From positions 1-29,720 of the forward strand of contig JBHLNT010000039.1 in NCBI GenBank assembly GCA_048941265.1: a stretch of 29,720 nt of DNA, written 5' to 3'. Positions 1-29,720 of the stretch are shown piece after piece. A model generated the notes under the pieces. That model had not been told where the DNA came from. It made no database searches and saw only the letters and a program-made list of their open reading frames with translations. Source of the stretch: Promethearchaeota archaeon (GTDB lineage Archaea; Asgardarchaeota; Lokiarchaeia; Sigyniarchaeales; SOKP01). A program made the translations under genes and the position numbers. How positions within the stretch are numbered: position 1 is the stretch's first letter; every line of letters starts with the position of its first letter.

Positions 1-171
1 AACAGGAATATATTTTTAGATGCTCATCATTATCATATCCATTTGGGTAATTTATTTGAAATATCAACAAAATTTATATTATCTGCCGGCAACACATATG
101 ATATTCAATTTACAACTCCGGCAGAAGGTTATATACATAATCAAAATAATTGTTTTCTTGCATCTCATTGA
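1..171 (+). CDS. 3' end of a hypothetical ORF entering from the left edge
   Basis: Frame 1 is open from base 1 to TGA at 169-171 (NRNIFLDAHHYHIHLGNLFEISTKFILSAGNTYDIQFTTPAEGYIHNQNNCFLASH*). 56 stop-free codons in very AT-rich DNA, converging on the che operon. Confidence 0.45.
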   Translation, partial: NRNIFLDAHHYHIHLGNLFEISTKFILSAGNTYDIQFTTPAEGYIHNQNNCFLASH

Positions 172-249
172 CCATTTTTAGTATTACTGATAATAAATTG
201 GATTTTTATGAGGGAATTTAAAAAAATGTTTTTTCCAAGATTTTATTTT

Positions 250-2160
250 TCAAACATCGTAAAATGTTGAGAGTGTATCTAATAATTCTTGCAAAGTCTC
301 AAGTTCTGGAATAAATAGAAAAGTACCTTGAATCTCAAATTCTTTAATAATTACGTTGGTTGTAATTACTAAAGATAATTCTTTCATTAATCCAATTTCT
401 TCATTTAAAATTTTAAACAATTTCATACCGGTATCTAAACTTATATCCGGTGGTTCGGTCATCAATCTCATATTTAATAGATTCCCTAAAGCTGTAGTAT
501 AATGACTAGCTAATATATGACCAAGTTCTTTCATCGCATCAATATACAGCTCTGGAAAATCTTGAACCGCATTCACTTTTCTCAAATCTATTTTTTCTTT
601 CCCATTATCACCAATTATAATAGATGTTAAACTAGTAATGTCTGGAACTTTAAATAATGTCAAAACTGTTGCTCTTGTCTTTCCTTGAACGCCACTCCAA
701 GAGACAAATAATTTCACATTTTTCTTACTCATTTTTTTAGCAAACTGGTCTATAGAAACGACCTCTACTGAAGGAATGTTGATATCTACACGTTTATTTA
801 TCATTTTTGCTAATGCATTCGCAGCATTGCCTGCTCCAATGTTTCCAACCTCTCTCAAAGCATCTTTCTGAATTTCTGTAAGCTCTAAATCGATGATTTT
901 ATCAAGCACTCCTCCAGGTTTAACATTTTCTATTTTTTCGTAAATATTCAATTTTTTGAAAAGATTTTCAATGGCTTTTAAGTCAGGTATATAGAAAAAG
1001 ATCCCTTTCATTTGTATATCCGTAACTTTTATTGCTGTCTTTATTATTACAACATATTCAGACTGCTCTTGGAGTTCTTTAGCTAAGAAATCACCCAAAT
1101 TGCCCGCATTACTCATCGTAAATTCAGGAACATCAAAAATCATTTTAGTATTTAATAAATCCGCTAAAGCTGAAGCATAGTGTCCTGCGAGAATATTACC
1201 AAATTCTGTGACTGTAGATATAGCAAAATCATCTAGATCTTTTTTAGATTTTACCTTATCAGGATTGATTTTTGACTTTTTACCTGCTAAATCTGCAATT
1301 AATTTCATTAATGGAGTCAACTCAAATACTTGTAGTATTGTAGATAAGGAAGGTTTTCTGATATGAGAAAAGATTCCACATACAATTTCTGAGGAATTTC
1401 CAAATTGAAGCGCTAGTTGTTCTAATGAAATTATGCCAACATCCGTAAGATCAACATCTATTCGTTTATTTATTAATCTTGAAAGAGCTGTGACAGCATT
1501 TCCACTTCCAATGTTCCCTACTTCTTGTAATGTATCTTTTTGCGTTTGAGTAAGTTTCATAGTACCTTGAACAATTGGTTGATAAAATTTATCACCAGTA
1601 GGAATTATAATATCTTCAGTCTTTTTTAAAGCAGGAAATCTTTCTGGAATATAACGTTCTGGTAATTGAGTAAAATCATGAGAGGCTCGCATTAACTGTT
1701 GATCTGGAGCTAAGGGTACAATTAGTGATTCTAAATCTAAAACAACATACGTTTCATGGTCTAAAACTCCTACTGATCTAATATATTTCATATCTATTTC
1801 CGTCTTTATAATAGCCGACTTATTTTGAAAAATTGAAACTGGAACTTCCTTCATACTGACAACTGAATCGACATAAATAGCTAGATTTATATCCTGTAGT
1901 TCTAGTAGTACTAGCCTAGAATCTTTAGTAAGCTTTACATAATCTCCATTTGAATGAAGTCTTTGTCCCAAAGCAATTATTGTATAAATTTTTCCTCTAA
2001 TATCTGCAACTCCCACAATAGATTTTTCTGCTAATGGTATTGGAATGATTAATTCTGGAACATAAATTTCTCTTACATCTTTTATTTCAAGATAATATGT
2101 TCTATCATCTACGTTGATCTCTACTAATTTTATGGTTTGTATATATTCATTTTCGATCAT
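250..2160 (-). CDS. CheW-CheC-CheC fusion (scaffold domain plus tandem CheY-P phosphatase domains)
   Basis: N-terminal ~150 aa is CheW-like (IPIPLAEKSIVGVADIRGKIYTII; IYVDSV; YIRSVG..VVLDLESL). Two CheC units follow, with E-x2-N motifs DTLQEVGNIGSGNA, STVTEFGNILAGHY, DALREVGNIGAGNA and DAMKELGHILASHY. Confidence 0.9.
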   Translation of the reverse strand: MIENEYIQTIKLVEINVDDRTYYLEIKDVREIYVPELIIPIPLAEKSIVGVADIRGKIYTIIALGQRLHSNGDYVKLTKDSRLVLLELQDINLAIYVDSVVSMKEVPVSIFQNKSAIIKTEIDMKYIRSVGVLDHETYVVLDLESLIVPLAPDQQLMRASHDFTQLPERYIPERFPALKKTEDIIIPTGDKFYQPIVQGTMKLTQTQKDTLQEVGNIGSGNAVTALSRLINKRIDVDLTDVGIISLEQLALQFGNSSEIVCGIFSHIRKPSLSTILQVFELTPLMKLIADLAGKKSKINPDKVKSKKDLDDFAISTVTEFGNILAGHYASALADLLNTKMIFDVPEFTMSNAGNLGDFLAKELQEQSEYVVIIKTAIKVTDIQMKGIFFYIPDLKAIENLFKKLNIYEKIENVKPGGVLDKIIDLELTEIQKDALREVGNIGAGNAANALAKMINKRVDINIPSVEVVSIDQFAKKMSKKNVKLFVSWSGVQGKTRATVLTLFKVPDITSLTSIIIGDNGKEKIDLRKVNAVQDFPELYIDAMKELGHILASHYTTALGNLLNMRLMTEPPDISLDTGMKLFKILNEEIGLMKELSLVITTNVIIKEFEIQGTFLFIPELETLQELLDTLSTFYDV

Positions 2161-2184
2161 AATAACTAATTACCTCTTTAATTT

Positions 2185-3021
2185 TCAAATATCATTTTTA
2201 ATCATAATTCCTTTCCATATGAGTTCTTTTTCTGATTCTTCTTTAGAATGTTCAGAAAAAAAATCTGGTTGCCTAAATATTGAAATTTGACCCCCTTCCG
2301 AGAATTCATATACATAATCTAGCAGATCTTCCATACTTGTAAAATTGAAACCTGCTAAACTTAAATCAGTATTATTAACTATAAGTAAATCTTCACTATC
2401 GAATGGGGCATTTTCATCATTAACCTCTAACCATAATTCAGGAATTAGTTCTTTTTTATCAATTGTAATTGTACCGCCTAATGGGATATCGCGGTAAGTC
2501 TTATTAGAAGCGAAAATTACCCTGTCTGGAATAATTTTACTGGACTTAGCAGTTTTTATAATCACTTCTATCGCTTTAGAATATTTCTGAGAATCTAATA
2601 CATCATAGCATAGTATAAAAATGTAACTGTTTCCATCTAATTTAACGATAAGGTCCACCGAATCTTCTATATCTGATGTGAGATTAATCTTTATTTCCTC
2701 TAAGATAATATCTCTTATGTATTTAAGGAATTGGTAAAACCTCCATTTTACAGCCAATTTATCGTTTATCTCGCGACTAATAAAAATCTGATAAAGATTT
2801 TGTAATTCTTTTTCAGATAGTTTAGATAAATCTGCAGTAGTATCGTAATCATTACCTATAGTAACAAGATCATTTGATTTACTAGATTTTGATTTCTTTG
2901 CAATATCTTCTAAAAGAATCTTAAGTTCTCCTATCGTAAATTGGGGTGCGATACTTCCCGCTAAATAAAACAATCTTTTTTTGGATTTATCCTGTAATAA
3001 ATCATAGTATTGTATTGTCAT
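2185..3021 (-). CDS. Hypothetical protein in the che operon, possibly with a degenerate PD-(D/E)xK-like fold
   Basis: 278-aa ORF, 24 and 35 bp from its co-oriented neighbours, no TM segments. The central VDLIVKLDGNSYIFILCYD resembles a nuclease core lacking the ExK motif. Function unknown. Confidence 0.7.
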   Translation of the reverse strand: MTIQYYDLLQDKSKKRLFYLAGSIAPQFTIGELKILLEDIAKKSKSSKSNDLVTIGNDYDTTADLSKLSEKELQNLYQIFISREINDKLAVKWRFYQFLKYIRDIILEEIKINLTSDIEDSVDLIVKLDGNSYIFILCYDVLDSQKYSKAIEVIIKTAKSSKIIPDRVIFASNKTYRDIPLGGTITIDKKELIPELWLEVNDENAPFDSEDLLIVNNTDLSLAGFNFTSMEDLLDYVYEFSEGGQISIFRQPDFFSEHSKEESEKELIWKGIMIKNDI

Positions 3022-3056
3022 TTTTTTTTCTCTTTTTTTTTTTAATTAATAATTTT

Positions 3057-5081
3057 TTATCCAAAGAAATATGATTCTAAGTCTGAATAATTAACCTCTT
3101 TTCCGCTTATATTTTTAAGATAATACATGATTTCTTTTTCTTGATATGCTGGTACATTTTCAATAGAAAAAGAGATTATATATTCGTTTTCTTTATTTAA
3201 TTTCGAAATTTTATTTTTGGTATTAGAAGAAACTAATTCAAATGAATTTGGTATTGTGTCTGTAATTAATACATCCTTAATTTCAACGTTAGAATTATTT
3301 CTTACATTGATGCTTATTGCGAATTCATCTGCATCACGCCCAGGAAATATTTCTTTACCAATTGCCAAATTCCGACGCTTATGTGTAACTTTTATGGTAG
3401 GTTTTTTCATCTCAGATAGAGTATGCTTTACTACATAATATTCATGTAATTCATTTTGTTCCTGATTTTCATATCTCGCATAATAACAGCTAACTTCCAG
3501 CGGAAATTCATATGCCTTATTATAGTCTGGAGTAATGGCCTTAATTGGATAAATTATTTCTAAATATCCATCTATCGCTATTATATCTTGTATACGATTT
3601 TCTTGTAAATTAATTTTTAAATCTAAAGCATGTTCTTTGGATGGATCATCATCTTGAGGAGTAATATTAAGAACAACATCATCCAATTTAATATCTCCTG
3701 ATGATTTTTTAAATTTAAATTGTGATAGAGCCACGCTTGGCTTAAAATCTTCTGGAATTGTCTCATTAATTATTACACCTTTAATAGGAACAATACCAGT
3801 GTTGCGAATAATAATTTTACTAAATAATTCTGATTCTTCAAATGATTTGATTTCTTTTTGAGAAATATCTTTTTCAAAGTAAAACCCAATCACTTCAATA
3901 ACATTATCTTCCATTTTTAAAGTAACATCTGTATTTTTCTCAACAGCATAATCCAATGAATAAACTATCTTTCGTGAAAATTTAGGTTCATTTTCATCAT
4001 GAAGTTCCCATTTATTAGTACCAAATGTATCTCCAGGTCGTAAAATAATATTATTATGTTCTGAAGATAGATCTAAATCTATATATTTCGTGGATTTTGA
4101 TTTATCTGTAATTAAAATATTTTTCAAATACATAGTGAAGTCGCTGTGATTCGCGAATATAAATGAACATTCCCATTGATTTGGTTCAGTTTCTTTTTCT
4201 TCAACATCTATGACATGCTTTGCATGAGAATATGCTGTGAATTCAGCAATATCCGTTCCTGAGACCGTATAGCCTTGTAATTCATAAGTCATATTAAGAA
4301 TCCCTGTCCTAATCCCTTCTTTTTTTTCAGGGAATATTTTAGCAACAATAACTAATTCATTTTTCTCTCCGGGCTTTAGTTCTCTTAAAATCCATGTTAA
4401 TTTATTGTTTTTAATTTTAATATCTATTTGTGAGTCAGCAGAGCAATCTAAATCATAAAAATTCTTAGGGATTTCTTTTTCAGAATGAATATCTTTGATT
4501 ATATAATTCGACACATTATGTAAAGTAATTATAAATTTAACTGTGCTTTCCTGGCCATATAACAAAATATATCGATCGTCTTGATTACTTGAATAAGTTT
4601 CAGTGAAATCCTTAACTATTTTTATCTCTTCATTTAATATTTCTATTTTTTCATTAATTTCAAGAGGATCAGGTAAATTATCGAGATTATTAATATTATA
4701 TTTAATATTTTTATTAGTTTGTGGTTCAAAGATCCCAAGATTCAACTCGTTTTGAACGTCTAAATTGGTATATTCCGAACCTAAGATGTGAATTCGGGTA
4801 TCCCACATTCGATCTTTATATGAGTTATTAATGATAGATACATTACCATAACCATCAGCAGATTTTCTTTTCATATTGCGATCATAATGAAATTCTAAAG
4901 TCTCATTATTCAATATGGTAATTTCAGATATTTTATCTGCTGTTTTTGAAATTTGATCTTTCTCTTTAGTTTCAAATTTCGCTACTTGTTTTATTTCTTC
5001 CATAAATTTTAGTGGTACTCCCAAAAAATTAGTACCAACTTTGGTCCTTAATTCAGTTTGGCTAATACATTTAAATCCCAT
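3057..5081 (-). CDS. Cytoplasmic multi-beta-sandwich protein: adaptin mu/delta-COP homology (MHD)-like N-terminal half plus DUF11/Ig-like domains
   Basis: No signal peptide or TM. Repeated DUF11-like strands (IIIRNTGIVPIKGVIINETIPEDF; INVRNNSNVEIKDVLITDTIPNSFELV). MHD-like segments EITILNNETLEFHYDRN..GNVSI and LTWILRELKPGEKNEL..LNMTYELQGYTVSG. Alternative start at ATG 5003. Confidence 0.6.
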   Translation of the reverse strand: MGFKCISQTELRTKVGTNFLGVPLKFMEEIKQVAKFETKEKDQISKTADKISEITILNNETLEFHYDRNMKRKSADGYGNVSIINNSYKDRMWDTRIHILGSEYTNLDVQNELNLGIFEPQTNKNIKYNINNLDNLPDPLEINEKIEILNEEIKIVKDFTETYSSNQDDRYILLYGQESTVKFIITLHNVSNYIIKDIHSEKEIPKNFYDLDCSADSQIDIKIKNNKLTWILRELKPGEKNELVIVAKIFPEKKEGIRTGILNMTYELQGYTVSGTDIAEFTAYSHAKHVIDVEEKETEPNQWECSFIFANHSDFTMYLKNILITDKSKSTKYIDLDLSSEHNNIILRPGDTFGTNKWELHDENEPKFSRKIVYSLDYAVEKNTDVTLKMEDNVIEVIGFYFEKDISQKEIKSFEESELFSKIIIRNTGIVPIKGVIINETIPEDFKPSVALSQFKFKKSSGDIKLDDVVLNITPQDDDPSKEHALDLKINLQENRIQDIIAIDGYLEIIYPIKAITPDYNKAYEFPLEVSCYYARYENQEQNELHEYYVVKHTLSEMKKPTIKVTHKRRNLAIGKEIFPGRDADEFAISINVRNNSNVEIKDVLITDTIPNSFELVSSNTKNKISKLNKENEYIISFSIENVPAYQEKEIMYYLKNISGKEVNYSDLESYFFG

Positions 5082-5140
5082 GTTTTTTCTGCTCCATTTG
5101 GTTTTTTAGTTATTTTTTATTACATCTTTTTTTGTTAATT

Positions 5141-7249
5141 TTAATAAATATCACTTAATTGTGAGTATTGTAGTTCGTTTAATTTAGAGTTAATGATGTT
5201 AAAAACATCAAGGATTAAACAAATAGATCCATCATTCAAGATCGTTGAACCTGAAATATGATCTGTAATAGAGTATTCTGATTGAAAAGGCTTTACCACC
5301 GCATCAATTTGTTCGAGAATTTCATCAGCAACTAATATTGCTGATGAGTTTTCGTCTTTTTGGCATAAAATGGCTAGTTTTGTATGTGAATTTTTCTTTG
5401 CTTTACCATTACTATTTAATTTTAAAAGCTTATCCAATTGAATTATTGGTAGCATACTATAAAGTGTATCATCCTTAGAGTTGATTTTATAAAATTCTAC
5501 CTCCTCAACATATTCCACTAATTCAGGGCTATAAAAATAGATTTGTTTAATATTTTCTGTAGGAATTGCGAAGATATCACCAGCAATCTTCAATAACTGG
5601 GCTTTGATAATTGCCCTACTAAATGGGACAATAACTGTGAATTTAGTGCCAATGCCTTTTTCCGTAAAAATCTGAAAAGAACCACCTAATTTTTTAACCT
5701 TCTCATCAACTATAGCTAAGCCCATTCCTCGTCCTGAAATCAAATCTGCATCTGAAAGAGTTGAAAAACCCGGCATCAAAAGAAATTTATTTAAAACTTC
5801 ATTTGAAAGAAGTTGCACCTCATTAGGAGTGTAATAACCTTTTTTAACAATATTTTCTCTTATCTTATCATAATTAATCCCTTTTCCATCATCAGAGATT
5901 TCAATATAGATTAAGCCTGCTCTACGATATGTCTTTAGTTTCAGAATACCCGTCTCATTCTTATTTTTGGAAATTCTCTCTTTTGGCGATTCAATTCCAT
6001 GATAAATTGCATTTCTAAGAAGATGAATGAGTGGTGAATTGAGTTCCTCTAAAATTTTTCTGTCCATTTCCACATTTATGCCTTCTAAGATGAATTTTAT
6101 TTTTTTACCAGTTTCTATTGCAACATCACGTACCAATCTTTTATATTTCCTAAAAGTTGATTCTACTCTGACAAGTTTTAAATCAAAAATAATTTCTTGG
6201 ATATCAAGTAGAGATTTATCAATATTATCAAAAAGTATACTTATCTCTTGTTCTTGTCTCTCTTTTAGAATTTGACTAATTTGATTTTTAATTATTATTA
6301 ATTCTCCAAAATAATCCATTAATTTCTCCAGTGTGTCAATATCCACTTTAATTCTTGATATAGTTGTTCTTTCATTTTGAAAATCGTCTACTATCTTAGA
6401 AACGGGTTCAATTTCCCCGTCAATAAATTCCTCCTCATAAGTATCTACTTTTTGACTTTCTATGTTACTGGCTAACGTTTTCTCAGTCTGTTGTTTAATG
6501 CTAAAATTAGTGAGAAGTGGTTCGAATTTCTCACGTGTTAATTCAGTTATAACCTTGTTATCAATTTCAAGAATCTCTTCTAAAATTTGAGAAATTTGTG
6601 CTGAAGTTTTGGGAGTAATAAAGTAGATTTCGAAATCTCTGTCAAAATTTCCTATTTCTAATAATCTAGGCTCGGGATTGCTATAACAGATTTGGCCAAT
6701 TTCATTTAGAGCCCTAAAAATAATAAATAATCTAACTTTTTTAAATACACAGGTAGCTTGTAATCTAATATATATCTTGAAATAGTTATTATTTTTTGCA
6801 CTTAATGTTTGTTTTATTTTATCTTGAGGAATTGGTTTAATAAAGGTAATTTCATATTCATTATCAAAATCTTCGAATGTATCTTTTATTTCTTCTAAAA
6901 ACTTTACGTCAATATCTGTGTTATCGCCCTTTTTTACTTTGGTCACTACTGTTCGAAGAACATCAAGACTTTCAAAAAATATTGAAGTAAAGCTACTAAT
7001 CTTTTCTGGTGAAACCTTGTTATTTTTAGCTTTATTCAAAAAATCTTCTAAAAAATGGCAAAATTTAGAAACATTGTTAAAACCTGCCATAGCAGTCAAT
7101 CCTTTTAAAGTATGGAATGCAAAAAAAAGTTCTTGGATTGGTTTTGTATTGCGAGGATTTTCTTCTAACTTAAGAACTTCATCTTCTACTTTTTGGATAA
7201 GATCTTCGGATTCATTTATAAACAGCTGAATATCTTCTTTAGTTGCCAT
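5141..7249 (-). CDS. cheA: Chemotaxis histidine kinase CheA
   Basis: Hpt domain with FHTLKG, P2 domain, dimerisation segment (IKVDIDTLEKLMDYFGEL), HATPase boxes HLLRNAIYHG / DDGKG / PGFST / SGRGMG, and C-terminal CheW-like P5. Confidence 0.97.
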   Translation of the reverse strand: MATKEDIQLFINESEDLIQKVEDEVLKLEENPRNTKPIQELFFAFHTLKGLTAMAGFNNVSKFCHFLEDFLNKAKNNKVSPEKISSFTSIFFESLDVLRTVVTKVKKGDNTDIDVKFLEEIKDTFEDFDNEYEITFIKPIPQDKIKQTLSAKNNNYFKIYIRLQATCVFKKVRLFIIFRALNEIGQICYSNPEPRLLEIGNFDRDFEIYFITPKTSAQISQILEEILEIDNKVITELTREKFEPLLTNFSIKQQTEKTLASNIESQKVDTYEEEFIDGEIEPVSKIVDDFQNERTTISRIKVDIDTLEKLMDYFGELIIIKNQISQILKERQEQEISILFDNIDKSLLDIQEIIFDLKLVRVESTFRKYKRLVRDVAIETGKKIKFILEGINVEMDRKILEELNSPLIHLLRNAIYHGIESPKERISKNKNETGILKLKTYRRAGLIYIEISDDGKGINYDKIRENIVKKGYYTPNEVQLLSNEVLNKFLLMPGFSTLSDADLISGRGMGLAIVDEKVKKLGGSFQIFTEKGIGTKFTVIVPFSRAIIKAQLLKIAGDIFAIPTENIKQIYFYSPELVEYVEEVEFYKINSKDDTLYSMLPIIQLDKLLKLNSNGKAKKNSHTKLAILCQKDENSSAILVADEILEQIDAVVKPFQSEYSITDHISGSTILNDGSICLILDVFNIINSKLNELQYSQLSDIY

Positions 7250-7282
7250 TTAATCCCCTTTATATCTTTTTTGTTTATAGAA

Positions 7283-7675
7283 TTATTTCTTATCCTTTAA
7301 TTTTAGAATTCGTTCCATAACTTCTATAATTTGTTCAGTTTTGAAAGGCTTTTGAATAAAATCCTTAGCTCCTTTTTTTGCCGCCTCAAGCACTAACGCT
7401 TCCTGGCCTAATGCGGATACTACTACAATTATAGCTTTAGGATCAACTTTTAAAAGTTCTTCAATTGCTTCAATGCCGCCCTTTTCTGGCATTACTAAAT
7501 CCATGGTAACCAAATCTGGCTTTAATTTCTTGTACATAGCGATTGCTTCCTTTCCATTTTTAGCTTCACCAACAACTTCTCCATAATTTGTTTTAGAGAT
7601 GACGTTCTTTAGTATATTACGTGTAAATTGGGCGTCGTCGACAATTAAAATTTTACTTTTATTATTTTTTGACAT
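7283..7675 (-). CDS. cheY: Single-domain response regulator CheY
   Basis: ILIVDD, phospho-acceptor TMDLVMP, VVSALGQ, FIQKPF; adjacent to cheA. Confidence 0.95.
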   Translation of the reverse strand: MSKNNKSKILIVDDAQFTRNILKNVISKTNYGEVVGEAKNGKEAIAMYKKLKPDLVTMDLVMPEKGGIEAIEELLKVDPKAIIVVVSALGQEALVLEAAKKGAKDFIQKPFKTEQIIEVMERILKLKDKK

Positions 7676-7697
7676 TTTTTTAACTCCTTTTTTTATT

Positions 7698-8222
7698 TTA
7701 TTTTGTTATAGTTTGTTGTTTATCCATAATGGTTTGTTCTATTTCGGTTAATATTTTACTCAAATCGAGCAAAATTCTAGGTCTATCTTTAAACTTAATA
7801 ATTCCTTTTATATATTCAATCCCAACACTAGTTTGGAATATTGGACTTAAACCTTCAACTAAATTAGCATCGATATTTACAATATCTAAAATACGATCAA
7901 CTAAAAATCCTGTATTGACATTATTTACACTAACAATAATGATATATTTTTGCTCTGAACTATATTTCTCTTCATTTTTATTAGAATTATGTATTTTATA
8001 TTCGTTCAGATTTAATTTTTTGCTCAAATTTACGATATGTATTATTTCCCCTCTGTAATTATAAATTCCGTCGATAAAATCATAACTTTGAGGCAATTTT
8101 CTAATTTGGCCCGCTATTATTATTTCTTTGGTATCGTATATATTAATCGCAAATTGTTCTCTTTCTGTTTCAAATAAGATAACCGAAAGCTTATCTCCTT
8201 GAGTATAATATCCTTCTTGCAA
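7698..8222 (-). CDS. cheW: Chemotaxis coupling protein CheW
   Basis: IRKLPQSYDFIDGIYNYRGEIIHIVNL, GFLVDRI, YIKGIIK..ILLDL. TTG start preceded by a purine-rich AAAGGGGA SD-like stretch. Confidence 0.93.
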   Translation of the reverse strand: MQEGYYTQGDKLSVILFETEREQFAINIYDTKEIIIAGQIRKLPQSYDFIDGIYNYRGEIIHIVNLSKKLNLNEYKIHNSNKNEEKYSSEQKYIIIVSVNNVNTGFLVDRILDIVNIDANLVEGLSPIFQTSVGIEYIKGIIKFKDRPRILLDLSKILTEIEQTIMDKQQTITK

Positions 8223-8275
8223 AATTTTATCCCCTTTTTTTTTACTTATAATACACTTTTTTTACTTACATTTTC

Positions 8276-9103
8276 TTAAATATTAAAGTATCTATTAATA
8301 TTCTTTTCAAATTTATAAAATGCTGTGATATCTCCATTAAAATTCTCAAGATGGTCTTTATATTCTTCCAAAAATTCATCTGCTATTAGGTACATATATC
8401 TTTTAAGAAGTGGAGTTACTTTTTCAACTAAGAATGCAAATATAATATTTTTTTTAGTTATGGTATAAAATAATTGATTTCCGAAATTGATCTCTTTAAG
8501 TTTTCCACCAGTCTCTTTACCTATAACAAATTGTGAGAAAGAAAAAAGTGCCGAAATAAAACCTCCTATTTGAACCTCTCCATCAATAATATCTGTCCTT
8601 TTTCCCATAATTTTTGTAAAAAGTGGACATCCCGCGGTATCTATAACAAAAATACCAATTATTCCCTCTCCTAATGGTATTTCGATTGAGTTTTTAATAA
8701 TATCCTTAATTTCATTGATAGAATGATTATCACAGCAAAACTTGATAATACTTTTAGAATGTAAATATAATTCAGAATATTGTAAAGGACTTTCTTTTTC
8801 ATAAAGATATATTAAAATTAATTTCTCTAATTCTTTTTTATTCTTGAAAAAATTAAGAAATACTGAAAAATCATCTAGTGGAATAATGGAATTTCCACTA
8901 TCTTTTTTAATAATCTCCATCTTGAAAAGATGTAATATATTTTGTATCATAGGCATTCCAATACCAATTTGGTAAAGCACTTCCGAGCTATAATCTACTG
9001 ACTCAATGTTTTCGAAAGTAATTTTGATTAAGCCAATCCCCAAAACTTCTAACATTCTAGGATTATTAACACTTCTATCCATGCTTATCATCGAGATTAC
9101 CAA
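8276..9103 (-). CDS. Longin-domain protein (C-terminal longin, possible second degenerate longin at the N-terminus)
   Basis: C-terminal ~125 aa: IIGIFVIDTAGCPLFTK, helix IGGFISALFSFSQ, strands LKEINFGNQLFYTITKKNIIFAFLV, helix IADEFLEEY..FNGDITAFYKFE. This matches longin topology as seen in Asgard ESPs. Start codon uncertain (TTG 9103 or a downstream ATG). Confidence 0.75.
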   Translation of the reverse strand: MVISMISMDRSVNNPRMLEVLGIGLIKITFENIESVDYSSEVLYQIGIGMPMIQNILHLFKMEIIKKDSGNSIIPLDDFSVFLNFFKNKKELEKLILIYLYEKESPLQYSELYLHSKSIIKFCCDNHSINEIKDIIKNSIEIPLGEGIIGIFVIDTAGCPLFTKIMGKRTDIIDGEVQIGGFISALFSFSQFVIGKETGGKLKEINFGNQLFYTITKKNIIFAFLVEKVTPLLKRYMYLIADEFLEEYKDHLENFNGDITAFYKFEKNINRYFNI

Positions 9104-9317
9104 ACTAGCTTTCTATAAATATATCCCCTAAAGATATGACAGTTCAGATATTGATATTTACTTTTTATAATCTTGATAAAGTAGGTATTTAAAAAATTAA
9201 TGAAATAGAAAATTGTAATGGTTCATGATACAAAAAAACTAAGAACAAATTCATTTAAATATAAAATTTTTTTAATAAGATTTTTACCAATAGAAGAAAT
9301 CAGAGAAAATGCATGTT

Positions 9318-9836
9318 CTAGTGTAATTCTTTCTCAAATACTTGAAAGTCAGTTGATGTAAATAAACAAAAAATCACTTCTTCCATCTGAGTATCTGTTG
9401 ATAAATAATCTTTCGCTGTTGCGATCATTATTTTTGCACATCTTTCAATAGGATAGCCAAATATTCCTGTAGAAATTGCTGGAAATGCAATTGACTTTAA
9501 GTTATGTTCATCCATTAATTTTAGACTGTTTAATGTAGCATTTTTCAATTTTTCATCTTCATTTCCCTCTCCCATTCTTGGCCCAACAGCATGAATTACA
9601 TAGTTCGCTTTTAAATTTCCCCCGGTAGTAATAACAGCCCCTCCTACGAATGTAGGAGATTTTTTGTCACATTCCTCTTGAATTTTAGGACCACCTTTCC
9701 GTCGAATTGCACCTGCTACTCCACCCCCCATAATTAATTGCGCATTAGCAGCATTAACAATTACATCAGTATCTAATTCTGTTATATCTCCTTGGACTAA
9801 CTTAATTTTTGAATTTTTTATTATTAATTCGTTCAT
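9318..9836 (-). CDS. Macro domain protein (MacroD/YmdB-type ADP-ribose-binding, O-acetyl-ADP-ribose deacetylase family)
   Basis: GDIT, IVNAAN, GGGVAGAI, VIHAVGP and AFPAISTGIFGYP signature motifs. Confidence 0.95.
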   Translation of the reverse strand: MNELIIKNSKIKLVQGDITELDTDVIVNAANAQLIMGGGVAGAIRRKGGPKIQEECDKKSPTFVGGAVITTGGNLKANYVIHAVGPRMGEGNEDEKLKNATLNSLKLMDEHNLKSIAFPAISTGIFGYPIERCAKIMIATAKDYLSTDTQMEEVIFCLFTSTDFQVFEKELH

Positions 9837-9982
9837 ATTAAAAATTTAAATATTGTGAATTTCAAATATATTTACTAATCATGGCATAATGATATATAAT
9901 AACAGTTTAAGATAACATAATAATCATATATATTCTAATATAATCAATTCATATAATAAACTTATATCTTTCGGCAATTTAA

Positions 9983-11182
9983 ATGAGGCTAAAGATAAGA
10001 CAGAAAAATTCATTAATTATTTTTCTTTTATTTATTAACTTATTTTTGTCTCTCACTTTTATTAAAACAGAGATTATAAGGGATGGACCCCATAAGAATA
10101 AAGATAATAAACAGGTTAATAGGAGTCCAAATCATTTGAAAAATTCAGGATTCTGGAATCTTACAAGGGCTCCAATATATATTGATAATAGCCGATCCAA
10201 TTGTAATTGGGAAAAAATTTCTTCAAAATATAATTGGTGTTATGGAAGCGGAACTTTGGAAGATCCATATATTATTGAAAACGTGATTATAAACGGAAAA
10301 AATTCTGGAAGTTGTATTATAATTAGAAATTCTAATGTTCATTTTATAATAAGAAATTGCATACTTTACAATTCTGGTTGGTCAATCTTTAATTGGGGTT
10401 CAGGTATCAAATTAATCAATACTAATAATGGGAAAATAGTTAATAACAACTGTTCATATAATAATGGGTATGGTATTCTACAGATTCAGTGTTCCAATAA
10501 TAATATTTCGCAAAATATAGTGAATTACAACTCTTACAATGGAATTTATAGCTGGAGAAGTGATAGCTGTTTAATTTTAAAAAATGAGATTAATTATAAC
10601 GAGATAAATGGTATATCTTTTTGGTTTTGTAATAGTAATAATATAACGGGCAATAAAATAAATGAAAATCAAAACGGAATTAATTTAATTATGAGTAATA
10701 ACAACTTTATCACTTTCAATTATTTGGTTGGGAATAATGTTAGTATTTATCAATTCTGGTCTTACGGGAATATTATAAGAGGAAATAAATATGAAAATGA
10801 AATACCAGCTCCAGAAACTCTTAATAATTTAGAGAATAACAATGATGAAAATAATGGAGACTCGAACGAATTTAAAGTTCAAGAAACTTATTATATAAGT
10901 CTAATAATAATTGGCACATCATTAGGTATAATAAGCGGGGGGATTATTGGTTATTACATTCAAAAAAAGAGAATTGAAAGGAAAAGCTTATTTTTATTCG
11001 ATAAACCCCAGAAGGGAAAACCTAAAGCAGAAACATCCTTTTTATTAGAGGAGAAGTTTAAATCTAAGCCAGACTTTGAATTTGTACCAAAAGGGGCAAT
11101 TATGAAATTCGAAGATATAAAAAAATTAATCATGGATCAAAAAGACGTGAAAAACAATTTAAATGAAGATAAAAAAAAATAA
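9983..11182 (+). CDS. Membrane-anchored right-handed parallel beta-helix (NosD/CASH-like) surface protein
   Basis: Hydrophobic N-terminal segment, GSGTLEDPYIIEN motif, Asn-rich ~22-aa repeats (GI.L..S.NN.I..N), acidic/Asn linker, C-terminal TM helix followed by KKR and a ~70-aa charged tail. Confidence 0.85.
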   Translation: MRLKIRQKNSLIIFLLFINLFLSLTFIKTEIIRDGPHKNKDNKQVNRSPNHLKNSGFWNLTRAPIYIDNSRSNCNWEKISSKYNWCYGSGTLEDPYIIENVIINGKNSGSCIIIRNSNVHFIIRNCILYNSGWSIFNWGSGIKLINTNNGKIVNNNCSYNNGYGILQIQCSNNNISQNIVNYNSYNGIYSWRSDSCLILKNEINYNEINGISFWFCNSNNITGNKINENQNGINLIMSNNNFITFNYLVGNNVSIYQFWSYGNIIRGNKYENEIPAPETLNNLENNNDENNGDSNEFKVQETYYISLIIIGTSLGIISGGIIGYYIQKKRIERKSLFLFDKPQKGKPKAETSFLLEEKFKSKPDFEFVPKGAIMKFEDIKKLIMDQKDVKNNLNEDKKK

Positions 11183-11208
11183 TCTTATATCTAAAATTTA
11201 AAAAAAAA

Positions 11209-11928
11209 TTAGCTTTGTTGTTGATCCTTTTTGAAAATTTCATCTAATTTGGCTTTATCTTCATCAGACATCTTGCTCATAGCTTCCATTTGTTGTTGCA
11301 TCAAAATTTTCATGAAATTATTACTTATGATTTGGTTTAAGACAGGTAATGCAATTCGCATTCGAGTGAGCTCATAATTCATCAACTTTGCTATATCTCT
11401 CATTTCTTTCAATTCATCTTTTGTCATACCCTCCTGCCCTATTCCTGGACATTCAACATCAACAACCGTAAAATTTTTTCCATCGAATTCTAATGGGTAT
11501 GTTCGACAACTTAACGGACGATTTTCATAGATTAAACATTTTTTTTGTTCCGTATTGTAAAGTGGACATTTTTCTTCCAATAATTCATCAATAGGAGGTC
11601 CAGTAAGCGTTTCTTTCGGTGATTTTTCCTCATCCTTTTTTTGTGGGGCTAATGGTTTTAAAATTAGGTCAAAAACACCATCAGGCTTACCATATACATC
11701 CAAGTAAGGAAGAAAATTTGCTATTACTCCAGTTCGAGCCCACATCTCCAAATCCCAAAGTGTTATAGGGATAGGGCCTCTAGCAAGACAACATTTATCG
11801 CATCTCGTACATTTAAATGTAAATTTCGCTTTTGATTTTTCTGGTTCAGCCTGTTCATCTACAGGTTCTTCCTTTTTAACCTTTTCTTTCTCTTTAGAAT
11901 TTTGATTTTCTTGGTTATTTTCAGTCAA
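11209..11928 (-). CDS. YkgJ-family cysteine-cluster protein (CxxCxxCC, putative Zn or Fe-S binding)
   Basis: FKCTRCDKCC, CPLY, CLIYENRPLSCRTYP, CPGIG. TTG start. Confidence 0.9.
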   Translation of the reverse strand: MTENNQENQNSKEKEKVKKEEPVDEQAEPEKSKAKFTFKCTRCDKCCLARGPIPITLWDLEMWARTGVIANFLPYLDVYGKPDGVFDLILKPLAPQKKDEEKSPKETLTGPPIDELLEEKCPLYNTEQKKCLIYENRPLSCRTYPLEFDGKNFTVVDVECPGIGQEGMTKDELKEMRDIAKLMNYELTRMRIALPVLNQIISNNFMKILMQQQMEAMSKMSDEDKAKLDEIFKKDQQQS

Positions 11929-12094
11929 TTCATATCTCTCCTTTTAGATTTTCAAGATAATATCTAAAGAATAGATTTATTAAAGATTCAAAATTAATCA
12001 TCGAAAAAAAATTTTATCTTTATCTATAATAAAAGATTTAAAATTATATATTAATAATATATAACTTACGAATAACACGGAGTATATTATATAT

Positions 12095-13183
12095 ATGTTA
12101 TTTGAAACAGATTTTCAAATTATAAAAAAACTTACTGAAATCCAAAGTTGCAGTGGAGATGAAAATGAAATTCGTCATTATATTAAGCAATTGATTGAGC
12201 CATATTGCGATAAAATCGAAACAGACGTCTTAGGAAATTTATTTGGGTTTATAATCGGAAAAGCTAAGATAGAAGGTTCAAAACTAAAAATTCTATTAGA
12301 TGCTCATATGGATGAAATAGGATTTATAATACGTTATATTGATAAAAATGGATTTATACGTTTTTCACAGATAGGAGGTCAGAATCCCCGAATTCTCCCT
12401 GGTCAAAAAGTAACTATCCATTCTAGCTCAGGTGAAGAAATACTAGGCATTATTGGAGAAATACCTATTCATTTAAAAAAACAAGAAGAGAGAAAAAAGC
12501 CTATTAAGATGGAAGAACTTTTTATTGATATTGGAATGTCAAGTGCCGATGAGGTTAAAAAAATTATCTCGGTTGGAGATTATATTGTTTTAAAACAAGA
12601 TTGTATGGCCTTCAAAGGAAACAAAAGAATATGCTCAAAGTCTTTCGACGATAGGGCGGGCTGTTTTGTTCTTATTAGGCTTATAATGGAGTTATCGAAA
12701 GATACAAAACAGTTAGATAAAGATTTAATTTTTGAATTTGCGGCTCAAGAAGAAATAGGTGTAAGAGGAGCAAGCACAGGAGCTTACAAAATTTCACCAG
12801 ATATTGGAGTAGTAGTTGAAGTCTCTCATGCAATAGACTTTCCAGGGATAAATAAGGAAAAATATCATGAATGTTCATTAGGTTCTGGAGTATCAATAAG
12901 GATAGGGCCAAATCTTTATCCCAAACTTACTAGGTTATTGATTAATACGGCAAAGGAAGAAAGTATACCATTTACTTTAATCGCTGAACCTCGCCCAACT
13001 CCTACTGATGCGAGGGCAATTCAAGTGACAAAATCTGGGATACCATGTGCATTGATTTCAGTACCTTTAAGATATATGCACACTAATGTAGAAGTTATTG
13101 AATATCAAGATCTATTACATACCATAAATTTATTAAAATCATTTATAATGAAAGATTTAAAATCTGAAATTAGTAATCTTTAG
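12095..13183 (+). CDS. M42-family metallo-aminopeptidase (TET/FrvX-like)
   Basis: DAHMDEIG, LFIDIG, FDDRAG, QEEIGVRGA, TDA, PLRYMHT. Confidence 0.95.
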   Translation: MLFETDFQIIKKLTEIQSCSGDENEIRHYIKQLIEPYCDKIETDVLGNLFGFIIGKAKIEGSKLKILLDAHMDEIGFIIRYIDKNGFIRFSQIGGQNPRILPGQKVTIHSSSGEEILGIIGEIPIHLKKQEERKKPIKMEELFIDIGMSSADEVKKIISVGDYIVLKQDCMAFKGNKRICSKSFDDRAGCFVLIRLIMELSKDTKQLDKDLIFEFAAQEEIGVRGASTGAYKISPDIGVVVEVSHAIDFPGINKEKYHECSLGSGVSIRIGPNLYPKLTRLLINTAKEESIPFTLIAEPRPTPTDARAIQVTKSGIPCALISVPLRYMHTNVEVIEYQDLLHTINLLKSFIMKDLKSEISNL

Positions 13184-13196
13184 TCTTTAAATGAAG

Positions 13197-13802
13197 TTAA
13201 TTCTTCATAAACAATTGCTTTGTTTTAAGTAATTTTCCAAAGTTTATTAACGCGGGTTCAATAGATTCCTTGTTATTTACTCCAGTGAGAACTATTTTTC
13301 CATTACTAAAAACCAGAAAAACGCATTTAACTGGAGCAACTGATTTATAAATCAAGGCGGGAAAAACTTCTGGTTCATATATCGTATTTTCAAGTCGAAT
13401 TGTAGTCAAATTCAAATCTATTTTATCATCAAGCTCGGCGGTTATTACAATATTTACAATTTCATATTTTACTGACCTCATATCAAATTTAATCTTAATT
13501 TTAGTTTTAAGCTCCGCTATGATTCGCGATATTATTATATCGATATCTTCAAAAGATTTCAGACCAGTTAAATTCATTTTACCGTTTCTAAAAATTATAA
13601 CTACGCATTTAGGATCTAATCTTCTTAAAAACAATCCAGGAAAACGTTTTTTATCAAAATCAACATTCTCTATTTCTTTTGATATTTTTTCAAGATCGAG
13701 ATTTTGATCCAGATCTAGATGTAAATCTGCCTTAACTACAATATTTTGAATTGTATACATCAAGCTCCTTGCTTTTTCTTTGGATTTCTTGTTAATTTCC
13801 AT
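13197..13802 (-). CDS. tbp: TATA-box-binding protein, divergent paralogue
   Basis: Two TBP repeats: IQNIV..RFPGL..IIFRNGKMNLTG and IVNIV..YEPEVFPAL..LVFSNGKIVLTG. Confidence 0.9.
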   Translation of the reverse strand: MEINKKSKEKARSLMYTIQNIVVKADLHLDLDQNLDLEKISKEIENVDFDKKRFPGLFLRRLDPKCVVIIFRNGKMNLTGLKSFEDIDIIISRIIAELKTKIKIKFDMRSVKYEIVNIVITAELDDKIDLNLTTIRLENTIYEPEVFPALIYKSVAPVKCVFLVFSNGKIVLTGVNNKESIEPALINFGKLLKTKQLFMKN

Positions 13803-13992
13803 TAGATAGAACGTTAAAATCTAATTATAACTCAAAAACAATATCTAGTAATATAAAGTTCAATTCATATTTAATATTACTTCTTGACTATAATTAAAAA
13901 TAATATTAAATAAAAGCAACACTTTTTCTAAATACAAATTTATCGTTATTTAATAGTTAAGTGAATCAAAAAAATCAATAATAAGAAAGATC

Positions 13993-15333
13993 ATGGATGT
14001 TATTATCAAGAAAAAAATTATCTTATGGATAATACTATCAATTAATTTAATTCTTGCGTTTTTTATAGGATTAGCAATTCCAGTAATAGAAACATCTTCG
14101 GCTATTTTAATTGGACTTGTTGGAATTCTTGGATTAATAGTTTTCAATTTTTTGATTATGGAACTTTTAAACAGAGAATATAATAATTCGAATTTATATG
14201 AAAAAACATTGATCTGGTTATTTTTATCTCTAAATTTATTATTTGCATTTATAATGGGATTCACTATTCCTTTTATGGAATCAAATGCGAAATATAACAT
14301 GGGAATTGTCATGTTGCCACTATTAATAATTCTTAATTATATTTTAGTTGATAGATTTCATTTTTACCTTAAAATTGCTAATACTAAGCATAACGCTATT
14401 AAAACAAATGATAATGGACAACTGCAAATCACTCTTAATAAGAAAAAAGAAACTGATGGTTCCAGTAATAAGAAAACAGTAATCGAATTTAACGGGAAAA
14501 CTTACATTTTTACTGTAAGGTCATTAATTATATTAGCTGTTGGAGCCCCTCTCTTATCATATGGAATATATCAATTTTTTGATACCCCTATGAATTACTG
14601 GCTCCATGAAATAGTAGTTAAGCAAACAGTTTTTTTCTTAAATCTATTATTTAATATGGGAGTAGAATCGAAATATGTCCCGGTTGGTACCCATCATTGG
14701 AGTTTTATCATTCCCGGCAAAGGTAATATTTATTTTCAAACCTTTTGTACAGGTGTACAAGCCATATGTGTTTTTGCAGGAATAATTATTTGTATCCCCC
14801 ATTCTCAAGATCCTAAAACGAAAGAAGATATCATATGGAGAAAAACAAAGGCATTAATAATTTCGTCAGTAATATTTTATGTAGTAAATATCATTCGAAT
14901 GATAATTCAAATCTATTTGTATTACATTGGATATGCATGGGAAGATATTCATTACTCCATTAGCGCAGCTAGTTCTTTCATTGCAGCTATTATAATTCTT
15001 TTACTTCACAAGTGGATTCCCGAATTCATTCTTTCAATAATATATGGAGGTGCTTTAGTGGATAAAAGAGTTAAGGATAATCGTAAGGACTATGTAGCTG
15101 AAATGGTTGACGAGACCAATGAAGTGCCCCTTAGTATAATGAGAAAAGTCTTAGGAATGAAAAAGAAAACTTACCAAACTGAAATGGTTCCATGGGCAAA
15201 AAAATTCGGATATATAATCGAAGGAGATTTGTTAAGAATACCCGTAGATGGTAACAATAAATTTAAAGAGATGTTAAATTGGGAGGAACCTTTTGTATCA
15301 AAAGTAGCTGAGAAGAAACATAAACAAAATTAA
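13993..15333 (+). CDS. Archaeosortase/exosortase-family membrane protease with extra N-terminal TM repeats and a C-terminal soluble domain
   Basis: Multiple TM helices and a candidate Cys-Arg-His triad in family context: FCTGVQA, VVNIIRM, EDIHYSI. Confidence 0.88.
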   Translation: MDVIIKKKIILWIILSINLILAFFIGLAIPVIETSSAILIGLVGILGLIVFNFLIMELLNREYNNSNLYEKTLIWLFLSLNLLFAFIMGFTIPFMESNAKYNMGIVMLPLLIILNYILVDRFHFYLKIANTKHNAIKTNDNGQLQITLNKKKETDGSSNKKTVIEFNGKTYIFTVRSLIILAVGAPLLSYGIYQFFDTPMNYWLHEIVVKQTVFFLNLLFNMGVESKYVPVGTHHWSFIIPGKGNIYFQTFCTGVQAICVFAGIIICIPHSQDPKTKEDIIWRKTKALIISSVIFYVVNIIRMIIQIYLYYIGYAWEDIHYSISAASSFIAAIIILLLHKWIPEFILSIIYGGALVDKRVKDNRKDYVAEMVDETNEVPLSIMRKVLGMKKKTYQTEMVPWAKKFGYIIEGDLLRIPVDGNNKFKEMLNWEEPFVSKVAEKKHKQN

Positions 15334-15452
15334 GATAATTAAGGTTAACTAAGTGCGATATTCTTCTTTTTCTTTTAAATTTTCAATATAGTTAACATTT
15401 CTGGCTCCGTAAGAATTTATTATATCTTCTCAAAATAAATCTATATTTACCA

Positions 15453-15711
15453 TGATATAAGGGGAAAATCTAAAGCCTTTAGCTCATATTTTAAAATAGT
15501 GATTTAGATGTCCATCCCTATAAATATTCATTACTCTATTAGTGCTGCGAGTTATTTTATAGCAGCAATTATAATTCTTTTACTCCATAAGTAGATTCCC
15601 GAGTTTATCATTTCAATCATATATACGGGAAATTTAGTAGGTAAGAAGCTTAGAGATATAAAAGAGCTTGATGATGATAAGGAGCATTCCAGTACTAAAT
15701 TTGATGATTAG
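15453..15711 (+). pseudogene. Degenerate 3' remnant of a second archaeosortase paralogue
   Basis: 15526-15711 translates as IHYSISAASYFIAAIIILLLHK*IPEFIISIIYTGNLVGKKLRD..., versus IHYSISAASSFIAAIIILLLHKWIPEFILSIIYGGALVDKRVKD in the upstream gene. In-frame TAG at 15592-15594. Weaker similarity upstream (DIRGKSKAF vs DIIWRKTKAL); left boundary approximate. Confidence 0.85.
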
Positions 15712-15811
15712 ATAGAATTACATATTTTTTAAATGATTTTTTTAATGTTTGTGAATTAAGGAGAAAATTAAGAATTCTATAAATTCAATAAATAATAAGA
15801 ATTATTGATCC

Positions 15812-16717
15812 ATGATGTTAGAATTTAAAACAGAACAAAAAGTAATTCAGATTGGGAATATTAAAATTGGAGGCCAACCTGGTGAAAATCCAATAGTAAT
15901 GGTTGGTACTGTTTTTTATGCGAAACATCCTGCATTATTAGATGAAAAAACTGGAAAATTCGATAAAAATATTGTTGAAACTGAAGTCAATGAATTTATA
16001 GAAGTCGTTAAAGATACAGATATGCCGGCAATAATCGACGTAGTTGGAAGTTATCCTGATGCATTAATAAAAGAATGTGAATTTATCGCAGATTTAACGG
16101 ATTGTCCCTTTTTAGTCGATGGACTAAACGACACTAGTAGAATTCCTGCTATGGAAGGTCTAAAAGAGATCGGATTACTAGAGAGAGCGATTTTAAATAG
16201 TATTGATGAGAATACATCAACCGAAAGTTTGAACAAACTTAAGGAAATTGGAGTTAAACATGCTGTCCTTTTAACATTTGGAAATAGATATATTTTTCCA
16301 CATCAAAAACTACATTTATTGCAAGAAAAATTGCTGGTTAGCGCTAAAAAAGCCAGCATTAAAAACCTAATTGTCGACACTGCTGTTTTAGACTTACCGT
16401 CTGTAGCGATAAATGTAGAAACAACTCACTTAATAAAAGAGGAGTTGGGCTTACCGACTGGATTTGCACCTGCAAATGCAATATATGGTTGGGATTATGT
16501 TAAAAAGTATGGAGAAAGTTCCAGATGTGGGGCCATAACCTCTATTATGACCTATTGTGCCGATGCGGGAAGTGATTTTATATTATTTGGTCCAGTTAAA
16601 TTTGCTAAATGTGTCGTTCCCTCTATTGCTATGATTTCGGGTATCAATGCATATTATAGAAAAAGGATTTTAAGGAAACATATATCTGAACAAACACCTT
16701 TTAAGAAGATTTTCTAA
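15812..16717 (+). CDS. mtrH: MtrH-family pterin-binding methyltransferase (methyl-H4MPT/H4F:corrinoid methyltransferase)
   Basis: FKTEQKV.QIG..KIGGQPGENP..VGTVFY..H, PFLVDG, AILNSI, IVDTAV, GLPTGFAPAN, GSDFILFGP. Confidence 0.9.
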   Translation: MMLEFKTEQKVIQIGNIKIGGQPGENPIVMVGTVFYAKHPALLDEKTGKFDKNIVETEVNEFIEVVKDTDMPAIIDVVGSYPDALIKECEFIADLTDCPFLVDGLNDTSRIPAMEGLKEIGLLERAILNSIDENTSTESLNKLKEIGVKHAVLLTFGNRYIFPHQKLHLLQEKLLVSAKKASIKNLIVDTAVLDLPSVAINVETTHLIKEELGLPTGFAPANAIYGWDYVKKYGESSRCGAITSIMTYCADAGSDFILFGPVKFAKCVVPSIAMISGINAYYRKRILRKHISEQTPFKKIF

Positions 16718-16722
16718 ATCTC

Positions 16723-18246
16723 TTAAGAAATGTATCTTAAAAGTAAATCGCTAGTTCGATACATGAAATCTGGCATTAATTCATTTATCCGCTTTTTTTT
16801 AATTTCTTCATCCATTAAAAAGAGAACAAAGAAATTATAATTACCAATTCTGATTTTTTTAAATAGAATAATAGAATCTGCAATTTTAAAAATAGCTTCA
16901 TCTTGCTTTAAAGCACGAAATTCTGAAAAAATTTTAAATAATAAAGTAAACTGAGGTGCTGTAATTTCAAATATGTTTCTTATTTTTTCTTCATCCGAAC
17001 CTTCTCCAGCAAGTTGGATTTCTGATATTCTAAATAGTTCACCCGATAAAAAATCTGCTAGTACCAATCCTTCATTATTTAATAACAAAGATAACGAAAT
17101 ACCAGCACGATTTGAAAATTTTTTGAGAATTAGATTAATTAATTTTCTATTGGGACTTAATTTTGAAATACCCGAAGAAAAAGCTTGCAAAATGCTAAAT
17201 ATTGAAAAGATACTGGTTATAAATATTTCAGGCTTCTTATTAGGGATAAGCTCAATTAGTTTTGATTTTATAAATTGAATATTTTCTTTGATTTCTTGGT
17301 TATTTATAATATCCTTGTCTCCTTTAGATAAAATAAATATGATAGGGGTATCCATCTTAAATTCTTTTAATGCAATTTTAATTTGTTGAAAATATTCTAT
17401 ACTTTCATCAAAACGGGCTTTATTCTTGATATCAATAAAGTAAAAAAGTAGATCTGTTTCATATAAATAGATTTGAGACTTAGTTAAATATTTTTGCCTT
17501 GAAGCTATTTGTCCTCCTAAATCCCAAAGAAAAATAGATGCTCCAAGTGCTTGTATTGATGAAACATTAGCTCCTACAGTAGGTTTTAAGCCAATTAATT
17601 TAGAATATTTTCTATCAACAGATAATAAAAACGATGTTTTACCCGAATCATCTAACCCTGCAAAGACAACTTTTATTCTTGTCGCATGCGTAATTGGAGC
17701 ATAAGGTTTTTTTTCAATTTCAATCAATTTTAACAGTAATTCCTTAAAGACTGGTTCAATTAATTCAGAAGATTTATATCCATTTGAAATTTCTTTATCA
17801 AATTTTAAAAGAAAGTTAAATACAAGAGACTTAAGCTGATTTAAATTATTATATAAAAAACTCCGCCTATTTCTGTCTACTAAAATCGAAAATGCTGCTG
17901 CGATGGGTTCTTGAGGCTCTTTAGACTTCTTAAATTTAATAAAATGAAAGATTGTCAAAGATGTAAGATTAAAATCAGGAAAAGGTAATATTGCAAAGTA
18001 AGGTAATTTTTCTGAGTCCTTATCTACATCAATGAATTCTTGATCTCCCGCCATCATACTAAGATTTTTTATAGAAATCTGAGTATAATCTCTGTAACTT
18101 AATCTAATTATATTTTGTAGTCTAAATTGCTCTGCCTCCTCTTCAGAAACCTCTTTAGGGAACATGTAAATAGGTTGGGGGCCAAATTTATCAAAAGCTG
18201 AAAAGAGAAGCCCTTTTATGACTGATTTTTCGATGAGTTCTTCCAT
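16723..18246 (-). CDS. uDENN/longin-like domain + Arf/Rag-like small GTPase + C-terminal roadblock-like domain fusion
   Basis: G1 GLDDSGKTS, G2 KPT, G3 WDLGGQ, G4 SKGD, G5 TSIF. N-terminal LLFSAFDKFGPQPIYMFP motif; C-terminal SLLLNNEGLVLA roadblock-like start. Confidence 0.85.
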   Translation of the reverse strand: MEELIEKSVIKGLLFSAFDKFGPQPIYMFPKEVSEEEAEQFRLQNIIRLSYRDYTQISIKNLSMMAGDQEFIDVDKDSEKLPYFAILPFPDFNLTSLTIFHFIKFKKSKEPQEPIAAAFSILVDRNRRSFLYNNLNQLKSLVFNFLLKFDKEISNGYKSSELIEPVFKELLLKLIEIEKKPYAPITHATRIKVVFAGLDDSGKTSFLLSVDRKYSKLIGLKPTVGANVSSIQALGASIFLWDLGGQIASRQKYLTKSQIYLYETDLLFYFIDIKNKARFDESIEYFQQIKIALKEFKMDTPIIFILSKGDKDIINNQEIKENIQFIKSKLIELIPNKKPEIFITSIFSIFSILQAFSSGISKLSPNRKLINLILKKFSNRAGISLSLLLNNEGLVLADFLSGELFRISEIQLAGEGSDEEKIRNIFEITAPQFTLLFKIFSEFRALKQDEAIFKIADSIILFKKIRIGNYNFFVLFLMDEEIKKKRINELMPDFMYRTSDLLLRYIS

Positions 18247-18337
18247 TACTCCGAGCTTTATAAATGATTAAAATTTAAAACGCTTATATTATTTTAAAGA
18301 AAAGATAATTATAAATTGTTTTATATAAGAATTATAG

Positions 18338-19306
18338 ATGCTTGAAAAAATTGTTGATAGTATTAGGAATAATGAAAATATCCTTGAAAAAAAAGGACTA
18401 GCTCCTATTATTGATTTTGTTGATGTAAATTCCTTTAAAAATTTAACTCGTATACATTCTGATATAGGTGAAGATTCGGCTGCAATTAATTTTAATGAGA
18501 GTTATATTTTAGTTACTACTGACAGAATTAGAACAGATTTCATAGAAAATTTTCCCTATGGTGCAGGATTTAGCGCCATATTGGTCAGTATTGATGATAT
18601 ATATGCATGTGGGGGATTTCCATTAGCTGCAAGTCTGATAATATCATATGAAGATGAGGACAAGGGAAAAAAAATTTTAGAGGGAATTTGTGATGCTTCA
18701 AAAAAGTTCCATGTTCCCATTATACGAGGTCACACAAAAGCTCGTGGAAAAACATATGAGTTGAGTTCAACAGTGATAGGGGAAATTAAAAAGAATGATT
18801 ATATCTCAGCCCGTAACGCTCAAGTAAATGATAAGATAATATTGGCGGTTGATTTTGAAGGAAAAGTTGGTAAGGCTAGTAGATATTATTTTGATACAAC
18901 TACCTTCAAAAATTCTGAAAATGTCCTACGGAAAAGAAAAGCGATGAATATCATTGCACAGAGCCATCTCGCTCATTCATCCAAAGATATTTCAAATAGT
19001 GGGATATTCGGTACAATATTACAATTAATTCAATATTCAGGAGTAGGAGCAAATATTAATATAAATAAAATAGTAATTCCTCCGATATTAAAGGAATTAG
19101 ACTATACCATAGAAATTTATACCAAAATGTACTTAACAACATCATTTATTTTAACTGCTCCAGAAAAAAATTGCGAAAAGATTTTGGAAATTTTTAAGGA
19201 TTATGGACTTAATGCAAGCATCATAGGAAAAATTATAAAAAATAAAAATCTGTTAAGACTTAACGAGGGAAATGAAAATAAATCGGTTGATGTTATCAAA
19301 TTTTAA
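18338..19306 (+). CDS. AIR synthase-related (PurM/ThiL/SelD fold) ATP-utilising protein, similar to the methanogenesis-marker-2/sll0787 group
   Basis: IGEDSAAI, TTD, SIDDIYACGG.P, IIRGHT, KDISNSGIFG motifs. Confidence 0.85.
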   Translation: MLEKIVDSIRNNENILEKKGLAPIIDFVDVNSFKNLTRIHSDIGEDSAAINFNESYILVTTDRIRTDFIENFPYGAGFSAILVSIDDIYACGGFPLAASLIISYEDEDKGKKILEGICDASKKFHVPIIRGHTKARGKTYELSSTVIGEIKKNDYISARNAQVNDKIILAVDFEGKVGKASRYYFDTTTFKNSENVLRKRKAMNIIAQSHLAHSSKDISNSGIFGTILQLIQYSGVGANININKIVIPPILKELDYTIEIYTKMYLTTSFILTAPEKNCEKILEIFKDYGLNASIIGKIIKNKNLLRLNEGNENKSVDVIKF

Positions 19307-19353
19307 GTGATAAATGGATAAAAATAAATCGTAATAAATTTTAGTATAATTAA

Positions 19354-19848
19354 ATGATATTTCTAGAATGCTTAATACCAGATTCACCTGGAACTTTAAT
19401 AGAGTTAATTAAACCTATCTCTAATAATCATGGAAATATCTATGGAATATTACATTTCCATGATAGAAAAAAAGAGAATATGATTCCAGTAAGTGTTAAT
19501 TTTGAGATTCCATATGAATTGATGGAAACCAGTTTAGAAAATATCAAAAAAGAGCTGAATGAAAAGAACATTCAGATTGAAAAATTAACTGTAGGTGAAA
19601 AAGAAAAAAGACATTTAGTTATATTATTAACTGGACATGTGTTTGACACAGATATCGTTGATACAATAAAACGTCTGGCGTTAAAAAATATCAAGGTTCC
19701 AGAATTGCAGGCTAAATTCACAGAAATTAGTGATGTTAGTAACGTAAAGTTGAAATTAGTCTATCCAGAGTCGATGACTGAAAACGACCTAATAAAGGAA
19801 GTATCTTTAATTTGTAAAGAGAAAAATTTATTCTTAATTAGATCTTAA
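19354..19848 (+). CDS. Tandem ACT-domain protein, putative allosteric regulator of homoserine dehydrogenase
   Basis: PDSPGTLIELIKPIS..GNIYGILH and ILLTGHVFDTDIVDTIKRL match the archaeal stand-alone ACT protein typically encoded next to hom. Confidence 0.85.
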   Translation: MIFLECLIPDSPGTLIELIKPISNNHGNIYGILHFHDRKKENMIPVSVNFEIPYELMETSLENIKKELNEKNIQIEKLTVGEKEKRHLVILLTGHVFDTDIVDTIKRLALKNIKVPELQAKFTEISDVSNVKLKLVYPESMTENDLIKEVSLICKEKNLFLIRS

Positions 19849-19875
19849 CTTTTAATTAATAAAATTGAGATAATT

Positions 19876-20049
19876 TTGACTAACAAAAAAAAAAAGAAGT
19901 CTAAAAAAAACCAGATTCCAAGCGGTAAGATTAAATGTCCCGACTGTGAAGAACTTATTGAGGAAGGTTTAACTTTTTGCCCTGAATGTGGAAATAGAAT
20001 TCCACCATGGGCTAAATTTAATCAGGACTCATCACCCGGCATTCTTTAA
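19876..20049 (+). CDS. Small zinc-ribbon protein, 57 aa (absent from the ORF track)
   Basis: TTG 19876 to TAA 20047-20049: MTNKKKKKSKKNQIPSGKIKCPDCEELIEEGLTFCPECGNRIPPWAKFNQDSSPGIL. Two CPxC knuckles; 27 bp after the ACT gene. Confidence 0.85.
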   Translation: MTNKKKKKSKKNQIPSGKIKCPDCEELIEEGLTFCPECGNRIPPWAKFNQDSSPGIL

Positions 20050-20063
20050 TTTTTTTTTTCTTT
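20050..20063 (+). terminator. Putative archaeal oligo-T terminator
   Basis: A run of 10 T directly after the zinc-ribbon stop codon, followed by a ~240-bp intergenic gap. Confidence 0.4.
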
Positions 20064-20297
20064 ATAGTCTGATCTTATTCGAGAAATCGATAACTATGAG
20101 ATAAAAAAAATATATTTTTTATTACAAATTGCTTGATACTTATTCTGTTTTTTTGCCTTTGTCAATTCGAATGAATTTCTTGAGTTTTTCAATATAAAAT
20201 GAATTAAATATGAAAATTTATTTTGAAGGTTTAAATATTTATATATATTTATGTATCAATCAAATTGAAATAAATATGTATAATATCTGATTTCACA

Positions 20298-21359
20298 GTG
20301 AACAAAATGGATATAAAAATTGCTTTAATAGGATATGGACATGTCGGTGCGAGTTTACTTCAAATTTTAAAAGAAAAAAGGCAATTTCTTAAAAAAACTT
20401 TTAATTTGAATTATAAAGTGATTGCAATTTTTGAATATGATGGTGCTTTAATAAAGGAAGATGGGATTGACATAGAGATACTTTTAAAAAAGGGAACTAA
20501 GTATAGAGAACTACCATTTTGGAGAGAAGGAATAAGTTTTACGAATGATTTAATTCCTAAAATAGGGATAAATACATGCGTTGAGGCAACACCCACCAAT
20601 CCCGAAACTGGAGAACCAGCTTTATCGCATATTTTAGTTGCTTTAAATAATGGAATAGATGTAGTTGCTTCAAATAAAGGACCTTTTTATTTGGAATATG
20701 ATAAAATTAAAAAGTTAGCTGATCAGAATAACTGTTATGTGAGTTATGAAGCTACTGTTGCGAGTTGTGTTCCAATTTTATCAATAAAGAAAAATCTAAT
20801 TGGAAATTCTATAACTCAAATAAAAGCGATATTAAATGGTACAAGTAATTACATACTCAGTCGAATGACTACTGAGGGAATTCCATTTGATATTGCGTTA
20901 AAAGAAGCGCAAGAATTAGGATATGCAGAAGCAGATCCAAGCTTAGATATTGATGGCCGGGATGCTGCTGGAAAATTGGTAATATTAGCAAATGAATTAC
21001 TCGGATGGTCTAAATCAATAAAAGATGTACAAGTTAGAGGTATCACTGATATAACACCCCAAACAATAGAATTAGCTAAATCTGATGGTTATGTAATTAA
21101 ACACTTAGCAATTGCGGAAAATGATCTTTTAATAGTAGAACCCCGGTTGATCGAAAATGATTCTCCCCTAAATATCTCAGGTACATTAAATGTAATTGAA
21201 TTAATGACGGATTACGCTGGACCAATCGTTTTGATGGGAAGGGGAGCGGGAGGATTTGAAGCTGCTTCTGCGATTTTAAATGATTTGATTAATATCGCAA
21301 AAATTCGGGGATTTGCCAAATCTACTGTTTTGAGTGGAAAATCAAAAAAAAATTTTTAA
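20298..21359 (+). CDS. hom: Homoserine dehydrogenase (short form, no fused ACT domain)
   Basis: GYGHVG Rossmann motif, VVASNKGP, YEATV, ILNGTSNYIL, AQELGYAEADPSLDIDG.DAA.K, GRGAGG.EAASA. Start at GTG 20298 or ATG 20307. Confidence 0.96.
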   Translation: MNKMDIKIALIGYGHVGASLLQILKEKRQFLKKTFNLNYKVIAIFEYDGALIKEDGIDIEILLKKGTKYRELPFWREGISFTNDLIPKIGINTCVEATPTNPETGEPALSHILVALNNGIDVVASNKGPFYLEYDKIKKLADQNNCYVSYEATVASCVPILSIKKNLIGNSITQIKAILNGTSNYILSRMTTEGIPFDIALKEAQELGYAEADPSLDIDGRDAAGKLVILANELLGWSKSIKDVQVRGITDITPQTIELAKSDGYVIKHLAIAENDLLIVEPRLIENDSPLNISGTLNVIELMTDYAGPIVLMGRGAGGFEAASAILNDLINIAKIRGFAKSTVLSGKSKKNF

Positions 21360-21496
21360 AAAAGAACTTTACAAAAAAGATTATTTATTTATTTCTTAAC
21401 AATAGATAATTCAATTTGAAAGATATTATTAAAAATGAATTAATTTTAATTATTAAAAACAAATATTAAATATCAATATAGAGAGGCTCCACAAAT

Positions 21497-22051
21497 TTGA
21501 ATTTTGATTTTAAAAAACAATGTAGAGGAATAGTGTCCATCATCGGTGCTAGTGAAATTGATCAAAAAACCGAAGAGATGACGGTTGAGATTGGGAGATT
21601 ATTGGCAAAAAACAATTATGCTGTGTCTTGTGGGGGATTAACAGGAGTTATGGAAGCCATTTGTAAAGGAGCTAAGGACGAGAATGGATTGACGATTGGA
21701 ATAATCCCATTCAAAGAAAAAAGTGCAGCAAATAAATATGTGGACATTGCAATACCGGTTCCTTTTTCTCAAGCAAGAAACATCGTTGTGGTTTTATCTG
21801 GAGACGTTTGTGTTGCTATCGGAGGTAAAGCAGGGACATTAACCGAAATTGCGTTAGCATGGATTTATCAGAAACCTGTTATTGCATTATCAAGTATTGA
21901 AGGTTGGTCTGCTAAATTAGCCGGGGAAAAGATCGATGATCGCCGTCCTGACATAATTTATAAAGCAAATAATCCTGAGGAAGTTATCAAAAAAGTAAAT
22001 GAGTTAATGGGTAAAAAAATAAACTTAAAAGAATCTTCTGATGAATTTTAA
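21497..22051 (+). CDS. TIGR00725-like SLOG/LOG-family Rossmann-fold nucleotide-binding protein
   Basis: CGGLTGVMEAICKGA, GLTIGIIP, ARNIVVV, GGKAGTLTEIALA. TTG start with upstream GAGAGG. Confidence 0.9.
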   Translation: MNFDFKKQCRGIVSIIGASEIDQKTEEMTVEIGRLLAKNNYAVSCGGLTGVMEAICKGAKDENGLTIGIIPFKEKSAANKYVDIAIPVPFSQARNIVVVLSGDVCVAIGGKAGTLTEIALAWIYQKPVIALSSIEGWSAKLAGEKIDDRRPDIIYKANNPEEVIKKVNELMGKKINLKESSDEF

Positions 22052-22170
22052 TTATATTAAATAAAAAATAATATAAATTCTAATTTTCAGATTGATACTT
22101 TTTTATAAAAGATATTTATTTTTGAACAAAAATATTTTAATAACCATTTATACAGATAATTGCCTAAAAA

Positions 22171-23511
22171 ATGGAACAAGAAGAGAATTTCATTAATAAG
22201 GAAAAAGTTTCGAATATTTACACTACTTGGTATTCAAGATATATTATAATATTAATTATTTCTTGCATATTGGGTACCATATGTGGTTTTGTTATGGTCG
22301 GATTTAACTATCTTTTGAATTTTTTCAAACTTGGTTTTTCATATATCCCTTATTTTATTTCTCCTATAATAGCAGGAGCTTTAACAAGTTTATTGGTAAA
22401 AAAAGGAATTAAAAAAAATTTATTCTTAATTATGGGATCAGGTGCTGCCGAATTTGTCGCAGAAGCTACAATGGAAGAATTTGCGTATGATCGACTCCCC
22501 GTATTATTAAGTAAGACATTCGCGACTTCATGGACATTTGGTTCAGGGATGGTGTGTGGCAAAGAGGGACCCGGTTTATTGATTGGAGCAAATTTAGGGC
22601 ATTTAATTGCAAAAAAATTTGAAAGACATGAATTAGATTTAGATGATTATTATTTTATAGGAGCAAGTGCTTGCACAGGAGCAATTCTTAGAGCTCCTAT
22701 TAGTGGTGCTTTATTTTGTGCCGAATTACCTTATTCTAATCATTTAAGATATGGGTCTTTATTACCTTCTATTTTTGCCTCGATTATTGCATTCTTAATA
22801 TTTAGTTTGTTCTTTGAATTCAAACCTTTGATTGAAATAAATTTAAAGGAAATTGAAAAAATTAATTATTTTGATTTAATCCCACTTTTATTCTTTTTTG
22901 GTATTTTTGTAGGGCTAATTATGTTCATAATAATAAATGGTATAGCAAGATGGATGGAAATTTTAAAAAACCATTATAAAAAAAAGGCAGGATTTTGGAA
23001 ATTACCTCTTATAGGAGCTACTTTTTATAGTTTTTTTCTTTTTCTTATTATTCCTCTCATAAATCCCGATTATAAAGGAGTAATATTTGGTCCTGATACT
23101 TCTATATTAACTCTCATCATAAATTCAATTAGAGTAATGCACTGGTTAACTCTATTTATTTTAGTTTTATTGTTTTTAATAGCGATTTTGTTTTCTATTG
23201 GTTTTTATAATAGTGCAGGACTCATCCTTCCTTTAATGCTGCTTGGAGCTTTGGTTGGAGGTCTTTTTGGAGTCATTTTTTATCCCGAATATCCTGAATT
23301 ATTTGTAATATTAGGAATATCAGCGGTACTGGGTTCCTCTTTGAACAATCCAATAACAGCAATTATATTAATTGTAGAAATGACATGGGAACCTTTTTTA
23401 TTTATTCCAGCTGGAATTGTAACCATCATTGCTTATATCGTTAGCGGTCCTAAATCTATCATCCCAGGACAACATAAAGTAAAAAAAAGTAAAATAATAG
23501 AAGAAAACTAA
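22171..23511 (+). CDS. ClC-family chloride channel / Cl-/H+ antiporter (no CBS domains)
   Basis: Polytopic membrane protein with GSG, GKEGP, RAPISGALFCAE, GLILP and PITAIILIVEMT motifs. Confidence 0.92.
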   Translation: MEQEENFINKEKVSNIYTTWYSRYIIILIISCILGTICGFVMVGFNYLLNFFKLGFSYIPYFISPIIAGALTSLLVKKGIKKNLFLIMGSGAAEFVAEATMEEFAYDRLPVLLSKTFATSWTFGSGMVCGKEGPGLLIGANLGHLIAKKFERHELDLDDYYFIGASACTGAILRAPISGALFCAELPYSNHLRYGSLLPSIFASIIAFLIFSLFFEFKPLIEINLKEIEKINYFDLIPLLFFFGIFVGLIMFIIINGIARWMEILKNHYKKKAGFWKLPLIGATFYSFFLFLIIPLINPDYKGVIFGPDTSILTLIINSIRVMHWLTLFILVLLFLIAILFSIGFYNSAGLILPLMLLGALVGGLFGVIFYPEYPELFVILGISAVLGSSLNNPITAIILIVEMTWEPFLFIPAGIVTIIAYIVSGPKSIIPGQHKVKKSKIIEEN

Positions 23512-23667
23512 TTTTTTAAAAATTTTTAACTAGCTAATTATTATCAATAAAGAGATTAGGAGGATTATAACAGAATATAATTTTAATATTTACAAATAAT
23601 AAAGAAAAGATTTTGAATTTTAAATTCTTATATTTAATAATTATAACTTAATGAAATAAGTTTTATT

Positions 23668-25035
23668 ATGAGGAATCAAGAAATCAAGTTTCATTCGACC
23701 AATTATAATACGCCTGAAGTAGATTTCAAGACAGCTATCCTTAAAGGGCAAGCCTTAGATAAAGGTCTATATATGTTAAATGAAATCCCTAAATTAGATA
23801 ACAAACAAATTTTTTCATTTAAAGAATTGGAATTGTCCGAAATCGGGAATATTGTATTATCAAAAGTTATTGGGAACATAATACAGGAACATAAACTTAA
23901 TCAAATTTTAGGTAATGCATTAAATTTTAAGGTTCCTATCGAAAAAATAGATAATAATGATTATATTTGTTATTTAGATAAGGGTCCCACATGTAGTTTT
24001 AAAGATTTTGGTGCAAGAACTTTAGCTCGAATGATGGAGTATTTTCTTGAAAGTGAAGATAAAAATGCAGTTATTTTAACCGCTACTTCAGGAGATACCG
24101 GAGGTGCTGTCGCTCAAGCTTTTTATGATATGAAAAGGATTAAAGTTGTTGTTTTATATCCCAAGGATGAAATAAGTGAATTACAGAGAAAACAAATGAC
24201 TACTCTTGGTAAGAACGTTACGGCTATTGGGATAAACGGAAAATTTGATGATTGCCAAAGACTCGTAAAAATAGCTTTCGCCGATTCCGATTTGAAACAT
24301 ATCAATCTTTCCTCAGCAAATTCCATAAACTTCGGGCGTCTAATCCCTCAAACTTTATATTATTTCTGGAGTTATTCCCGAGTGATAAAAAGTGAAGGCG
24401 AAAAAGTCATTTTTTCTGTACCTTCTGGAAATTTCGGAAATCTTATGGGAGGATTAATTGCCTTTCGAATGGGGTTACCCGTAAGAAGATTTATTTCAGC
24501 AGTGAACGAAAACGATGAATTTCCTAAGTACTTAGAAACAGGAATTTATAAGAAAGTGGAACCCTCTAAGAAATGTATTTCTAATGCAATGAATGTTGGG
24601 CACCCATCAAATCTTGCCCGATTAATCGATTTATATGGGGGTCAGATCGATGAAATTGGCATTATTCATAAAGATCCGGATTTATCTAAAATCCACCAAG
24701 AAATAGTGTCTTATTCTATAGATGATGAACTAACAAAAAAAACAATCGTCGGTTTCTATCAGAAATTTAAAAAAATTATTGAACCTCATGGAGCGGTTGG
24801 TTGGGCTGCATTGCAAATATATAGACAAAATTATCCTGAAGATAGCAATTTTAAAGCAATTAATTTAGAAACCGCAGATCCAGCTAAATTTCCTGAAGAG
24901 ATAATTTCTTTGATTAACATTATTCCTAAACTACCGAAATCGTTAGAGACCATTCAAGATAAGAAAGAAATTCTAAATCAAGTAGAAATTCATGACTATT
25001 TAGACTTTAAAAACTTTTTGAAAGAAAATTTCTAA
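23668..25035 (+). CDS. thrC: Threonine synthase (long E. coli/fungal type)
   Basis: GPTCSFKDFG (PLP lysine), ATSGDTG, FDDCQ, SANSINFGR, VPSGNFGN, EPHGAV, ETADPAKF. Confidence 0.96.
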   Translation: MRNQEIKFHSTNYNTPEVDFKTAILKGQALDKGLYMLNEIPKLDNKQIFSFKELELSEIGNIVLSKVIGNIIQEHKLNQILGNALNFKVPIEKIDNNDYICYLDKGPTCSFKDFGARTLARMMEYFLESEDKNAVILTATSGDTGGAVAQAFYDMKRIKVVVLYPKDEISELQRKQMTTLGKNVTAIGINGKFDDCQRLVKIAFADSDLKHINLSSANSINFGRLIPQTLYYFWSYSRVIKSEGEKVIFSVPSGNFGNLMGGLIAFRMGLPVRRFISAVNENDEFPKYLETGIYKKVEPSKKCISNAMNVGHPSNLARLIDLYGGQIDEIGIIHKDPDLSKIHQEIVSYSIDDELTKKTIVGFYQKFKKIIEPHGAVGWAALQIYRQNYPEDSNFKAINLETADPAKFPEEIISLINIIPKLPKSLETIQDKKEILNQVEIHDYLDFKNFLKENF

Positions 25036-25160
25036 AGAATAATTATAAATTATCTATCTATATATTATACGATTACTAATTTTTCATAAAATTATATATA
25101 ATAAACTATCTTTTCATCTTATTGATATCTTTAATTTTTTAGTTAAAGAGGGTAAGGACT

Positions 25161-26108
25161 TTGGAGTATCTAAAAGAAGAGAAAGTAATCTCGAAAAAGA
25201 TACTGTTCACTGGACTCGATGATGCTGGGAAAACTTCGATAATCCTAGCCCTTCAGAGAGAATTTTCTAAGATTGCAAATATTCAGCCTACAAGAGGTGC
25301 ACAAAGGCGAATCTTTCAGTTTTTAGGTAAGGAAATTAGTGAGTGGGATCTAGGAGGACAAACAACTTACAGAATCTCATATCTTAAAAATCCAGATAAA
25401 TTTTTCGCAGGAACCGAAATTGCAATATATGTAATTGATGTTATAAATAAGGAACGGTTATCTGAATCATTAAGTTATTTAAAAGATGTAATACTTCAAT
25501 TTAAAAAATTGCATATTACTCCTCCTATTAATATTTTTTTCCACAAATTTGACCCGACTTTACCTAAATCCACTAGAGAAGAATTGGGAACTCTTACCCT
25601 CAATTTAAAGAAGAAAATTAATGATTTAGTCAGATATAAAAAAATTTACTTCTTTGAGACCTCAATTTATAGTTTACCTTCTATTATGAATGCCATTTCT
25701 GAAATTTTATTAGAACTTTATCCTAGATCCAAACTTATTAAAAAAACAATTGAAGAATTTGCAATAAAATTAAATTGTGAAGGAATTGTAATCATTGATA
25801 AAAACTCTCTTATCATAGGTTCCTATTTTAAAGATCATGAAACTGGTGAGATTCTTACGAGGTCAATGCCCTACTTCTTGACATTAAATGACAGTTTTCA
25901 GCTGGAAGGAGTTGACCAAACAAATCAAGATCAGATGGTTGTTCATAGATTTGGGAAATTTTTTTTATTTAAAGAAATCCTATTAAAAGAAAGTGGCACA
26001 CCCTATTATCTTCTCATAGTTAAAGGTGATAATCCTTGGGATCTTTACTTCAGCAATAAAGACTTTAGAGCTTTTATCCACATGTTAAGGGATTTAATAT
26101 ATAAATAG
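25161..26108 (+). CDS. Arf/Rag-like small GTPase with C-terminal roadblock-like domain (paralogue 1)
   Basis: GLDDAGKTS, PTRG, WDLGGQ, HKFD, TSIY; C-terminal GIVIIDKNSLIIGSY domain. TTG start. Confidence 0.9.
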   Translation: MEYLKEEKVISKKILFTGLDDAGKTSIILALQREFSKIANIQPTRGAQRRIFQFLGKEISEWDLGGQTTYRISYLKNPDKFFAGTEIAIYVIDVINKERLSESLSYLKDVILQFKKLHITPPINIFFHKFDPTLPKSTREELGTLTLNLKKKINDLVRYKKIYFFETSIYSLPSIMNAISEILLELYPRSKLIKKTIEEFAIKLNCEGIVIIDKNSLIIGSYFKDHETGEILTRSMPYFLTLNDSFQLEGVDQTNQDQMVVHRFGKFFLFKEILLKESGTPYYLLIVKGDNPWDLYFSNKDFRAFIHMLRDLIYK

Positions 26109-26245
26109 ATCATATATTTAATATCGGAAGTAATGAATTTGAAAATATTATCTCAACATGATCTATTAGAAAATAATTATAAAATACCATTTACTTTTAA
26201 TTTTTAGAATAATATTAATTTATAATTCAACGGGATGAATTTAAT

Positions 26246-27184
26246 TTGGAATACTTAAGAGAAGAGAAACCAGAGACTAGTAAAATTTTGTTTTCAGGGT
26301 TAGATGATGCAGGGAAGACTAGTATAATCTTAGCGCTTCAGAGAGAATTTTCTAAAATTGCAAATATTGAACCAACAAAGGGCGCGCAAAGACGCATGTT
26401 CGAGTTTTTAGGAAAGAATATAAGTGAATGGGATCTTGGCGGTCAACAAACATATAGAATTGCATATCTTAAAAATCCAACGAAATATTTTACTGAAACA
26501 GAGGTTTTAATTTATGTAATTGACATACGCAACAAACAGAGAATTCAAGAATCTTTAAGTTATTTGAAAGATGTCATAAATGAATTTAGAAATCTCGAAA
26601 TAGAGCCACCAATTTTTATTTTTTTCCATAAGTATGATCCTGCATTAACTAGAAATAGTTATGAAGAAATAGATAAGCTAATTTTATATTTGAGGGATAA
26701 AATACTTAGTATTCCGAATTACAAAAAATTTTATTTCCGTAACACTACTATTTATGATTTATCAACCCTTATTAGTGCTATGTCAGAAGCCTTACTATCA
26801 ATATATCCTAAAACAGATTTAATACAACAAACAATTTACGAATTTGGAATTAAATCAAAGGCAGACGGAATAGCAGTTATTGATTCCAATTCATTAATTA
26901 TAGGGTGGTTTTACAGATATGAAAGTATGAAAGACATTTTACTCGCATCGACCCCTTACTTTTTAAGTTTAAATACAAGCTTTGATTTTACAGAGGGAAT
27001 GGAAGATAACGATGAAAACAAAATGATAATACAAAGACACGGAAAATATTTTCTTTTTAGAAAATTTTCCTTAAACGAGGAAGTTGAGCCATTTTATTTG
27101 TTAATTTCAAAAGATGATCCGGAAATTAATAAGGAAGGTTTCAATGCTTTGATAAATATTTTAACAGAGATTTTATATCAATAG
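26246..27184 (+). CDS. Arf/Rag-like small GTPase with C-terminal roadblock-like domain (paralogue 2)
   Basis: GLDDAGKTS, PTKG, WDLGGQ, HKYD, TTIY; C-terminal GIAVIDSNSLIIGWF domain. Collinear with paralogue 1. TTG start. Confidence 0.9.
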   Translation: MEYLREEKPETSKILFSGLDDAGKTSIILALQREFSKIANIEPTKGAQRRMFEFLGKNISEWDLGGQQTYRIAYLKNPTKYFTETEVLIYVIDIRNKQRIQESLSYLKDVINEFRNLEIEPPIFIFFHKYDPALTRNSYEEIDKLILYLRDKILSIPNYKKFYFRNTTIYDLSTLISAMSEALLSIYPKTDLIQQTIYEFGIKSKADGIAVIDSNSLIIGWFYRYESMKDILLASTPYFLSLNTSFDFTEGMEDNDENKMIIQRHGKYFLFRKFSLNEEVEPFYLLISKDDPEINKEGFNALINILTEILYQ

Positions 27185-27278
27185 AAGAACTGATTTTATT
27201 CATATTTCATTATAGCTAGATTAATAAAATTGAATTTCTATATTTAAAGTATTAAGATAAGATATAAAGTAAAACACT

Positions 27279-28376
27279 ATGATTATTTGTAGCAACTGTG
27301 GAGCCATTAACAGTGATGAATCCAGTAGGTTTTGCAGAAAGTGCGGTGCTTTACTCCCTGTGATAGCAAAACCTTCAAAGATTCGAATACCAACTCCCGG
27401 TTCTAAAAACCAAAAGAAGGAGATTAATCCATCAGTAATTAATACTACTGCTGAAAAAACTACTACAAGCATAAAAACAAACCAGAACATACCTTATTTA
27501 AATAGAGAAGCAGGAATTTTTGCCCCAAAAGTAAACAAAACCGAAAAACCAAATCAATTAGAATTACAAGAAATTCCTAAACCGCAAATAAAAAAAAATT
27601 TGCCGAAAGTTGCGGAGATTCCTCCAAAAATTATTAAAACGGAGGAATTAAAAAGTGATTTAATGGAAATTACAGTTAAGATTCCTGAGGAACATAAAAA
27701 AGGAGAAAAAGAATTTCTTAAAGAAATAACACCCAAACCTTTTAATGGAACTATTAAGGCATCTAAAAGTGCTTATGGTCCTCCAAAAAAAGGATTAGAT
27801 ATTGATCTTAGCACCAAATCGAAATCAAAAGGCTTAAAGGCAGAGGAAGCATTGTTAAGGCAAAAACAGTTGGAAGAAGATATGTCAGATGTATTAGCTG
27901 TGCTTTCAAAAAAAATATCCATTTCAAAGGAAAAAATATCACAACCAAAACCTTCAAAAATTAAAAAGGAAGAAAAAGAAATAGTTCCCTCTAGTATGAA
28001 CGAAATTTTAACACAACTTTTAAACTTAGATAAATTTATTGAAGCATCAGCATTAATTAAAAGAGATGGTACTATATTAGCTTCAGCTTTATCAAATAGA
28101 ATTTCAGATTCTTTATTCCTAACTATTGGTCAAAATCTTTCTATGATCGGAAGTGATATTATTGAAGGTTTGAGTGCTGGCAAATTAGATTCAATCTCTA
28201 TACGTGGTAGCGAAGGTGTTTTTGACCTCGCACCTCTTCCAATCGATAAAAGAATACCGGAATTAACAGACATGATTCTTATGATTTTCAGTCATCCAAG
28301 AGTTAAACCAGGTATTATATCATTTGCAGTCAACATTGTTAAGAAACAGATTAAGGATTATTTAGGAGTTAAATAG
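27279..28376 (+). CDS. Zinc-ribbon + disordered linker + roadblock/LC7 (MglB/LAMTOR-like) protein
   Basis: N-terminal CSNCG..CRKCG; ~200-aa K/P/E-rich linker; C-terminal IEASALIKRDGTILAS..LDSISIRGSEG..ILMIFS..G.I roadblock pattern. Confidence 0.85.
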   Translation: MIICSNCGAINSDESSRFCRKCGALLPVIAKPSKIRIPTPGSKNQKKEINPSVINTTAEKTTTSIKTNQNIPYLNREAGIFAPKVNKTEKPNQLELQEIPKPQIKKNLPKVAEIPPKIIKTEELKSDLMEITVKIPEEHKKGEKEFLKEITPKPFNGTIKASKSAYGPPKKGLDIDLSTKSKSKGLKAEEALLRQKQLEEDMSDVLAVLSKKISISKEKISQPKPSKIKKEEKEIVPSSMNEILTQLLNLDKFIEASALIKRDGTILASALSNRISDSLFLTIGQNLSMIGSDIIEGLSAGKLDSISIRGSEGVFDLAPLPIDKRIPELTDMILMIFSHPRVKPGIISFAVNIVKKQIKDYLGVK

Positions 28377-28490
28377 CATCTTTGGTTATTAATTATAAAT
28401 GAATTTTTATACTGGAATTGTCTACTTTTTTTAATAATCAAAATAGAATATTATTAAGAGATAAAATTTGATAAATAACATGGGTTAATT

Positions 28491-29141
28491 ATGAGTATTC
28501 CAGATTTTATAAAAAATGAAACACAGGGCTTAAATAAACATGATAAAAGCTTTGACTCGATTCTAGGGAAGGAAATAATAACAATATTCGTGCCCGAAAG
28601 GTTTAAAGTAAATGATACTTACTGGAATCAGTTTATTCCAGATAATAAACTTCAAGCGGCCTCTATTACGAAAGGAGAAAGAGAATATAAATATGTAGGT
28701 AAGGAAATCATTCACATCTCTTACGATTTAGAGCCTAAAATTGAAAAACGTCCTGATATTAGAAAATTGACAGCTTGTCCACACTCGCCATGCGTATATT
28801 GTCAGCAAATCAAAAAAATTAAAACTCACTTTGAAAATGGGATATATCGAACTTTAAAGGTGGGAGAATATTTTTCCTTTTCTGCAAATGCGAATCTAAT
28901 CCAAGCAACGCTGTGGGTTGAATATGGCAAAGCGCAAATTTATTCCTATGAAGGAAATAGAGAGTTTATGAGATCAGAGATCATAGATATTCATAATCCT
29001 GCTAGCGTGTGGACATTTGGAAGAAGAGATATGAGAACAATTAAAATATATGCAATTGCAAATGAATCTGAAGCAGAAAAAGATAATTTTACACGTCTGT
29101 GGATTCATATAGCTAGATATAATATAGAAAGTTGGCCTTAA
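28491..29141 (+). CDS. Hypothetical protein with a CPHSPCVYC motif
   Basis: 216-aa ATG-initiated ORF filling the gap between neighbours; no family recognised. Confidence 0.7.
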   Translation: MSIPDFIKNETQGLNKHDKSFDSILGKEIITIFVPERFKVNDTYWNQFIPDNKLQAASITKGEREYKYVGKEIIHISYDLEPKIEKRPDIRKLTACPHSPCVYCQQIKKIKTHFENGIYRTLKVGEYFSFSANANLIQATLWVEYGKAQIYSYEGNREFMRSEIIDIHNPASVWTFGRRDMRTIKIYAIANESEAEKDNFTRLWIHIARYNIESWP

Positions 29142-29159
29142 AAATTTTTAAGCGTTTAT

Positions 29160-29720
29160 TCACATTAACTTTTTTTGAGTATTAACACTTTTTATTTTAA
29201 TAATTTTATAATATTGTGAATACTTGTATAATTCTTGTAAAAATGTATTAAGATGATTGATTGAAACAAGAGGAACTCGGATATCATTAAGTTTGCTAAA
29301 ATTATCCTCTAGCGTAACCATAATCGGTATAAGACTAAATGGTAGACAGTTTTTTAAGCAGGGATTTATACCTAAAAGACTACGAATGAGTTTAGAAAAC
29401 GCATCTGGATTTTTTTTTAAAGCAATAGCTCTCTGGTATTGCAAATTTGCCGCCTTATTCATTGAACTATAAACATCTTTATGCCTCCACTGCTTAGCAT
29501 CAATTAATAAGAGAATATTGAGATTTAGGCCTATAACATCAACCTCATACCTTTTTTGAGAGGTCTTATTCTTATACTGTGATTTATCAGAAAATCTGAA
29601 ATTATTCAAGACTCTATAATTATTTTTAGATAAAATTTTATTTATTAACATTTCAAAGCCAGTATAATCCAGAAGCTCAGCTAGTAATTTTATATCTAAA
29701 TTTAACACTTTTATAGATTC
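29160..29720 (-). CDS. PD-(D/E)xK restriction-endonuclease-like protein (Mrr-cat/NERD-like), probably 5'-truncated by the window edge
   Basis: GFEMLINKIL..YRV, RYEVDVIG, LLIDAKQW. The frame stays open past GTG 29708 to base 29720 (GAA TCT ATA AAA GTG). Confidence 0.8.
   Translation of the reverse strand, partial: ESIKVLNLDIKLLAELLDYTGFEMLINKILSKNNYRVLNNFRFSDKSQYKNKTSQKRYEVDVIGLNLNILLLIDAKQWRHKDVYSSMNKAANLQYQRAIALKKNPDAFSKLIRSLLGINPCLKNCLPFSLIPIMVTLEDNFSKLNDIRVPLVSINHLNTFLQELYKYSQYYKIIKIKSVNTQKKLM

Follow-up and report, generated by a model that had tools for sequence, protein, structure and literature searches.

The window (the whole 29,720-nt stretch of contig JBHLNT010000039.1 analysed here) carries the upstream half of a single long operon for chemosensing. 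The names given to homologues agree with an origin in a Lokiarchaeia-type Asgard archaeon. Seven co-oriented ORFs were called on the minus strand, at positions 250−2160, 2185−3021, 3057−5081, 5141−7249, 7283−7675, 7698−8222 and 8276−9103; the gaps between them are 24, 35, 59, 33, 22 and 53 bp, and 214 bp separate the last of these ORFs (P1) from a macro-domain gene on the same strand (9318−9836). This bears out the layout in the first-pass annotation, which had seven co-oriented genes 22−59 bp apart and a gap of about 210 bp on the right; the che identities that it assigned (CheW, CheY, CheA and a CheW-CheC fusion) are likewise all matched by Pfam. Profiles for MCP, CheR, CheB, CheD, CheF and archaellin have no match within the window.

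CheA is a 702 aa histidine kinase (5141−7249, minus strand) in which Pfam finds five domains (Hpt, P2, dimerisation, HATPase and CheW); a single H-kinase_dim match exists genome-wide, so this is the only CheA of the genome. CheY is a 130 aa response regulator (7283−7675, minus strand; Pfam Response_reg, 4.1e-28) whose residues D13, D14, D59, S87 and K109 are invariant in an alignment of 11 sequences; its best NCBIfam match is CheY_Halo (8.3e-32), and that of CheA is also a haloarchaeal model. CheW is a 174 aa coupling protein (7698−8222, minus strand; Pfam CheW, 1.2e-26), and the three proteins are predicted to form the core of a standard MCP-dependent phosphorelay. The ORF at 250−2160 (minus strand) encodes a 636 aa CheW-CheC-CheC fusion (Pfam CheC, 8.6e-39 in three stretches, and CheW, 2.6e-18; NCBIfam CheC_Thtogales, 2.9e-65), predicted to combine a coupling domain with CheY-P phosphatase domains. 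The system had been called receptor-less, which does not hold: the genome has six MCP matches outside the window, and all four upstream ORFs tested in relatives are MCP genes directly preceding the operon. In genomes G023, G031 and G008, P1 separates the MCP gene from cheW, a placement also compatible with a role in the receptor array; in G017 the MCP gene adjoins cheW.

A convergent ORF had been taken to close the operon on the left. An open-ended 56-codon frame does exist on the plus strand at positions 1−171, but bases 1−128, which lie outside the locus, are without read support in four runs and are probably an assembly artefact. Depth is 0 over bases 1−84 in all four public runs, contigs start at 129, 133, 136 and 144, and homology to the same-genus genome G001 is absent over 1−128 and present from about base 128 onward. 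A 1300-nt contig from another sample (run X2) joins window base 129 to the reverse complement of bases 1−30 of a second contig, C282; together with the uncovered bases 1−84, this bridging contig shows that the assembly breaks at the left end, within an eighth gene, and it rules out the convergent ORF as the operon boundary. The che run continues into C282. Beyond the break lie the gelsolin-domain gene, CheR, CheD, CheC, CheY2, CheB, a Roadblock-Ras GTPase and a second CheB, with the GTPase gene between the two cheB genes; the reported lack of cheR, cheB and cheD is thus overturned by the adjoining contig. Extra receiver-domain genes, for a second CheY and RR-CheB proteins, belong to the same operon. 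From gene content the Che pathway is predicted to be complete, with a built-in phosphatase, CheR, CheD, CheC and CheB on C282, and receptors encoded elsewhere.

The first 11−12 codons of the eighth gene are read from the window (163−129, minus strand) and the remainder is formed by bases 1−535 of C282; residues 13−189 map by tblastn to C282 positions 2−532. Once joined, the two parts give an uninterrupted frame of 189 aa, of which 152 residues are identical to the G001 orthologue. A profile of eight orthologues matches the Asgard gelsolin 7c2f (E 1.7e-7), and gelsolin-family proteins account for 13 of the 17 PDB profile matches of the orthologues, again with a best E of 1.7e-7; the Pfam gelsolin threshold is not reached, two of the eight matching with a best E of 0.011. 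In the protein a single gelsolin domain is joined by a linker to a conserved coiled-coil-like segment at the C-terminus. It resembles the Asgard gelsolins ProGel and 2DGel (7c2f, 7c2h, 7whg, 7whf) in profile matches of E 1.7e-7 to 1.5e-3 that span about 65 residues; unlike them, it pairs one gelsolin domain with this tail and occurs in che-bearing genomes only. The gene was invisible to the first-pass annotation because of the contig break, and it is this dedicated gelsolin-domain gene, rather than the trafficking domains emphasized there, that provides the clearest eukaryote-like link.

P1 (8276−9103, minus strand) is 275 aa long when read from a TTG; the form in the collection is 268 aa and covers 97% of this ORF, which would be consistent with translation beginning at the third ATG, near base 9082. 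The fold model (pLDDT 85) predicts two tandem longin/roadblock-fold domains, as two beta-beta-alpha-beta-beta-beta-alpha units. Foldseek returns 45 matches to the model at E≤1e-3, the matches listed being longin/roadblock proteins; in structural comparisons, residues 19−143 align with the Lst4 longin domain (Z 10.6), residues 144−250 with MK-D1 Roadblock3 (Z 12.6), and the C-terminal domain with MglB (Z 11.7−11.8). The earlier longin call stands by predicted fold and not by Pfam, where neither longin nor Roadblock matches even at E≤10. The two modelled folds liken P1 to eukaryotic and Asgard longin/roadblock platforms (TRAPP Bet5/Trs23, AP sigma, Mon1-Ccz1, Lst4, LAMTOR, and Asgard Roadblock and Roadblock-Longin proteins); it differs from these in lacking a Pfam match to either family and in lying inside a che operon, a position not described in the literature searched.

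P2 is a 674 aa cytoplasmic protein (3057−5081, minus strand) with a Pfam DUF11 match (1.1e-9) over residues 585−648 only; its N-terminal MGF is invariant among nine aligned orthologues, and it falls among archaeal DUF11 clusters in the Atlas. Within a multi-copy DUF11 family of archaea it is predicted to be the orthologue linked to che, the DUF11 Ig-like repeat being a beta-sandwich; orthologues lie directly after cheA in eight relatives. The mu-homology domain (MHD) previously assigned to P2 finds no sequence-level support, as Pfam (E≤10) and a PDB profile search gave no MHD; the DUF11 repeat is the only domain detected. P3 is a 278 aa orphan (2185−3021, minus strand) with no Pfam or NCBIfam family, and its fold model (pLDDT 88) suggests a PD-(D/E)XK (restriction-endonuclease-like) core; the structural matches are middling, the best being 1y88 (Z 8.1), Card1 (7.7) and NucS (7.7), and Foldseek has none at E≤1e-3. 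With such a nuclease-like fold, P3 has no obvious role in the cytoskeleton.

Comparison of cheA neighbourhoods among relatives places the non-Che genes beside cheA across genera, in the order double-longin/roadblock protein, CheW, CheY, CheA, DUF11 protein, PD-(D/E)XK orphan, CheW-CheC-CheC, gelsolin protein. All eight genes are so arranged on one contig in G001, G014, G015, G023 and G031; in G008 the genes are divided between two contigs, and G017 has them without an adjacent P1. The order is fixed from 35% to 92% protein identity and spans two families or more (f1 and f4). Close orthologues of CheA, P2 and the gelsolin protein (E below 1e-170, 1e-100 and 1e-35, respectively) occur in the same nine of 41 genomes, where the gelsolin-gene orthologous group is confined to che-bearing genomes; P3 is present in these nine and in G026, always with CheA, and among 301 genomes from across the phylum in 14, which are exactly the 14 CheA-bearing genomes of family f1. 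A P2-like gene still follows cheA, with cheD between, in the distant relatives G026 and G028, and in G026 a P3-like gene comes after it. Among the loci compared, only those of G000 (the present genome) and G001 have the Roadblock-Ras gene alongside. By these sequence comparisons P1, P2, P3 and the gelsolin protein belong integrally to the operon and are inherited together with it.

The description of the system as motor-less holds as far as tested, since profile searches of this genome and its 40 nearest detected neither CheF nor archaellin nor a T2SSF platform gene (Arch_flagellin and T2SSF each 0 of 41). T2SSF is likewise absent from the 69 genomes of f1, this one included, and the seven of f2, families with genomes that are 98−100% complete and with single-contig genomes; the same model detects a platform gene in 169 of the 301 Asgard genomes, and in 25 of the 27 genomes that carry CheA but belong to neither family. 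According to the available text of PMC13705601, other Promethearchaeati have archaellum parts and some CheF homologues, and about 100 genomes likely encode archaella, often scattered, with an ordered locus in L. ossiferum. The CheF Pfam model matches none of the 301 Asgard genomes, carriers of T4F genes included, which makes the absence of CheF weak evidence. Of the standard set, MCP, CheR, CheB and CheD are found in the genome; CheF and archaellin have no match there.

Archaeal chemotaxis, as in Halobacterium, Haloferax and Methanococcus, employs CheA, -W, -Y, -B, -R, -C and -D, and CheY-P acts via CheF on ArlCDE of the archaellum. The present system shares the five-domain CheA, CheW, CheY, CheC-type phosphatases, CheD, CheR, CheB and MCPs; it differs in that CheF, archaellin and the platform protein were not detected, in its four conserved non-Che genes and in the fusion of a CheW domain to two CheC domains. 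The Frz chemosensory system of Myxococcus xanthus acts on a polarity switch made of MglA, a Ras-like GTPase, and MglB, a Roadblock GAP. Judged from its genes, the archaeal pathway would similarly address a target other than a rotary motor, and its operon encodes proteins of the roadblock/longin fold, joined in this genus by a Ras-family GTPase (the Roadblock-Ras fusion); unlike Frz, there is no sequence-level orthology, the GTPase gene is adjacent in only two of the loci compared, and an actin-type regulator (gelsolin) is present, in an archaeon.

The conservation of the non-Che genes, the failure to find a motor or CheF and the Roadblock-Ras gene in the operon make an output other than the archaellum a fair reading; the earlier proposal of an output rewired to a GTPase or cell shape survives in this form, stripped of its emphasis on membrane trafficking. 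We give an even chance to the reading that the complete Che pathway works through P1, P2, P3 and the gelsolin protein, which would stand in for CheF and the archaellum as an output or adaptor module directed towards actin and small GTPases; in this genus the Roadblock-Ras GTPase may be a further member. CheY-P would dock on one of the four proteins and the signal would reach the Lokiactin cytoskeleton via the gelsolin domain, by capping or severing; a possible second route would use longin/roadblock platforms to set a small-GTPase switch, as Frz does with MglA and MglB. The outcome would be a bias in how protrusions grow, in cell shape or in movement over surfaces. No published description of a che operon of such make-up was found; the available text of PMC9834061 reports chemoreceptor arrays in cultured 'Ca. 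L. ossiferum' and che genes for which it states no output, and its AsCOG-based supplementary table, as available, has a gene annotated 'Longin' beside CheW and CheA in L. ossiferum.

Gene order and co-inheritance cannot tell output from input or scaffold roles, and the co-inheritance data fit equally well a reading in which the non-Che proteins are input-side scaffolds that place, cluster or partition the receptor array of a cell that has protrusions and an actin skeleton, like bacterial ParC/ParP-type systems, with the CheY-P output elsewhere. The position of P1 between receptor gene and cheW in three relatives, the adjoining genes in G017 and the CheW-CheC fusion, which would tether accessory proteins to the array, argue for such scaffolds; we nevertheless hold them unlikely, as a motor-less lineage would then have a complete Che pathway, adaptation included, but no candidate output at all, and gelsolin domains are known for action on actin filament ends, not for anchoring. 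It appears improbable that Che controls gene expression, a second messenger or adhesion and that the four genes are lineage-specific co-transcribed passengers: bacteria are well known to use Che-like systems for 'alternative cellular functions', and the fold of P3 and the further receiver-domain genes would suit this, but strict co-occurrence and an order fixed over such a range of identity in f1 and f4 are hard to reconcile with it, as is the retention of P2-like and P3-like genes after cheA in the distant relatives. Ordinary archaeal chemotaxis, whose archaellum or pilus and CheF-like adaptor would have escaped detection as too divergent or unassembled, is very improbable, for although the genome is 91% complete in 361 contigs, archaella are often scattered in the phylum and the CheF model may be blind there, the T2SSF model that succeeds elsewhere finds nothing in f1 and f2, not even in their 98−100% complete and single-contig genomes, and archaellin is missing from all 41 genomes. 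On the favoured reading of an output or adaptor module, the non-Che genes of this operon are candidate links between chemical sensing and the actin skeleton.

The part of the chemosensory (Che) operon at positions 250-9103 of the window consists of seven minus-strand ORFs with gaps of 24, 35, 59, 33, 22, and 53 bp; a macro-domain gene is found on the same strand 214 bp upstream. These ORFs encode P1 (8276-9103; 275 aa), CheW (7698-8222), a CheY-type receiver (7283-7675), a five-domain CheA (5141-7249), P2 (3057-5081; 674 aa, with a DUF11 repeat at residues 585-648), P3 (2185-3021; 278 aa), and a CheW-CheC-CheC fusion (250-2160). The Che proteins are assigned by Pfam and NCBIfam, which identify CheA, CheW, and CheY as the phosphorelay core, and the active-site residues of the receiver are invariant; P1 and P3 have no Pfam or NCBIfam family. 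The G+C content is 26-34% all along the window, and the host, judged from a TBP gene in the window (Pfam) and from the homologue source names “Promethearchaeota” and “Lokiarchaeota”, is a Loki-type Asgard archaeon. The window also carries three Gtr1/RagA-Arf-type small GTPase genes, which are typical Asgard content, at 16723-18246 (minus strand; with an N-terminal extension of ~190 aa), 25161-26108 (plus strand), and 26246-27184 (plus strand), together with an MtrH-family methyltransferase gene at 15812-16717 (plus strand; E 9.2e-61).

The left end of the window is an assembly break, not the end of the operon, which extends at least eight genes past the CheW-CheC-CheC fusion. In G001, a genome of the same genus assembled in 10 contigs, the fusion is followed by a 189-aa gene, CheR, CheD, CheC, a second CheY, CheB, and a Roadblock-domain gene; the orthologues in the window's own genome (G000) form the very start of another contig, C282, in unchanged order. 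From base 163 on, the minus strand of the window matches the 189-aa gene over its 11-12 N-terminal residues and no further. Logan contigs from four public DNA runs, compared with window bases 1-2500, start at bases 129, 133, 136, and 144, and bases 1-84 have no coverage in any of the four runs; one 1300-nt Logan contig, from a different sample, covers bases 129-367 and has an overhang that is the reverse complement of C282 bases 1-30. Across the join of window and C282 the 189-aa frame is open, with 152 of its 189 residues identical to G001. On account of this coverage and the join, window bases 1-128 and the 56-codon plus-strand frame are unsupported; this open-ended frame is the convergent gene that the first-pass annotation took to close the operon on the left, and the operon instead continues on C282. 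The unsupported stretch is probably an assembly artefact and not an element: insertion of an IS as the cause of the break was rejected, as blastn of bases 1-300 found no other copy in the assembly and bases 1-84 are unsupported. A short inverted repeat noted by eye at the junction (window 85-130), TCTGCCGG at 91-98 and CCGGCAGA at 119-126, may have caused the misassembly.

The CheR, CheD, CheC, CheY2, and CheB genes directly downstream on C282 overturn the earlier claim that the operon has no cheR, cheB, or cheD. After CheB, C282 carries a Roadblock/LC7-Ras GTPase fusion at 4858-5823 (plus strand; Ras E 7.2e-35, Robl_LC7 E 2.9e-5) and a second receiver-CheB gene at 5897-7330 (plus strand); this arrangement is shared with G001 and was not seen beside the operon in the other loci compared. 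Further along, at C282 7372-8145 (minus strand), is a 257-aa ORF that is 91% identical in G001; its assignment as a profilin was rejected, the weak match (E 0.0042) being below threshold and not recovered at E<=0.001.

The own genome (5.0 Mb, 361 contigs, 91% complete) has a single CheA, that of the window, by the H-kinase_dim model, and six MCPsignal matches on four other contigs, along with two matches to CheR, three to CheB, and two to CheD. The description of the operon as receptor-less therefore holds as a merely local property, given the six MCP matches elsewhere in the genome, and does not extend to the system: in relatives an MCP gene of ~330 aa lies directly upstream of P1 (G023, G031, and G008) or an MCP gene lies directly upstream of cheW (G017), so that all four upstream ORFs tested encode an MCP. 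The system is a complete, adapting, MCP-dependent Che pathway.

Conservation of the gene set was assessed in the 40 nearest genomes plus the own genome. A close CheA orthologue (E <1e-170) is present in nine of these (G000, G001, G007, G008, G014, G015, G017, G023, and G031), and the same nine carry a P2 orthologue (E <1e-100), directly after cheA in 8/8 relatives, as well as the full-length gelsolin-type 189-aa gene (E <1e-35); P3 is single-copy and is found in the nine and in G026. The order P1, CheW, CheY, CheA, P2, P3, CheW-CheC-CheC, 189-aa gene lies on one contig in G001, G014, G015, G023, and G031; it is split over two contigs in G008, lacks only the adjacent P1 in G017, and is fragmentary in G007. 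Protein identity to the window ranges from 77-92% in G001 down to 33-73% in G031, a member of a different family; the non-Che genes are conserved beside cheA across genera. Weak or partial CheA matches occur in four further genomes (G021, G026, G028, and G039); the G026 locus reads CheY, CheB, CheA, CheD, a P2-like gene, and a P3-like gene, and that of G028, at a contig end, reads CheW, CheY, CheA, CheD, and a P2-like gene. Of 301 genomes sampled evenly across the phylum, 42 have CheA, 14 of them in f1 (the family of the own genome) and 28 elsewhere; P3 is present in 14 of the 301, exactly the CheA-bearing f1 genomes. Homologues of P1 and P3 are five genes apart in five NCBI assemblies (EU532, ACFFBP, ACFFAS, EU539, and ACFFB0), with ACXAAH the one exception among the assemblies for which locus tags are given. 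Four co-inherited non-Che genes are thus built into the Che operon.

An alternative, considered unlikely, is that the Che pathway has an unrelated output and the non-Che genes are passengers; their strict co-occurrence and the gene order kept as far as G031 speak against it. Paralogues of P2, 25% identical, are present in 38/41 genomes. P1 has many paralogues of its C-terminal domain, and relatives of its full length are also encoded by G010, G019, and G022, which have no cheA. In the case of P1 and P2, therefore, the operon is tracked by the orthologue and not by the family as a whole. Separate ORFs of ~550-580 aa (G015:C39:22951-24141, G017:C44:5675-6550, G023:C290:9862-11061, and G021:C145:3053-4447) match CheA in its N-terminal Hpt-P2 part only (residues 1-270, about 40-45% identity), partly twice; they are possible free-standing phosphotransfer proteins in which the P2 domain is repeated.

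P1 is predicted to be a double longin/roadblock-fold protein. Its AlphaFold model (56-sequence alignment; pLDDT 85) has two tandem beta-beta-alpha-beta-beta-beta-alpha domains, this core forming an alpha-beta-alpha sandwich in the predicted model. Foldseek gives 45 PDB matches at E<=1e-3, and among the matches listed are Roadblock/LC7, TRAPP, AP sigma, Mon1-Ccz1, Fuzzy-Inturned, LAMTOR, and MglB; VIA-align gives 66 chains at Z>=8, the best 50 of the 66 being longin or roadblock proteins. Residues 144-275 align with MK-D1 Roadblock3 (Z 12.6, 2.0 A over 102 residues), TRAPP Bet5 (12.6), and the VAMP7 longin domain and MglB (11.7-11.8); residues 13-143 align with the Lst4 longin domain (10.6), GATOR1 (10.5), and a Lokiarchaeal Roadblock-Longin protein (10.2). 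P1 has no match to Pfam Longin, Robl_LC7, or similar models at E<=10, and the best match of a PDB profile search is dynein roadblock at E 0.11-0.16 only; the longin call of the first-pass annotation is consequently right at the level of fold, by the Foldseek and VIA-align matches, and has no counterpart at the level of Pfam families. A comparable neighbor appears in the supplementary table of PMC9834061, where for L. ossiferum UYP44120, labelled “Longin”, is followed by CheW (UYP44121), CheA (UYP44122), and an uncharacterised gene; the entries in that table for the other two CheA clusters (around UYP44696 and UYP47601) include no longin or DUF11-type neighbors.

P2 shows, by eye, no signal peptide or membrane segment; the detected domains are DUF11 and DUF7507 only, and the Atlas puts it among archaeal DUF11 clusters. 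The mu-homology domain proposed for the operon was not recovered in P2 at sequence level by Pfam at E<=10 or by a PDB profile search, which returned a single match (1qyi, E 0.019). In 3/9 orthologues (G015 L029:7797-10709, G017 L030:8602-11796, and G023 L031:4183-7206) the first 160 residues are followed by an insert rich in K and E, some 300 to 400 residues long; it is coiled-coil-like and lies between these N-terminal 160 residues and the beta-sandwich part, and the distant P2 of G026 has a comparable insert further along. M1, G2, F3, and L11 are invariant across the nine orthologues. The E. coli FliM N-terminus is CheY-docking, the FliM-N motif for CheY-P being N-terminal and LSQxEIDALL-like; the N-termini of P2 and E. 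coli FliM share M1, G2, S7, Q8, and E10 in the same register, and the FliM-like N-terminus is absent from the three P2 paralogues of the own genome. A relaxed FliM-like pattern is present in 4/9 P2 orthologues and, by chance, in 15 of the 4334 ORFs of the own genome; MG plus a FliM-like [ILVM][STN]Q.[ED][ILV] near the start is found in four own-genome ORFs of at least 100 aa, P2 among them. The P2 N-terminus is accordingly a weak lead as a candidate FliM-N-type docking peptide for CheY-P.

P3 is an orphan with a nuclease-like core in its predicted model (pLDDT 88). Residues about 85-201 resemble the restriction-endonuclease-like alpha/beta core of 1y88 (Z 8.1, 2.5 A over 98 residues), with further fold matches to NucS (2vld, Z 7.7), Card1 (Z 7.7), Can2, and many restriction enzymes; the best 50 fold matches are mostly of the PD-(D/E)XK fold, their Z values are middling, and a Foldseek search at E<=1e-3 finds nothing. 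At least 90% of 54 sequences keep D123, and K174 and R177 never vary; the strand in which placement by eye would put the D...(D/E)xK motif has no conserved lysine, and the catalytic motif is not clearly retained. P3 belongs to a small family (158 clusters; 64 representatives among 1.84 billion proteins by profile search). Nine of 12 proteins from that search have no Pfam family at E<=0.01, and the other three have unrelated Pfam domains and fit the P3 profile only weakly or in part; the source names looked up read “hypothetical protein”, and nearly all come from Asgard MAGs, most labelled Promethearchaeota. The names checked for distant members are among these, one of them from a Promethearchaeota MAG. 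An Atlas feature search gave scores of 0.85 or less only, and the PDB sequence profile gave nothing useful.

The 189-aa protein is predicted to contain a gelsolin domain followed by a conserved coiled-coil-like tail. A profile built from eight orthologues, searched against the PDB, matches the Asgard gelsolins 7c2f (E 1.7e-7) and 7c2h (9.7e-6), CapG (1.2e-4), and the Loki 2DGel 7whg (1.9e-4), as well as Heimdall 2DGel, villin, gelsolin, and adseverin; gelsolin-family proteins make up 13/17 of the PDB matches. Pfam Gelsolin finds 2/8 members of the group, with a best E of 0.011, below threshold.

The operon belongs to a lineage without a detectable filament motor. In common with the archaeal Che-CheF-archaellum system it has the CheA/CheW/CheY core, MCPs, and CheR/CheB/CheD; unlike that system it has no detected CheF, archaellin, or ArlJ-type platform protein. 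The T2SSF platform protein is needed by all type IV filaments, archaella included; it is present in 169/301 genomes of the phylum and in 25/27 of the CheA-bearing genomes outside f1 and f2, another family of the phylum (a count combined from two tables), and has no match in the 41 nearest genomes, the 69 genomes of f1 (own included), or the seven of f2. Arch_flagellin likewise has no match in the 41 nearest genomes, own included. The reported lack of CheF agrees with Pfam CheF-arch, which has no match in the own genome and matches three control archaea; its silence across all 301 genomes of the phylum is not discriminating, as the model may be blind to divergent Asgard forms. That an archaellum is present and was missed is a further alternative, and the search covered the archaellin and T2SSF models. 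PMC13705601 describes an ordered archaellum locus in “Ca. L. ossiferum”, for which it cites PMC9834061, and reports that other Promethearchaeati have archaellum parts at dispersed sites as well as some homologues of CheF; the main text of PMC9834061 has no occurrence of “archaell”, and its supplementary tables have four, of which the two examined are FlaI-type ATPases. The family-wide silence of T2SSF makes a missed archaellum the weakest of the alternatives.

The non-Che proteins are most readily understood as an output or adaptor module of the Che pathway, and a role in array placement is the alternative that survives best; it would accommodate the same co-inheritance and conserved gene order. 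The predicted gelsolin domain of the 189-aa protein would point to Lokiactin, and the longin/roadblock domains of P1 and the Roadblock-Ras gene to a small-GTPase switch, by analogy with Myxococcus, where Frz acts on MglA/MglB. The most specific form of this proposal, that a bacterial-type chemotaxis two-component pathway directly steers a eukaryote-like actin cytoskeleton so that protrusions grow or retract along chemical gradients, is speculative and judged unlikely. In this version an adaptor encoded by the operon itself would be the docking partner of CheY-P, possibly through the FliM-like peptide at the N-terminus of P2; Lokiactin would be capped or severed locally by P2, P3, the double-longin protein, and the dedicated gelsolin, or these would flip a Ras/Roadblock switch.

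The operon thus encodes a Che system with a conserved set of accessory and putative output genes. Searches of openly accessible full texts found no description of longin, DUF11, orphan, or gelsolin genes inside an Asgard che operon. PMC9834061 reports che genes in 27/97 Asgard MAGs and, for L. ossiferum, putative chemoreceptor arrays with cheA/B/C/D/R/W/Y and 15 MCPs; cultured Lokiarchaeia are described there with chemoreceptor arrays, an actin skeleton, and protrusions, and the passages of that paper on the Che system name no output. The operon gives conserved candidates for this missing link, namely the gelsolin-domain protein, the double-longin protein, and two orphans, joined in the own genus by the Roadblock-Ras GTPase. 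Even if the link fails, the operon defines a class of Che systems; if it is true, prokaryotic phosphorelay sensing would have been coupled to the control of actin and small GTPases before the origin of eukaryotes.
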